The notes under the pieces were generated by a model. The model had not been told where the DNA came from and made no database searches. It saw only the letters and a program-made list of their open reading frames with translations. Of a stretch of 64,000 nt of DNA, positions 1-64,000 are shown one piece after another (positions within the stretch are counted from its first letter, which is position 1; the number at the start of each line of letters is the position of its first letter). A program made the position numbers and the translations under genes. Origin of the DNA: Candidatus Thorarchaeota archaeon (GTDB lineage: Archaea; Asgardarchaeota; Thorarchaeia; Thorarchaeales; Thorarchaeaceae); assembly GCA_963726195.1 (NCBI GenBank), contig CAVSBO010000017.1:1-64000 (forward strand). The letters run 5' to 3'.

Positions 1-588
1 CCTTGCCTTTCCCTCACCTGCGGGGCAGGGTCCTGCGGCCCTTCCCATCCAGAGCCTGTACGGTGCCAATATTCCATCCGTATCTGGACGCCGCCTTGAT
101 GAACCCTCTGCGTGATAGGCAGAGGGCTTGTGGCTCTCTGCCGGGATTCGACGGTCCTAGTTTGCCACTCGCCGCTCTCCCAGATACGGATTGAGTGTTG
201 ACACTCCACAAGAGCCCGTCGTGCGAATGGTCGGCCAGTCAGCTTGTGGGGGTCAGCTTCTGCCACCGCTCAACATGCGGGTCTTTCCGTTCAGCCACGC
301 GTTAGCTTCAGCCGGCGGGCGTCGGGTCAAGTTGAAACAGAGACTGGCGCTCGCCTCGCCGCCCTCGCACTCGTACAGCCTTGCATTTACGAGCCCGCGC
401 TATCCCTTCGACCCCAGGCCAGGTCTGCTGTGCGGTGGTGAAACCCCATCCGTATCTAGCGCATTGACAGAGTGAGCTCTCCTGGCAGGCCATCGCGGGC
501 GTGGTCTGCTTGGCGGTCCGCTCTCGCGCCGGTACGTCCGGGACAGTGATGCGCCGGCAGGGAACGGCGTGGTAGCATCGACTGCAGG

Positions 589-865
589 ATGCCCATGCTT
601 GACGATGCCCTGAAGCTCTTCAACCAGCTCAAGCAATCCCGCAAGGACTGGATTGACAAGGCAGAGAAGATGGACGAATGGCATAAGTCGTTGAAGATGT
701 ATATGGCAGGTTTCAGCCCGGGTGCCAGCGCCGATCAGCGGGCAGAAGTTCGTTGATGAAGCTATCAAGAAAATCAAAGACACTTATTCGAGAGAGGACA
801 TCAGTTCCTATCTGTCATGGGCTGTCAAAGAGCTCGTAGCATCAATGATGGAAAAGAGAGCATAG
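589..865 (+). CDS. 3' part of a hypothetical helical protein upstream of the tubulin-like gene (frameshift near 740)
   Basis: Manual translation MPMLDDALKLFNQLKQSRKDWIDKAEKMDEWHKSLKMY... then, after one indel, QKFVDEAIKKIKDTYSREDISSYLSWAVKELVASMMEKRA*. The stop lies 18 nt before the next ATG. The 5' part is unreadable. Confidence 0.55.
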
Positions 866-883
866 GTACAGGAGACAGAGTGA

Positions 884-2268
884 ATGCAGAAGGCCAAGGG
901 AAAGGGTACTGACGAGGAATTGGGAAAAGCCGCGGAGATGTTCGCGATTGGCATTGGAGAATGTGGTTCGAACATCGTAGGATCATACCTCAAGGCCAGC
1001 CAAGAGAAGAAGCTGCCTTCTCGTGTTCGAGGCTATCTGCTGATGAACACTGATCGCTCCGATCTCACCAAGGTTCGCCAGAAATATGGAATACCAAAGG
1101 AGCACACACTTCTCTACGGAGAAAGCGAAATCGGTGTCGGTGGTCGGTTCATGGATGGGTATAATGCAGTGATGGAATCCAAGGACATCATCTTCGACCA
1201 ACTCACAAACCTGGGTTTCGAAGGAGTATCCGGATTCTGTATCTTCACAAGTCTCGGCGGTGGTACTGGTTGTGGTGGCACACCAGCCATTATTGAGCTT
1301 CTCAAGCAGAAATTCCAGGAAGAAGAAGGAAGGCGAATCTTCGTATACGTCATTGGTGTATTGCCTTTTGAAGGACAATCCAGTGAGGCCCTGAACTCGA
1401 TATGGGCGGTCTCGAAACTGCTCCGAGCTCAGCTACAGGAGCGTGGTGCGGACCTCACGATACTCCTCAGCAACAGGACTATGCTAAAGAGAATCCTGCA
1501 ATGGAGGAGAGGAGACAGCGTCGACTACCTAGCAAAGGAACTCGACGTGGATGTCGCTAACGTTGATTCCATAGAGGCAATGGTTCCAAGTACTGTCGAT
1601 GGCGGAAGCAGCGAACTCGAGACTCGAACAGAACAGGCATTTGTGGAACTGGTTAACCCTCTCGCTATTGATGTCATCGAGGCAATGCTATCACCGGGAG
1701 TCTATGAGCCTGACAAGGATGTGTTTCCAACTACTGACCTCGCTGATTATGCTAGGAAGCTGGATCCAGTGGTTGTGCCCGCGTTGTACAACGATATCGG
1801 ACTCATCCCTGATGCAGGCAGCATGCCAAGGCAATTGCGGACAATGATTGACTACGCAGTGACCCAGTGTTCTTATGCTGATGTCGGAGATACGCCGAAT
1901 GCAGAGAGTGTTTACTACGTTTTCAGTGGACCGAAGCACATCTCGAAAGCAGAATATGGGATGCACATTAAGGAGGCTCTGGACAAGTACATAGCTCCGG
2001 GTGCAGCGATTACGCCGTGCTATGTTCAGCACCTTAATCCTGATCCGGTTGTGAAGCTGTTGCTCCTACTGGGGCTGCCCAAAATACCGGAGCTCGTGCA
2101 GCTTATCAACGAAGCAACACAGCTTGTGAATTTGCACAGTGGACCCTCTGCGTTGAAGCAGAGCTGGTTCATGAGATCAAAAGGCACCACGAGAAAGAGC
2201 TCGTGACTGCTATCAACGATTTCCGTGAATTATTCAGCTACTACATGGAAGGCGGCACGCTAGAATAG
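884..2268 (+). CDS. Tubulin/FtsZ superfamily GTPase (divergent, CetZ/tubulin-like); indel near 2195
   Basis: T1 IGIGECGSNI, LLMNTD, T4 SLGGGTGCGG, VLPFEG..ALN, T7 TTDLADY. After an indel the frame continues ELVTAINDFRELFSYYMEGGTLE* to 2268. Confidence 0.85.
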
Positions 2269-2285
2269 GACCGGATGGTGTCACT

Positions 2286-3357
2286 TTGACTGAACCCCTG
2301 CGCATAGATGAGCTTGTGGACCGACTGCTTCTGATAGAGACTCTCAACTCCACTCTCATCCATTTTATACTCTCTTCCCAAGTTGAGGGAAGTGTTGACC
2401 CGGACAGGGTCGACTCCCTAACGCAGGGTCTTCTTCGAGCCAGGAAGTGGATGGAAGACACCATGTCTATGGATGGGATTCCCAAGGGAACTGCCGACAT
2501 GATGGGTCTCATAGCCAAGAGGCTCGCCCAGCTGGAGAGTCTCTTGCCCAAGCTATCTGAGAAAGCCAAGGCCGCCGAAGCAGGTCGTCAGCCAACTCAG
2601 GAGATACTCTCGTTCCTCGATGAGAGCACAGCGCATCAGCAGACAATACCCACTATTCCCCAGACCACGATTCCCCGAGTCGAGGCGCAACCAACACTCC
2701 CTCTTCTAGGGACAGCTGCTCCCAAGGTCGGTGAAGTGTACAAGCGCGTTGATACTGAGGATGATCAATGGGGTCTTGTGAGCCAAGCCCAACAAATCAT
2801 TGATCAGTACTCAAAACGCTGTCATGTTCTGCTTCCAGTCTTCTGGCTTGAGGCTAATCGAGAGCTCCACAGATACCGGTCCGATTCACCACTCATGGAA
2901 GAAGTCTGTCAGACTCCCCGCCGAATACATGGTCAAGATTATCAAGACGCTTCTTACTGAGGCGCCCGGTGCAAGGCTGTTCCAAGACTTGTATGCTAAG
3001 CGACCGCATGAAACATCCCTTGAGTTAAGCGAGTCAGAGAGAATTGAGCGTGCGGTAGCGAAGTACTTCTCAGGACTGGATGAGCTACTGAGAGGGCAGA
3101 TTCCAAACGTAGAAGATAAGATTTCGGAAGCACAGACAGCTTTCGATGGTTTCGGGTGGGGAGGCCCGGAACTTGAGAAGCGGCTTATCAAGAGAATCAA
3201 TCAGCGGTGTGAGGAAGCACTTCAAGAGGCTACACACGCCAGCGAGCCTGCCCGACAAGTCATCTATGCTGAGATTACAAAGCTGCTATCGAAGCTTCAC
3301 CATGCGATACTTGCCGAGCCAAGGTTGAGAGAAGTACTATCGCAGATGAAGATCTAG
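2286..3357 (+). CDS. Hypothetical alpha-helical protein with Pro/Thr/Gln linker (indel near 2915)
   Basis: Overlapping ORFs 2286-2960 and 2800-3357 join into one protein-like ~356-aa product. It starts 17 nt after the tubulin-like stop. Confidence 0.65.
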
Positions 3358-3439
3358 AGGGGCATCATCCGCACATCCCAGACAAATCGCATATAAGGCA
3401 CGAGTGTAACCCAGACCTCACAATCAGCGAGGGTTGGTC

Positions 3440-4875
3440 ATGACCGGCCTCCATAAGTTGTTGAGCCCGAAAGTTACAGCAGTTGTCGGTGTGTCGACTT
3501 CGAACGTCTTCTCTCCAGGGAACGTCATCTTCCGCAAACTGGCTTTTGAAAACGCATTGACGACCTATCCAATCAACCCGAAGGGAGGCAATGTTGAGGG
3601 AGTTGAGGTCTACCCTTCAATTACCGAAGCCCCTGATGGTATCGACCTAGCGGTGATATCTGTTCCCGCAATATCCGTGCCTTTAGTCCTCGAGGAATGC
3701 GGCAAGAAAGGCATAGAGGCAGTGATAGTTGTGTCAGGCGGTTTCAGCGAGACCCAGACAGAACAAGGAACTAAACTGCAGCAGGAGATAACTGACATCG
3801 CAAACAAATTCGGTATGTCTATGGTCGGACCCAACTGCATAGGTGTCTTCGTGCCTGAAACCCTTGATACATTCTTTCTTCCTTCGGAGCGAGTTGCCAG
3901 ACCCAGAAAAGGAGGTGTGGCCATCATATCGCAGAGCGGAGGCTGGCTAGTAGAACGTTTGGAGGAATTCTCGAAACGTGATGTCGGAGTAGCTGCTGCA
4001 ATATCAATCGGCAATGCTGCCCAAACTAAAGTGACCGACTTCGTCCACCACTTCCAGCATGAAAAGAACGTGAAGGTCATCGTCGCCTATTTGGAGGGCT
4101 TCGGTCAAAACGAGGGCAGGGAATTCGTCGAGGCCTGTGCCAGATATGCAACTAGGAAGCCAATGGTCGTTTACAAGGGAGGACAGTCAGAGGCGGGGCA
4201 CAGAGTGACAAGAAGCCACACATCGTCTTTGGGGGGAGCTCAGCAATAGCTTCGGCAGCCTTCAAGCAGTTCGGAGTAATAGAGGCTCGCGATGAAGATC
4301 ATCTCATGGCTTGCTCGAAAGCCTTCTCATTCGAACCCGTTCTAATGAAAGGCCCTCGCGTGGGTGCTCTCACAGTGAGTGGTGGTCATGGCGTCATAGC
4401 AACTGACGAGGCCGCCCTGTACGGGCTCGAACTCCCACCATTCTCAACCGAAGATCAGGAGGCGATGCGGAGTGTCATGACTCCTGCCTACCAAGACATC
4501 GCTTCGTTCAGGAATCCTTGCGACCTGACAGGTAGCGCCTCTGATGCCGATTTCGAACATGTATTAGACAAGATGCTGGCCATTGACTACATTGATGCGG
4601 CACTTCTGCTTCTCTTGCCTTATGCCCCCGGTATCTCTCTGCAAATCGGAGCTAAAGTCGCTGCTGTTGTAAAGCGCCATAACAAGACCGTCATCTCCTA
4701 CGTGCCCGACCTAGAGAAGTATGACATTATCATACGAGGCTTCGAGTTGAACGGCATCCCTGTCGGAGACACAATAGAAGAGGCTGTCCAGATGCTGAAT
4801 GGGATAAGGACCCGGTCGCGATATCTCCAGCGTGTCGGAGCCCTCGAAAATGAGCAAACTGCACCGACAGAGTAA
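3440..4875 (+). CDS. ADP-forming acyl-CoA synthetase alpha subunit (CoA-binding + ligase domains); indel at G-run ~4231-4236
   Basis: AVVGVS, YPINPKG, GPNCIG, SQSGG, SIGN, YLEG, SHTSSL phospho-His motif, then SGGHG and NPCDLTG in the next frame. Confidence 0.88.
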
Positions 4876-4903
4876 CAATGGTCACTATCTCAATCTGCCC
4901 GGC

Positions 4904-6010
4904 TCACTTCTTGTAGTTGATACCTAGGGCTTCGAGGTTCTCGCGAAGCTTTCCATCTATGATTGTCGGGCATCTAGCCATGTCATCAACCGTTTGACAT
5001 CCTGTGAGGTACATCGCGACTCTAAGTCCGTCAATCAACCTTGTTAGCTCATTTATGACATCTATGGTCTTCCCTGTCACAGCCGGTTTCAGCAATGGGT
5101 AAGCAACTCCGGCGGCCGCAGCACCTAAGCTCAGAGCCTTTGCAACATCCAATCCTGTTCTGACCCCGCCGGTGGCAATGACATCCAAATTGGTAGACGA
5201 GACCACCATGGCTACACTGAGGGCTGTCGGGATTCCCCAGTCCCAGTACTCACGACCCAAGTAGACCTTTTCCTCGTTCTTCTCTCTTAGAGCACGATAA
5301 TACTCAACAGCTGACCAACTCGTTCCCCCAAGACCTCCGACGTCGATCCCATCAACCCCGATGGCCTCCAGCCGCTGGGCCACGTCAGCAGAGATGCCCG
5401 CGCCTGTTTCTTTTACTATAACTGGAATATCGACCAAATCCAACACTGAAGCTATCTTGTCAAGAATCCCAGACGAATCGCATTCTCCTTCAGGCTGTAC
5501 GGCTTCTTGCAGCGGGTTCAGGTGGATAGCCAGAATGTCTGCGTCGATCATGTCAATGGCTTGCTGTGCGTGTTCGACGTGAGTTGAACCAATGTTCGCA
5601 ATTACCGGAACAGATGGAGCTGATTCCCTAACCACTTCGAATGTGTACGCAAGCGAGGGGTCCTCGATTGCGGCCCTCTGGCTTCCAACCCCTATCGGCA
5701 GCTTCAGCTCCTCGGCCGCCTCTGCTAGTCTTCGGTTTATCTCCAGACTGTCAGGGTGACCACCGGTCATCGCAGCTATGATTATCGGTGCGCCGACTTT
5801 GAGACCCAGCAAGTTTGTGGTCAGGTCAATGGAATCCTTGTCAATCTCAGGCAACGCATTGTGAAGAAGGCGAACATTGTCAAACATGGCCGAGGATTTG
5901 CTTTGCACATCTTCTTGGAGACAAATCTCGATGTGTTCCAGCTTCCTCCTCTTGGTCGCAGCGTCCGTCCCGCTTGGCCTGTGAGCAGCACGTGATTCTC
6001 CTCGAGCCAT
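4904..6010 (-). CDS. fni: Type 2 isopentenyl-diphosphate delta-isomerase
   Basis: RKLEHIEIC, HNALPE, AMTGG, GVGSQR, HLNPLQE, VKETG, GGTSW, WGIPT. Confidence 0.96.
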   Translation of the reverse strand: MARGESRAAHRPSGTDAATKRRKLEHIEICLQEDVQSKSSAMFDNVRLLHNALPEIDKDSIDLTTNLLGLKVGAPIIIAAMTGGHPDSLEINRRLAEAAEELKLPIGVGSQRAAIEDPSLAYTFEVVRESAPSVPVIANIGSTHVEHAQQAIDMIDADILAIHLNPLQEAVQPEGECDSSGILDKIASVLDLVDIPVIVKETGAGISADVAQRLEAIGVDGIDVGGLGGTSWSAVEYYRALREKNEEKVYLGREYWDWGIPTALSVAMVVSSTNLDVIATGGVRTGLDVAKALSLGAAAAGVAYPLLKPAVTGKTIDVINELTRLIDGLRVAMYLTGCQTVDDMARCPTIIDGKLRENLEALGINYKK

Positions 6011-6181
6011 CCAAAACAGCCTCCGTTCTTAACTAGCTCTGCATTTTGGGACAAATAGCAGTTTTGGTAGTGGTGATGCCTTTTGGCTCGGCCCTACCTT
6101 GCAGGAGAGCACAGGAATGGCACTTGCTCAATGCGAAGGCTTTATCCAACGGCCCAAGCAAGCCTCTGCCAAGTGGGCCAA

Positions 6182-6715
6182 ATGAGCGACGAGGACAAGT
6201 ATAGAACTGAGCCATCCGGTGAAGATGAATCCGAGAAGGTCGGTTTGTTGAGACCCCTCCCCAGCACGTCCCCTACCAGGCTCTCGGGCAAGGCCCATCC
6301 CGTCGTCAGATTCCTTGGAGTCACGATGAGCGAGAGCAGACGAGATCTGCTGGTGTTGTTCCTGATTCCATTCCTCGTAGCCATAATAGACACGAGCGTG
6401 TACGCGGCTGTGGTCGTCGGTGTGTTCGTTACTAACCCGCTCTACATGTTTGGTGTTCCTGCGCTTGCAGCCATCAGCATAGGACTCACCGCATCCCAGA
6501 TGAGTCGTGCTTTGATAGGCGCAATCTTGACAGCCATGTTCTTTGCAGTCATTTTCGTGCTTTTCTTGACAAGCCCCGCACTTGTCTCTCCGGGCGAAGA
6601 CCTAGCCGGCTTCCTTGTTGCTGCGCTGTCTGTAATGACTGTCTACTTTGTGCTTGTGATATTCTCCTCTTTCATTGGTTGCTTCATCGGGATAATCATC
6701 AGAGAGTTCGCCTAA
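6182..6715 (+). CDS. Hypothetical membrane protein (~4 TM)
   Basis: Hydrophobic segments in ORF 6083-6715. The likely start is MSDEDK. Confidence 0.7.
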   Translation: MSDEDKYRTEPSGEDESEKVGLLRPLPSTSPTRLSGKAHPVVRFLGVTMSESRRDLLVLFLIPFLVAIIDTSVYAAVVVGVFVTNPLYMFGVPALAAISIGLTASQMSRALIGAILTAMFFAVIFVLFLTSPALVSPGEDLAGFLVAALSVMTVYFVLVIFSSFIGCFIGIIIREFA

Positions 6716-6752
6716 GATGTAGACTCAGGAACCTCGGAGAGTCAAACTCCAC

Positions 6753-7115
6753 CTAATCTTGTCTCGGAACCGATTTCTGGTCGGTCTCAAGAGACGGTGC
6801 TGCCTTGCGCGTCTTCATTCTGTTACTCACAAGGTAGAATACCAAGACAACTTCCACGACTATGTTGCCCTCTGCGAATAACTCCTTAGAACCCATGTTC
6901 ACTGATACGACATATAGGGCAAGAAGGCCAACCAGAACCCAAACAAAGATGAAGTCTCTTATGCGTCTGAACACACCCTTCGTCGTTCGCCTCGGCCTGC
7001 TGTCCATATAGAGGTATACACTGACCAACATGAGAAACATAATGCTCCAAGAAATACAGACAACCCACCAGATGAAGAGATTCGGATAGGGCAATTCGTA
7101 CACGGTTCGCTTCAC
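6753..7115 (-). CDS. Small membrane protein (3 TM), co-oriented with the P-type ATPase
   Basis: Three hydrophobic helices. It starts 7 nt after the ATPase stop, with a GAGG-like RBS. Confidence 0.65.
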   Translation of the reverse strand: MKRTVYELPYPNLFIWWVVCISWSIMFLMLVSVYLYMDSRPRRTTKGVFRRIRDFIFVWVLVGLLALYVVSVNMGSKELFAEGNIVVEVVLVFYLVSNRMKTRKAAPSLETDQKSVPRQD

Positions 7116-7122
7116 CTCTCCT

Positions 7123-9714
7123 CTAGAACTTGCAGATTTTCATGAAGAACACCTTGCCGGCATCCACCAGAAGGAGATATGTTACAACCATTAGAACAAG
7201 GAGCAGCCAGTACTCAATAGGCAATGCTGTGAACCCCAGGACACTGCCAAGCAGAGTGAAGGGCATTATGGTTCCGAATGCCACGCAAGAGATTGCCATG
7301 ACTGCTAACCATTTCCCGGGCCGGCTTCTCACAAACGGAATGCGGCGCGTTCTGATTACGAATATCACCAACACCTCTGTCCAGAAAGATTCCACGAACC
7401 AGCCAGATTGGAAAAGGGACTCCGGAGCTGCGAAGATGAAGAGCATGATGCCGAACGTCAGGAAATCGTAGAGAGAACTGAACGGTCCGAAGAACAGTGT
7501 GAACTTCCTTACAAAGCCCATGTCCCACTTGTTTGGCCAACGCCTGTACTCCTCGTCAACATTGTCTGTTGGCAGGGTCATGTTGGAGATATCATAGAGT
7601 ATGTTCATGAAGAGTATCTGCATGGCAGTCATCGGAAGGAACGGCAGAAAAATCGAAGCAGCGGCGGCCGAGAACATGTTGCCGAAGTTGCTGGAAGTGC
7701 CCATTAGTATGTACTTCATGGAATTACCGAAAATCTTACGGCCCTCATCAATGCCGTTGGCGAGAACATCGAGGTCCTTCTCCAGAAGCACAATATCCGC
7801 CGCGTCTTTTGAGACATCTACTGCTGTATCCACGGATATGCCCACATCGGCTTCATAGAGCGCAGGGGCATCATTCACTCCGTCCCCCATAAAGCCGACA
7901 ACATGCTTGTTCTGCTTGAGAGCCTTGATGACATCGAGTTTCTGTCCAGGCGTTATTCGTGCGAAAATTGTGGCTTCTTCAACAGCAGTCCTCAAATCAT
8001 CGAAGCTCATCTGAGTAAGCTCTGAACCGACTATGAGTCTCTTCACAGGAACATCTATCTCGTCACAAATCTTGCGCGCTACGAGTTCGTTGTCGCCTGT
8101 GAGAATCTTGACATCAACACCGGTCTCCTTGAGCTTCACAAGTGCGTCATGAGCACCTTTCTTCGGAGGATCGGTGAAGACCAACAAGCCAAGAAGAGTT
8201 AAGTCCTTTTCATCATCGGCCGAATACGATGGCTTGCTCTGGACTTCACGGTACGCAACTGCGAGGACGCGGTATCCCTGCTCAGAGAGACTCAGAACTT
8301 CGGTATCAATGCTGTTTTTCGATGAAGCGAATGGTACTTTCTTGCCCCCTTTCTCAGCATTCTTGCATCTAACCAGGACCGATTCAGGGGCACCCTTCGT
8401 AATGAAAGTGAACTTGTCATCCCTGCTTACCACAACAGACATCATGCGCCGCTCGTAGTCAAATGGGACTTCGTCCACTTTCGTATACAGAGCCATGTCA
8501 TCCTGTTGACCGTTGGTGAGCGCATATTCCCACACCGCTGCGTCCATAGCATTTCCGGCTACTTTCTGCCCTTCGCCTATCACGGCGGCGTTGCAGAGCA
8601 ACGAGTACGAAAACAGTCGTGTATTCCTTTGTTTGTCTACAGAGTAATAGTCCTTGAGCACGATTCTGCCATCTGTGAGCGTCCCGGTCTTGTCAGTACA
8701 AAGGACATCCATGTTCCCAACGTCTTCGATGGAGACCAGACGCTTGACTATCACCCTGACCTTGCTCATTCTCGCGGCACCCTGCGAGAGACTGATTGTC
8801 ACTATTGCCGGCATGAGTTCGGGAACCAAGCCAATCGCTACTGCTAGAGAGAACAGCAAGGAGTCAATTAGCGTATGAACACCAATTATCGCATTGACGG
8901 CAAATATCCCGATAGCTAGTGCGCCAGCCATTGAGAGGATCATCTTCCCAAACGTTTTGACGCCGCGTTGAAACCCGGTCTCCGGATGAGGTCGAACTAA
9001 ACTCCTTGAGATTGAACCGAATTCTGTTTGTCTTCCAGTGGAAACCACGACACCTCGTCCTGATCCATGGGTGACAACAGTGCCTGTGAATAGGTAGTTG
9101 ACAAGCTCCTGAGGGCTTGGTGACCTTGCATCGATGCTCTCCTTGATTTTCTCAACAGGAAATGATTCACCCGTTAACGTGGATTCATCAGTATTGAGTT
9201 CCTTGCAGTCGACGATTCTCATGTCGGCTGGAACGATGTCACCAACATATACTGTGGCTATGTCTCCCGGGACAACTTGAGTCGCATCTATCTGGGATGC
9301 CTTTCCGTCCCTTATCACGACTGCTTTGAATGAGACGTTCTCTCGAAGCTCTTCGACTATTCGCTCTGCCTTGTACTCGTTGTAGTATCCCAAGACCACA
9401 CTCAGAATAATCATTGACAGAATGATAATCGGCTGCTTAAGGTCAGGGTAGTTCAAGAGACCTGCCACGATAGCACATGCAATCAGAACCACGAATATTG
9501 GATTTCCAAACTGCCTGCCCAGTATCCGAAACCTACTGAAGCCTTGTCTAGGCAGCTCGTTCAACCCGTAAGTGGCGAGCCGCTTCTTGGCCTCATCTTG
9601 AGGCAGTCCCTGTTCGCTTGTGTGAAAAATCTGATAGATCTCGGTAGCTCGGAGTGACCAGTAGTCTTTCCTCGCGGTATCGGCCTCTGTCTTTACCGTG
9701 CTCTTCCGCTCACC
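7123..9714 (-). CDS. mgtA: Mg2+-translocating P-type ATPase (MgtA-like, P3B)
   Basis: TGES, PELMP, DKTGTLT, PFDYERR, KGAPE, TGDN, GDGVND, SSNFGNMFS, FQSGWFVES, IRTRRIPF. The frame stays open upstream of 9564 to 9714 and encodes the N-terminal YWSL...GL...EAKKRLATYGLNEL motif. Confidence 0.92.
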   Translation of the reverse strand, partial: GERKSTVKTEADTARKDYWSLRATEIYQIFHTSEQGLPQDEAKKRLATYGLNELPRQGFSRFRILGRQFGNPIFVVLIACAIVAGLLNYPDLKQPIIILSMIILSVVLGYYNEYKAERIVEELRENVSFKAVVIRDGKASQIDATQVVPGDIATVYVGDIVPADMRIVDCKELNTDESTLTGESFPVEKIKESIDARSPSPQELVNYLFTGTVVTHGSGRGVVVSTGRQTEFGSISRSLVRPHPETGFQRGVKTFGKMILSMAGALAIGIFAVNAIIGVHTLIDSLLFSLAVAIGLVPELMPAIVTISLSQGAARMSKVRVIVKRLVSIEDVGNMDVLCTDKTGTLTDGRIVLKDYYSVDKQRNTRLFSYSLLCNAAVIGEGQKVAGNAMDAAVWEYALTNGQQDDMALYTKVDEVPFDYERRMMSVVVSRDDKFTFITKGAPESVLVRCKNAEKGGKKVPFASSKNSIDTEVLSLSEQGYRVLAVAYREVQSKPSYSADDEKDLTLLGLLVFTDPPKKGAHDALVKLKETGVDVKILTGDNELVARKICDEIDVPVKRLIVGSELTQMSFDDLRTAVEEATIFARITPGQKLDVIKALKQNKHVVGFMGDGVNDAPALYEADVGISVDTAVDVSKDAADIVLLEKDLDVLANGIDEGRKIFGNSMKYILMGTSSNFGNMFSAAAASIFLPFLPMTAMQILFMNILYDISNMTLPTDNVDEEYRRWPNKWDMGFVRKFTLFFGPFSSLYDFLTFGIMLFIFAAPESLFQSGWFVESFWTEVLVIFVIRTRRIPFVRSRPGKWLAVMAISCVAFGTIMPFTLLGSVLGFTALPIEYWLLLVLMVVTYLLLVDAGKVFFMKICKF

Positions 9715-9786
9715 TCAGGAACCAACCGTTCCCTGCTGAGAAAAATGAGCCCGATTTAGGAGTTTCTCTACGTGTGATTATTGCGC

Positions 9787-10566
9787 TTAGACCGGTTCTT
9801 CATGCACATCTATTCTAGTGACCTTCGGATATGAGTCACGAATCGCCTTCTCGAGTTCCTTAGTGACCTCGTGGGCCTTGTCAATGGGAGTGTTGGCATC
9901 GAAGTCGCAGTGAAACACGACGTGTATGTCTTGGCCGACCCTGCGTGCAATGACGCCATGAACGCCCTTTATCTCGGGAAAGCGCTTTGCCAAGTGCTCA
10001 ATATGGAGCGCCAGCTCACCGTCCGCGCCTGACAATTCCCTGGACACCCAATCGGAAGCGGATTCCATGTGGATGGTGACGTCTGAGATTTCGGGGTTTG
10101 CCTCTTTGATCCGGGCTTCAACCTCGTCGGCCACCTCATGTGCTTGCTTCACAGTCATGTTCGCGCTTACCTCAAGGTGAAGGTCCACATACAATTTCTC
10201 GTCAATCCTCTGAACGTGAATGCTGTGCACGTCTCTGGATCCGGGTACTTTCTGAGCTATGTCATTGACCAGCTTCCAAGTCTCCATTCCTTCCCCTTCA
10301 GTTGTCTCAGTGTGAATCGTGACTCTAGCGTTGGAAAAAGCATCCTTGACTTGGCTTTCGATGTCCGAAGCAATCTTGTGAGCATCCTCAAGCTGTTGCT
10401 CCCGGTCAACAACAACGTGAACACTCACATCAAGCCTTTTTCGAGTCATTCGCACAGTGAGGTCGTGGAGACTCTTCACACCTTTCGTGCCCTCAATCTT
10501 GCCGCGTATTATCTTTGCAACCTCATCCTCAGATCGTTCAACCATCGGAATCGGCAGATTGGCCAC
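9787..10566 (-). CDS. Soluble protein of three tandem cation-diffusion-facilitator C-terminal (ZT_dimer) domains
   Basis: Three repeats of GV.++H.+.+.....+.V.+H......++..AH.+...+E..++......VT+H.E, with no TM helices. Confidence 0.8.
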   Translation of the reverse strand: MANLPIPMVERSEDEVAKIIRGKIEGTKGVKSLHDLTVRMTRKRLDVSVHVVVDREQQLEDAHKIASDIESQVKDAFSNARVTIHTETTEGEGMETWKLVNDIAQKVPGSRDVHSIHVQRIDEKLYVDLHLEVSANMTVKQAHEVADEVEARIKEANPEISDVTIHMESASDWVSRELSGADGELALHIEHLAKRFPEIKGVHGVIARRVGQDIHVVFHCDFDANTPIDKAHEVTKELEKAIRDSYPKVTRIDVHEEPV

Positions 10567-10895
10567 CTCGGACGACCGGAAGTATCTCTGGTAATATATA
10601 ACTGTCTACGAGGTCACTCTTGTCTTCTCAGACAGCGCTACTTTTTCTCATCCACGTAACTCCTCTTTGTCCTTCACCAACTTCCCTGTGAGAAGCGAGC
10701 ACTGCAAAGACAAAAGCATCTTCGTGCAGCGGGTCGGAAAAGACTGTTTCAGCTTGTGTAGCCTCAAAATAACTTGATATGGCACCGTTTGGGTGCAGTC
10801 GCAGAACATGCACTTCGCAATCTGAATCTCGGCGCCGAACAATGTTCACAGGAGTCGCCGATTGAAAGAGGAAGAAGAGCCGTGTTGGTGAGAAT

Positions 10896-11225
10896 ATGAG
10901 CATAAGTGTTGACGCTTACCTTGAACAGCAGAAATCGCCTCAAAAGGAGATTTGCCAGAAACTAAGACGAATCATACTGAAAACCATCCCCGGAGTCGCG
11001 GAAGAGATGAGATCGGGGGTTCCGACCTATGCTGGTGGGAAGCTTTACTTCGCGGCGTTGAAGACGCATGTCAATCTTGCTCTGTCACTAAAAGGGCTTC
11101 CAAAGGAAGAGCAGAAGCTGATTCAGGGATCTGGAAACACAATGAAGCACATCGTTATTCGTTCCTTGGACGAGATGGACGAAGAAAGAATCGTCGAATT
11201 CCTGAGCTTGGTTCGAGGGAAATAG
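10896..11225 (+). CDS. DUF1801/YdhG-like protein
   Basis: VDAYL...LRRIILKTIPGVAEEMRSGVPTY...HVNL...GSGNTMKHI. Confidence 0.8.
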   Translation: MSISVDAYLEQQKSPQKEICQKLRRIILKTIPGVAEEMRSGVPTYAGGKLYFAALKTHVNLALSLKGLPKEEQKLIQGSGNTMKHIVIRSLDEMDEERIVEFLSLVRGK

Positions 11226-11400
11226 GGTCACAAGGAAGGGGGCACACTGTCAACCCATGTGCAGCCACAAAGGCTTGCACAAGAACGGAACGAAGAAGAC
11301 GGCAGCAAGGGACAATTCACTCCACACCTCTCCGCATAGAATAGCGTCATGAATCAACACAGTAAGACATAAGCGCCCTTTCTCCAGCCCCGAAAGCGAT

Positions 11401-12549
11401 ATGAAAGGAAAGCTAGTGTACCCGTACTCAGATTCACTTCTCAACTATCACTTCGCGGACAACCATCCATTGAAACAGGAGAGGCTAAAGCTCACTTACA
11501 TGTTATCAAAAGAGCTCGGCCTACTGAACAAGGTGCGTGAAATAGCCCCGTCCATGGCAACCAGGGAAGACATAGAGATGTTCCACGCCCCTGACTATGT
11601 CGATGCCGTGATGGCAAGTCATGATGAAAGCTACATCAATGCAAGATACGGAATTGGCACGGATGACAATCCATCCTTCCCGGACATGTACGAAGCCGGG
11701 GCCAGGTATGTCGGAGCCACTCTTGACGCTATGAAGGAAATCATCAAGGGAGCCTCAAACGCTTTCGTCATTTCGGGCGGCCTCCATCACGCACAAAGAA
11801 GCGAGGCCTCAGGATTCTGCATTTTCAATGATATCGTTGTCTCAATCATGCACCTGTTAAAGAAGAAGCCATGTCGTGTTCTTTACTTCGATTTCGACGC
11901 TCACCATGCAGACGGGGTACAAAACGCCTTCTACAGATCCAAGGATGTCCTCACCATCTCGGTTCATCAAACAGGAAAGACGCTTTTTCCCGGGACGGGC
12001 TTCATCTATGAAACGGGTGCAGGTGAGGGAGTGGGATACTCTGTGAACATTCCGCTGTTGCCAGGTGGTGGGTCTCCCGAACTCATTCGAGTCCTAGATG
12101 AGATTGTGGTTCCATTGTTCGAATCATACCGTCCCAACCTTCTGGTCACTCAATTGGGAGTTGACGGACACTACATGGACCCGCTAGCCCACCTGACATA
12201 TACAACGCATGGGTATGAGACGGTCCTGAAACGTCTAAAGGCCCTTTCAAACAGCATATGCGACATCGGTTGGCTTGCAACGGGTGGAGGAGGTTACCAC
12301 GTCGTCAACGTTGCCAGGCTGTGGACACTTTTCCTGTCTATCATTCTCGACGAGAAAGTGCCTTCCGCAATGCCCCAAGATTTCATCGACAAGTGTAAAG
12401 ACATGAACTTCTCAGAGTGCCCCATGACGATGAGAGATGAACACGAGATTGTTCAAATGTACTTCACAAGAGAAGAAGTGAGTCTCGACCTAGAGCGCAC
12501 GCTGCGAAGACTCAAGGAGCTCGTGTTCCCTTACCACGGCCTCGTCTGA
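11401..12549 (+). CDS. acuC: Zn-dependent deacetylase (HDAC/AcuC family)
   Basis: HPLKQER, GGLHHA, SGFCIFND, DFDAHHADG, FPGTG, QLGVDGH..DPL, GGGGY. Confidence 0.92.
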   Translation: MKGKLVYPYSDSLLNYHFADNHPLKQERLKLTYMLSKELGLLNKVREIAPSMATREDIEMFHAPDYVDAVMASHDESYINARYGIGTDDNPSFPDMYEAGARYVGATLDAMKEIIKGASNAFVISGGLHHAQRSEASGFCIFNDIVVSIMHLLKKKPCRVLYFDFDAHHADGVQNAFYRSKDVLTISVHQTGKTLFPGTGFIYETGAGEGVGYSVNIPLLPGGGSPELIRVLDEIVVPLFESYRPNLLVTQLGVDGHYMDPLAHLTYTTHGYETVLKRLKALSNSICDIGWLATGGGGYHVVNVARLWTLFLSIILDEKVPSAMPQDFIDKCKDMNFSECPMTMRDEHEIVQMYFTREEVSLDLERTLRRLKELVFPYHGLV

Positions 12550-13192
12550 CCTCGGTCTTTGCCGGCTCTTTGGCGTCTGAGCAAGCTTCGACCTGCAGGC
12601 TGATCCACTTACGAACCAAGTCGGTGACTAGGCTTGACGCCGCAGCCATGATGGCCGAGTCCGCATCTTCGGCCAGAAGCGAAGATGGGTCTATGCCAGA
12701 TCTTGCCATTCTCAGAAGAGGGCAGAAGCAGAACAGACCAAGAGCCTCAACTACCTCAAGAGAGTCATTGCCACTGACATCGACTTTGGTACCGAGAACG
12801 TCTGTGGGCAGGCTGCGGGAATCAGAGTCAAACAAATCGGCCATTGTTTTGAAATCCGAACTTATGACAACGTCGGGCTCCATGCATTCATCGGACACTG
12901 TGGACACGCCGTGCTCAAATTCAATAGAGCAGACTTCGCCGGTATCGGTCATCTTGAAACATATGGTCAGCGCGCGGAATGACTGCTCAGTTCCATCGAG
13001 GTATTGCTCGAACTCGCTGTCGGGCATGTTTTGGAGCTCTCTGGCTCTGTCAATGCTGACTTTCAGAGCAGCCCTGCAACCGTCAATTACTGGAACAAGG
13101 TACTCCATGAGCATATACTGGTCCTTGTTGATTTCGCCTGAAATGTTGCGAATGACCTTCTCGAACGTCCTTGCTCCTTTGACCTCGCTCAA
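12512..13192 (-). CDS. Hypothetical protein with possible SCP2-like sterol-carrier domain
   Basis: Central segment TICFKMTDTGEVCSIEFEHG...PDVVISSDFKTMADLF...VDVSG resembles the SCP2 pattern. Confidence 0.55.
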   Translation of the reverse strand: MSEVKGARTFEKVIRNISGEINKDQYMLMEYLVPVIDGCRAALKVSIDRARELQNMPDSEFEQYLDGTEQSFRALTICFKMTDTGEVCSIEFEHGVSTVSDECMEPDVVISSDFKTMADLFDSDSRSLPTDVLGTKVDVSGNDSLEVVEALGLFCFCPLLRMARSGIDPSSLLAEDADSAIMAAASSLVTDLVRKWISLQVEACSDAKEPAKTEVRRGRGKGTRAP

Positions 13193-13299
13193 ATCATTTC
13201 ACGCACACGCTTGTTGCACGCTATTTAGAGATAATGATACACTCACAATACATGACACATTCACAAAAAAGGCCGTATTGAAGTATCCATACTAGTACT

Positions 13300-14055
13300 A
13301 TGACGACCGATATTCACACGCATTTGGGCACAGACCGCACTTCGATTCACAAGGTCAATGAGTATGACTACGCAAGACATACTGACACTCTACTCCAACG
13401 GATGGACGTCTTTGGCATTGAACGGGCGGTTCTGACCCCGGTTGACCCTTTCAATGGTACAGACCTTTACCTCCAAGCGGCAGCAGTTAGCCCAGAACGC
13501 CTATACGCAGCATGCGAGATTATGCCCAGGCCAATCGATGTGGCCCGCCGAAAACTCAAGAACTACGTGGATGAAGGTTGTGTGGCCCTTGTTCTCGATG
13601 ACAGCATGTACTATCCGAGTGATCCTGCGGTCGATGCGCTTGTCGAGTCGGCTGTTAGCACAGACCTGCCTGTGTACTTTCACAGTCACGAACTGACTGG
13701 CGACACGATTAACCTCATCGATAAGGTCACGACACTCTGGCCTGATGGAAAGTTCGTGGTTCTGCATATGGGCGGCTTGTTTGGGTTTCCGAACCTACTT
13801 CCATTGATAGGTCGTCGAAATCTCTGGCTCGATATATCTGTCACATTTGTGAAGCTCGTGGAGTCTCCGCTCCGGGTGTATCTCGATGCGCTCCTTCAGG
13901 ATGTAGGAGTGAAGCATTTAGTCTACGGATCCGAGCATCATACCGAGTATCCGGACCTCATGGACTCACTCAACATGATTGACCTTAATGTTGAATCAAG
14001 CCGCGTAATATTGAAAGAGAATGCGTGGCTGATACTCGGGATGTCCTTTTCCTAG
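13300..14055 (+). CDS. Amidohydrolase family (TIM-barrel) protein
   Basis: DIHTH, LPVYFH, VVLHMG, WLDIS, VYGSE. Confidence 0.85.
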   Translation: MTTDIHTHLGTDRTSIHKVNEYDYARHTDTLLQRMDVFGIERAVLTPVDPFNGTDLYLQAAAVSPERLYAACEIMPRPIDVARRKLKNYVDEGCVALVLDDSMYYPSDPAVDALVESAVSTDLPVYFHSHELTGDTINLIDKVTTLWPDGKFVVLHMGGLFGFPNLLPLIGRRNLWLDISVTFVKLVESPLRVYLDALLQDVGVKHLVYGSEHHTEYPDLMDSLNMIDLNVESSRVILKENAWLILGMSFS

Positions 14056-14118
14056 GGGTTTGCTGACATCGAGAGAGACACTCAGGGCTAATGCCGCACT
14101 TGGAAATAGACCTGTCCC

Positions 14119-14460
14119 TTAGACCGAGTTGGGCGTTAGTACTGCTTCATGCATCAGGTTCTCGAGCTCTTCTATTCTAGGCAATCCCACAACGCGGCTC
14201 CTGCCTATCTGGATAGTCGGTACCGCAGATATTTCGAGGAATTTCGCGAGGTCTGGTTTCTCATCTAGCGGTAGCTCGACTATCTCTACACCGAGCTGAT
14301 CATAGCAAAGGTTCTTGGTGACCTCACGTACCATGGCCAAAGCTTCCTTACAGAAAACGCAACCGCCACTGGTGAATACGCTCACAGTGATGGGGAAAGG
14401 TCTGGGTCTCGCAGCCTCGACAATCCCCACCGCTTGCTTCCCTTCTTGAGCCTGTGCCAT
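14119..14460 (-). CDS. Thioredoxin/glutaredoxin-like protein
   Basis: FTSGGCVFC, AVPTIQI, VGLP. Confidence 0.85.
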   Translation of the reverse strand: MAQAQEGKQAVGIVEAARPRPFPITVSVFTSGGCVFCKEALAMVREVTKNLCYDQLGVEIVELPLDEKPDLAKFLEISAVPTIQIGRSRVVGLPRIEELENLMHEAVLTPNSV

Positions 14461-14532
14461 CTCTCCGCAATGTCTCGCTGTCAGTGCTTCATGCCTCCTG
14501 CATTGGCTGCGTGCTCTGCCTCTGGAAAGCAG

Positions 14533-14832
14533 CTACTCCGCGAAGACCGGTGGCTTCAGCCGAACGTGTTCGGTGACACTATCTATCGCTCGCATGGGTA
14601 TGGATTCCCAAATCCTGCCTCCGCCCGCTGTCGACAACCTTTCAACAATCACCATTGGACCTTCAGCCTGATCGTACCACACTCTGCGAATATGACCAAT
14701 CGGGAAGCCCCTGAAATCGCAGACAACCTTGTTCTTCAAAAGCCATTTCACGTTGGAGTCCGACATGAGTTGTCGACCGACGTTAAGAGGCCGCGACTTG
14801 AAGAGCGTGTGTGTATCTAGCGTAACACTCAC
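14533..14832 (-). CDS. PRC-barrel domain protein
   Basis: LKNKVVCDFRGFPIGHIRRV..D...IPMRAIDSVTEHVRLK matches the PRC-barrel pattern. The start may be MSDSNV. Confidence 0.7.
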   Translation of the reverse strand: MSVTLDTHTLFKSRPLNVGRQLMSDSNVKWLLKNKVVCDFRGFPIGHIRRVWYDQAEGPMVIVERLSTAGGGRIWESIPMRAIDSVTEHVRLKPPVFAE

Positions 14833-14871
14833 GCATTGTTGTGGGAATAGCGGCCTGCCACCATGTTTGCA

Positions 14872-15402
14872 CTAAAGAAGAGAGAACATGAATACCAAAC
14901 ACTGCAGTAGCCAATTCATGATGATGGGGAAGAACAGCCACACTACATAGTTGCCGACGGGAGCATAGAATCGGTTCAGATTCGTGGGCACGAAATCGAA
15001 GTAGCCACTGTCGACGCGGGTCCATTGCCACAGTCCCTTTGACTTGCTAAGATAAGGTTCGAGGATCAGAGAGTCGAGAAGGAGCCCGAGAATCCCAGAA
15101 CCAGTAACTGCTGAAAACCCTTTCAGCCCCAGTGTGAGCGCGGTAATGAGTGTTCCCTGGACGACAAATACCCACATGAAGGGAACCCATGTCGGTACCC
15201 GCCCCACAAACACTCCGTTGGCATTGGTGTAGTGGTAGTATCCTTGGCCTGAGACGTAGTGTTCGCCTAAACCACCGATGGCTAGTGTAATCAGTATCTG
15301 GATGGTCACGTACCAACCCGCATCAAACCATATGATGTATGAAGTTGCAGCTGCCAATCCGGCAAACAGCACGGTGAGAAACAGACCGAAAACCTTGGAC
15401 AT
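14872..15402 (-). CDS. Membrane protein, carotenoid-biosynthesis (CruF/DUF422)-like
   Basis: GEH...G.YHY...GRVPTWVPFMW, LDSLILEP...GLWQW, PVGNYVVW. Confidence 0.6.
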   Translation of the reverse strand: MSKVFGLFLTVLFAGLAAATSYIIWFDAGWYVTIQILITLAIGGLGEHYVSGQGYYHYTNANGVFVGRVPTWVPFMWVFVVQGTLITALTLGLKGFSAVTGSGILGLLLDSLILEPYLSKSKGLWQWTRVDSGYFDFVPTNLNRFYAPVGNYVVWLFFPIIMNWLLQCLVFMFSLL

Positions 15403-15405
15403 CCC

Positions 15406-15717
15406 CTACCGATTCCTCCGATGGACCCTCTCTTTGGCCGACTTGAAGAGTCTGCGCGCCTGTTCCGTTCTCGCCTGAAGTCGAACGACGTAGCTCCTAC
15501 CCACCCTGTCCTTCTCAATCTTCACATTGTTGAGAACCTCCTGCACCGACACGAGCATGTCGACAACCTTGTCAACGGTTCTTCTGTCAACGCCGGTCTT
15601 CTTGGCAAGTCCGGAGATTGAGAGACTCGTCCCGTTTCTAAGCTCTTCAATGATTTTCGTCACAGCTTCGGGGATTCCTACGCGGGGTATGGAAGTAACA
15701 TCAGGTGAAATCGGCAT
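15406..15717 (-). CDS. Winged-HTH transcriptional regulator
   Basis: SLSISGLAKKTGVDRRTVDKVVDML with wing KDRVGRSYVV. Confidence 0.7.
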   Translation of the reverse strand: MPISPDVTSIPRVGIPEAVTKIIEELRNGTSLSISGLAKKTGVDRRTVDKVVDMLVSVQEVLNNVKIEKDRVGRSYVVRLQARTEQARRLFKSAKERVHRRNR

Positions 15718-15815
15718 TTTTGGTCATTGCTTAATGAGGCTAAATGCTATATTAGCATTATTATGCACACATTACTACGCTTACCTAACAAGGTATCGGA
15801 AAAACAAAGGCCGAC

Positions 15816-16397
15816 TCATTTTTCCTCTTCTTTGTCCTTGTCGTAGCCCCAGCCTACGATAGTTTGATCACCTATAGGGAGAAAGGTTCCGGGAACGAAA
15901 TAACCCCCTACGCACATTACAAGGCCGATGATATTCAGAGACCCTCCGGCTATGATGTATTCTCTCGAGTTGCTTACCTGCGTCAGACTCAGGTCGAAGT
16001 AACTTGCGCCGGTAATGTTGTCAATGTACACAACATAGTTGCCTGGTGCGAGATTGACCAGCAATTGCTTCTGGAACACCTTTGGGTTTGTGCCAGCTAG
16101 ATAGTCATCCTGAGTCAGATTCATGTTGACGGATTTCGTAACCAGAGTGTTGTTGTTAACGATTCTGAAACCGATGCTTACCACCGAAACGTTGGCTGGC
16201 TTCACTGTGGCTGCAATCTCAAGCTGAGGGTAGTAACCTGTCGCGTTCACTATTGAGAAGGGCGTTGCATCAGGCGGCGTTACAACGAATCCAGTATAAT
16301 GGTAAGGAGCCATCAGGATTATCGCGCCTCCAAGCAGGATGACGAAGGCCCCGCCCAAGTAGAGGAACGCTTTCTTGCTTCTCAACGTGCTACCCAT
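15816..16397 (-). CDS. Membrane protein with N- and C-terminal TM helices and an extracellular beta domain
   Basis: Two hydrophobic segments and several N-x-S/T sequons. Confidence 0.7.
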   Translation of the reverse strand: MGSTLRSKKAFLYLGGAFVILLGGAIILMAPYHYTGFVVTPPDATPFSIVNATGYYPQLEIAATVKPANVSVVSIGFRIVNNNTLVTKSVNMNLTQDDYLAGTNPKVFQKQLLVNLAPGNYVVYIDNITGASYFDLSLTQVSNSREYIIAGGSLNIIGLVMCVGGYFVPGTFLPIGDQTIVGWGYDKDKEEEK

Positions 16398-16473
16398 TCA
16401 GGATACACCCAACATTCATGTCAAACGGCGACTATAAAGGCTAACGAACACGACAACGCAAATCGGTTGAGTG

Positions 16474-18147
16474 ATGACGGAGTTCGTGCGACTCGCCCAC
16501 GTTCTCGATAGTGTGAGCATTGCTACTGGCCGGAATGAGAAGGTCAATCTAGTGGCAGACTTTCTGCGCGACATTCCCGAAGACGATATCAAACCTGCAT
16601 CAATCTTCTTGGCGGGACGTATCTTTGCTGAGAGCGATCAGAGAACTCTGGACGTATCTTGGAGCGGGCTCCTTGAATCCGTAAGACAAGTCATCGATTT
16701 CTCCGATGCAGACCTCAACAGCGTGTATCAAGGCGACACGGGAGAAGCCGTTGCGGTGCTTCTGAGTTCAACGAAAATCGCGCGTCAGGAGAGCCTGACT
16801 TCTGAGTCACTGTCCATACAGAAGGTGGCTGCGGCATTTTCAGCGATCGCTGATTCGAGTGGGAAAGGTTCCAAGAGGAAGAAGGAGAACCTGATTGCTC
16901 AGCTCATTTCCGCCTCGTCGCCAAGAGAGGCAAAGTATCTGGTTGCCTTCTTGTTGTCTGACACGCGAACAGGCGTCTCAGAAGGTCTCTTGGCCGAAGG
17001 CATTGCAGCAGCGTTCGGAACTGACCCTGAAACAACTAGGAGAGCTTGGTATTTCAGCGGAGATCTAGGTTGGGTTGCATTCGCTGCGAAAACAGGGGGC
17101 AATTCAGGCCTAGAAGTCGTGGGGATTGAGCTGTTCAGGCCAGTCAAGCCGATGCTGGCCACGCCAGCAGACGAAATCGGAGATCTGCTTGCAGCAGTCA
17201 AGGAACCGCTGGCTCTTGAACTCAAGATGGATGGGGCAAGGGTGCAGATACACAAGGATGGTCAACGAGTCAGAATCTTTTCCAGGAGTCTCAGCGATGT
17301 CACCGAGAGCTTGCCCGAAATAGCTGAAGCTGTACGGCAAAGCATAAGGTCAGACAAAGCGATCTTGGACGGAGAAGTGATTGCCGTCAGCGGCGACGGA
17401 AGACCATACCCGTTCCAGGTTGTGATGACCCGGTTCGGGCGCGTCCAAGATGTAGAAACAAAGACCGAACAGACTCGGCTTGAGCTACACTTGTTTGATG
17501 CACTCATGATTGACGGCATTACTACTGTGGATCGTACTTACAGTGATAGACACGAAATGCTAGGGCGAATTGCCCCGATTGCTGTTCTCACTGAGAGCAT
17601 TGTCACATCGGATGTCAAAGAGGCTGCGAGATTCTTCAAGAAAAGCAGGGATTTGGGCCATGAGGGTATTGTTGCAAAGAGACTGGATTCCGCCTACGTC
17701 CCAGGAGTGCGAGGCAGGAACTGGTTCAAGATTAAGCACACATTGGACACGTTCGACCTCGTGATAATTGCTGCAGAATGGGGCTACGGCAGAAGAAGCC
17801 AATGGCTCTCCGACTATCATCTAGCGGTGAGGAACGAGGATACAGGTGACTACGTCATGGTCGGCAAAACCTTCAAGGGTCTTACGGATGCCGAATTCAA
17901 AACGATGACTGATAGACTGCTCACTATCCAGATTGGAGGCGACAGCAAGGTCGTGAGAGTAAGGCCAGAAGTAGTCGTTCAGGTCTTGGCGTCAGACATT
18001 CAAGACAGCTCAAGGTACGATGCTGGGATGGCCCTTAGGTTTGCTCGAATAACTGGAATCAGGGATGACAAACGGCCTGAAGATGCCACAACTCTCGCAG
18101 AGATGCGACGAGCTTACAATGCCCAATTCAAGCGCAAAGCCAAATGA
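16474..18147 (+). CDS. lig: ATP-dependent DNA ligase
   Basis: PMLA, ELKMDGARVQIH, ILDGEV, FDAL, EGIVAK, WFKIK, LRFARI...RDDK. Confidence 0.96.
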   Translation: MTEFVRLAHVLDSVSIATGRNEKVNLVADFLRDIPEDDIKPASIFLAGRIFAESDQRTLDVSWSGLLESVRQVIDFSDADLNSVYQGDTGEAVAVLLSSTKIARQESLTSESLSIQKVAAAFSAIADSSGKGSKRKKENLIAQLISASSPREAKYLVAFLLSDTRTGVSEGLLAEGIAAAFGTDPETTRRAWYFSGDLGWVAFAAKTGGNSGLEVVGIELFRPVKPMLATPADEIGDLLAAVKEPLALELKMDGARVQIHKDGQRVRIFSRSLSDVTESLPEIAEAVRQSIRSDKAILDGEVIAVSGDGRPYPFQVVMTRFGRVQDVETKTEQTRLELHLFDALMIDGITTVDRTYSDRHEMLGRIAPIAVLTESIVTSDVKEAARFFKKSRDLGHEGIVAKRLDSAYVPGVRGRNWFKIKHTLDTFDLVIIAAEWGYGRRSQWLSDYHLAVRNEDTGDYVMVGKTFKGLTDAEFKTMTDRLLTIQIGGDSKVVRVRPEVVVQVLASDIQDSSRYDAGMALRFARITGIRDDKRPEDATTLAEMRRAYNAQFKRKAK

Positions 18148-18319
18148 CGAAGTGCGGTAGGACTGCTTCGAGGGCAATCTTGACTGGTAGTTCTGTGAAA
18201 GACAGAATGCGACGGTCCCTTGGAGAGTCGGGGTTGTCGTCTCCCTGTGGCTTTAAGCAATGGATATATATGTGGAGCCATAACGCAACACTCGCCACAC
18301 GCTTGGGAAGTGCCATACG

Positions 18320-18709
18320 ATGTTCTACGAATTGGCCCTCATTCCGTTCTTTCTTGTTGTCTTCTTCTTCGTCGTCTTCTGGATTGTTGCAGAAGGATCT
18401 CGTTGGCAGAAACACAAGTATCTCGGTATCTTTGCGAGATTCATTCAAACTTCTGCTCTAAGGGCATTCCTAATCTTCCTTCTGCTTCTGGTCACCATGG
18501 TTCCTGTCTGTCTTGGCGTCTTGACTGGTTTCTGGTACGATGTCTGGATAGCACACGCAACCATCTCCACTACCGTTCCAATTGTAGACACACTTCTCAT
18601 CATTCTGTTCCTTGGATCGGCCATGCTCCCGGTTGTCTGGAGTCATTTCAGGAAGTGGCGCCAAGCCGTCAGGAGCGCAGCGGAGACGAGAGTTCGTACC
18701 CTAACGTAG
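18320..18709 (+). CDS. Hypothetical membrane protein (3 TM)
   Basis: Hydrophobic helices, ATG start, TATA-like tatatat upstream. Confidence 0.7.
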   Translation: MFYELALIPFFLVVFFFVVFWIVAEGSRWQKHKYLGIFARFIQTSALRAFLIFLLLLVTMVPVCLGVLTGFWYDVWIAHATISTTVPIVDTLLIILFLGSAMLPVVWSHFRKWRQAVRSAAETRVRTLT

Positions 18710-18789
18710 TCATTGCGCTCTCGTGCCGCCCAAAAGACTGAACCATAGTCGTAGGCTCATCTTCTAGGGCAGCGTGGAGATATGTTAGA

Positions 18790-19674
18790 ATGAGCACCGT
18801 CGATATAGGGAATGGCGTCCATGTCGTCGTAGGTGGAGCCTTTCCGAAATGTAACGCACTTGTGGTTCAATCTGGGGAAGTGGTCGTCGTTGACCCCGGA
18901 TGCTCCATAGAGGCTCTGCGTTCCCTCTTGGCAGACTTGAACCTTGAACTGCGTGATGTTGACACGGTAGTGCTCACACATATCCACCCGGACCACATCA
19001 CGCATGCAGTGAGACTGAACCGATTGTCGAAATGTCGTATTGCAGCGAATGTAATCACAGCGCCGCTCTTTAACGACAAGGAAGAAATGAAGCGATTCCT
19101 CGGGTTTCACCCAGGACAACCGGTTCGACGTCTGTGGGAAGAGATGGTCAATGAGCGCATGCACGGGGCACTAGATCAAGGACGCGTCGACGAAGTTCTT
19201 TCAGATGGTGACAAGATCGCACTAGATGATCTTACACTCAAGATGGTTCTGACGCCAGGACATACTCCTGACCATATGTGCATCGAAATTGTGGAGCCCC
19301 GGTATCTTTTCGGTGCAGACATTGACTGCACGCCGTTCGGACCATTCTACGGTCATCCGAACTCGTCCATTGAATCCTTCAGAGATACCATTCGCAATCT
19401 GCAAGAATCAGACTACTCCTGTCTCATCAGCGGCCATCTGGAGAGACCGGTTGTTGAGAACTACAAGTCAGCACTTGCCGAATACGCGGGTCATTTCGAT
19501 AGAAGAGAAGAGAAAGTTCTCAGGGCTGTGAAGAACGGGGCGAAGTCAATCGAGGACATTCTCGTTAATCCGATAATCTATCCATCGCTTTCAAGTTCGG
19601 TGATGCTCCAGTTTGAGAGATGGATGATCGAGCACCACGTGAAGTCGCTAGTGCGGGCAGGGAAAGCTGATTGA
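18790..19674 (+). CDS. MBL-fold metallo-hydrolase
   Basis: VDPG, THIHPDH, TPGHTPDH, GAD, SGH. Confidence 0.9.
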   Translation: MSTVDIGNGVHVVVGGAFPKCNALVVQSGEVVVVDPGCSIEALRSLLADLNLELRDVDTVVLTHIHPDHITHAVRLNRLSKCRIAANVITAPLFNDKEEMKRFLGFHPGQPVRRLWEEMVNERMHGALDQGRVDEVLSDGDKIALDDLTLKMVLTPGHTPDHMCIEIVEPRYLFGADIDCTPFGPFYGHPNSSIESFRDTIRNLQESDYSCLISGHLERPVVENYKSALAEYAGHFDRREEKVLRAVKNGAKSIEDILVNPIIYPSLSSSVMLQFERWMIEHHVKSLVRAGKAD

Positions 19675-19849
19675 GACCGACAGGGGCTTCTCAGTGCCCG
19701 AGTCATGATTAGCCTCTACGATATGTGAAACCAACCTACACTGTCAGGAGACAGCATGCATGAGCCGCATTATTGCTACACATCGAAGCCTTTAACCGTT
19801 CACAATCGTTAAGGCACTTGTCATATTTGAGTGTCAGGAGGTTGATCAA

Positions 19850-21983
19850 ATGCCGAGGGAATCGCCGAAACCTAATAGGCTGGCGCAAGAGAAGAGTCCA
19901 TACCTACTGCAACATGCGTTCAATCCGGTGGACTGGTATCCGTGGTCCGAGGAGGCCTTCGATAAGGCCCGCAGAGAGGACAAGCCAATCTTCCTCTCAA
20001 TAGGATACAGTACATGCCACTGGTGCCATGTGATGGAGCATGAGTCGTTTGAGGACACACGTGTAGCCCGTTCTCATGAACGACACCTTTGTCAGCATCA
20101 AGGTTGACAGGGAAGAGAGACCGGACATCGACAAAGCATACATGCAAATCGCTCAAGTGATGACTGGCGGTGGAGGCGGCTGGCCACTAACCATTATCAT
20201 GACCCCGGACAAGAGACCGTTTTACGCCGCATCATACATACCGAAGGATGATCGCTATGGGCAGATGGGTCTGCTCAAATTGCTTCCTCGGATGCGAGAG
20301 TTATGGAAGTCCGACCGATCAAACATAAACGAAGTGACAAGCCGCGTTGCAGAGAGCCTGTCTGAGACTGAAGGGTCAGGAGCACATGGAACCATCGATG
20401 TGAACTCCCTGAAGAAAGCATACGACAGTCTGTCACAGAGATTCGATGAAGCGAGAGGAGGCTTCGGCACGGCCCCTAAATTCCCGTCGCCGCACAATCT
20501 AATGTTTCTATTGCGCTACTACAAGAGGACTGGCGAGAAGCAAGCACTCCATATGGTCGAGAAGACACTCGAGCAGATGAGGAAGGGAGGGATATTCGAC
20601 CAGATCGGCTTCGGATTTCATCGCTACTCGACTGACTCTGAGTGGCTGACTCCTCACTTTGAGAAGATGCTATATGACCAAGCTATGTTGACGATTGCCT
20701 ACACAGAAGCATTTCAGGAGACCAGAGACGAAGTCCATGCACAGGTTGTTAGAGAGATTGTAGGGTATCTTGAAAGAGACATGAAGAGCCCCGAGGGCGG
20801 CTTCTATTCTGCGGAAGACGCAGACAGCGAAGGTGAGGAAGGCAAGTACTACGTCTGGTCGCAAGCCGAGGTTATTTCCGCACTTGATATTGAAGAGGCC
20901 GGAGTATTCCAGAGTCATTTCGGCGTGACGCTCGATGGAAACTTCTCTGACAAGACATCAGATTCTCTAACAGGCAAGAACGTTCTCTATATAGCAAAGA
21001 ACCTAGACGAAGCGGCCGCCGAACTTGGTCTTGAAATCAACGTGGCTGCCGCAACTATCAAAAGGGCTAAGCACAAGATGCTGGAAGTCCGTTCAAACAG
21101 GACTAGGCCGCATCGGGACGACAAGATTCTCGCTGACTGGAATGGACTTGTCGTTGCCGCTTTGGCGATTGCCGGAAGGGCCCTTGGTGACGACAACTAC
21201 ACCAGACTGGCACGACAAGCAATGGATTTTGTCTTGACCAACATGCGAAGCACTGACGGCGGGCTTATTCATAGATACAGAGATGGTGAGGCAGCCATAC
21301 CCGCTTTCCTTGATGACTACGCGTTCGTGGTCTGGGGGCTCATTGAGCTGTACGAGACAACCTTTGAACCACAATACCTTGAAGCCGCACGAAACCTGAA
21401 TGAATTCCTTCTCACGCGCTTTTGGGATCCGAAACACGGCGGACTCCTCTTGTCGTCGTACGATTCCGAGAAGCTACCTCTGCAGCAAAGAGACGCATAT
21501 GACGGGGCACTGCCTTCGGGTAACTCCGTGTCTGTAATCAGTATGATTAGACTTGCTCGTCTACTTGGAAACGACGAACTTGAGGGCAGGGCATCAAGGA
21601 TATTGGATGCCTTCGCAGAAGAGATTTCGCAGAACTACGCTGGACACACAATGATGCTAGCAGGCCTCGACTATCTGTTGGGACCCTCATATGAAGTCGT
21701 GGTCGCGGGCGCGCCAGAGAGCCATGAGACACTCATAATGACCAATGCTATGAACGACCACTTCATTCCCAGTGCCGTCGTGATTCTTCGAGGTAACGCT
21801 GAGCAGGTTAGGGAAGTTGACCAAATAGCTCCTTACACGAAGTTCTATGACCGTATCAACAATAAGGCCACGGCATACGTGTGCGTTAACCACACGTGTA
21901 TGCCAGCAACCACAGAACTGGTTCAGATGCTGAGGTTACTGGGCGTTGGCACTAGGGCCGACAGCAGACAGAGTGTATCGTGA
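19850..21983 (+). CDS. Thioredoxin-domain protein YyaL/SPATA20 (DUF255) family; indel near 20070
   Basis: [72 protein letters not shown]. Confidence 0.93.
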
Positions 21984-22077
21984 AGACAACGCCGGGGTTT
22001 GGTGCACATTGGCAAAACATCATATAAGACGTCAGACAGAATTCCCGTGATTGACATTCAATGGTGGTGGAACGAAC

Positions 22078-22425
22078 ATGTCTAGGGACAGGAAAGAACT
22101 CGCTGCACTGAAATGTGTGCCATGCCGTGGTGGTGTACCACCTCTGGAGGACGTGAAGATAAAGGAAATGTTGTCAGCCGTCCCGGGTTGGACAAGAATC
22201 AAGGAAGAAGGGATTGACAAGATACGGAAGGAGTTCAAGTTCAAGGACTTCAAGGCGGCAATGGTGTTCGTAAACCACGTTGCTGACATCGCAGAAGAGC
22301 AGGGACATCATCCAAACATACTGATTGACTGGAACAAAGTCACGCTAACGCTCTGGACGCATGCTATCAAAGGTCTGTTCGATAACGACTTCATCTTGGC
22401 TGCCAAGATTGACGAGATGAAGTAA
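22078..22425 (+). CDS. phhB: Pterin-4-alpha-carbinolamine dehydratase
   Basis: CVPCRGG, FKFKDF, AEEQGHHP, WTHAIKGL..NDFILAAKID. Confidence 0.93.
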   Translation: MSRDRKELAALKCVPCRGGVPPLEDVKIKEMLSAVPGWTRIKEEGIDKIRKEFKFKDFKAAMVFVNHVADIAEEQGHHPNILIDWNKVTLTLWTHAIKGLFDNDFILAAKIDEMK

Positions 22426-22583
22426 GGCCTGGTACTCCAAGCGCTGTCGGCCTTGAGTGCGTGGAGTTCCCTGGGACACCCATCCTTCACGCGCTTTATT
22501 CGGTATCCATATATCGGGAACCAAATCAGCCGACCTAGTCCAAACGTCGAAACAGCTCGCCTCCGACTAGGAGTTGACCCCAG

Positions 22584-24742
22584 ATGCAGAGTCATCGGTT
22601 TTATCTTGTATTCGTGGTAGCTATGCTGCTTTCACTGACAAGTTGTCCCGGTTTGGAAGACTCGTTGCTTCGTGGAAATGGTCCTGTTGCTGCGCAGGTT
22701 ACTGCTCAAGCTGGGTCGGAAGCAATCTATCATCCCGCTAGTGTCAGCACAATCACCGTCACCCAGTATTCGAACCTCACTGATGCTCTCGCAGCTGTGA
22801 ACAACGGTCAAGCTGACGTTTTCGGTCACAGGATCAATGCCTCCGACTGCGGCCTCGCAGGCGGCTACAGTAATCTGAAGCAGCAGTGGGCTTATGATTC
22901 GTTGGCTTGCATGCTCGTAATCAACAGCGGAATCTCTCCGCTTAATGACTCCCACCTGAGACGAGCCTTCGCTTTTGCGGTCGACAAGCTGGACATCGCA
23001 TCTACTGCTATGCACGGAAGAGTGGACCCGATAGATTTCGCCATGCCTCTGTCCAACGAGTTCTCCATAGAGAAGAACGAAGGTGGGCTTTTCTACCACA
23101 CAGACTTGAGCCTTGCAGAAAACGAGCTTGCCATGGCAGGTATGGTAGATGTGGATAACGACTCGGTTATCGAAGCTCCGAAAGGCTCAGAGATCTGCTT
23201 CACGCTTTCGTATCCCCTCGACATAGCAGGAATGAATCAAACGGCAGCCATAGTATCAGCCAATCTGCTGTCAGCCGGCATCAACAACACGCTTGTTCCA
23301 ATACAATACTCAGTTCTCCAGAACGGCATCGAAGCCCATAATCTCAGCTTCAACTTGGCAATCTACCATCAGGTCATGGATGAATACGGCTTCGGATGGG
23401 TTGCGACAACCTTTCTCAACTCGAAGCGTCAAGTCGTTGGTGAGAATGTGGCCAACATAGATGATTCCCGGCTCAGCCAATTGGCTATTGAGTACGGCGA
23501 CAATATCGTTCTCGGCAACGCTAAGACCCTAGGTCTGAACGCCGTGAGGGCAGTGAGAGACTTGTGCCCCATTGTTCCCTTGTTCGCTTACAGATGGCTC
23601 TCAGTGTATAATGATGAACGTTTTCAAGGATGGGCAAACGATACCTATGCAGGAGCCTTCAGTGCGTGGAATCCGATTACCGTCACGGCCAAGGGCGGAA
23701 TGCCAAACGAAATGAGAGTTGCAGTCCTGCCGAGTTTCTTCGACCGTTTCTTCACATCGCTCAATCCTCTCCGAGCACGGCTGGTTCTGGACGACACCTG
23801 GATCTCGAAGAGCTTTTCAACCCCTATCTGTTAGTCTACGACTCTTCACTAGAAACCATTTCAAACGGCCGGGCAGTGCCTCGCCTTGCAACCTCATGGG
23901 ACATGCTCTTCCTCGGTCTCGTATCAGATTTGAACGCTTCAGAATCCCGGCCCCAGTACTACATTGACCCGAATGCCCACTGGACAGACAACGTGCCAGT
24001 TGATTCGCAAGACTATCGGTTCACGTTCGAATACTATGCCAACTACTCAATCATCGCAGGCTCAAGCTTGATTGTCGGTGTGAAGACTCTGGGTGACCAC
24101 GTAGCTGGAATCAACTACAACAGCTTGGACATGTTTTCGTATCGCGCATTCGGCGCATTGCCCATTCTGCCTAGGCATATCTGGCAAGGTAGGGACCCAT
24201 TCACATGGGAGCCCGCAGTGGGAGATGCCATAGGATCAGGGCCATTCAAGGTGCTTTCATTCTCTCCCCATTCATCCCTTGTGCTAACCATCAACGCCGC
24301 CTATTATCCCGTCTTGGACACGGAACCGCCGAGGCTGAAATCAATCCAGATTATCCCAAACAATCCCAACCCGGCCGAATCTGTCGTCCTCAGAGCTAAC
24401 ATAGAAGACAGAAGCGAAATCAGAAACGTCACGCTTCATTACACTTACCTCGTGGGCTCCGTTGGTTTCAACTACAGCACTGAAATGAAGCTCGGTCCCC
24501 TAGGATATGAGACAACAATTCCGGCGAGAGTCACAGCAACTACCGTCTATTATGCGATTAACGCCACGGATGTTTGGGGGAATTCAGCCATTGTTGCTTC
24601 CGGTTCCTACTCACGCCCGACAACCACTTTGTCCATCTGGCAGACTTTGAGTCCGTACATAGCACTAGCCTCAATCGTCGGGGCCTTGGTGTTCGTTGCG
24701 TTGATTCTCAGACTTCGGAACAGACACTCTCCGGCTCACTGA
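22584..24742 (+). CDS. Oligopeptide-type ABC substrate-binding protein (family 5-like) with C-terminal Ig-like domain and TM anchor; indel near 23810
   Basis: Signal peptide, LRRAFAFAVDK, VYDS...VPRLATSW, WTD..PVDSQD..FTF, PILPRHIW, IGSGPFK, C-terminal TM. Confidence 0.8.
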
Positions 24743-26230
24743 GACGGCTTCTTTCGTACCCAGCGAAGCATAGCGATGACGAAGACGACACTCCCAACGG
24801 CACCGATTATGATGAACGGGGCATACACTATCAATGGGTTAGTAGGCCAGATTGAGTCTAGGACTAATCCCGCCGCTTTCCAAGAGTCTGCAATGCCAGT
24901 CAGGTGTTGAGATATGATTGAAAAGTTGTAGGCACCTAGTGCAAGGGCGGATGTCAGATTCCCAGTGGAGTTGTACGCATCGATTACGTGATGGAATGTA
25001 TTTGATATGATGCCTTCATGCGGGCTAATGTCAAAGGGATTTACCAAGCTTCTGTTGTCAGCTAGGGCCTCAAAGTGCGGCAGTGCCTCTCTTGCTTCTG
25101 TGTCAAAGGTTGTGAGATCAAATCCGGTCATGAATGAAGAGAATCTCTCAAGTGCAGCTCTGAAGGAAAGGTACTGAAGAGTTGTTTGAGCCTCCAATCC
25201 TAGGCCTATGAAGAGGAGGAGAAGCGCTTTGTTTTGCACTTCATTCGGGATTCCATTGAAGACTTTCAGGTAGGAAGACAGACCATCGGGAGTCATGTCA
25301 GAACTCATTCTCCTCCACGCACCCTCACCGAACCCCCAGATGTACCCGTATGGACTCCCCGGAGCATACGAGGAAGAACTGCCTAACAGTCTGTTCTCGG
25401 ACATACGGACCGAGGTGAGATGGCACGTCTTCGACGGGAGTTCCGCCCGGCCGAAGCAGTACGCTAATCCACTCTCGGCTGCCCCAGGCCAGACCCAAGC
25501 TGGTATAACTGATCTTTGTGTAGTTTCCTCTGCCGTCAATCGGATAGCTGAAGTTGACCCCGAAGGAACCCACACCCGGATCAATCATCGTCGCGGCGCC
25601 CTCTGTGTCGTTGTAGCCTACTATCACAACACCGTGAGCACCACCGCTGCTGTTCTGCGCTCTGAGTATGTCGTAATCATGTTCAGGTAGCCATCGAGGA
25701 TCGACACTGACGATAAGCGGGTACCCTTCGTCAATCACATTTTTCATCAGCTGCATAGCTTCTTCCTGACTCGAAAGCAATGCTACGTTAATTCCTTCAG
25801 AATTCAAGTACTGGACTTCACTGTCAACGCCTGGAATTCCTGAACCCAAGTAGACAGTCTGGTTGACACCGTACAGATCTGCGAGAAACTCCGTCGGTTC
25901 AACCTGTTGATAGAGAGCGCCGGGAAACATGAGCAGCGTGTCATTATAACGGACGTATGCAAACGAGAAACCAACACCGGTTAGGGCCAGCACATCATGC
26001 AAATCGAGGTGCAGTCCTAAGTACTGTAGCACAATCGAAACCGTCGCCCATTGGCACAGACCGTTTATCTCCTGCCAGACATAGGGCACACCTCTGATAA
26101 CTTTCTCTCCAATTGCGGCAAGGGCGTGCGTACCCATTGGTTCCCCTGAATTGACGCCATAACTGACATTTACGACAGGCAGGGCGCCCAAAATGACTAT
26201 AACAAGGAAAGTCGCTGCGAGGTATTTCAC
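24736..26230 (-). CDS. Secreted, membrane-anchored C39-like (papain-fold) cysteine peptidase; indel near 25360
   Basis: VPYVWQEINGLCQWATVSIVLQYLG (Q..C), GYPLIV, GAHGVVIVGY, IDPG. Has an N-terminal signal and a C-terminal TM. Confidence 0.75.
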
Positions 26231-26358
26231 TGTTGGTCGATGACGAATCTCGTCTCATGCGAACATAATCGTTTTCATCTGGGACAAACGGTGCCCTCTT
26301 CGAAAACCCTTATTCGTCAATGTGCTGGGAGCCCGCTTGAAAGCGAGGCCTCCCTGCA

Positions 26359-26538
26359 TTGAACTATCACTTAGTGCTCACAAGGCAGTGCAACCTCAAT
26401 TGCACCTATTGTCACGGAGGGGAGGAGTACGGACCCGATACTGAGCTACAATACTCCCTTGATGACCTTGCTTCATTCTTGAGCAGCGACAAAGATGTCC
26501 AATTGATGCTTTACGGAGGAGAAGAGATTTTGAAGTAA
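26359..26538 (+). pseudogene. Displaced original 5' end (59 aa) of the radical SAM gene, truncated at attL
   Basis: TTG start after GCGAGG. Translates as LNYHLVLTRQCNLNCTYCHGGEEYGPDTELQYSLDDLASFLSSDKDVQLMLYGGEEILK*, homologous to the start of 28906-29991. Confidence 0.9.
26512..26519 (+). repeat. attL core TACGGAGG
   Basis: tgcttTACGGAGGaga here versus tgctcTACGGAGGgga at 29062. Similarity between the two 5' copies ends here. Confidence 0.8.
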
Positions 26539-26564
26539 TGCTCGCACACAACCGTTATTAGCCG

Positions 26565-27776
26565 TTGGTGCCATACAATCGCCGAATAAAAATAACAGCC
26601 GAAGAAGACCAGGCATTCGCTAGTTGGTGCCGAGGCAACCTGTCGGTGGTGCCGGTCGACAAGACCGTCGACAATAAGACGAAGCTATTGCATATCCTGG
26701 TGAACAGCTACGGATTGGATCTCCAGAATCCAGACCCTGAGACCGTGGTTGCGAATATCACGAAGGCCCGGATATCCGCAAGGAGCATGAAGACGTACAA
26801 GACTGTGTTCAAGCAGTGGCTCCAATCAAGAGGTATTGAGATATCCGACAAGGTGAAGGCAGGGCTCAAGCACCGAAACGGTCAGAGGGTCAGAATCACA
26901 CATCCCAATGACCTGGTCAGCAGAGAAGAACTGTCAGATATCATAGAGCACACGACAAGCCAAGTACTGAAGACGTACCTCTTGGTCCTCTACGATACTG
27001 CAGGCAGACCAAGAGCAGTCTGCAAGCTGGATATATCAGATGTGACACAGGACAAATATGGATTCATCCTCAACTTCAGACACGTCAAGACCGAGCAATC
27101 ACAAAGACCGGTGCGGCTGATAGACCCATTGGCAATCAGACATTTAGAGATATGGCTCTCGATCCATCCACGAAACAAAGAATCAGACGCGCCGTGGTTT
27201 CTGAATCGCTTGGGACGAAGATTCCGAGTTGAATCGGTCCTGAGCATTCTACGTGCATATCACAACGAACGACTAGGACGAGGCAATGGCGGGAAGGCAT
27301 CTCTCTCTCCTTATCTCTTCAGGAAAAGTCGAGCAACCCAACTCCTGAGAGAGCGGCTATTGTCGGATGTTGAGGTCAGACAGAGACTGGGTCACAACAA
27401 AGATAGTCGGATCCTCGAGTCGTACTACGACATCAGAGATGAACAGGACCAGCAAAAGGCCGAATTGAGAGCCATGGGAATCGTGGAGGTCGAGAATAAA
27501 CCCTCGCAAAGAATCTGTCCTAATTGCTCCATGCTGAATGAAGCAGCTGCTGCAGAGTGTCTCCGATGTAGACATCCTCTGACAGAAGAGGCCATGATTA
27601 AGCAACAGAGGGCTGCTATTGAAAGCGTTCAACAGAAGACAGCTCTTGAGACGATCAAGACTCTGCTTTCCGATCCTAAGACATTCAAAGTGCTGGCATC
27701 CGCGTTTGGCGAAGCCCTCGCGAATGAAAAGAGAGCAGAGAAGAAAGACCAATCTAAGGCTGATGAGACCGACTAG
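26565..27776 (+). CDS. Tyrosine recombinase/integrase with C-terminal zinc ribbon
   Basis: LYDTAGR (catalytic R), KT, SPYLFRKSRAT (HxxR variant), RLGH, catalytic Y in ESYY, CPNC...CLRC. Confidence 0.92.
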   Translation: MVPYNRRIKITAEEDQAFASWCRGNLSVVPVDKTVDNKTKLLHILVNSYGLDLQNPDPETVVANITKARISARSMKTYKTVFKQWLQSRGIEISDKVKAGLKHRNGQRVRITHPNDLVSREELSDIIEHTTSQVLKTYLLVLYDTAGRPRAVCKLDISDVTQDKYGFILNFRHVKTEQSQRPVRLIDPLAIRHLEIWLSIHPRNKESDAPWFLNRLGRRFRVESVLSILRAYHNERLGRGNGGKASLSPYLFRKSRATQLLRERLLSDVEVRQRLGHNKDSRILESYYDIRDEQDQQKAELRAMGIVEVENKPSQRICPNCSMLNEAAAAECLRCRHPLTEEAMIKQQRAAIESVQQKTALETIKTLLSDPKTFKVLASAFGEALANEKRAEKKDQSKADETD

Positions 27777-28036
27777 AAAAGCTTCCTCAAGCCTAGCACT
27801 AATTCTTGCTGTTTGGACAGATTCGACGATGCATCATCCAAGTATCGGACGACATAGTCACGGATGCCTGGATCCTCGGCAGAGACCCGCTGTAGGAATC
27901 TAGACCCTATCTCTTCTTCTAAGGCTAGGAATACGTACTTGAGTGACAGGCCATAGAAGTACTCTAGGAAGCTCTCTGCCGAGACCGGCTTGAGCAGTGC
28001 AGACATTGCGGCTGGCTGAGTTTTGAGACTGGTCAT
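27773..28036 (-). CDS. Hypothetical protein (element cargo)
   Basis: 87-aa ORF convergent with the integrase, stop codons overlapping. Confidence 0.5.
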   Translation of the reverse strand: MTSLKTQPAAMSALLKPVSAESFLEYFYGLSLKYVFLALEEEIGSRFLQRVSAEDPGIRDYVVRYLDDASSNLSKQQELVLGLRKLF

Positions 28037-28105
28037 TCGGCTGGCAGATGTAGCTATGGCTCAAAGGATGACAAAGAAAGCCATGAAGAAGGGTCTGAGC
28101 TCCTA

Positions 28106-28309
28106 TTGCTGGACATAGACCGCATTCTCTACTCCACGCCAGATGCGCTCAAGATCCAGTTGCCCGACAGGACGTACTTCTGGGTGCCGAAGTCAATCAC
28201 TGATTCCGAACACAGGATACCGAGATGGTTCGTAGAAGCAAAGGGTCTTCTGCCCTACTTGAAGAGCAAGCTTACATACAGTCAGCGGAAACTTGAGGAG
28301 TTCTTCTAG
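28106..28309 (+). CDS. Small hypothetical protein resembling phage W-x-P-K-S proteins
   Basis: STPDALKI...FWVPKS...IPRWFVEAKGL. The family resemblance is recalled, not searched. Confidence 0.55.
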   Translation: MLDIDRILYSTPDALKIQLPDRTYFWVPKSITDSEHRIPRWFVEAKGLLPYLKSKLTYSQRKLEEFF

Positions 28310-28323
28310 CAAGTCGTTGGTAA

Positions 28324-28579
28324 TTCACGCTCTTTGCCAATTGTGGGAGAAGCGAACTGATCGAGCCACACCGCCTCGCCGTGCATCACGTCGACGGTGA
28401 CAAGATGCAGGGATGCAAAGGCTCAAAATGGTTTGGGTTGGGCGGGCAAGTGGTTCCTTGTTCCTCTCTGTCGTTCCTGTCATGCCAAAGGATTGGAAAG
28501 AGATGTCTACTCCGTGGGAGAATTCTGGCTTGCAGAACTGGCTAGGCGATACTCGGAGAGGAGAGTTGCAATACAATGA
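28324..28579 (+). pseudogene. HNH endonuclease remnant (frameshifted, no clear start)
   Basis: FANCGRSE...RLAVHHVDGDKMQGC in one frame and KWFLVPLCRSCHAK in another. Confidence 0.7.
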
Positions 28580-28800
28580 AGAAAAAATGGACCCAGAAAG
28601 CGACTAATCCTGAACTCGAAGGCGCGTTCAGGCGTGACGTCAAAGCACGGTACGGGAAAAAGGGCTTCACCAAGTCCGGCTCGATCAAGAAGTCCGTTCT
28701 AACGGAGTTGTCTCGAGACAAGAACAAGCGGACCGACAAGACCACCAAGGTCGCCCGTAGGGCCCGTTTCGCCCTGAACGCACGCAAACGCAGGAAATAG
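28576..28800 (+). CDS. Small, highly basic (Lys/Arg-rich) protein, virus-like
   Basis: MKKKWTQKA...GAF...RRARFALNARKRRK. Its ATGA overlaps the previous stop. Confidence 0.75.
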   Translation: MKKKWTQKATNPELEGAFRRDVKARYGKKGFTKSGSIKKSVLTELSRDKNKRTDKTTKVARRARFALNARKRRK

Positions 28801-28850
28801 TTGGCGCGCGCCAACTCGCTTGATCAGCGTTGGGGAGCCACGACTCCCCA
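28799..28850. repeat. Cluster of palindromes/hairpins at the element's right end
   Basis: Perfect 18-bp palindrome AGTTGGCGCGCGCCAACT (28799-28816), CGCT-tgatc-AGCG, and TGGGGAG-ccacga-CTCCCCA (28831-28850). Confidence 0.75.
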
Positions 28851-28905
28851 CTACTTCTCACAATGCTCTAATATCACAACCTCATGCCTATCAACCCGAC
28901 CACCG

Positions 28906-29991
28906 ATGAATTATCATATCGTGCTCACCAGGCAGTGCAATCTGAACTGTGTCTATTGTCGCGGCGGAGAAGAGCACGGACCTGACACAGAACTGAGCTA
29001 TTCTCTTGACGATCTGGCATCCTTCTTAGAAAAGGACAGAACCTCCACTACGCTCCTGCTCTACGGAGGGGAGCCAACCCTACGAATACCCCTCATCACT
29101 GACGTCATGGACAAGTTCCCTGATGCTCGATTCATGCTTCAGACAAATGCCCTACGCCTGAACAAGATTCCGGAGCCTTACATCAAACGATTTCATTCAA
29201 TACTGGTGTCCATCGACGGCACGAGAGAAACAACCGATGGATATAGGTCGCGAGGCGTGTATGATCGCGTTCTCGCCAATGTCAAATGGCTCAGGAAGAT
29301 TGGCTATCAGGGAGACATCGTGGCTCGAATGGCAGTCTCACAGCGGAGTGACATCTACAGGGACGTGCACCACTTGCTGAATCTCGCGAATCCGAAGTTC
29401 GATCACGTCCACTGGCAGCTCAACGTGATCTGGGATGCAGAAGGCAACTGGACGGATTTCGACGGCTGGGTCGCAGAATCCTATAACCCAGGTATAACGA
29501 GATTAGCTAGCGATTGGGTTAAGGCGATGGATCGCGGTACTGTCGAAGGAATAGTGCCGTTTCTTCCCATTGCATATAGTCTTCTCAGCGGAAAACCTTC
29601 GCGACTCAGGTGTGGGTCTGGACTCGACACATTTGCAGTCCACGTCGACGGGTCAATTGGTGTATGTCCCATATCACCAGACTGGCCGTTCTCAATTGTG
29701 GGTAACATACGCACAACCAACCCAAGTCTACTGAGGGACACAATGACTGTGGATGAACCATGTCCGTCTTGCGATGAGTTTGCAGTTTGTGGAGGGAGAT
29801 GTCTGTTTGCAAACAAGGAAAGACTGTGGGGGGAAAGTGGCTTTCAGAAAGTCTGCGATACCGTGAGGCATCTAATCGAAAGCCTTCGCATCGAGATGCC
29901 GCACGTGCGCGAGCTGATCGAAAAAGGAATTGTCAACGAAGAGGACTTCAACTATCCCGAGTTCAACAATGGTTGCGAGATTATCCCCTAG
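28906..29991 (+). CDS. Radical SAM/SPASM protein (AF0577/TIGR04084-like), reconstituted from an element-derived 5' end and the host 3' end
   Basis: CNLNCVYC, YGGEP, QTN, SIDG, SPASM cysteines (CGSG...CP...CPSC...CGGRC), C-terminal NGCEIIP. Confidence 0.92.
   Translation: MNYHIVLTRQCNLNCVYCRGGEEHGPDTELSYSLDDLASFLEKDRTSTTLLLYGGEPTLRIPLITDVMDKFPDARFMLQTNALRLNKIPEPYIKRFHSILVSIDGTRETTDGYRSRGVYDRVLANVKWLRKIGYQGDIVARMAVSQRSDIYRDVHHLLNLANPKFDHVHWQLNVIWDAEGNWTDFDGWVAESYNPGITRLASDWVKAMDRGTVEGIVPFLPIAYSLLSGKPSRLRCGSGLDTFAVHVDGSIGVCPISPDWPFSIVGNIRTTNPSLLRDTMTVDEPCPSCDEFAVCGGRCLFANKERLWGESGFQKVCDTVRHLIESLRIEMPHVRELIEKGIVNEEDFNYPEFNNGCEIIP
29062..29069 (+). repeat. attR core TACGGAGG
   Basis: Direct repeat of 26512-26519 at the homologous YGG codons. 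Confidence 0.8.
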
Positions 29992-30530
29992 ACATCCTCT
30001 TCTTCGCCTTCTTGTTCTGACTCGTATAGGTCCTTCTGCATCACCATTAGTTCTGTGCCTGAACCCTGACGGCCTTCGATGGGTTTGTAACCGATGCCCT
30101 CATAAAACTTGGTTTGGGAACCCATTGCACTGACGACTTCGAGCTGAACGGTTTTGGCCCCCATGTGAGTGAGCAGATTCTCAGCGTATTCGACGAGAAA
30201 GGTACCGACGCGTCTATTGCGGAATTTCTCAAGAACACCGATACGGCTTATCGTACCCGTCTGACCCTGAAGCTGCACACGCATAGTTCCAACAATTGAG
30301 TCCCCAATGATTGCCACGTACACATTCCCCATCTGAATTGCACGTGATATCTTGTCAAGACCATCCTGCAGCGCGAGAGGCTCCTTGGTTTGGCGCTTCC
30401 TAACGCCGCCGTAAGCCTCTTGGAGAATGGACCGAACAGTGTCCACTTCTCCGAGATCCGCACGACGGATTGAAACTTCAGCATAATCATACATGGCGGG
30501 CCCGACCTTCGGTGAGCTGTTATCCTTCAA
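29988..30530 (-). CDS. GNAT family N-acetyltransferase
   Basis: IGVLEKFRNRRVGTFL, KFYEGIGY. Confidence 0.88.
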   Translation of the reverse strand: MKDNSSPKVGPAMYDYAEVSIRRADLGEVDTVRSILQEAYGGVRKRQTKEPLALQDGLDKISRAIQMGNVYVAIIGDSIVGTMRVQLQGQTGTISRIGVLEKFRNRRVGTFLVEYAENLLTHMGAKTVQLEVVSAMGSQTKFYEGIGYKPIEGRQGSGTELMVMQKDLYESEQEGEEEDV

Positions 30531-30629
30531 GGGGACAATTCAGACATAAAGTAATTGGACTGGGACAAAAAGACCGCCTGTCTACGCCCATAGGACACCG
30601 ATGAGCATAAGACATGGGCCTAGTTGAGC

Positions 30630-31169
30630 ATGAGCTCAGACATTCCCTCAGTAAACGGTGAGGAACTCGCTGTGCCGGGAAGAACCAGAATCGAGGTAAG
30701 AGAGAAGGAAGCAGGAGACCAGAATTGGGTAAATGATCTTCTTGCCGCAAGCTGGGCATCGACCAGAATAGTGTCGCGGGGACGCCTCTGCGATGCGTCT
30801 CAGTTAGCGGCCTTCGTTGCGCTTTTCAAGAAAAGGAGAAGCGGTCTACTCACCTACAGAATATCACAGAAGGAATGCGAGATTGTTACCTTGAACAGCC
30901 TTGTACAGAATGTTGGAATTGGAACTGCCCTCCTTGACGCGGTCACCAGCCAAGCAGAACTCGGCAGATGCGTTAGGCTGTGGCTTATAACAACTAATGA
31001 CAATACAAACGCGCTGCATTTCTATCAGAGGAGGGGCTTTCGAATAGCGGCCATTCACGTCAGAGCGATCGAGGAGTCTAGGAAGCTGAAGCCTGAGCTA
31101 CCCCTTCTGGGTTATGACGGGATTCCAATCTTGGATGAAATTGAGCTTGAGAGGACAATAGTAGTTTGA
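30630..31169 (+). CDS. GNAT family N-acetyltransferase
   Basis: GIGTALL, LITTNDNTNALHFYQRRGF, GIPILDEIELE. Confidence 0.9.
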   Translation: MSSDIPSVNGEELAVPGRTRIEVREKEAGDQNWVNDLLAASWASTRIVSRGRLCDASQLAAFVALFKKRRSGLLTYRISQKECEIVTLNSLVQNVGIGTALLDAVTSQAELGRCVRLWLITTNDNTNALHFYQRRGFRIAAIHVRAIEESRKLKPELPLLGYDGIPILDEIELERTIVV

Positions 31170-31290
31170 GATTCCTGCTCAAGCGCAGCCCAATGATTCA
31201 ATCTCAACTCATTAGGGCCCTTCTCAAGCGGCAATACGCTTAGTTTAATACACTCCATGCCCTGCGGCTACCCAGAGTGGAGGATACGAC

Positions 31291-31437
31291 ATGTCACCCA
31301 AGAAGAAAGAAGAAGTCGTTGAGTCCGACAAACTGTCACCGAAAGACAAGAAAGAGATTCAAGAAGGTGCTTGTGTCAACTGCGCTATTGCGACCTTGGT
31401 GTTCGTCATCTTGATGATGACTGCAGCTCTTCTCTAA
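31291..31437 (+). CDS. 48-aa tail-anchored small protein (below ORF-track cutoff)
   Basis: GGAGGA RBS, then MSPKKKEEVVESDKLSPKDKKEIQEGACVNCAIATLVFVILMMTAALL*. Confidence 0.65.
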   Translation: MSPKKKEEVVESDKLSPKDKKEIQEGACVNCAIATLVFVILMMTAALL

Positions 31438-31593
31438 GCAGCAGCTCTGGTTTCTCCGTCACCGACCCCAGTGACGCCACGAAAGCGAATCCACCTCGTC
31501 GCAACAACTTAGGGTCAAAATAGGTCGCACTCGATTCCTGGCCGAGTTGACATCGGCCACGATTTCATCGTGCAGCCGGTCGACGTTACCCTG

Positions 31594-32982
31594 CTACTTT
31601 TTCTCTTCCTCTTCTTCTTCCTCGCCCAACCGCTTTCCCGGTTTTAGTCGCTTGGAATCATCGTAGGACAGCCTGCCGGGCGAAGGAGTAGACAAATCAT
31701 GGCCTTGTTTGCCTTCCTTGATGCCCTGCGCCCTTTCACTGGGCCATGCCTCACCAGGAGCTGGCATTTTCTTTGCTATGTCTTTGTCCACTTTCTCGGC
31801 CTCAGGTCTCTCGCCAGTTTCTTTCATCTGTTCGAGAATCCTTTCCGTACGTCGGCCCGTGAGATAGTAGAGCGAGGAGAACATAGCCGCGAGCGGGAAT
31901 ACTGTGAGCTTGGCTATGTCTTTGAAGAGATAGGTTGTAGCGGCATTCGTTACCCAAGGGTTGCTGCCAAACCAAGTTGCGATTGTCGATGCAGGGTTTG
32001 CGGCAATCATGAGAATTGAGTCTACGAAGAAATATCCGCTCGCCATGAAGAATGTCAGCAGAGGGCCAAGGTCCCGGAGTCGGGAGCGCGATTCTTCGAC
32101 TGACTCAGTTACGGTTCTACCTATGCCGCTCATTGCATAGACCAAGAAGAAGAGCGATATCGCCACATCTTCTACGCTGAGTTCTGGCGCTTCGCGACGA
32201 ATCACGTTGAACAGGAAATAGCCTGCATACACTGCAATGAAGAGAGTGAGGAGTGCAACATTAAGTGCTGAGCCTCTCCTCGCATATCGGAAGAATGTCA
32301 AAAGCGAAACGACACCGAACAATGCCATCACAGCATAGGCCACGATGAGCCCTTGATGGTAGATCTGAAGATTATGCAAACCATTTGGAAAGATGCTGGA
32401 AATGAGAGTCCCAAGTCCGAAATAGTTGTGCGGAATGAGATAGACTGCAGCAAGTGCTTCGGCACCGAGCAAGCCAAGACCAATAAGCAATAAGATGAAA
32501 CTTCCAAGGCCGATGGCAACTCCGCCCTTCTTTGGCTCCGCAATCGTTGCCACCCTCAGGCTGGCTCTTGCAGACAGGTATGCCTGAAAGGCGATCCAGC
32601 CAAGCCATCCGAAAAGTGCGAAGAAGTAAAGCGCAGAATGCCCGAGACTAATGGATATGAACACAGCGAGAGCAAATGAAATAGCCATCCATGCTAGTCC
32701 CTTTAGCTCAGTTACTCTCCCTCGACCCCTTCTGGTAATCCAAAGTGAATCGAGGCCAACCGTACACAGGAAAGACCCTATCCCGAAATATATCGCGCCC
32801 GTTGCACCTATGTACACAAAGAAGTTGACAAGCAATATCTCCACTGGAGTTCCGACCGAGCCGCCAATCAGGGCGGCCATGAAAAGGGCAAGAAACGTCG
32901 TGGCCACGAACACAATCAGATAGGCGATGTATCGTCTTGTTTTGAAGAAGACTCCGAGACCTGAGAAGAACGGAACTGGCAA
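31594..32982 (-). CDS. Polytopic membrane protein (~10 TM) with charged tail
   Basis: Many hydrophobic helices, with GGAGG upstream of the start. Confidence 0.8.
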   Translation of the reverse strand: MPVPFFSGLGVFFKTRRYIAYLIVFVATTFLALFMAALIGGSVGTPVEILLVNFFVYIGATGAIYFGIGSFLCTVGLDSLWITRRGRGRVTELKGLAWMAISFALAVFISISLGHSALYFFALFGWLGWIAFQAYLSARASLRVATIAEPKKGGVAIGLGSFILLLIGLGLLGAEALAAVYLIPHNYFGLGTLISSIFPNGLHNLQIYHQGLIVAYAVMALFGVVSLLTFFRYARRGSALNVALLTLFIAVYAGYFLFNVIRREAPELSVEDVAISLFFLVYAMSGIGRTVTESVEESRSRLRDLGPLLTFFMASGYFFVDSILMIAANPASTIATWFGSNPWVTNAATTYLFKDIAKLTVFPLAAMFSSLYYLTGRRTERILEQMKETGERPEAEKVDKDIAKKMPAPGEAWPSERAQGIKEGKQGHDLSTPSPGRLSYDDSKRLKPGKRLGEEEEEEEKK

Positions 32983-33244
32983 GCAGCTACCTCCCTTTCA
33001 GTGAAGCACCGCCCTCCATGCATTTAAGCTTTGCACAGGCAGACAACACTAGACTTAGCGCTGCCCAAGAGACGCTCTGTGAACTGAACACTACTTACTT
33101 CCTAGACGTCATTGCCGAGAGGCCCACGTCAGGACTGTCCAGCTAGACACCGTCAGAGCAAGCCGATATGGCAGACCTACATGGCTCAGGGGCCCATCAC
33201 GTCCTAGAATTGAAGGATAGTGATAGGCCCAGCCATATTTGGAA

Positions 33245-34177
33245 CTATACTTCTTCAAACTCCGTGCCCTGAAGTGTAATCCGACGCGGGTTTGCGAGCA
33301 GGCTCAACTCATACCTTTGCTGCGTAGGTCGCGCCTTTCCTTGAATCCAAGACTTGAGACCCTTCTGAAGCCGCTCTTTAATCTCATCTCTATACTTGAT
33401 TGCGACTGAAAAGCATTGGAGCACCCTGCAGAACCATTCGTTCTCAGCAAGTGTGGCGTCATTGATTGTTACCTCGTAGTCTCCGCCAATGTCAATCACC
33501 TTGCTGTTGATTCTAGCAACCATTGTCTCTCCTGTCAGACGAAAGACATTGAAATCATCACCGACGGCTATGCGTGCTCCCTCAATCCTGAATACTTCAA
33601 ACTTCCCGTCCGGCCCGACGAGGTAGAAGGAGTAGTGTTCTGTTGCCAAGGCTCCTCGTCGACTCTGCAGGACATATGTAACTATCTCACTTTCCTTTGT
33701 AACTACCGAGAATGCAAGGAGAGGCGCCTCGGAACCAAAGCTTACCGCATATTCCTGAGCGACCATTTCCTCAATTGTCGCTAGCCAGGCACCGTTGTTA
33801 GTGAAAAACTTCAAGACCATGCGGCGATTAAGATCATTGGGTTCATCGCGCCACGTGGACTCGCGAATTACGATGAATCCTACTTTCTCCTTTTTTGGCA
33901 GCTCTTTCGCACCCTTCGCAAGCTTCGCTTCTTCTATCTTGCCAATGATCTCTGCATCCTTATTGAACTGGCGGCTCTGAGAACGCCATTGGTCATCCTG
34001 ATGTACCCCGATTTTATCGAGATGGATCCCGGTCTTGAATAGGTCTTGGCTGAAGGCCCTATAGACCGTGCTTCCGCCTCGCTTTTCTTCCTTGCCAGAC
34101 GTACCTGACATATCTGCAACCTCTGTCATTAAGTCGATGACTACTGCCCTTCTGCGCTGCCCTACGCGATATATCAC
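33245..34177 (-). CDS. Hypothetical protein with LURP-one/tubby-C-like C-terminal domain
   Basis: FRIEG...DFNV...VARINSK...YEVTI...followed by a terminal hydrophobic helix. The start is uncertain. Confidence 0.55.
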   Translation of the reverse strand: MIYRVGQRRRAVVIDLMTEVADMSGTSGKEEKRGGSTVYRAFSQDLFKTGIHLDKIGVHQDDQWRSQSRQFNKDAEIIGKIEEAKLAKGAKELPKKEKVGFIVIRESTWRDEPNDLNRRMVLKFFTNNGAWLATIEEMVAQEYAVSFGSEAPLLAFSVVTKESEIVTYVLQSRRGALATEHYSFYLVGPDGKFEVFRIEGARIAVGDDFNVFRLTGETMVARINSKVIDIGGDYEVTINDATLAENEWFCRVLQCFSVAIKYRDEIKERLQKGLKSWIQGKARPTQQRYELSLLANPRRITLQGTEFEEV

Positions 34178-34316
34178 CCTACCTTGGATGAATCTGGAAC
34201 TGAGGATTCACCAGCTAAGAGTGAGCTGTCCGGTTTCGGGGAGAGAGCACGGCGTGTTTTTCCTCGCGAAATCGCACTACTCCTTGTATGTCCTCAAGAA
34301 GAAACAGAGAAGCTGA

Positions 34317-34748
34317 TTGCGCATGAGTAAAACGATCGGTGTCGGCGTATTCATCGCCTTCGCGTTGACTGTGATTCTGCCTATGGTGGCTGTCATTATA
34401 GTCATGGGAAGCTTCGGAGTGGCTGAATATGTCCTTCCGATTCTCATCCCAAGCTTTCTCTCGATGATATTGATTGTTTGTTTTGCAGGGATAGCGGTGT
34501 TCGCGGGTTCGCGGATGGTGAATAGGGCACGGTACCTGACGAGTGATGGCACAGTGACTTCACCTCAAGGACAGATTCCCGACGGTTTGCCTGAGTTCTC
34601 GGTTCCTCACCAAAAACGATTCTTCATGATTCCCGTGTACTGCCCGCATTGCGGCAACGCACTGGACCTTCAACGAGTCGGTTGGTCCACTTCAAAAACC
34701 TTGACCTGCCCGGACTGCGACCACGAGATAGACGTCAAAATGATGTGA
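34317..34748 (+). CDS. 2-TM protein with C-terminal zinc ribbon
   Basis: Two TM segments, CPHCG...CPDCD. Confidence 0.75.
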   Translation: MRMSKTIGVGVFIAFALTVILPMVAVIIVMGSFGVAEYVLPILIPSFLSMILIVCFAGIAVFAGSRMVNRARYLTSDGTVTSPQGQIPDGLPEFSVPHQKRFFMIPVYCPHCGNALDLQRVGWSTSKTLTCPDCDHEIDVKMM

Positions 34749-35248
34749 GAGCCCGCAGGCCGACCTCAGTACGAGCAGACGGTCGCATCGGGGCTCTCAT
34801 CTGGAGAAGTAGGTAAGCGCGACGGCCTCGGTTGAAATTCTCTGACGCTTCACGTTTGTCTTTCGCTCAGAGCTCAGATTCTTGGTCTCGGCCATCAGAT
34901 TCACCTTACGACAGTGGCAAAGGCGTATGCGAGTGCATCGGTGGATTGCGACTTGATCAGCTTTCTGTTCTTCGTCACAGACATGTTTCGGGTATTGCTT
35001 TCGTGTGCCATGTTATTTCACGAGTAATGCCACTCAGGTTCAGTATATAACGCGAAGCCACGTTCTAGGGTCACTGCAGAGAGTCACTTGTTGTTACTTG
35101 GTTGGGGAGTATGACTCCTGCGAAGACCACGAGGACGTATGTTCAGCTCCTTTCTGGACTGCCATGGATCCTGCAACTCCGGGACCGCATTCCTACGCTC
35201 TATTGATGAACGACCCCGTACATATCGTTTAAGAGCAAAAGCTTCGTG

Positions 35249-35738
35249 ATGGCTCACGGCATGATAGCGACTACCATTCGTGGTTTGGACATCGATGTGC
35301 TTCTTGACTCACTGTCCGAGAGATACTCGACAGCGCTGAAGAGAATCTGGCGCAGTCAGAATCAAGTCAACGCCGTCTTCGTGAGAGATGAACTCGTGCT
35401 TCGGACCATGTCAGAGCAGGCAGTAGTAGCCGTCGTGGAACACGACATCACTGCCAATGTCTGCAAAGTCCAGTGCATGGCATTGGCCGGTGGGTCTGGA
35501 CTCCTCAGAATAAGTTGGGGGGTCCCACGACGCAGCTGAATCAACGTTCCGAGATCTCATAAAAGGGCTCGCGCTCAAGCATGGCTGGCAATGTGAAATC
35601 ATTCCCATCGAACTCGCGTTCAGGGGAGTGAAGTGTCCCACATGTGGAGGTATATACTCCTACCCCAAGGAGAAGGTTCTCAAGGATGGCAGCGCTAGAT
35701 GTCAGAACTGCGACATGCCATTCAACCCAGCCAGCTAG
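35249..35738 (+). CDS. DUF6054-like domain plus zinc ribbon; indel at G-run ~35517-35522
   Basis: LAGGSGLLRISWG continues SHDAAESTFRDL...CPTCGG...CQNCD...PAS* in the next frame. Confidence 0.6.
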
Positions 35739-35848
35739 GGAATAGCTGAGGATTCCGAGCCAGATGTGCATTCCTTTCCATCGGCGCTCAGGTATAATAG
35801 AGCGTTGGTGAACTGGCAAGACGAGAGTCCCTACTGACATAGAATGAG

Positions 35849-37096
35849 GTGCCAGACTTGAAGGGCATAATGTACAATCTCAGAATACGCAAAGTGATTC
35901 TGAAGAAAGCCGGTCTCAGCCGCAAGCTCTCCATGATCAAGTATCGAGAGGATTGGCCCGTCCCGGAGATTGAGCATCCCACTCAAATCAAGGTCAAAAC
36001 CCGCATCGCAGGTATTTGCACATCGGACCTGCACCAGATCAATGTCAATCTTCCATACTCGGCAAGCATCCTTGCAAGACGGGAGAACCCCTTTCCGTTC
36101 GGTCATGAAGCAGTGGCGGATGTTGTGGAGGTCGGAAGCAAGGTTACTGATATCAAGGTCGGCGACAGAGTCACCCATTCGCCTGTTGCTCCTTGTGAGG
36201 CATACGGTTTTGCTCTGTGCCCGAGTTGCAGCAATGGTCACTATGAGACCTGCCTCACACTCGCTGGGATAGGTGATGGATCTGACGTCGAGAATGAATA
36301 CGGAGGCAGAGGGCACTTTGGCGGTTTTAGCGGAGGAGGCTTCAGCGAGTACTTCGTTGGATTCGCCAAGCAATTTACGAAGGTTCCGCCCTCACTGCCT
36401 GATGAGATTGCCGTCCTAGCTGAGCCTCTTGCTGTGAGTTTGCATGCCGTTGCTAGGAACCTGCCTGATGACAATGACAGAGTCGTAGTTATTGGAGGGG
36501 GCATCATCGGTCTCATGGCGGTGGCTTCCCTGCGCGCGCTGGGATCGAAATGCACGACAATCGCTATTGCCAAGTACAAGTTTCAGGCAGAGGCTGCGAA
36601 GAAACTTGGTGCAGACAAAGTCATATCTGAGCGTTCACGAGACCGCCTCTACGAGGGAATAGCGAAGGAGACGGGTGGAGCGCTATTCAAACCGAAGAGG
36701 GGCAGGCTGATCCTATATGGTGACGCCGGTCCCGATGTCATATTCGATGCAGTGGGCACTGACTCAAGCTTGGACGACGCTTTGCATATGGTAAGAAGCA
36801 ATGGCAGGATAGTGATTGTTGGAATGGGCTTCGGGACGACGAAGAAGACAGATTGGGCTCTGCAAGTGTACAAGCAGCTCACCATCAGAGGGTCAATGAT
36901 GCACGGCATCGAGGACATCAATGGAAAGAGGACTGAGACGATGGGACTAGCACTCAGCATCATGGAAGAGAATCAGGATGCATTCAGAGATCTCGTTACG
37001 CACAAATTCAAGATTGATGATTTCAAGTCCGCATTCAAGTGTAGCGAACAAAAGGCCAAGGGAAATGAAGTCAAGGTTGCTTTCGACTTCCGGTAG
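35849..37096 (+). CDS. Zn-dependent alcohol dehydrogenase (MDR family)
   Basis: GICTSD, GHE, structural Cys cluster, EPLAV, GGGIIG. Confidence 0.92.
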   Translation: MPDLKGIMYNLRIRKVILKKAGLSRKLSMIKYREDWPVPEIEHPTQIKVKTRIAGICTSDLHQINVNLPYSASILARRENPFPFGHEAVADVVEVGSKVTDIKVGDRVTHSPVAPCEAYGFALCPSCSNGHYETCLTLAGIGDGSDVENEYGGRGHFGGFSGGGFSEYFVGFAKQFTKVPPSLPDEIAVLAEPLAVSLHAVARNLPDDNDRVVVIGGGIIGLMAVASLRALGSKCTTIAIAKYKFQAEAAKKLGADKVISERSRDRLYEGIAKETGGALFKPKRGRLILYGDAGPDVIFDAVGTDSSLDDALHMVRSNGRIVIVGMGFGTTKKTDWALQVYKQLTIRGSMMHGIEDINGKRTETMGLALSIMEENQDAFRDLVTHKFKIDDFKSAFKCSEQKAKGNEVKVAFDFR

Positions 37097-37244
37097 ACCC
37101 TGTTTGTCGGCAGTCGGACACTGACCTCGATCACCTTTTGTCGGGACCCTCTTCGGAGCACTCGAATCCTTCGAAAAGCCTGTGTGCGCGATCAGAAACA
37201 GGGTTAGACAGTAGCGATGGGTAAGGCTCATTGTGTTTCGGGCT

Positions 37245-38440
37245 TCATCTACATACTGTAACACCACAGAAGGGACACTTGCACTGCTTTCCGTCTCGAA
37301 TCAAGCTCACAGCCTGATCTGGCAATTCACCACCGCACATAGGGCAGAGATAGGCGGTCAGGTTCTGAGACATTTCGTCAATCGCAGGCATTATCATTGC
37401 TTCATCCTCGCCTGACATCCTCACTGTGCACGTAACTCCCTTCACTCCCGGTTTGCCAGTTATGGTCAGCTCAACGCCGAGATTCTTCTGTGTGTACTTT
37501 CCACGTGCCCAACCATTGATGATTAGCTCGACGTGCTCATCAGACGTCGTATGACTGCTGGTCACATGAGAGAAATTCAACTTCTCAAACACCTGCAGGG
37601 TCTTTGAGCGCATCTCTTCAGGAGTCCAGTCCTGGACCTTGAATGTCATCTCTTCGTGATTGAAGTCTGATAGTCTGAGTTCAAACTCGTCGGGTGTGAT
37701 GACTTCAGGCATAAGAAGATCGCAGACGGCCCTCACGGAAAATGGTTCAGTCATAGCTGAGGTGCGGCTTTCCTTCGTCGTCAACATAGGATACGCTGGC
37801 AACGATGGCTCCTTTGATGCAGTCTTTGCTTGGAAGGAAATCAAAAGTGGGACTTACGAAACCGCTAGGATCAATCTTCGCAATAACCTTCACTGGGGGC
37901 CCCTCAAGTGTCAGAGCGTCGCGCGGGTAACTCACCAGACTGACAGTGACATCCGTAACTACGTATTTGGACCTGTTCAGTACCTTAACCTTGAACTTCA
38001 ACCTGTTGCCAACAAACTCGCCACCCCGAAGAATATCCACCGGTTCAGTCGGCTGAATTGGAAGAAAGGTGGTCTCTGACTCCATCGCACTAGCACCTAT
38101 GTTGACAGCGGCTGCCATAGAGTCAATCAACGGATGGCGTTCCGGATCGAGACTCTCCACCATGGCTCCTATGAGTAGAATCAACACGGTAGCCCAGATT
38201 GGTGCTGACATCAAGCCTGTGATCGGGTTTGCCATGATGATCACAGGTAGTGCAAGGAGAAAACCACGCAACCGACGCGGTTACCATCAGATTCTTGACG
38301 AATGCCCTCCTCTTGCACGTTCTTTTCCACCGCTGCGAAATATCAGCAAATCCACTTTTAGACTCCCTGTGAGCCCTCAATTCGGCCAGAGGCGACGACC
38401 AGAAGGAATACTGACACAACTCCCCGAATAGTATCGCGAG
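37245..38440 (-). CDS. Membrane protein with adaptin/COP appendage-like domain and C-terminal zinc ribbon (indels near 37770 and 38270)
   Basis: TM segments, a beta-sandwich (FKVKVLNRS..VVTDVTV...SVSYVD), LMPEVITPDEF linker and platform, CPMC...CPFC. The 5' end is approximate. Confidence 0.55.
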
Positions 38441-38661
38441 TAACGGCGTGCATTCACTCTTACATCGAGCGCACAATGAAAGGTGTGGCCGGAGCCTGCA
38501 GGGTAAATCGTGGTAGGAGGGGGGAGTTTCGTAAATGAGGGCATGTAACGAAAACTAGCCCTGCAGACCAACCGACCACAATACTATATCGAGTTCTGGT
38601 TCGATATAAACCAGCTCATTGTTCCAAAGCGATACACACGAACGGCACAAAAGCTCTTTAT

Positions 38662-39171
38662 GTGACAGGCCAGTCGTGCAACCAATTGAGCCGGTCATTG
38701 CCATATCAATCATCGAGATTGGCAGCCCGGCAAGATATCACGCGGGGTGTATGTTTGGACGCAAGCAGATGCGACCCACTAGGAAGTCTGACGACAATCT
38801 ATGGATTCTTCTTCATCTTCATGGCGACAGCGATTGCAGCAGCCCCTGTTCTGAAATCGACACTCGCTACGGAAGATGCAGTCATGTTCTATCTAATCGC
38901 AGTAGTACTGGGACTGGCCATTGCTCTCGTAGGCACGGAGATACTCGTACGTGCTAATGAGTGTCACGTGTACCGAATGGGACTCATCGGAACGACACTC
39001 TTAGGAATGTTTGTGCCGATTGCGTTCGTGTTTGGGGTTGGCAGGGGATTGATTCCCAACGCGTATTGGCTTGGATTGAACCTCTCGTACGCAGGCTCTC
39101 TTTGTGTTTCCGTAATTGTCGTCTTTATGTATCTCGGAGTACTAGCGCGGACCTTTCTCTCCAGAAGATGA
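38662..39171 (+). CDS. Hypothetical membrane protein (4 TM)
   Basis: Four hydrophobic helices. Confidence 0.55.
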   Translation: MTGQSCNQLSRSLPYQSSRLAARQDITRGVCLDASRCDPLGSLTTIYGFFFIFMATAIAAAPVLKSTLATEDAVMFYLIAVVLGLAIALVGTEILVRANECHVYRMGLIGTTLLGMFVPIAFVFGVGRGLIPNAYWLGLNLSYAGSLCVSVIVVFMYLGVLARTFLSRR

Positions 39172-39229
39172 ATCGCTGGCCAACTCTCAGCTGTTGGCAA
39201 GAAATACTGAAGCCTCTCAAGAGAACGAT

Positions 39230-39802
39230 TCATGTTGGATTCTCTTTGGAGCTGCTCTCCAAGGCGTTGATGTACTCTGAAACACTCAACGGGTCGGTAT
39301 TGTAAGCTCGTTCTAGAGCGGCTCTGCACTGAATGCCATCTCCGAGTTCTGAATAGACCGATGCCAAATCGAGCCAAGCGTCTGTGTGTTCAGGATCAAG
39401 TTCGACTGCCCTGAGAAGAGCCCTCACTGCAGCATGGTACCTTCCTTGCGTCTTGAAGACGCCTCCGAGATTTGTCCAGAGGGCTGCGTCATCTCTCTCG
39501 AGCTTTATTGCCCGTCTGTACGCTGCTTCCGCCTTGCGCCACATTTGGAGCCTCCCCATCAGGTTGCCGAGCAAAAACCATCCTAGGTAACAGTCACCCA
39601 CTTCCGACACGACAGCCTCGAACGCATCTACGATTTCCCCCTTGGGTCCAGTTCTGAGGGCCAAGCTGGCGAGCTTCAGCCAGGCCCACCCATCCTTGGG
39701 AGTAGACTCCACGATACGAATCTGGTCTGCAAAGATTCTATCGACACACTCACGCAGTTCAGCATCTGCGCTTGGAAGGAGCTGATTAACATCAGTACTC
39801 AT
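39230..39802 (-). CDS. Tetratricopeptide repeat protein
   Basis: AEAAYRRAIKLERDDAALWTNLG, RAVELDPEHTDAWLDLA. Confidence 0.85.
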   Translation of the reverse strand: MSTDVNQLLPSADAELRECVDRIFADQIRIVESTPKDGWAWLKLASLALRTGPKGEIVDAFEAVVSEVGDCYLGWFLLGNLMGRLQMWRKAEAAYRRAIKLERDDAALWTNLGGVFKTQGRYHAAVRALLRAVELDPEHTDAWLDLASVYSELGDGIQCRAALERAYNTDPLSVSEYINALESSSKENPT

Positions 39803-39828
39803 TCGTAAGTCACTTCCTCGGACAAGAT

Positions 39829-40056
39829 TCAATCTGTCACCGTCGATGAAAGACTCGACTGGTTGTCCCCATTGGAAACCGACTTCTGGCAGGAGGAATC
39901 CTCCTGCATCTTTTGTGCTCGCAAGGCCAAGGCCCTGATTGCCACTGTGGTCGCCGTCTCAAAAGGACTTGAGTCTGCGAATGCTATCACAGCAGCAGCC
40001 CTTCCTACGTCCAAGCTTGGTTTTTGGGATTTAGAATTGACCGACATTCGTGCCAA
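39829..40056 (-). CDS. Small hypothetical protein
   Basis: 75-aa ORF with GAGGT at its start, adjacent to the TPR gene. Confidence 0.4.
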   Translation of the reverse strand: MARMSVNSKSQKPSLDVGRAAAVIAFADSSPFETATTVAIRALALRAQKMQEDSSCQKSVSNGDNQSSLSSTVTD

Positions 40057-40381
40057 CCTCGAATCGACAACAGGCGGGCGGCTTTGTGCACACCACCCGG
40101 CTGCAGGCTTAGCCCACGGATGCTTACATCCGCAGCACGCCCGCCTTCATGTTTGGATACTCTCTGCGGGTATCTATTACCCTTTCGAACAATCAGCATA
40201 AAGAGCCATATTGCTTGTTGGGAACAGTAGGTTATCTTTAAACCTCCAAAACGGCAAAACGAATCGAAGGACCTCAATGATGACTCTTTTTCCCGTCATA
40301 ATCCTATGTTGACGCCTCCATTACGGGAAAAATGGGTTTTCAAAGACAGATTTGATAATCTGGAACTACCTCATTGCGAAC

Positions 40382-40425
40382 AAAAAAAGAGGTGCGACCC
40401 GCACGCTGTCTGCATGCGGGTACAC
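40382..40425 (-). terminator. Putative terminator of the PadR-ABC operon
   Basis: ACCCGCA/TGCGGGT stem followed by T7 on the minus strand, just after the permease stop. Confidence 0.6.
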
Positions 40426-40431
40426 ATACGA

Positions 40432-41730
40432 TTACTCATATCTGAGCGCATCGACCGGCATGAGTCTTGATGCACGCCAAGCCGGATAGAGACCAAACAC
40501 GACGCTGACAACAATGCCAAACGTGAGAGACATCATGATCAGATAGGGCGTCAACACTGGCTTGATAGCCGAGAATGCCGAAGCAGCTGACGAGCCCCCG
40601 AACGTGTTACCACCAAAGCTCGAGAACCCTCCACCTCCGGCAAGGCCTATTGAAATGAGGTTGGCAATGAGACTGCCAAGCGCTATGCCGACAGTTGCAC
40701 CAATAATTCCCACAATGAGAGACTCTCCTAGGAAGATTGCCATAACGGTTCGGCCTTTCGCCCCCAGCGCTTTCAAGATTCCTATCTCACGAGTTCTCTC
40801 CATCAGAGACACTATCATGATGTTCATGATACCTATCCCAGCAACAAGCAGAGATATGCCCGCGATGCCCCCTAACAGAACGCTCACAAGCCCCAGGATG
40901 CTTGAGATGGTGGAAAGCAGTGCGGTGGGCGAAGTCACGCTGACCTCGTTGCTGTAGAGTGTCTCTATTTCCTTCGTGACTGCGTCTATGGTGGATGAGT
41001 CACTGCCTGTCAGCTTGACGATTATCTGGTTAGCCACACTGGTGGTAAAGAAATCACTTGCCGTGTCAATCGGGATGTATACCCCGCTGTCCATAGGACC
41101 CATTCCGAATCCGCCAATCTCTCCGAGTATTCCCACGACTTCCATCGTCCGGTTGAGTTGAACCAACTTCGTCCCGTTTCTGACGTTGTAAGACAGGACA
41201 ACAGCATCTCCGACATTTAGCAGAATGGTGCCATTCTTGTAGGGATCATGAAGTGAGTATCCGACGACGACGGAATCGTTGCTCGGCTTGTCTGGTATCT
41301 GACCATACTCTGCAGAGAATGTTGAGTAAATGCTCTTGTATGTCGTAAAGTTGATTCCCGTGACACTAAGCGTAGTCGTCCAGTTACCCTTCACGACACT
41401 GCACCCCTTCGTGATCGTTGCTGCCGATGTCTGTACAGAGGTTAGGTTGTCAATGAGCGTAGTGTCGTTCGTATACAGCGAAAAGTCGCTGGAGGAACCG
41501 CCACCAAAGAGACCCGCTAGTCCTCCTGACCGAGTAGAGACTAACAGCGTGTCTGTGGCAAAGCCCTTCTCAAACTGAGAGTTAAGTGCCACCTGAAAGC
41601 CTTGTGTGAAAGACATCAACGCCACGATGGCAGCTATGCCAATGACGATTCCCAAAGTAGTCAGTCCGGCCCTGAGTTTTCGAAGCCGTATCGCGCCGAA
41701 GGCATATGAGAATGTGTCGCGCGTCTTCAC
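40432..41730 (-). CDS. ABC transporter permease (MacB/FtsX family)
   Basis: LTTLGIVIGIAAIV, GIMNIMIVSLMERTREIGILKALGA, YPAWRASRL.PVDALRYE. Confidence 0.93.
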   Translation of the reverse strand: MKTRDTFSYAFGAIRLRKLRAGLTTLGIVIGIAAIVALMSFTQGFQVALNSQFEKGFATDTLLVSTRSGGLAGLFGGGSSSDFSLYTNDTTLIDNLTSVQTSAATITKGCSVVKGNWTTTLSVTGINFTTYKSIYSTFSAEYGQIPDKPSNDSVVVGYSLHDPYKNGTILLNVGDAVVLSYNVRNGTKLVQLNRTMEVVGILGEIGGFGMGPMDSGVYIPIDTASDFFTTSVANQIIVKLTGSDSSTIDAVTKEIETLYSNEVSVTSPTALLSTISSILGLVSVLLGGIAGISLLVAGIGIMNIMIVSLMERTREIGILKALGAKGRTVMAIFLGESLIVGIIGATVGIALGSLIANLISIGLAGGGGFSSFGGNTFGGSSAASAFSAIKPVLTPYLIMMSLTFGIVVSVVFGLYPAWRASRLMPVDALRYE

Positions 41731-42419
41731 TTAGTTCACCTCATCGGAAACGATCGTGCCATCCCTCATTCTCAATATGCGGCGCGTCCGTCCTGCGACT
41801 TCAGAGTCATGTGTCACTGTAATAACCGTCACCTGCTTCTCGTTGTTGAGCTTTGCAACAAGGTCCATCATTTCCTGAGCTGTCTTGCTGTCCAAGTTTC
41901 CAGTTGGTTCATCCATCAGCAAGAACGAGGGTTCTGTCACGAGTGCTCTCGCAACTGCAACTCTTTGGCGTTCACCGCCGCTAGCTCTGCAGATTTGTGG
42001 GTCATTCTGTCTCCAAGACCAACGCTCTCGAGCGCGTTCTCAGCACGAACCTTCCTTTCTTTCCGGGAGACTCCGGCTATGGCGAGCGGGAGTTCCACGT
42101 TGGCTTTTGCATTCAACCTTGGGATCAGGTTGAAAAACTGAAACACGAAGCCCACGTTTCTCCGCACTTCTGCGAGCTTGTTATCGGAGAGCTTCGAGAC
42201 ATCAACACCGTCAACGAAGATTGTGCCGCCTGTCGGGCGATCTAGTGCGCCAATCATGTTGAGCAGTGTTGATTTACCGCTTCCTGACGGACCCAAGACT
42301 GAGACAAGCTCGCCTTCCGTCACCGCGAAGCTTACTCCTCTCAAAGCCTCAACCGGAACTGAGCCCATCATGTAGGTCTTCGTCAGGTTTTCCAATTCTA
42401 GTACTGTTTTCAAAATCAA
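41731..42419 (-). CDS. ABC transporter ATP-binding protein (LolD/MacB type); indel near 41985
   Basis: GPSGSGKST, VGFVFQFFNLIP, DEPTGNLDS, VTHD. Confidence 0.92.
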
Positions 42420-42451
42420 CGTACCTCCACTTTGGGAACGAGAACGAGATG

Positions 42452-43211
42452 TTACTTGTCATGTCGCTGCGCGAGTCGATCGAGCTTGTCGGCCGTGGAC
42501 TTCAACAGTTTCTCAAGCTCAGTCGCTTTGGCTTGGTCGGGATTTCCGCTCAATTCTGCCACTAGCACGAAAAGCGAATCTAGGATACGTCGGCCCGCCT
42601 CTGGGAGAAAACGCAATTGATCAGGAAGATTGAAGAAAGGCGGGAAACGAAGCACACCAGATTCGAGTCTCTCTCGCATCTGTGAGGCGATTTGAGTCTC
42701 TTCATTCAGGAAGGTCTGGCCCAGATCCGTCAGGCGGTATTTCTTAGTACCACCTGTTGAGGGAAGTTCTTCTGCGAAACCTCGGTCTTCCAAGTCCTTG
42801 AGTAGTGGGTATAGCGAACCGGGGCTTGGTCGCCAGCGTCCTTTGGTTTCCTGCTCCATGCGAGATGCGATGTCTGACCCCGACAACTCTTGCTCCTTGA
42901 GGAGCATCAGCACCTGGTACCGCAGATATCCGCGTGGCACACGTGCTGTATGTCTCACCCACTGGGGCACAAGTGGGAGGCCAGCTGACATCATGTCGCG
43001 TAGCTTCGGAACCTTTTCTTCTGAAAGGTAGAACTTGCCGTCAACTTCAATGAATGGCAAATCAAGGCCCATTGGAGAGTGAAGAAAGAATCTCACGCCT
43101 GCGGGCAAACCCAACTCCTCCGGAGTCAGGGCTTTGTCAGGACCAGTAGACTCCTTTCGCCCTGAAAAGTGAAAGGACCTCGTCAAGTCTTTGTTCCATG
43201 AATGGCAGCAT
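42452..43211 (-). CDS. PadR family regulator with N-terminal extra domain; probable indel near 43150
   Basis: PRGYLR..VL.LL, W.PSPGSLYPLL..LE..G, KKYRLT. The upstream frame MLPFMEQRLDEVLSLFRAK appears to join STGPDKALTPEELGLP. Confidence 0.85.
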
Positions 43212-43237
43212 CTCGTTCTGGTTCCTTGTTTGTTGTG

Positions 43238-43287
43238 GATATCGTTTGTGATATCGTTAGCGATATCGTTTGTGATATCTATATAAG
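43238..43287 (-). promoter_or_regulatory. Four GATATC boxes at 12-bp period directly downstream of a TATA box (putative PadR operator)
   Basis: GATATC at 43238, 43250, 43262 and 43274. TTATATA on the minus strand at ~43280-43286. Confidence 0.7.
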
Positions 43288-43446
43288 CTTAAGGAATGAT
43301 GCATGTCGCAATCCGGGGGTGTAGGGCAGGCCAATAGCCACAGACAGGGAGAGATTCTGGTCTCAGGTGACTGAATCCCTCACATCGTACAGAAAGACTA
43401 AGAGACGGCGATACCGGCGGCTCTGTGAAGACAATTGAAGGCACCC

Positions 43447-44103
43447 ATGGACACAATAAAGCAGGCCGAGACAATCATCGAAACCGCTGTGTGGGACGAT
43501 CTCGCCGAACAGGATACACGAAAGGCGTTGAAGGCCCATCAGAAAGCAAAGACGATGCTCGAGTCCTTGAAGAACTTGGAACCTCAGCAAGAGAAGCAGA
43601 GGAAACGGGTCCTTTCATTTTGCCTATTGCGAATTGACGATGCTCTCGTTGCGCTCGGAGATGACAAAGGCTCTGTCGAAAGAGCTAGAGAGTTTCTCAG
43701 ACTTGCAAGGGAGTCAGAAGACACTGTCCAGATTGCGAGGTCACAACTCGCGCTCGGGGGTCGTCTCCTTAATGCCCAAGACATCGCAGGGGCGGAGGAG
43801 CAATTTGCACAGATACTTACGACTTGGCTCGATAGCGACAGTAGCGATTTGCAGCAAGTTGTCGGATGGACCCTCCTTGTGAGAGGGCACATACTCAATG
43901 CGAAAAGTCTTTACACGCAGGCCATCACAGTGCTCCAGAACGCTGGTACAGTCCTCACCAGTATCGGAAACTATGCGGGACTGGCGAGAGTATACGATCT
44001 GATGTCTGAGGTCTACCTGAATCTCGACGATCGCGACATGTCGGATGAATGCCGTATCAAGAGCAGCGAGTATCTCGAGAAGGCGAAAGTTGAGAAGCGA
44101 TGA
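43447..44103 (+). CDS. TPR-like helical repeat protein
   Basis: Repeated helical A..LG/A...F patterns. Confidence 0.7.
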   Translation: MDTIKQAETIIETAVWDDLAEQDTRKALKAHQKAKTMLESLKNLEPQQEKQRKRVLSFCLLRIDDALVALGDDKGSVERAREFLRLARESEDTVQIARSQLALGGRLLNAQDIAGAEEQFAQILTTWLDSDSSDLQQVVGWTLLVRGHILNAKSLYTQAITVLQNAGTVLTSIGNYAGLARVYDLMSEVYLNLDDRDMSDECRIKSSEYLEKAKVEKR

Positions 44104-44171
44104 CCCTCAAAGGATTGTGGAGAGAGATTCCTAGGAAGCCATCTGGCAGAGCGGGTGTCCAAAACAGACCT

Positions 44172-45758
44172 CTAGTACCCTGATGCTTGTCCGTCCTTCC
44201 TGTGGTCCGAGCCGCCAACCCACACATCACCGAATCTAAGTATGGCTTGGCCTCCCCCGAATTCTGATGCTGAAGCCTGAACTATATCGTGTCCTCTTTT
44301 CTTCAAATCCTTCAAGGCAGCAGCAGTAATTCCAGCTTCAAACCCGACAGTGTTGGAGTGTTGATTGTGATGAAACCTGGGATGGTCAATTGCTTGTTGG
44401 GAAGACATGTGGCAGTCGACAATGTTGCTGACAAATTGGGCATGAGCTTCGGCCTGATGATCGCCGCCCATGATTCCGAAGACTCCTAGCAGACCATCAT
44501 CGTCGTAAATGGCTCCAGGACATAGAGTGTGAAATGGCAGCTTGCCTGGCCAGTAGCAGTTCGGGTGAGATTGGTCCATAGAGAACAGGGCACCTCTGTT
44601 CTGAAGTTTGATTCCCCAACCTGGCACGACGAGACCACTTCCGAATGACATGTAGAGGCTGTTTATCAAGGACACTGCCCGACCCTCTCCATCAGCAGTC
44701 GCGAGATAGACCGTATCTGACACTTTGTTGATGCCCGACTCTGGAATATCCATGGCTTTCTTCAAGTCAATAATCCCAGCCCGTTTCCTTGCATAATCAA
44801 CTGACAGGAGCTTGTCTATTGGAACTCGATAGAAATCCGGGTCAGCATTGTGCAGCTCCAAGTCCGCATAGGCAAGCTTCTTGGCCTCAATCATTATGTG
44901 ATAGCGCTCGGCATCGAGCGGCGTGAACTCAGACATTTCGAATCCCGCCATGATGTTGAGCATGAGCTGTGCTGCAAATCCTTGGCTATTGGGAGGGTGT
45001 TCAAAGACCCGGACCCCACGGTACGAGCTCCTGACCGGCGTAGTTTCTCTTGTTGCGTGTCTCTTCATGTCATCCACCGAGACGAACCCGCCATTCGACT
45101 GTATTGTCTCAGCAATTGCCTCGGCAATCTCTCCCGCATAGAACGATTCGATTCCCTCTCTTCCCACGGTCTCGAAAGTCTTCGCGAGATCGGTATTACG
45201 CATGACCTGCCCGGTCTCCGGTCCTGCTCCGTTGACTGCGAAAGTGGCCAGTGCTTCCTTGTTCCTCAAGTAGAAGACCGCATCCTTCCAGACGGCGGAG
45301 ATCCCTAGGGAGACAGGAAAACCCTCGCGTGCGTATTGAATTGCAGGTGCCAGCACATCCTTGAATTCAAGCTGGCCATGTTGTCTGATGAGTGTGTACC
45401 AAAGATGCATGGCACCCGGTACTGTGACAGGTGCTCCTCCTCTGGTTGGCATACTGGTCCAGCCCCGGCTAATCAGTTGATTCAGGCTAACAAGAGACCC
45501 GGCTCTGCCCGAACCATTGAAACCGAGAGGAGCATCGCGGCCAGGCAGGTGAAGCAGTACAAATGCATCACCGCCACATCCTGTGCTGAACGGTTCTACA
45601 ACATCGAGTACTGCTGCGGTCGCAACTGCAGCATCAATAGCATTACCACCGTTTCTCAATATGCTAATCCCGGCCTGAGTGGCAAGGGGTTGAGATGAAG
45701 CGACCATTGCTTTCCGTGCCAGAACATCAGACCGACCAGATACCCGAGGCTTTGACAT
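44172..45758 (-). CDS. ggt: Gamma-glutamyltransferase family protein
   Basis: GGNAIDAAVA, TVPG, PPNSQG, DTVYL (N-terminal nucleophile Thr), QNRG, PFHT, SDHRKDG. Confidence 0.95.
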   Translation of the reverse strand: MSKPRVSGRSDVLARKAMVASSQPLATQAGISILRNGGNAIDAAVATAAVLDVVEPFSTGCGGDAFVLLHLPGRDAPLGFNGSGRAGSLVSLNQLISRGWTSMPTRGGAPVTVPGAMHLWYTLIRQHGQLEFKDVLAPAIQYAREGFPVSLGISAVWKDAVFYLRNKEALATFAVNGAGPETGQVMRNTDLAKTFETVGREGIESFYAGEIAEAIAETIQSNGGFVSVDDMKRHATRETTPVRSSYRGVRVFEHPPNSQGFAAQLMLNIMAGFEMSEFTPLDAERYHIMIEAKKLAYADLELHNADPDFYRVPIDKLLSVDYARKRAGIIDLKKAMDIPESGINKVSDTVYLATADGEGRAVSLINSLYMSFGSGLVVPGWGIKLQNRGALFSMDQSHPNCYWPGKLPFHTLCPGAIYDDDGLLGVFGIMGGDHQAEAHAQFVSNIVDCHMSSQQAIDHPRFHHNQHSNTVGFEAGITAAALKDLKKRGHDIVQASASEFGGGQAILRFGDVWVGGSDHRKDGQASGY

Positions 45759-45947
45759 TGGTAATCACGAGCACTCTTTCACCGCTTCCGAACTGCTGTG
45801 GACTGACAGCTGCGGTTCTCATAAGGTTCGTGCCATGGAATTCGACCCACTCTACTCAAAATCGACGCTCGTCCGCAGGCGAACCTATGTCATCTCTCGT
45901 GACCAAAGCTTTAATGAGAGGCTTGAATGAGCGACTCGTGAGGTCAC

Positions 45948-46439
45948 ATGGCGAAGCGGACTGGCGGCAGACCACAGGACCTGCGGGAAGGAATAGTGAT
46001 ACAGACATCTGTTGAGCTCCTACGGAAAGGTGCACGCAGGGCACTCTTCGAGTTCACAGAGTCGCTAATCAAGCGCACTGGGGAAAAGAGACCTGTTGCC
46101 GACGACATAGAGGTCGGTGATGCCATCGTTTTCAGAGAAGACGTCGACCTGTTGCCAGGCGAACTGGTCGCCGTGAAGGTTGCCGGAGCAAAGGGTGCGA
46201 ATCCTACTTGGTACGTAATGAGCACTGTTGAGGTTCCGCCATCTGGTTTTCCCACCGCAAAGGATGCGAGCAAGGCCGCTGACTCCGAGGCAAAGAAGCT
46301 GAGAATCCTAACAGAGTTCCTGACAAGAGACTTAGGCGTCAAAGTCAGTGAAGTCCAGAAGTGGGAACCCGACAAGCTGCTCGATGCTGCTCAGGTCTTG
46401 GCCATTATGGCTGAGGCGTCGAGACGATATGGCCATTGA
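45948..46439 (+). CDS. Hypothetical protein
   Basis: 163-aa ORF with GTGAGG RBS and a ctttaat TATA-like box. Confidence 0.7.
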   Translation: MAKRTGGRPQDLREGIVIQTSVELLRKGARRALFEFTESLIKRTGEKRPVADDIEVGDAIVFREDVDLLPGELVAVKVAGAKGANPTWYVMSTVEVPPSGFPTAKDASKAADSEAKKLRILTEFLTRDLGVKVSEVQKWEPDKLLDAAQVLAIMAEASRRYGH

Positions 46440-46444
46440 GGTTC

Positions 46445-47593
46445 CTACGCAGAAGTCCATCTATTGAAAGCTTTCATCGCCCGGTCGACGCGTCTCACGT
46501 GAGCATAGCCCGTGAGCATTCCGGTCTTTACCACATCCCGATCATAGGGCGGCATTACCCCTTTGGCCGCTAAGAGCAGTAGTTTCCGAAGCTCACTGAG
46601 CTCTGCTCCTGACCTCTGTTGCAGCCCATGCTCTACCTGAGACAATCCCCTGAGACCATCCTCGACCAGCCAGAGTATGGCATGAGCTCCGAATACAAGC
46701 GATTCGCGGCCCCGCATTCTATCATCGTTAGCCAAATTCACAAGCATTGATCTCGCGTTCTTCATGTCCGGCCGACTGCCCTGCTTCGCGGGCGTATTCT
46801 TGAGGACCCTGTCAACCTCAGACTTCAACAAATCAAACACGCCGTCCAACTTATGGACAACCTCGTCAATTTGCTGTCCTCCGTAGGATTGGATTGTATT
46901 TCGCCCAAGCGCAACCGATAGCTGCTCTGTATTCAGAGTCAAACTGCTTCCCGCTTTGAAGACCGTGTGTTCATGTTTCACGTCTTTCGAACCATCAGCT
47001 AGTATCGATAAGAGGTCCATGCCGCAGCAATTGCATATGACGGAAGGCATGATTGCGCTCTCAATCATCGCGAACAGACGCTTGACATGACCCAAGTCAT
47101 TCATACGTCTCATGTTGATTCTGCCGTCTTGCAATAGCGTAATGCTCGTTTCACCAGTGTCTGCGCGCGCATAGCCCAAGTCCCTGCTACATTTCAGGAT
47201 TTCAAACTTGGAAGAAAGGCATTCGAGCATATCACAGAGAATCACTGGGTCGAAGAGCGTGAACCGCACGAGTTCTCCTTCCTTCACACCATTGTAGACT
47301 CGGAGTTCAGCCATCACTCGGTCAACCCGGTCCTTACATGGTGAAGTCAGGAGCACTCCGCCCTTGGGCATCTCGGGCGCGGGCTTCGAGAATCCCTGAG
47401 CACCGCGGCTGGCAAGCAACTCAAACTCAGTCTTCTGGCTAGAGTATTCAGGGAGAGAAAGAAGTGGACATAGATCGCGGGCGCAGTCACCCACTACGGC
47501 AGCCCGTGCAAAGCATGCGCATCTGACATAGCCACAGAGACCGCAATCTATCTTGGGGGTCTTGTCCCATGCACGTGTCCAAACACTGCTCAT
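46445..47593 (-). CDS. Putative Fe-S cluster-binding protein (N-terminal FeS/PF04060-like domain)
   Basis: PKIDCGLCGYVRC..FA......CP, plus ICNCCG. Confidence 0.75.
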   Translation of the reverse strand: MSSVWTRAWDKTPKIDCGLCGYVRCACFARAAVVGDCARDLCPLLSLPEYSSQKTEFELLASRGAQGFSKPAPEMPKGGVLLTSPCKDRVDRVMAELRVYNGVKEGELVRFTLFDPVILCDMLECLSSKFEILKCSRDLGYARADTGETSITLLQDGRINMRRMNDLGHVKRLFAMIESAIMPSVICNCCGMDLLSILADGSKDVKHEHTVFKAGSSLTLNTEQLSVALGRNTIQSYGGQQIDEVVHKLDGVFDLLKSEVDRVLKNTPAKQGSRPDMKNARSMLVNLANDDRMRGRESLVFGAHAILWLVEDGLRGLSQVEHGLQQRSGAELSELRKLLLLAAKGVMPPYDRDVVKTGMLTGYAHVRRVDRAMKAFNRWTSA

Positions 47594-47699
47594 TGAATAG
47601 AGCCTCGGTACTGACAGGAATGGGGACAAGCAGTTTAAAGCTGCTCCCCTCGCCGTCCTGCGTCACGCTTATTAGCTCGCTCTTATCGAGCGCATTGGA

Positions 47700-48284
47700 G
47701 TGTCATGGCATGGAGCGAATCCGAAGAGCGCTCTGAAGTGGAATCAACGTTCGGATCTTGTCAAGACCGGTTTCTTGATGATTCTCGTGGTTGGCGCCAC
47801 GTTTGGGGGATATGGGTTGTTCATGCTTGCCATGGGAACGACGAGCCCACTTGTCGTGGTCACCAGCGAGTCAATGGAACCCACTTTGTATAGAGGTGAC
47901 CTTGCGGTCATACAAGCAAGAGCTCCAGACCAAATTCACCTAGGTGACATTGTCGTATATCAGGACACTACATACATGCCCGGCACAGCGATTATCCACC
48001 GAGTGGTATCCATAGACGTCATCAACGGCACCTATTACTATGCAACCAAGGGTGACCACAACCCATCCGCAGATCCGGGTACTCGTACCTACAGCGAAAT
48101 CGTGGGTGTCGTGATATTCGTCGTACCACAGCTCGGAAACGTGAGCTTGTTTCTGAGAACACCACTGGGTTTGCTTCTCATTGTCGCGGTATTCCTAGCT
48201 ATTCTCTTCGTGCCCGAAGCTGCCTGCAAGAAGAAAGAAGACACAGTAGCCGAATCACAACCAACGAAACCTGGACAAAGCTAA
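47700..48284 (+). CDS. Signal peptidase I, archaeal/Sec11 type
   Basis: VVTSESMEPTLYRGD, IIHRV, TKGDHN. Confidence 0.93.
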   Translation: MSWHGANPKSALKWNQRSDLVKTGFLMILVVGATFGGYGLFMLAMGTTSPLVVVTSESMEPTLYRGDLAVIQARAPDQIHLGDIVVYQDTTYMPGTAIIHRVVSIDVINGTYYYATKGDHNPSADPGTRTYSEIVGVVIFVVPQLGNVSLFLRTPLGLLLIVAVFLAILFVPEAACKKKEDTVAESQPTKPGQS

Positions 48285-48334
48285 CGTCCTACAAAAGAAC
48301 GGAATCCTATAGCAACCACATTTCGTTTGCCCTA

Positions 48335-49976
48335 TCATCCGAATATCTGAGAGAGGTATTTCTCAAAGAGGTCGTGTTGTTCTGTGTCGAGCTTGCGGGC
48401 ATTGGTATTTTCCACTAGCTCGGTTGCTGACTGAGCATCGAGTCTCAGAGTCAATAGTCTGCTTCCCATCTCTGCAATGGCGGGCTCGAACTTCGCTCCT
48501 TTGGTCTCCGTGTGGGATTGAAATAAGTGCAACATCGGCCTCTCCTGCATCGAGCACGTCCTTCAAGCGTTTGACGGAGTAGAAAGCTGCAACACCTCCA
48601 CTCCTGTCCCAGTCTTTCACATTCGGAATATCGATGCATAGGCGTTGCTCCCGGTCAGCCTTCCGCAGGGCGATGACAACAGTCGCCTGCTTCTCCGAGC
48701 CAGCCTTCATCACATGCAGCCTTACGCTCACTCCGGAGCCCTTGCCAGCAATTGTCAGAGCTTCAACCACAGCTCCCACTACAACAGCGGAAGTAAGCTT
48801 CACAATGCGGTCCGCCTGCGGCTCAATTTCGGTCTCCTTGGAAGAAAGGGTTGTCTCAAGAATCGACATTAGATTCCTTATTGCCTCGCGAGGAATACCG
48901 CGTGAAGAAACAAAGGCCTCATCCACATCCGACTGAGAGAACGGAAAAAGCGGATCGGGTGGAGCATCCACGTTCTGGGCCCTCCAGTATTCGCTCATTG
49001 TCGCCGCTATGTAGAGAGTGAAGTCTTCCTTGCTGAAGTGCCTCAGTTGAACCGGGCATTCCATTCTTGACCTCATTGGAGGGTCTGCAAGATTGTACAC
49101 CCGTTCCCAGATGTCGCTTAGGCACGAGGCAACGATGACCACGTTCTTGAACTCGTTATAGATGCGTTTCAGTACCTCCAAAAAATGCCGCTCGCCTTGC
49201 TCCCCGTGTGTGTTGTAGGGAGCCTCCATTTCGTCGACAAACAGTACTATGGGCCGCTCGGAGCCTTCGGCCAGAAGCTTGAGTGTGGCGAGCGTCACGT
49301 CGTCATCTTCGAGAACCGTCCTCACTCCAAGCCTCGCGATTTCTTCCTCGCTCAGTGCATCACCAAATAGCCAACGACGAGCCAGGCCACGGTTTTGAGC
49401 ATCGAGACGATATCGAAGCAGAGCCGTCACGACATCGGAGGATATGCCAGGGTATTCGCCTGAGAGCCGGTCCAATGCGTAGTTGATGTCGTACAATTCA
49501 TGGGTAACGCCCTTTACTCCTCCAAACTTCGCAACCAGCATGTCCACTGCTTCATCAAATAGTGACTCCCCAGCCTCATCAACGATGCAAGCATGAAGGT
49601 GAAGCGGCACTCGGACAGGTGCAGGAGGTGAGGGAACATACACTGCGAGGTACTTGCTGTTCGCGAAGTAGGTCTCTTCGCGGTCCTTGATGACCCAGAA
49701 CAGGTGAGTCTTTCCCATGCCCGCCCCGGCAAGAACGGGCTGGAACCGAGGCATCTTGTCACTGATGGTGAATCGTATCGCCCGCATGATTGCTCTGTCC
49801 GCGGCTTCGTGTGGCGCCGGGATGTCCACGGAATCTCGCGTATCGCCTCGACAGACGTATCGCTTCATGGGCGGGTCTTCTCTCAAGATGTCAAGATAAT
49901 TGTCCGTCTCGAGTGGTCCTTCCAACTTGACCGAGTTTTCCTCTAGCAATGGGTGTAATCCTCCAGCACTCTGCAA
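48335..49976 (-). CDS. P-loop NTPase (AAA+/STAND-like) with C-terminal alpha/beta domain; indel near 48515
   Basis: AGAGMGKTHL, VLFVDEME, SRM, PFS...GIPREAIR. Confidence 0.8.
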
Positions 49977-50178
49977 TAATACGGAGAACCATTCGGATTA
50001 TGAAATTAGTATAACCCACGGGATACGCTGCAGGCCAACTAGTGAGAGGCCCAATCGCGAAATTGGCCCCAATTGTGGGGATCAGGTTCTGACTGCTCAA
50101 GCAAGAGCATCACCCATACCAGCATGATTATGTAATGAGTTGCCACGTGAGTAGAACAGTCTCTTATGGTGGCCACAA

Positions 50179-50613
50179 ATGAAGCTCACTATTGACGTTC
50201 TCAAGCAAACCATCGATACGCTGCACATTGGCATTGTGCTCGTTGACAATGACGACAAGATTGTACTCTTCAATCGCGTTGCCGGTGAGATGTTGAAACA
50301 GGACCCAGCCAGCAGAATAGGGACATCAATATACAGATGCCATGCTGAAGTGTCGGAGCCCGCTGTCAAAAAGATGCTTACCGAGATTAGGTCCGGCGCT
50401 CTCAAGTACTATGAAGGGTGGGTAAACTACCTCGGCCGGATGCTGTACGAGTATATCTATCCGGTTCGCAACGAGAAAGGAGAATGCGTTCTCGTTCTGG
50501 AGGAACTGCACGACGCCGCTGAGAAAGCGGAGTACCTCAAGACAACAGGTGAGTGGAAAGACGTTCACGTTTCGGGCGTGGGTGTCAAGGCTCCCCGAGG
50601 TCCCAGACCTTAG
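50179..50613 (+). CDS. Stand-alone PAS domain protein
   Basis: GIVLVDNDDKIVLFNRVA, IGTSIYRCH, YPVRNEKGE. Confidence 0.85.
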   Translation: MKLTIDVLKQTIDTLHIGIVLVDNDDKIVLFNRVAGEMLKQDPASRIGTSIYRCHAEVSEPAVKKMLTEIRSGALKYYEGWVNYLGRMLYEYIYPVRNEKGECVLVLEELHDAAEKAEYLKTTGEWKDVHVSGVGVKAPRGPRP

Positions 50614-50743
50614 AATCGTGCACATCTGACGGCATGACCGCAATCGGGCATAGCGAAGGCTTGAAATACCGAACGAAACCAGCCGCCGACAGTCCAAACA
50701 TGCTAGGCGTCACAAGAGACGCCGAAGGACAGGGGTGACTTGA

Positions 50744-51934
50744 ATGGGTCGGGACCCGACTGGTTGGATGAAGCAAGAATACGACAAACTCGTGCAAGAT
50801 CATTTGGATTGGAAAATCAGAGAGCTGCAAGGACCTTCTGCACCAAAGTCGAAAGTCGATGGTGTCGATGTCATCATGCTCTGCAGCAACAACTACCTCA
50901 ACTTGAGCAATCACCCGAAGCTCAAGGAGGCGGCCATCAAAGCGATACAGACCCACGGTGTTGGATCAGGCTCCGTCAGAGCTATTGCCGGGACGATGGA
51001 TCTTCACTTGGAGCTCGAAAGGCGCCTAGCGAAGTTCAAGGGTGCAGAGGCATCCCTGACCTACAGTGCAGGGTTCACTGCAAACGAGGGTCTCATTCCC
51101 ACACTGGTTGATGAAGGAGACGTAATCGTCTCTGATGAGTTGAACCACGGAAGCATAATTGATGGAGTCAGACTAACGAAGGCCAAGCGCTTTGTCTACA
51201 AGCACCGCGACGTGGCTGACCTCGAACGAGTTCTGACTGACGTTGAGAAGGAGAATCCAAGGAGGATACTGATTATCACCGATGGTGTGTTCAGCATGGA
51301 TGGCGACATCGCACCATTGGACAAGATTGTGAAAGCCGGGCAACCTCACGGTGCCATGATTTACGTTGATGATGCCCATGGCGAAGCCGTCCTCGGGAAG
51401 GGCGGGCGTGGAATAGTCTCCCACTTCAACCTCACACACAAGGATGTCCAGTTTGAAATGGGCACATTCAGCAAGGCATTCGGTGTAATGGGCGGCCATG
51501 TATCTGGCAGTAGGGACATGGTGAATTATGCGTTGAACAAGAGCCGGTCTTGGCTTCTGAGCGCATCACACCCGCCGGCCACAGCCGCATCGTGCATTGC
51601 TGCAATTGACGTGCTTGAGACTGAAGAGAAATGGGTGAAGACGCTCTGGGAGAATCGTGAGTATTTCGTCAAGCGTCTTACAAAGATGGGCTACAACATT
51701 GGCAACAGCCAGACGCCAATCGTTCCTGCCATGGTGGGCGATAGCGCAAAGGCAGTTGACCTGAGTGCCGGTCTTTACAAAGAAGGCATCTTGGCACTTC
51801 CAATTGTGTTCCCAATGGTCCCTCGTGACAAAGCTAGAATCCGGAACATGATGAACTCCGGTCTTACCAAGCCCCAGCTTGACCAAGCACTCGCAGCCTA
51901 CGAAAAAGTCGGCAAGCAGCTTCACATCATTTAG
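50744..51934 (+). CDS. kbl: Glycine C-acetyltransferase / 8-amino-7-oxononanoate synthase family (PLP)
   Basis: CSNNYL, SVRAIAGT, DELNHGSIIDG, DGVFSMDG, DDAHG, GTFSKAFG. Confidence 0.88.
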   Translation: MGRDPTGWMKQEYDKLVQDHLDWKIRELQGPSAPKSKVDGVDVIMLCSNNYLNLSNHPKLKEAAIKAIQTHGVGSGSVRAIAGTMDLHLELERRLAKFKGAEASLTYSAGFTANEGLIPTLVDEGDVIVSDELNHGSIIDGVRLTKAKRFVYKHRDVADLERVLTDVEKENPRRILIITDGVFSMDGDIAPLDKIVKAGQPHGAMIYVDDAHGEAVLGKGGRGIVSHFNLTHKDVQFEMGTFSKAFGVMGGHVSGSRDMVNYALNKSRSWLLSASHPPATAASCIAAIDVLETEEKWVKTLWENREYFVKRLTKMGYNIGNSQTPIVPAMVGDSAKAVDLSAGLYKEGILALPIVFPMVPRDKARIRNMMNSGLTKPQLDQALAAYEKVGKQLHII

Positions 51935-52103
51935 GCGATTACGTTCCAGAGGTTGGATTAGACATCCACGCCTCTGGAGCCTCTCTCTTTTTTCCGCGAT
52001 TGTTCTCCTCCACCTAGTCGCTCCGATGAATGCGAGCTGGTCCGAGACGTGCTTCAGAACCGTTGAGGCCAATCCTTATTCTCGCTCGCGCCAATGTATT
52101 CAT

Positions 52104-52346
52104 ATGTCGAAAGCATCTGAGGCGCAGAAGGACCTCACATTTGAGATGGTATTACTCCAGGCCGCAAAGACAGGCGTGAACCTGAGACTCTATGGCAACC
52201 AGATGTGCATCATCGCAGAAGGGCAAGTTGCATTCGTGGGGAAGGGAATCGTGGCTCTTCGGCACCGAAAGGACAAGGATCCCGACGAGTTTGTCAAGAT
52301 TGACAGCATACTCAAGGTGCAGGAGCTGCCAGAACAACGCTACTAA
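52104..52346 (+). CDS. Small hypothetical beta-rich protein
   Basis: 80-aa MSKASEAQKDLTFE... downstream of a ccttatt box. Confidence 0.65.
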   Translation: MSKASEAQKDLTFEMVLLQAAKTGVNLRLYGNQMCIIAEGQVAFVGKGIVALRHRKDKDPDEFVKIDSILKVQELPEQRY

Positions 52347-52407
52347 GAGGCCTTCCATAGCTCGCTCACAGACGCACACAAGCCAACAGTCCCGCGTGAC
52401 AATCGCA

Positions 52408-52983
52408 CTAGGTTTCTTCTGCCAAGACGGCTCTTATGATGGAAGTAGCTGTTCTTCCGAGTGCCGTGACAACAAGCAGAGCAAGAAATGCCAGAATGAA
52501 TCCTCCAAGTGAAATCACAAAAGCGAAGAAACTCAGAGAAGTCATCGCAAGCGCTGCGAAATAGTATTTGTATACGAGCCAGTAGCCATACATGCCTATG
52601 ATTAGGAGAAGCCCGATAGCAAGCCCGTAGATCACTATGACCGTCTTGACTCGACGCTTCCTGAGGTCTACTGAATCAATCCCGTCGCCCATTACTGCCC
52701 GGCCTAGGCGGCGGTTGACTCTTACGAAGAAACCAATTGCCGCCAAGAAAATGAATAATGTGACCATAGAGCCCAACAGCAAGAGGAACACGGCGATATC
52801 TACTTCGATCAGATTGATGAGCCCGGAATGACTAATGTAGTACGCGACAAGGGAACCCAGCATTGCAATTGCAGACACTATTTCTACAACCAGGGCAATA
52901 GCCGCAGTTCCTCTGAAGAGTGACCCCACATCAATAGGTTCGGGTTTGCGGGCAGACTGACCAGTCGCGTCGCTATCGTTCAT
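52408..52983 (-). CDS. Hypothetical membrane protein (4 TM)
   Basis: GAGGAG RBS before MNDSD, four hydrophobic helices. Confidence 0.75.
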   Translation of the reverse strand: MNDSDATGQSARKPEPIDVGSLFRGTAAIALVVEIVSAIAMLGSLVAYYISHSGLINLIEVDIAVFLLLLGSMVTLFIFLAAIGFFVRVNRRLGRAVMGDGIDSVDLRKRRVKTVIVIYGLAIGLLLIIGMYGYWLVYKYYFAALAMTSLSFFAFVISLGGFILAFLALLVVTALGRTATSIIRAVLAEET

Positions 52984-53190
52984 CTCTCCTCTCACCACAC
53001 TTTGTCGGAAATTGCGGACTCTGTCCTGTAACATAGGAACTGATTATTCTCAAAAAGCCTTGTCGGTGACAAATACCACGAGTCAGCCAACCTGCCACCG
53101 AAGCCAATATGTACTGCGACTGATGCCGGAGGGCGACACCGCAACTGTCTAAAACCACGAACATTCTCATGTTGGGAGAGTCTGGAGGCA

Positions 53191-53853
53191 ATGGCACAGA
53201 AGATTCCGTGTCGGGCCGTCATTTTCGACTTTGACGGTACACTAGCCGACAGCATGCCTTTCCTGGAACGGATTGGTGTTCAAGTCATGATGGAGCACTA
53301 TCCCGTATCCCTTGAAGAAGCGACCAACCAGTATCGGTCCACAACTGGACTGCCCTATGAACAACAGATTAAGCTGAACTTCCCGAATGATGAGCGCAAC
53401 GAGGCCGCAATATCTGAGTTCGAGAAGCTCAAAATCGATTGCATATTCGACCAAGAGCTATTCCCCGACACCGAGTCCACCCTCAAAAGAATCAAGGGCA
53501 TGGGAATAGACGTGTTCGTATCCTCTTCAACATTCCAGTCAACAATAGAGGAGTACTTCAGAACGAAGGGTCTTGCCGGCGTCTTCGTTGAGATACTTGG
53601 TTACAGGCCAGGCTTTGAAAAGGGCGCGCACCACTTCAATCATGTAAAAACGAAGTACGGTATACCTCTCGATGAAGTTGTCTTTGTGGGAGACTCTTTG
53701 AAGGACTATGAGAGGTCCCGGGGCTACTGCAAGTTCATAGCCATGGAGAGGATGTTCACCCGACAAGACTTCAGAAAGGCGGGTCATGCCGGACCAGTGG
53801 TTAAGCAGCTATCTCAGGTCCCACCTTTGCTCAGGACCCTAAGCCCTGCCTGA
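53191..53853 (+). CDS. HAD family hydrolase
   Basis: FDFDGTL, SS, K, FVGDS..D. Confidence 0.92.
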   Translation: MAQKIPCRAVIFDFDGTLADSMPFLERIGVQVMMEHYPVSLEEATNQYRSTTGLPYEQQIKLNFPNDERNEAAISEFEKLKIDCIFDQELFPDTESTLKRIKGMGIDVFVSSSTFQSTIEEYFRTKGLAGVFVEILGYRPGFEKGAHHFNHVKTKYGIPLDEVVFVGDSLKDYERSRGYCKFIAMERMFTRQDFRKAGHAGPVVKQLSQVPPLLRTLSPA

Positions 53854-53885
53854 TTGAAGAAGCTCCTTCTTCTGCCAATCTCCGT

Positions 53886-54713
53886 ATGGCCTATGCGTCA
53901 AGTCCATATGCGCCAAGTAGGCCGTCAGCTTCGCCTTCATCGGGCCGGAGCGTACCAAACATGCCATTGATTAGCATAACTTACGAAACTAAAGACGGAC
54001 TCAAGAATGCAGTCAGCTTCGAAACCGATAGAACTGCCCTCCACGTCGATGGAATTGGCGTCGCTTCGATTGACTTGGCACCGTTGTCTTCTTGCTCCAG
54101 AATTCACACGGTTGATCTCTCTTCGAATGCATTGCGTAACATTGACTTGACACCGTTGGCTTCATGCAGAAAGATAGAACGGCTCTTTCTTGGCGGCAAT
54201 AGACTGCAGACCGTAGAACTTGGCCCTCTCTCCTCATGCCCGAAACTCGAGGTGTTGGAGTTGTCGGATAACATTCTGCAATCCCTTGAACTCGCCCCTC
54301 TCAGCCAGTGCGAATCCTTGGACACAATCGATGTCTCTAGGAACACGTTACAGAAAGTGGACCTCTCACCACTAGCGAAATGCGCCAGTCTGAAGTCCGT
54401 TCAACTCTCTGACAATCAACTGAAGTCAATCGACCTCGGGCCACTATCCGCTTGCACGTTGCTGGAGGACCTCGATTTGGGAGGGAATCAAATTCAGGAG
54501 CTCAACCTTTCACCCCTGTCATCCTGCAAGGCCCTGCGCACAGTAGACCTCGCTAAGAATAAGCTGCGCAATCTGGACCTCACGCCAATCCTGGCCTGCA
54601 CAAAACTCGCAAGACTTGACCTGAGAGACAACATTCTACAGGACTTGGACGTAAGCCCGTTATCCGGAATGACGGAACTCAAGATAATGGGTCTCAGGAG
54701 AAAACGGACCTAG
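53886..54713 (+). CDS. Leucine-rich repeat protein (~9 x 22-aa repeats)
   Basis: Repeats of LDL.PLS.C..L..L.L..N.L. Confidence 0.92.
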   Translation: MAYASSPYAPSRPSASPSSGRSVPNMPLISITYETKDGLKNAVSFETDRTALHVDGIGVASIDLAPLSSCSRIHTVDLSSNALRNIDLTPLASCRKIERLFLGGNRLQTVELGPLSSCPKLEVLELSDNILQSLELAPLSQCESLDTIDVSRNTLQKVDLSPLAKCASLKSVQLSDNQLKSIDLGPLSACTLLEDLDLGGNQIQELNLSPLSSCKALRTVDLAKNKLRNLDLTPILACTKLARLDLRDNILQDLDVSPLSGMTELKIMGLRRKRT

Positions 54714-54809
54714 TATTCCCGAGGCCATGCAATCGTATCAGACATACTCAGTAGGCAACAGAAATCAGATAGATTCTATTCTGAATTGGTCAACACCGAT
54801 CACTGTGTT

Positions 54810-55775
54810 TCATGATTCGGGCTTCGGCTTCACAAGCACTGGACTCGTGGTGACACTGTTCATCTTTTCGAGGGCGTTCCTAATACGAGGGACCAGTTTC
54901 GCAGGCACTGTGATCTTGTTTTCTTCTGGCAGATACTCAAGCACGCGCACGATTTTCTCCAGACTGTTCTTCTTCATTTGCTGACATCTCGCTCCGTTGT
55001 ACGCAGGGATGATTATCTTGTCCGGGTGCGCGGCTTGCAGTTGCTCGACCAGACCGATCTCAGTGGCGAGAATGAACTCCTTGGCTGGCGATTCAGCAAC
55101 TGTCTTCACCATCATTCCTGTGGAGCCGACCATGTCAGATGCCTCTTGAACTTCCAACGGACATTCAGGGTGGGCAATGATGACAGCATTCGGATGCTCC
55201 TCTCTCAACAGCTCAATCTGGGCCACGTCAAACTGTTGGTGAACGTAGCAATGCCCTTTGGGCTCAATGTCAATGACTTTTACATTCGTCTTCCTACGAA
55301 CATGCTCAGCCAAGTTCTTGTCTGGTCCAAATAGAACAGTATCAACACCGAGGTTCTGAATTACCTCCACCGCATTTCCAGATGTGCAGATTACATCACA
55401 CTCAGCCTTGGTCTCAGCATCCGTGTTCACATAAACAACCACCGGAACACCGGGGTACTTCTTTCTTACCACACGTATCTTTTTAGGCGTCACGTAGCCA
55501 GCGAGCGGACAAAACGTGTCGGGTGCGGGAATATAGACAGGAACGCCATTCGAGAGAACTGCTGCCATCTCGGCCATGAATCGCACACCCGCGAAGACAA
55601 TCATATCATGCCCTTTGTCAGAGGCGCACTTTTTCGCCAGCTGAAGAGAGTCACCCACAAAGTCAGCTACCTGCTGAATCTCCAACGGTTGGTAGTTGTG
55701 TGCCACAAGGAGCGCGTTTCTCTTCTTCTTGAGCTCGATGACTTTGCTTTGGAGTTCCTTTATGTCGGCACCCAC
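54810..55775 (-). CDS. nadA: Quinolinate synthase
   Basis: AHNYQ, GDSL.L, GVRFMAE, YVNT, CTS.NA, PDKNL, C.VH, AHPEC, TE.G, C..MK. Confidence 0.96.
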   Translation of the reverse strand: MGADIKELQSKVIELKKKRNALLVAHNYQPLEIQQVADFVGDSLQLAKKCASDKGHDMIVFAGVRFMAEMAAVLSNGVPVYIPAPDTFCPLAGYVTPKKIRVVRKKYPGVPVVVYVNTDAETKAECDVICTSGNAVEVIQNLGVDTVLFGPDKNLAEHVRRKTNVKVIDIEPKGHCYVHQQFDVAQIELLREEHPNAVIIAHPECPLEVQEASDMVGSTGMMVKTVAESPAKEFILATEIGLVEQLQAAHPDKIIIPAYNGARCQQMKKNSLEKIVRVLEYLPEENKITVPAKLVPRIRNALEKMNSVTTSPVLVKPKPES

Positions 55776-56170
55776 AACAGCTCACCATTGTCTACTTGTC
55801 AAATCCGCTATTAACAGAAGCTCATTGGGCAAAGCTCGTTATCGGTGGCAGCCGATGGCAACGATTGCATGCTTCCAAATTCACATCGCATTGAACGCCG
55901 ACACTGCTTGGAGGCCAATCGCGCGAATCGAGCACCATCCTTGTGTTGAAAGCTCTAAATATAAAGGGCAGCTCATGCAGAAGGACATAACAGGCGAGAC
56001 CGTGTTGCTCTTGAGGACCATTAGGTATACACTCACTCTCCTTGTGTCTGAGGGCATAGTCTCGAAGCAGTTGTCCTTCAGGGATAGTCGGCAAGGTCTT
56101 TACAGAGTAAACAACGATACGCAAGACTCGAGCTGGCATTCAAAGCAAACTGTGAGTCCGTGATTCCAAG

Positions 56171-58312
56171 ATGAGCACGAAAGTCAAAACACCGCAAATT
56201 GACAACAAGCTGATTGCAGGAGCGTTCACGAAGGCCGCTTCCGATGTTGCCAATGTAGCACGTGGCAAAACCATCGGCGAAGGCAAAGGTCTCTTTGGTG
56301 AACCTCGGGAGCTCCTCGTCTTTGAGATGGCTCGTGCGTCAGGAGTGAAGCAAGACTTGCTGCCGCTCGGAGCCAAGGCACATGAGCGGCTGTTGGCAAT
56401 CTTTAGGGATAATCTGCCTGACGCAGAGCGACCTGGAATTCAAGAGAGTTCGACGCTATGCCTTTATGGACTCGTTCTGAACAACTACGATGAGGAGGAC
56501 TTCAGGTATCTCTACCGGTACCTCCTCTACAACTGGAAGGACCAAGAGCAGTGTGAGAAATGGGCACACAAAGCTCTCGTGTTTCTTGGATTGGTAAAGA
56601 ACCTGTCAGATAGAGAGCTGTTCCAAGATATCGTTGACTGGATGAGGTTTCTCGGCACGCCGTCATGGAACCCGACCGTCTTTGTGAGCGCATGTGCTGA
56701 ATTCGGCGTTGACATTTCCTCCATCATGTCGGAGGACGACATGAGGTTCATCGACAGCATCAGGCGTCGCCCTCAGTACCTCGAAGAAGCAGTGACGGGC
56801 AAGACCTATCATGAGGCGCGTGTTGCATCCCGAGACTGGGTTCCAGATAGCATGTCCTCCAAGATGCTTGCTATTTATCAGAAGCGGGCATATGAAGACG
56901 CACAACGAAGAATCGCAAAAGACGAGAGCATACAACAGTCCTTCGAATCTGTAAGAACGTCATTCGAACAATCCAAGTTTCTCAGCGACGATGGTACACC
57001 ATTGCCAGTCCGGCTTCAGGAATTGCCTGCACCCCCGATGGCGGAAGCAATAGACCCGACTGTGTTTGAGCTCATTCCACAGAAACTGAGAGTCGATCTG
57101 CTCTCATCTGTGGCGTATTCCACTCGGACCAAGAGCATTGAGATTATCTTCATAGGTGGGCCTCGAATAGGACGCAGTGGCATCATCATCAAGACGGACA
57201 CTGGCGGAGTCCTCCTCGACTTCGGTTTGTCTGTCGCCAACCAAAAGGTGCCAGAATGGGTGCCCGAGCTGGAAATGATTGACAGTGTCATCATATCACA
57301 TGCGCACCTCGACCATGTTGGGGGGCTTCCTATTCTCTACGAACACTATGATGGAAAATGGTGCTCTGCTGGTGTCACCGGTGCAATCAGCATGGCATTG
57401 CTCGAAGACGCAATGAGTCTGGGCTCAGGGGAATTCTCCAGAAAGGACGACAGACACGAGGACATGATGCAGTTCAGTTCGGCGACGAGTTTGACCAAGG
57501 TATCAAAGAACCACGTTCGCCTTGAGATTGGTAAGAGTGCTGAAGTGGGCCCCGGCATCGTCGTCACACCGATTGATGCCTGTCACATCCCGGGGAGCGC
57601 AGCCTACCTTCTCGATATCGAGGGGGTAAGGCTTCTCTACACTGGCGATTTCAATACCGACCAGTCGATCCTGTTTCCGGGCTCAAACCTACCGGTAGAC
57701 AGTAGGGTGACAATGCTAGACGGAACCTATTGGGGTCGCGAGGACTTCAATCGTCCTAAGGTAGCGGAGACCATCACAGATGTCGTGAACAAGCATGGTC
57801 CCGTAATTATTCCAAGTTTCGCGGTAGGCCGCTCCCAAGAAGTGCTTATGATGTTGGAAGCGCTTGGCGTGACTCAAAGAAGAAACGTAATCGTTTCAGG
57901 TCTCGCGGAACGTGTGACCAAGCTGGTCGGGCTTACGGGTCACTGGCAAGCAATGAGAAAGAACAAAACTGTGCTTGAGAAGGAGGACATCTTGGTTGCT
58001 GGTGGAGGGATGCTTGGCGGCGGACTCGCTAGGCAGCACTTCAGAGAACAATGCAACAATCCTGACGCGGCGGTAATATTGTGCGGATACCTCGCCCCGA
58101 GGACTCCGGGCTGGAATCTCCTCAAGGGGTATGAACCTCACCAATGTAAAGTAGAGTACGCCCGGCTCAGCGCTCACTCCTCGGCAAGCAAACTGGAGAA
58201 ATATGTCAATTCGTGTACTGGACAAAGGATAATGGTGCATACGCCGGCTAAGACAGCTCCTGACGGGGTCACCATACCGGATTACAGAACGAGAGTTGTG
58301 ATTGCCACCTAG
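56171..58312 (+). CDS. MBL/beta-CASP nuclease with ~320-aa N-terminal helical extension
   Basis: IGRSG, LLDFG, SHAHLDHVG, HIPGS, YTGDF, PSFAVGRSQE, LSAHS, MVH. Confidence 0.88.
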   Translation: MSTKVKTPQIDNKLIAGAFTKAASDVANVARGKTIGEGKGLFGEPRELLVFEMARASGVKQDLLPLGAKAHERLLAIFRDNLPDAERPGIQESSTLCLYGLVLNNYDEEDFRYLYRYLLYNWKDQEQCEKWAHKALVFLGLVKNLSDRELFQDIVDWMRFLGTPSWNPTVFVSACAEFGVDISSIMSEDDMRFIDSIRRRPQYLEEAVTGKTYHEARVASRDWVPDSMSSKMLAIYQKRAYEDAQRRIAKDESIQQSFESVRTSFEQSKFLSDDGTPLPVRLQELPAPPMAEAIDPTVFELIPQKLRVDLLSSVAYSTRTKSIEIIFIGGPRIGRSGIIIKTDTGGVLLDFGLSVANQKVPEWVPELEMIDSVIISHAHLDHVGGLPILYEHYDGKWCSAGVTGAISMALLEDAMSLGSGEFSRKDDRHEDMMQFSSATSLTKVSKNHVRLEIGKSAEVGPGIVVTPIDACHIPGSAAYLLDIEGVRLLYTGDFNTDQSILFPGSNLPVDSRVTMLDGTYWGREDFNRPKVAETITDVVNKHGPVIIPSFAVGRSQEVLMMLEALGVTQRRNVIVSGLAERVTKLVGLTGHWQAMRKNKTVLEKEDILVAGGGMLGGGLARQHFREQCNNPDAAVILCGYLAPRTPGWNLLKGYEPHQCKVEYARLSAHSSASKLEKYVNSCTGQRIMVHTPAKTAPDGVTIPDYRTRVVIAT

Positions 58313-58330
58313 ATGTTGTTTCTATATTCT

Positions 58331-60283
58331 TTAAGCAACGACATCCAGCACGCCATCGAGGACTAGCTTGGTTGCTACGTATTTCATTGCTTGTAAACTC
58401 ACACCTACCCTGTGGACAACGTCCTCCAAGGTTGAAGTGCCATCGCAAAGGTCGACAAACCTGACCACCACAGCTCCATAGGCTTTCCTGTCATCCTCTC
58501 CCACGTCACGCAGCTTTCTCAGAACACTCGTTGGCCCTATCTCGATCTTGAAGTCCACCCATCCGTATTTCTCCATGATCTGGAGGCACCCAATAACCAT
58601 GTCCCGGGGGATACCTAGAGCTCTGACGAGACCTCCTACCGTTTTTGTACCATCGATAGCGCCCCTAACCTGCACAATCACCTTTCCCAGTTCCCTATTG
58701 TTGAAGGGCAGCGGCCGTCCGGATGGTTTTGAGCGCACAACGTAGTCGAGATTCACCGGCCTTAGCGGGAATGGCGCAAGAAGCTGGAAGACGGAAGTCT
58801 CGAATCTCGATATATCTCCGTCCCACTTTGACCAAACATCCTCGTAGTCTTGTTCTATGTCATGGAGCGCAGAACTCATGGCAGATCTCTGGGCATCCTC
58901 GTCGTTGTTGTTTGTTACGATTATGGCTGCTACGAAATGAGGAGACTTCTCGACAATCACCAGATTCCCTTCGTGCTCGATGGTTTCGAGTGCGTCAGTC
59001 CTTTGAGCATCATCGCTTGGCTCCTTATCTATTCCACCAAACGAGTCAAGCGCCGATATGAGAGATACCACAGATGTTGGGTCTATGTCAGGCGTGGTAT
59101 AACTGATATAGTAGACGATTTGGAAACTCTCCGCCTGTTGCAGAATGAACAATAGGTGAAGAACTCTGGCAGGCTGCTTTCCCGGTTCGATAATTGCCTC
59201 CTCAATTGCGTGTGTAGAGGGGCCTATTTCGTCACTCTCGTCCCATTCCAGTGACTCAGGATCTCCCTCGGTCGCCACTGTAGGGACTTCTTTCTGCGCG
59301 ACCTGACCATCCTCTTGGTAAGGCACGTTCTCGAATCCGGGTCGGGCACGTGGCGCTTTGCCCCCTTTCGGAACCTCTAGCTCTTCCGTCTTGCGCCTGA
59401 CAGTAATCATCTCGCTGAGAGGCCTATCTGGCAACTGTATTCCAACGGTCTTTGCTGAAACCTCAAGCATGAAACGAATGAACTCTTCCCTCCGCGTCTT
59501 GTCGGTTGCAACCATGGGAAAAGTGGGAGCACCGAGCAGACGCTTGATTTTGTCGGCCTTCATCGACTCAGGAAGATCCTGCTTGTTGGCAACGATGAAA
59601 ATCGGAGTTGAAGAGGCCTCCTTCCTAATACTTCGAAGGAGAGTCTTTGTGTTCATCACATTCCTGAAACTCGAATCAGTGACCAAGAATATGACGTCTG
59701 TACCTTGGAAGTAGAATCCCCAAAGGTCTTGGAAGACTGCCTGTCCCGCGAAGTCCCATATTGTTACAAGGAAGGTGCCGAACTGAATGGTCTCAGACGA
59801 ATCAACGGCCACACTTATCGTGGGAACGTAGCCGCCGGGTGCGGGTTCCTTCCCGAAGAGCAATCGGAGTAGTGTGCTCTTTCCGACACCACCAGCTCCC
59901 ACGAAACTCACCTTGAATCTAGTGAATATGAGCTCTCCAAGTATATCCTCAAGGTTGTCTCGAATATAGCTCATACTGTTCCCACGCAAAGCAGTCGTGA
60001 TTCTTCCTGCACTCTCTCGGACCTTGTGATTGATGACTCTGTCTTCGTCCCTTCCGTCAGTGACGAATATCAGAAGGAGGTTATCACCCACGGGGCTGTG
60101 GAACGCCTTGTTCTGCCCAACGTAGATTGGTGTGTCCGATGAGATCCCTTGAGTGGTCATCAGATCCTTGTAGCCCGCAAGGAACTCTTTGATGTCCGAA
60201 TCTGTGAATTCTATCCTCCAGAACCGGGTCCTGACCACAACGCTTCCATCTGTCTTGTCAATGAGAATCACGTTGTGTATCAT
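58331..60283 (-). CDS. Longin - Arf/Ras-like small GTPase - longin - 2x winged-helix protein
   Basis: G1 GAGGVGKST, G2 YVPT, G3 WDFAGQ, G4 NKQD, G5 VAT. Flanking longin-like segments and DGT.T...L....G repeats. Confidence 0.85.
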   Translation of the reverse strand: MIHNVILIDKTDGSVVVRTRFWRIEFTDSDIKEFLAGYKDLMTTQGISSDTPIYVGQNKAFHSPVGDNLLLIFVTDGRDEDRVINHKVRESAGRITTALRGNSMSYIRDNLEDILGELIFTRFKVSFVGAGGVGKSTLLRLLFGKEPAPGGYVPTISVAVDSSETIQFGTFLVTIWDFAGQAVFQDLWGFYFQGTDVIFLVTDSSFRNVMNTKTLLRSIRKEASSTPIFIVANKQDLPESMKADKIKRLLGAPTFPMVATDKTRREEFIRFMLEVSAKTVGIQLPDRPLSEMITVRRKTEELEVPKGGKAPRARPGFENVPYQEDGQVAQKEVPTVATEGDPESLEWDESDEIGPSTHAIEEAIIEPGKQPARVLHLLFILQQAESFQIVYYISYTTPDIDPTSVVSLISALDSFGGIDKEPSDDAQRTDALETIEHEGNLVIVEKSPHFVAAIIVTNNNDEDAQRSAMSSALHDIEQDYEDVWSKWDGDISRFETSVFQLLAPFPLRPVNLDYVVRSKPSGRPLPFNNRELGKVIVQVRGAIDGTKTVGGLVRALGIPRDMVIGCLQIMEKYGWVDFKIEIGPTSVLRKLRDVGEDDRKAYGAVVVRFVDLCDGTSTLEDVVHRVGVSLQAMKYVATKLVLDGVLDVVA

Positions 60284-60377
60284 TTCGTGGGGCCACCTCT
60301 GGCTTTAGTCTCAATGTGGAGTGCTGCAGCTCATGCTCGTCCTAGGTACCCACAGTAATTCCAGATAAAGAAATCCT

Positions 60378-62096
60378 CTATGGAGGCTTGAGTGCACCTG
60401 CGAGGTCAGTATCGAAACCAACAATCCAACGCTGATGGAGCTGGGAGAAGACTGTCACTAGCACGTTAGTGGCAATGCCTGTCGCCTTCGCAATATCCTC
60501 GATGGAGTGCTTGCCATCGACGAGCCGCACTATCTCTTTCAGGTGAGAGAACAGACCGCAGAGATCCTGTTCTGGTTCAGCAAGAAGCAGTGGAACATCC
60601 TTTGAGTTTAGGATAGGCTTCGCCTTGATGGCGCCCATCGCCTTCAGAAGATGCACGGCCCCAAGAACCATTACAGGTCCTCCTTTTCCCACAAGCTGTG
60701 ACATCGTTTTCTTACCGTCGAGACTGTCCCAGACCGCGTTCAGGAAGTCTCGAACTGAAGGATCTCGAAACCTATCCCAGTTTGGCTCTTCCACTTTGTA
60801 TGGAGCCATACGCGACCCCAAGTGCTCCGGCGGAAGAGTGGCCAAGAGCTTAATCGTGAATGCAGGTGCCTCATATTGATCGTTTGGATTGACGCCTTGG
60901 TCAGGTGCCTCATCAAAGTAAAGGTCAGGAAGAAAGGAAAAGCGAGAACGAATGGACTCCACATCTTCCTTGTCTCCTGTTATTAGAGTGAAAATCAGAT
61001 TCTCTCTCTCTATAATGGCATACTTGAGATCACCGGTTTGAAAGACCGAGGTTCGATTTGGGCTAGCTGGGTCAAGATGAAACATCGAAATAGCAGCCAC
61101 CACGTTTGGTGCACGTTCAAGCACTTTCGAGCTGGGCTCGTAGTAATAAGTGAACACTGGCGTACCAGTCTCTTTGTCAATCACAAAGAAAGCCTGATGA
61201 CCCAATGCCTTCGCTTTTGGTAAGATGCGACTGGGACTCCAGTCAATGCTTTCATCAACAAGCCAGGTACTAAATGCAACATCAGGCTCTACGGTTATCA
61301 CTCCGCACACTTGCAGCAGTGAGAGCAGAAGACGAGAGGGCTTGTCCGGCGGGCAACTGCACATCCTTGCATCAAACTGAGTCTGAAACTGCCGCACCAA
61401 CTCAAGCTGATCCTGTGAACCGGGCACCAGGGCAACAGGGACGGAGGAATTCCTCTTGATGCGTTCGAGGAGCCTTCCAAGCGATTCCTTTGATGGAAGC
61501 GGCGGGCCAACGATTATGGCCATCCCATCTATCTCTTTGAGGTCTGTCGACCAGTTGGCAGCAGGAACTTCCCTTTCGTCAATACGCTTCACTTTCACGA
61601 CAAATGGACCTATTGAAACAGGGCGCAGGAAACGGTCCGGCAAGGCTAACCGCTGAATCAGGTTGGCCACAGTCATGGCCAACTTGTTCCCGGGCTGGGG
61701 GTTTTCCGGGCCGACAAAGCATATTGAAACGTTCTTCCTAAGGCAGGCATCCACGAGCTTGGGAAAGGAGCCTCGAGCCTCTCTCCCGGAGCTCTCGGTG
61801 ACTCTTCTTCTAAACGCCGCCTCAAGCATTCTAACCTTGCCTAGGTCATCGGCCGTAACAGTCGGTAAGTCGCTCACTCCAATCAGAATAGCGTTCTCAC
61901 CTGTCGGACAGAATGTTACGCCTCGATCGCCGAACGAGAACGAGCTGAATCCGATCACAGACTCTGACTGCACCAACTCATAGTACCTGTCGACCACGGC
62001 CTTAATCAGCTCCTGGTCTGTTTCTGCACGGAGAAACGAACCAGATGCAACAACCCTTGAAGCTTGAAGGTCGTAGAGATAGGCTGCTGCTATCAA
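60378..62096 (-). CDS. Paralogue of the downstream gene: longin - pseudo-GTPase - longin - 2x winged-helix
   Basis: Collinear similarity to 58331-60283 with degenerate G motifs, FFVIDKETGTPVF longin start, DGKKT/DGKHS wHTH repeats. Confidence 0.7.
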   Translation of the reverse strand: MIAAAYLYDLQASRVVASGSFLRAETDQELIKAVVDRYYELVQSESVIGFSSFSFGDRGVTFCPTGENAILIGVSDLPTVTADDLGKVRMLEAAFRRRVTESSGREARGSFPKLVDACLRKNVSICFVGPENPQPGNKLAMTVANLIQRLALPDRFLRPVSIGPFVVKVKRIDEREVPAANWSTDLKEIDGMAIIVGPPLPSKESLGRLLERIKRNSSVPVALVPGSQDQLELVRQFQTQFDARMCSCPPDKPSRLLLSLLQVCGVITVEPDVAFSTWLVDESIDWSPSRILPKAKALGHQAFFVIDKETGTPVFTYYYEPSSKVLERAPNVVAAISMFHLDPASPNRTSVFQTGDLKYAIIERENLIFTLITGDKEDVESIRSRFSFLPDLYFDEAPDQGVNPNDQYEAPAFTIKLLATLPPEHLGSRMAPYKVEEPNWDRFRDPSVRDFLNAVWDSLDGKKTMSQLVGKGGPVMVLGAVHLLKAMGAIKAKPILNSKDVPLLLAEPEQDLCGLFSHLKEIVRLVDGKHSIEDIAKATGIATNVLVTVFSQLHQRWIVGFDTDLAGALKPP

Positions 62097-62236
62097 GTCC
62101 TTGTGGTCCTCCTAGAGTGACAGGAATGTCTGAGTTCGAAGCACTAGTCCTGAACGCCAAACCTACATGAAACTTGCTCATGACACTTTCTCCTCTGTTC
62201 AAATGCACAATTGGGTTCAGAAAGGCACATGTGCCC

Positions 62237-64000
62237 CTACGTCTCTCGAAGATAGTTCAGCACATCTCGAATCTGCTCTGGTTCAGCATGCCGCTCAGCA
62301 AGCACAGCCCGAGCATCCCCGACCCCTAGTTGGTACAGAGCGAATACCATTGACTCAATACGGCTCGAGTAGTTCAGGCCTTCTTTGAGCACGAGTCTTA
62401 CCTCACTAATCAAATCACGAGCTGTTTCCTCGTGAACGCTCGACGAGCCAACAGGATCCGGGATAGGGAGAGATGCAAGTTCCCTGTTCGACACGTGATT
62501 GTTTGCGTTGCTGAGATTGAATCTCCAGTTTATCAAGTCTGAGTTCAGCACCCCGAGAAGGTAGAACAGATAGTCCCGATTCACGCGTCCCTTCAGAGAA
62601 ATGTAGTTGCAGGAATTGGCCAAGATGGTCTCAGCCGGAACGAAGGCGAACTTCAGGCGCCATCGTTGTGCCCGGTTCGAGACCTGTTGGCACACGATGC
62701 GGGGCTTGTGCATGTGAGGAAGACGTTCAGAGGAATTGGACGATTTCATGAATTGATTAAGGTCCACAGACTCTGCCTTGGCCTTCTTCCTTGACCTCAT
62801 TCTGTATCTCGTGATTTGAGATCCTCTGACAAGCTCGGACCCGGAGATGTCTAGTCGGATGCTGCCTTTGTTGAGTGTCAAGTCAAGTTCGCCGCGTCGA
62901 CATACCAGCCAACCGATTTTACCCAGCGGCGGGTTAGCATGCATCTTGTGCAGAACTCTCCAGCCTCTTGCATTAGCCCGGGGTATTGCGAGCGAATCTC
63001 CCATGGTGTCTCGGATTGCATCCACTGGTATCTTGAGCGAATCCGTGTTCTCGGTCTCTTCGATGCCTGTCAGTCCAAAACACGCTTCCAAACTTCGGCT
63101 TTTCACACCCTTATCAACGACTGCAATACAGACCGACTGCGTGACCCCCGGGAACAACTTCGCATCCTCAGGGAATTCGTAGATTGCCCGTACACTGTGC
63201 TCGGTCATCAGTGTGCGACGCAGAGGTGCGGCCGACATGTCAGCCAAAAGAGTGGAGGGCACAATGAATCCCACCTGACCTCGCTTCTGAGTCAGCCTCA
63301 CGGCGCGTTCAATAAACAACCTGTAACTGTCGATACTGTTTTGGCCACTGAGGCCGAAATCGCCGCACTCTCTGAAGTAAGCAACATCCTCAGCCATACG
63401 AGCCCTATAGTCGGCGTATTCGGCGGGCGGAATCGTACCATCAGAATAGGCAACGTGCTCTCGAAGAAACTCGCTGACATTGGGTTTCAGCCGGTTGTAG
63501 GGTGGGTTCATGACTACGAAATCAAAACCGCCTGAGTCACGCACGATCTCGGGAAACTCATCCAACCATTCGAAGGGATGCCTGGACCGAGGGTCTGCAA
63601 AGAAATGAGAGTTGTCTGATTTGCCATCCAATCCCTTCAGCGAAATGAGCGAATTGCCTTGCTTGAGATCAGAACCTAGAGACCTAGTCGACGAAATCAA
63701 TGCATTCGAATGGAGCACCAAGGAAATCGAAGCATCGGCGACCTCGAGGGAAGCACGATCTAGGTCAACGCCGTACAGATTCTGCCTGAAACACTCTGAC
63801 AAGGATTGCTGATTGGGACCAAGCACCGAGAGGCAACTAAGCCCTATATCAGCACAGGCGCGAGCTATTCGCGTCTCTCTCGCCTTGAAAGCGAGCATCG
63901 CTGCGACCAAGAAAGCACCGGACCCACACGCAGGGTCAAGCAATCTTAGTGACATTAGATGGCGGAGGGCTTCGTCCCGCTCCTCAGGGATTCTTCGAAT
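62237..64000 (-). CDS. N6-adenine DNA methyltransferase (Eco57I/TaqI-like; Alw26I/Eco31I-type), 5' end beyond window
   Basis: LDPACGSGAFL, YGVDLD, GNSL, FDFVVMNPPY, RGELDLT, LGVLNS..I.W.F. Confidence 0.9.
   Translation of the reverse strand: MRRIPEERDEALRHLMSLRLLDPACGSGAFLVAAMLAFKARETRIARACADIGLSCLSVLGPNQQSLSECFRQNLYGVDLDRASLEVADASISLVLHSNALISSTRSLGSDLKQGNSLISLKGLDGKSDNSHFFADPRSRHPFEWLDEFPEIVRDSGGFDFVVMNPPYNRLKPNVSEFLREHVAYSDGTIPPAEYADYRARMAEDVAYFRECGDFGLSGQNSIDSYRLFIERAVRLTQKRGQVGFIVPSTLLADMSAAPLRRTLMTEHSVRAIYEFPEDAKLFPGVTQSVCIAVVDKGVKSRSLEACFGLTGIEETENTDSLKIPVDAIRDTMGDSLAIPRANARGWRVLHKMHANPPLGKIGWLVCRRGELDLTLNKGSIRLDISGSELVRGSQITRYRMRSRKKAKAESVDLNQFMKSSNSSERLPHMHKPRIVCQQVSNRAQRWRLKFAFVPAETILANSCNYISLKGRVNRDYLFYLLGVLNSDLINWRFNLSNANNHVSNRELASLPIPDPVGSSSVHEETARDLISEVRLVLKEGLNYSSRIESMVFALYQLGVGDARAVLAERHAEPEQIRDVLNYLRET

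Follow-up and report, generated by a model that had tools for sequence, protein, structure and literature searches.

The window analysed here, 64,000 nucleotides of a metagenome-assembled genome (MAG; 88.9% complete, 3.9% contamination), comes from a Thorarchaeota archaeon, an Asgard host as a sequence-only reading of the same DNA had supposed, and it holds a radical-SAM gene whose 5' end is present twice, on either side of a tyrosine integrase gene and a few small open reading frames (ORFs). The left 5' end (26359..26538; all features are on the plus strand unless stated) starts with TTG, contains CNLNCTYC and reaches YGG after 53 codons, in the context ...LMLYGG, where five codons belonging to the inserted DNA (EEILK) lead to a stop; it retains a partial Pfam Radical_SAM match. 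The right one starts with MNYH and continues in frame through the same YGG into the rest of the gene, giving a working hybrid radical-SAM/SPASM gene of 361 aa (28906..29991) in which CxxxCxxC and a C-terminal Cys-rich domain are visible. The sequence-only reading had described both frames, with the integrase and cargo between them, in these terms; the ORFs are confirmed to 29991, and its assignment of the gene to the AF0577 family agrees with a match to TIGR04084 of 369 bits (cut-off 225) over profile positions 2-347 of 347. A TIGR04084 gene is found in 36 of the 36 family genomes searched, and the synteny of the hybrid gene with a GNAT gene is conserved.

Each 5' end runs into an 8-bp repeat, TACGGAGG, that encodes the codons Y-G-G, and the two copies, the attL core (26512..26519) and the attR core (29062..29069), are identical at 8/8 positions with a core-to-core spacing of exactly 2,550 bp, as had been claimed. 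Between them lies the body of an integrated element (26520..29061; 2,542 bp, or 2,550 bp with one core), and the likeness of the left and right 5' copies ends immediately past the core. The radical-SAM 5' end has only two copies in the host genome (26359 and 28906), and the element DNA is single-copy there and gave no match in 3 genomes of the same genus, so this repeat layout is not a product of chance. In the left arm a conserved block, GAAGTAATGCTCGC (26532..26545), aligns with GAGTGTATGTTCGC-like blocks at equal distance from the YGG codons in three integrase-bearing relatives (L038, L039 and L040) and in a relic in genome G011, which suggests a candidate integrase-binding site. In GC content the element is not distinguishable from its flanks, and a sigma-70 and terminator scan, whose model is not relevant to archaea, stayed at chance level.

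The integrase gene (26565..27776; 403 aa) starts with TTG or GTG 26 nt past the stop of the left ORF, with the core 46 nt upstream of it. Its product matches PF00589 with 48.4 bits (cut-off 27.1; residues 123-292) and the phrog_1 integrase at E 2.8e-15, and it ends in a C-terminal CxxC...CxxC zinc ribbon. All of 10 integrase relatives share R148, K175, R253, R256 and Y287/Y288, and 9 of them share H277; in the alignment Y250 occupies the expected place of the first His of (H/Y)xxR; we regard the conserved residues as candidate catalytic residues. An AF2 model (pLDDT 80.6) has the core-binding and catalytic two-domain fold and, along some 300 columns, matches XerA 5hxy (E 1e-7) and Cre 2hoi (E 2e-7); these matches came from the fold search alone, phmmer against PDB sequences having returned none for the integrase. 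Judged by profile, conserved candidate residues and XerA/Cre-like predicted fold, the protein is a bona fide member of the tyrosine recombinase family, and its 41 bits against the archaeal XerA model NF040815 (equivalog cut-off 220) indicate that it is related to XerA, yet is not XerA. Known relatives come from Thorarchaeota or metagenome contigs, and neither single-protein scans of the genome-contig and viral-contig sets nor a profile scan of viral contigs found an integrase.

The cargo comprises an 87-aa ORF on the minus strand (27773..28036; no Pfam or PHROG match), a 67-aa ORF (28106..28309; no significant family match), an ORF with an HNH-like motif (28381..28579; HHVDGDK ... LCRSCH) and a gene for a basic 74-aa protein resembling fusellovirus VP2 (28576..28800). 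The HNH-like ORF is split by a frameshift at 28444 in the assembly; that base is missing in contigs of runs X1, X2 and X3, and deleting it gives one open frame, which Pfam does not recognise, so the HNH reading is one taken from the motif. The VP2-like protein passes PF25632 at the borderline (27.3 bits, gathering cut-off 27.0; E 4.8e-6) and matches phrog_15706 at E 2e-8; PF25632 is precomputed for 4 VP2-like homologues, and homologues 65-79% identical sit in virus-like gene modules elsewhere. A search of the host MAG found no VP2-module provirus, and one of IMG/VR no relative of the protein. As the element has a virus-type VP2-like gene and no replication or capsid genes, we speculate that it depends on another element for transfer.

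The native one of the two 5' ends can be recognised by comparison with G002, the nearest same-genus genome (genus g1), in which the gene order is upstream gene, 128 bp, radical-SAM gene and GNAT gene. In the host the spacer between the left copy and the divergent upstream gene (26231..26358), which presumably holds the native promoter, is also 128 bp and aligns with that of G002. An alignment of the 5' segment gives the left copy identities of 92.6% (protein) and 79.6% (DNA) to the orthologue in G002, and the TTG start is common to both. On the evidence of gene order, protein identity, start codon and homologous upstream spacers we identify the left copy as the native one, now orphaned. The orphan is without stop or frameshift, that is, undecayed, which makes the insertion a recent one.

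The right 5' end (28906..29061; ...KDRTSTTLLLYGG) is of a different sequence type, here called type B, that is present in other genera, and its one extra codon is an insertion common to genus g12, genomes G018 and G035 and other replaced genes. A gapped alignment of the left and right 5' segments gives identities of 67% for DNA and 76% for protein, with differences at 13 of 53 aligned residues; a direct count agrees with the 36/41 identity reported earlier for the first 41 residues, and the many synonymous differences noted then, for which a dN/dS comparison had been proposed, amount to a pS of 0.87 (synonymous sites saturated) with a pN of 0.18 (non-synonymous sites not saturated), values indicating that both copies evolved as coding sequence. 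Against G002 the right 5' end has 67% DNA and 74% protein identity, the rest of the gene 77% and 82%. A tree of the 5' segment groups the right end with genus g12 and the other replaced genes, apart from g1 (88/88), and a tree of the rest of the gene places the portion past YGG as sister to G002 (SH-aLRT 98). Since a position of the right end with genus g1 is not rejected when the 162 columns of the 5' segment are put to an AU test (p 0.32-0.34), our assignment of a foreign origin to it draws jointly on the indel, the drop in identity, synteny and the relic pattern described below, and not on the tree alone. The element-borne region upstream of the working gene (28801..28905) has no similarity to the native spacer in alignment and contains, about 30-40 nt ahead of the ATG, a TA-rich box, CTCTAATATCAC (28866-28877); this region is a putative promoter, from which the hybrid gene would be transcribed.

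The sequence-only reading had predicted that excision would restore an intact gene and had proposed a search for the empty site. Joined in silico, the left 5' copy, one core and the sequence from 29070 onward give ...MLYGGEPTLR in frame, and a contig from peat metagenome run X3 has precisely this form, following 26233-26511 with 2 differences and continuing at 29062; it skips 2,550 bp, the 8 letters of the core fit both sides, and the left copy is kept at the joint. This contig is 99% identical to the host strain, and element contigs are also present in run X3, the occupied and empty forms occurring together in one sample. The attB sequence is ATGCTTTACGGAGGGGAGCCAACC and the predicted attP junction CTGCTCTACGGAGGAGAAGAGATT. 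The circular attP junction, which had likewise been proposed as a check, did not appear: neither it nor a back-joining joint is listed in runs X1-X4, and its 24-mer is absent from IMG/VR. The element is likely to be mobile at present, with a continued ability to excise; as the circular junction was not seen in the four runs or IMG/VR, present-day excision is unproven.

The same site is used elsewhere. Looking for integrase homologues beside split radical-SAM genes, as had been suggested, revealed two metagenome contigs from independent assemblies: the integrase of L038 is 53% identical and begins 70 nt past a radical-SAM fragment ending ...FYGGE, and that of L039, at 55% identity, comes after ...LMLYGG-KQ and a stop. 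Two Thorarchaeota genomes, G011 and G032, have integrase-less relics in the same place: in each, a type-A fragment left as an orphan lies next to the conserved upstream gene, together with an insert of 1.1-1.3 kb and a working gene whose 5' end is of type B. In the G011 relic both the left-arm block and the integrase-start motif GACACATCATGA survive. Related integrases use the same YGG site recurrently. L040, with a 52%-identical integrase and the conserved left arm, has no radical-SAM 5' fragment upstream, so a replacement end and the radical-SAM target are not common to all relatives, and no radical-SAM fragment was found near more distant integrase relatives (36-44% identity; L025-L037 and L042-L049). 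A weak radical-SAM-like match upstream of the G035 gene was rejected as the C-terminus of a hydrolase gene.

The locus holds a genuine integrative element, site-specific and replacing the target gene's 5' end, and we consider it highly probable that this element recombined with a core TIGR04084 radical-SAM gene of Thorarchaeota and supplied the replacement end. This upholds the earlier proposal of an integrase-borne insertion at the YGG(E) codons with a replacement segment carrying the CxxxCxxC cluster motif. The element-encoded tyrosine recombinase would act at the 8-bp core, which encodes Tyr-Gly-Gly just before the SAM-binding GGE. If attP was preceded by the element's own diverged first 54 codons and its own upstream region, the crossover would leave the native promoter and 53 native codons stranded as an orphan beside the integrase gene; the other 307 codons would be rejoined in frame to the 5' end of the element, so that the host would keep a complete enzyme.

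The missing circular junction would also suit a fixed fossil, that is, a real insertion whose element is immobile, with the empty-site contig derived from a near-identical strain that was never invaded; the G011 and G032 relics show that such insertions do fix and decay, and the HNH-like ORF is frameshifted in the host assembly. That frameshift, however, does not occur in three runs, the integrase has an intact ORF and conserved catalytic candidates, the cores are identical and the orphan undecayed, and both forms share one sample in which the empty-site contig is 99% identical to the host strain, so that we find a fossil unlikely while granting it some weight. The sequence-only reading had gone further than insertion and suggested two switchable alleles, a host alternating between functionally different N-termini or promoters by integration and excision. 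The co-occurrence of both forms and their differences in 13 of 53 residues and in upstream regions speak for such a device, but it is not supported, because all cluster- and SAM-binding motif residues (CxxxCxxC and GGE) are retained in both N-termini; moreover, type-A and type-B ends are each the only copy in different genera, and regulation by the host is without support. End replacement, generic for integrative elements as in the dusA islands (PMC4482086), is the ordinary way for them to avoid killing the target, and we hold an adaptive switch to be improbable.

A chimera made from two strains in assembly, or a tandem duplication in the host in which the integrase had no part, might be suspected in an incomplete MAG with some contamination, the more so as runs X1 and X3 hold 95-97% variant strains and attL is not independently bridged, no listed contig spanning it with at least 31 letters on each side (the best, from run X2, starts 13 nt before the junction). 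Copies only 67% identical in DNA are nevertheless too distant for strain collapse; attR is crossed by a run X4 contig (29000-29200) with no differences and by a run X1 contig (28685-29244) from a 96% variant; assembly at k=31 cannot produce the empty-site join over an 8-bp repeat; and the architecture recurs in the independent assemblies of L038 and L039, and G011 and G032 have it in relic form. Such an artefact is very improbable. Less credible again is the reverse polarity, which had been raised with the original proposal and would make the 28906 start ancestral and the left fragment a decoy on an element inserted upstream: the symmetry of the repeat favours it and nothing more, whereas the left copy, its TTG start and the 128-bp spacer match G002, the right upstream region does not, and the run X3 joint retains the left copy.

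SSV-type integration is directed at tRNA genes and splits the integrase gene, inside which attP lies. Our element resembles these fuselloviruses in its archaeal tyrosine recombinase and its VP2-like cargo gene, but its integrase gene is whole, with the core outside, and it is not of SSV type. In Proteobacteria, dusA-specific integrases are known from islands and prophages that enter the 5' part of dusA (Farrugia et al. 2015, PMC4482086), and there, as here, the target is a conserved gene for a housekeeping enzyme, entered in its 5' part with a tyrosine integrase gene adjoining the junction; the new 5' end from the element restores the frame and a short native 5' orphan remains. The present element differs in having an archaeal rather than a bacterial host, a TIGR04084 radical-SAM target instead of dusA, an integrase that lies outside the DusA-integrase clade, is not a family-level relative and bears a C-terminal zinc ribbon, a replaced segment that includes the catalytic CxxxCxxC, and a length of only 2.55 kb. 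The principle of 5'-end replacement is already known from these bacterial islands and the mechanism itself is not new; what is new is the host phylum, the target gene and the integrase subfamily.

Among archaea, Thaumarchaeota elements with tyrosine integrases and att sites of 8-26 bp also enter protein-coding genes and repair the gene end, the insertion being 3'-distal in 14 of 14 reported protein-gene cases (Krupovic et al. 2019, PMC6563490). The element shares with them an archaeal host, a tyrosine integrase, a short att and a repaired protein-coding target, but exchanges the radical-SAM core over its 5' third, with upstream DNA and about 160 bp of coding sequence that has diverged. HeimV1, a provirus of Heimdallarchaeum shown in integrated and free states, is likewise an integrase-mediated element in an Asgard genome, but its integration site adjoins tRNA-Gly, its integrase is Bacteroidetes-phage-like and it carries the full genome of a virus (Wu et al. 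2022, PMC8813620), unlike this minimal element with its protein-coding target. The earlier statement that such a system had not been described in Asgard archaea agrees with our literature search, which found no description within the library searched. Asgard integrated elements with defined ends and targets are few, the case documented in the papers found being at a tRNA gene (PMC8813620), and to these the locus adds exact att sites and an empty-site sequence from a public metagenome. The cases reported here are direct instances in which a mobile element has permanently exchanged both promoter and catalytic N-terminus of a core gene. The integrase subfamily, whose target in a protein-coding gene is predictable, can serve as a marker in the search for further elements of Thorarchaeota, and might become a site-specific tool in a phylum without genetics.

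More tentatively, and as a reading we favour a little less than its negation, a YGG(E)-specific integrase lineage may move a type-B 5' cassette between Thorarchaeota genera, with decay of the element fixing the foreign N-terminus and the element itself satellite-like. The cassette would then consist of a promoter region and an Fe-S-cluster-binding N-terminus, probably from a g12-like host, and the element, with its 2.55 kb, would hitchhike like a satellite on an Asgard virus that encodes VP2. If this is true, decay leaves a foreign catalytic N-terminus in place, and the traffic of mobile elements turns a housekeeping enzyme into a mosaic. A foreign N-terminus fixed after element decay is seen directly in G011 and G032, and cassette traffic may also be the source of the type-B ends in G035 and G018. 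The longer upstream cassette includes GAAGGTAC-type motifs.

The window reads as the sequence-only reading had laid it out, with a gene start at 26359 that runs to YGG and stops five codons later, an integrase, and a second start at 28906. The left 5' fragment (26359–26538) has a TTG start and encodes LNYHLVLTRQCNLNCTYCHGG...LMLYGG followed by EEILK and a stop; 26 nt past its end lies an integrase ORF of 403 amino acids (26565–27776), with four small ORFs 3' of it, and then a radical SAM (rSAM) gene of 361 amino acids with an ATG at 28906, the first 54 codons of which resemble the left fragment. The two 5' copies are identical at 36 of their first 41 residues, as had been claimed, and their likeness stops immediately past the core repeat TACGGAGG, both copies of which (26512–26519 and 29062–29069) were found with the reported spacing of 2,550 bp. 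The element DNA is single-copy in this metagenome-assembled genome (MAG), and a sequence search did not find it in any of the genus's other three species.

The interrupted gene belongs to the TIGR04084 radical SAM/SPASM proteins (369 bits against a cut-off of 225), in agreement with the AF0577-family assignment made earlier, and is present in all 36 genomes of the family. The repeat TACGGAGG comprises the YGG codons preceding the SAM-binding GGE motif, where orthologues have TAYGGNGG, and both N-termini, left and right, retain the CxxxCxxC and GGE motifs. Elsewhere, in G021 (C50:5829-6900), a frameshift at residue 232/233 splits the rSAM gene, and G035 (C81) and G093 (C53 and C82) each have an additional copy on a separate contig, which may reflect strain mixture or duplication.

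Gene order in G002, the nearest genome of the same genus, indicates which 5' end is native. There a 301-aa upstream gene is followed after 128 bp by rSAM and then GNAT, and in the window the same 128-bp spacing from the upstream gene leads to the left fragment, which shares the TTG start with G002 and has an upstream spacer that aligns with its counterpart. The left fragment matches G002 at 92.6% in protein and 79.6% in DNA, the right 5' end at 74% and 67%, and the portion beyond YGG at 82% and 77%. The right end is one codon longer and bears the signature ...(D/E)RTxxT.L.YGG, which is found elsewhere in another genus (g12), in the genomes G018 and G035, and in two genomes with integrase-less relics, G011 and G032. 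For the portion beyond YGG, the window comes out as sister to G002 in the tree (SH-aLRT 98). In the 5'-segment tree the left copy groups with G002 (93/97), and the right copy falls, beyond an 88/88 split, in the group of this second sequence type (type B, the G002-like type being A). Because an AU test on the mere 162 columns of the 5' segment cannot reject another placement of the right copy (p 0.32–0.34), the tree evidence for a foreign right end is supportive, not decisive. The many synonymous differences noted earlier between the copies amount to saturation (pS 0.87, with pN 0.18); both copies have long evolved as coding sequence, and the right one is not a recent duplicate.

Independent support for insertion comes from four public metagenome runs (X1–X4), whose Logan contigs we compared with window positions 25600–30600. 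The empty attB for which the sequence-only reading had suggested a search is found in one contig of peat run X3, which follows 26233–26511 with two differences and then resumes at 29062, a jump of exactly 2,550 bp with eight letters compatible with either side; an assembly at k=31 cannot make this join from an 8-bp repeat. Element contigs near-exact to the window (at most four differences each) occur in X3 as well, so that this run contains both the occupied and the empty form. The attR junction is spanned in X4 (no differences) and in X1 (a 96% variant), none of the contigs listed for X1–X4 crosses attL with at least 31 letters on both sides, and the circular attP junction, sought likewise, was not reported among X1–X4 contigs. 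One X1 contig follows the native flank and the left fragment as far as 26386, past which come 255 unlike letters; it probably represents a different arrangement of the site, or a different organism.

Site-specific recombination would take place inside TACGGAGG, at the YGG codons before GGE, with an attP that lies between the integrase gene and a replacement 5' end, the latter accompanied by upstream DNA of its own. After integration the putative native promoter would face an orphan of 59 codons and then the integrase, and transcription of the hybrid gene would depend on element DNA. The "two switchable alleles" proposed earlier are not upheld: as both N-termini keep CxxxCxxC and GGE, we read the replacement as damage avoidance and not as a functional switch.

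The integrase is a tyrosine recombinase (PF00589, 48.4 bits against 27.1). When it is aligned with nine relatives, residues R148, K175, R253, R256 and Y287/288 prove invariant, H277 is present in nine of the ten, and the four cysteines of a C-terminal zinc ribbon are conserved; an AlphaFold model (pLDDT 80.6) matched XerA and Cre over ~300 residues. At 41 bits (cut-off 220) it is not an XerA, and SSV-type integration is rejected because the integrase gene stays unsplit. The nearest integrases in a search of 5.8 billion proteins are 48–55% identical.

Integrase homologues beside split AF0577-family genes, for which a search had also been suggested, include two of these nearest integrases, on two contigs, directly 3' of rSAM 5' fragments ending at the same codons. 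On L038 the fragment ...MFYGGE is followed by 24 foreign codons and a stop, with the integrase ATG 70 nt past the core; L039 opens with ...DDVQLMLYGG-KQ and a stop, with the integrase start 55 nt further on. A family-wide search with the 53-residue N-terminus found a second fragment in two more genomes, G011 (L050:2641-3923) and G032 (L051:2883-4211), each with an insertion of the same kind: an orphan type-A fragment adjoining the conserved upstream gene, an insert of 1.1–1.3 kb without integrase, and a working gene with a type-B 5' end. In both orphans the core codons YGG are mutated to YEG (TACGAAGG and TACGAGGG), which would destroy attL. The G011 relic retains a conserved left-arm block (GAGTGT.GGTTC...) and the motif GACACATCATGA, which includes the integrase start in L038 and in another contig, L040. 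Among all loci fetched, GAAAGGTACWTAGGA occurs in the right ends of both relics and otherwise only upstream of g12 genes, a distribution which suggests that the cassette carries promoter-region DNA of g12-like origin. In all, this one site has been used in five independent events, three of which still have an integrase.

In L040 itself (900-1110) a 52%-identical integrase occurs together with the left-arm block and with GCTCTCGTTTGGTGAA, which resembles the core, but has no rSAM 5' fragment upstream of it. L040 may be a free form or a user of another target; two HNH_3 genes lie on the contig in a 300-nt, 84% repeat. Integrases 40–44% identical to the window's lie directly 3' of an EamA-type transporter gene (L025:2649-3606, in G033) and of an ABC-2-like permease fragment (L027:2637-3702, in G010), and the wider integrase family may generally target protein-coding genes.

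The principle is already known, being that of the dusA-specific islands of bacteria (PMC4482086). Protein-coding genes are used by archaeal elements, but the 14 cases in Thaumarchaeota are all 3'-distal (PMC6563490), in contrast to insertion in the 5' part here, and the Asgard case that we found in the literature, HeimV1, lies at a tRNA gene (PMC8813620). In keeping with the earlier remark that no such case was known from Asgard archaea, our literature search found no report of an Asgard or archaeal element in a radical SAM gene.

The element contains no replication or capsid gene. One ORF with an HNH-like motif (HHVDGDK...LCRSCH), not recognised by Pfam, is frameshifted in the MAG by a base at 28444 that is missing from contigs of three public runs; without that base the ORF is one frame. 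Either an assembly error or strain variation may account for the frameshift. A basic protein of 74 amino acids scored just over the cut-off for fusellovirus VP2 (27.3 bits, cut-off 27.0; phrog_15706, E 2e-8) and is 65–79% identical to homologues in a conserved module of 407 aa, VP2, 165 aa, 1,352 aa and 575 aa (L058:1-8596; L059; L060:6781-14555; L061), one copy of which lies inside a 400-kb contig. The module's large proteins have no Pfam matches, and it is absent from the MAG (88.9% complete); it is possibly a structural module of a new Asgard virus or provirus. The VP2-like gene is common to the mini element and a virus-like one, on which the former may depend. In runs X1 and X3 depth at 28606–28772, over the VP2 gene, is 2–3 times that of neighbouring positions, and contigs part from the window at 27996, 28585 and 28817, including both sides of that gene; the element has modular variants in the peat samples, or else other elements there have the same VP2 gene.
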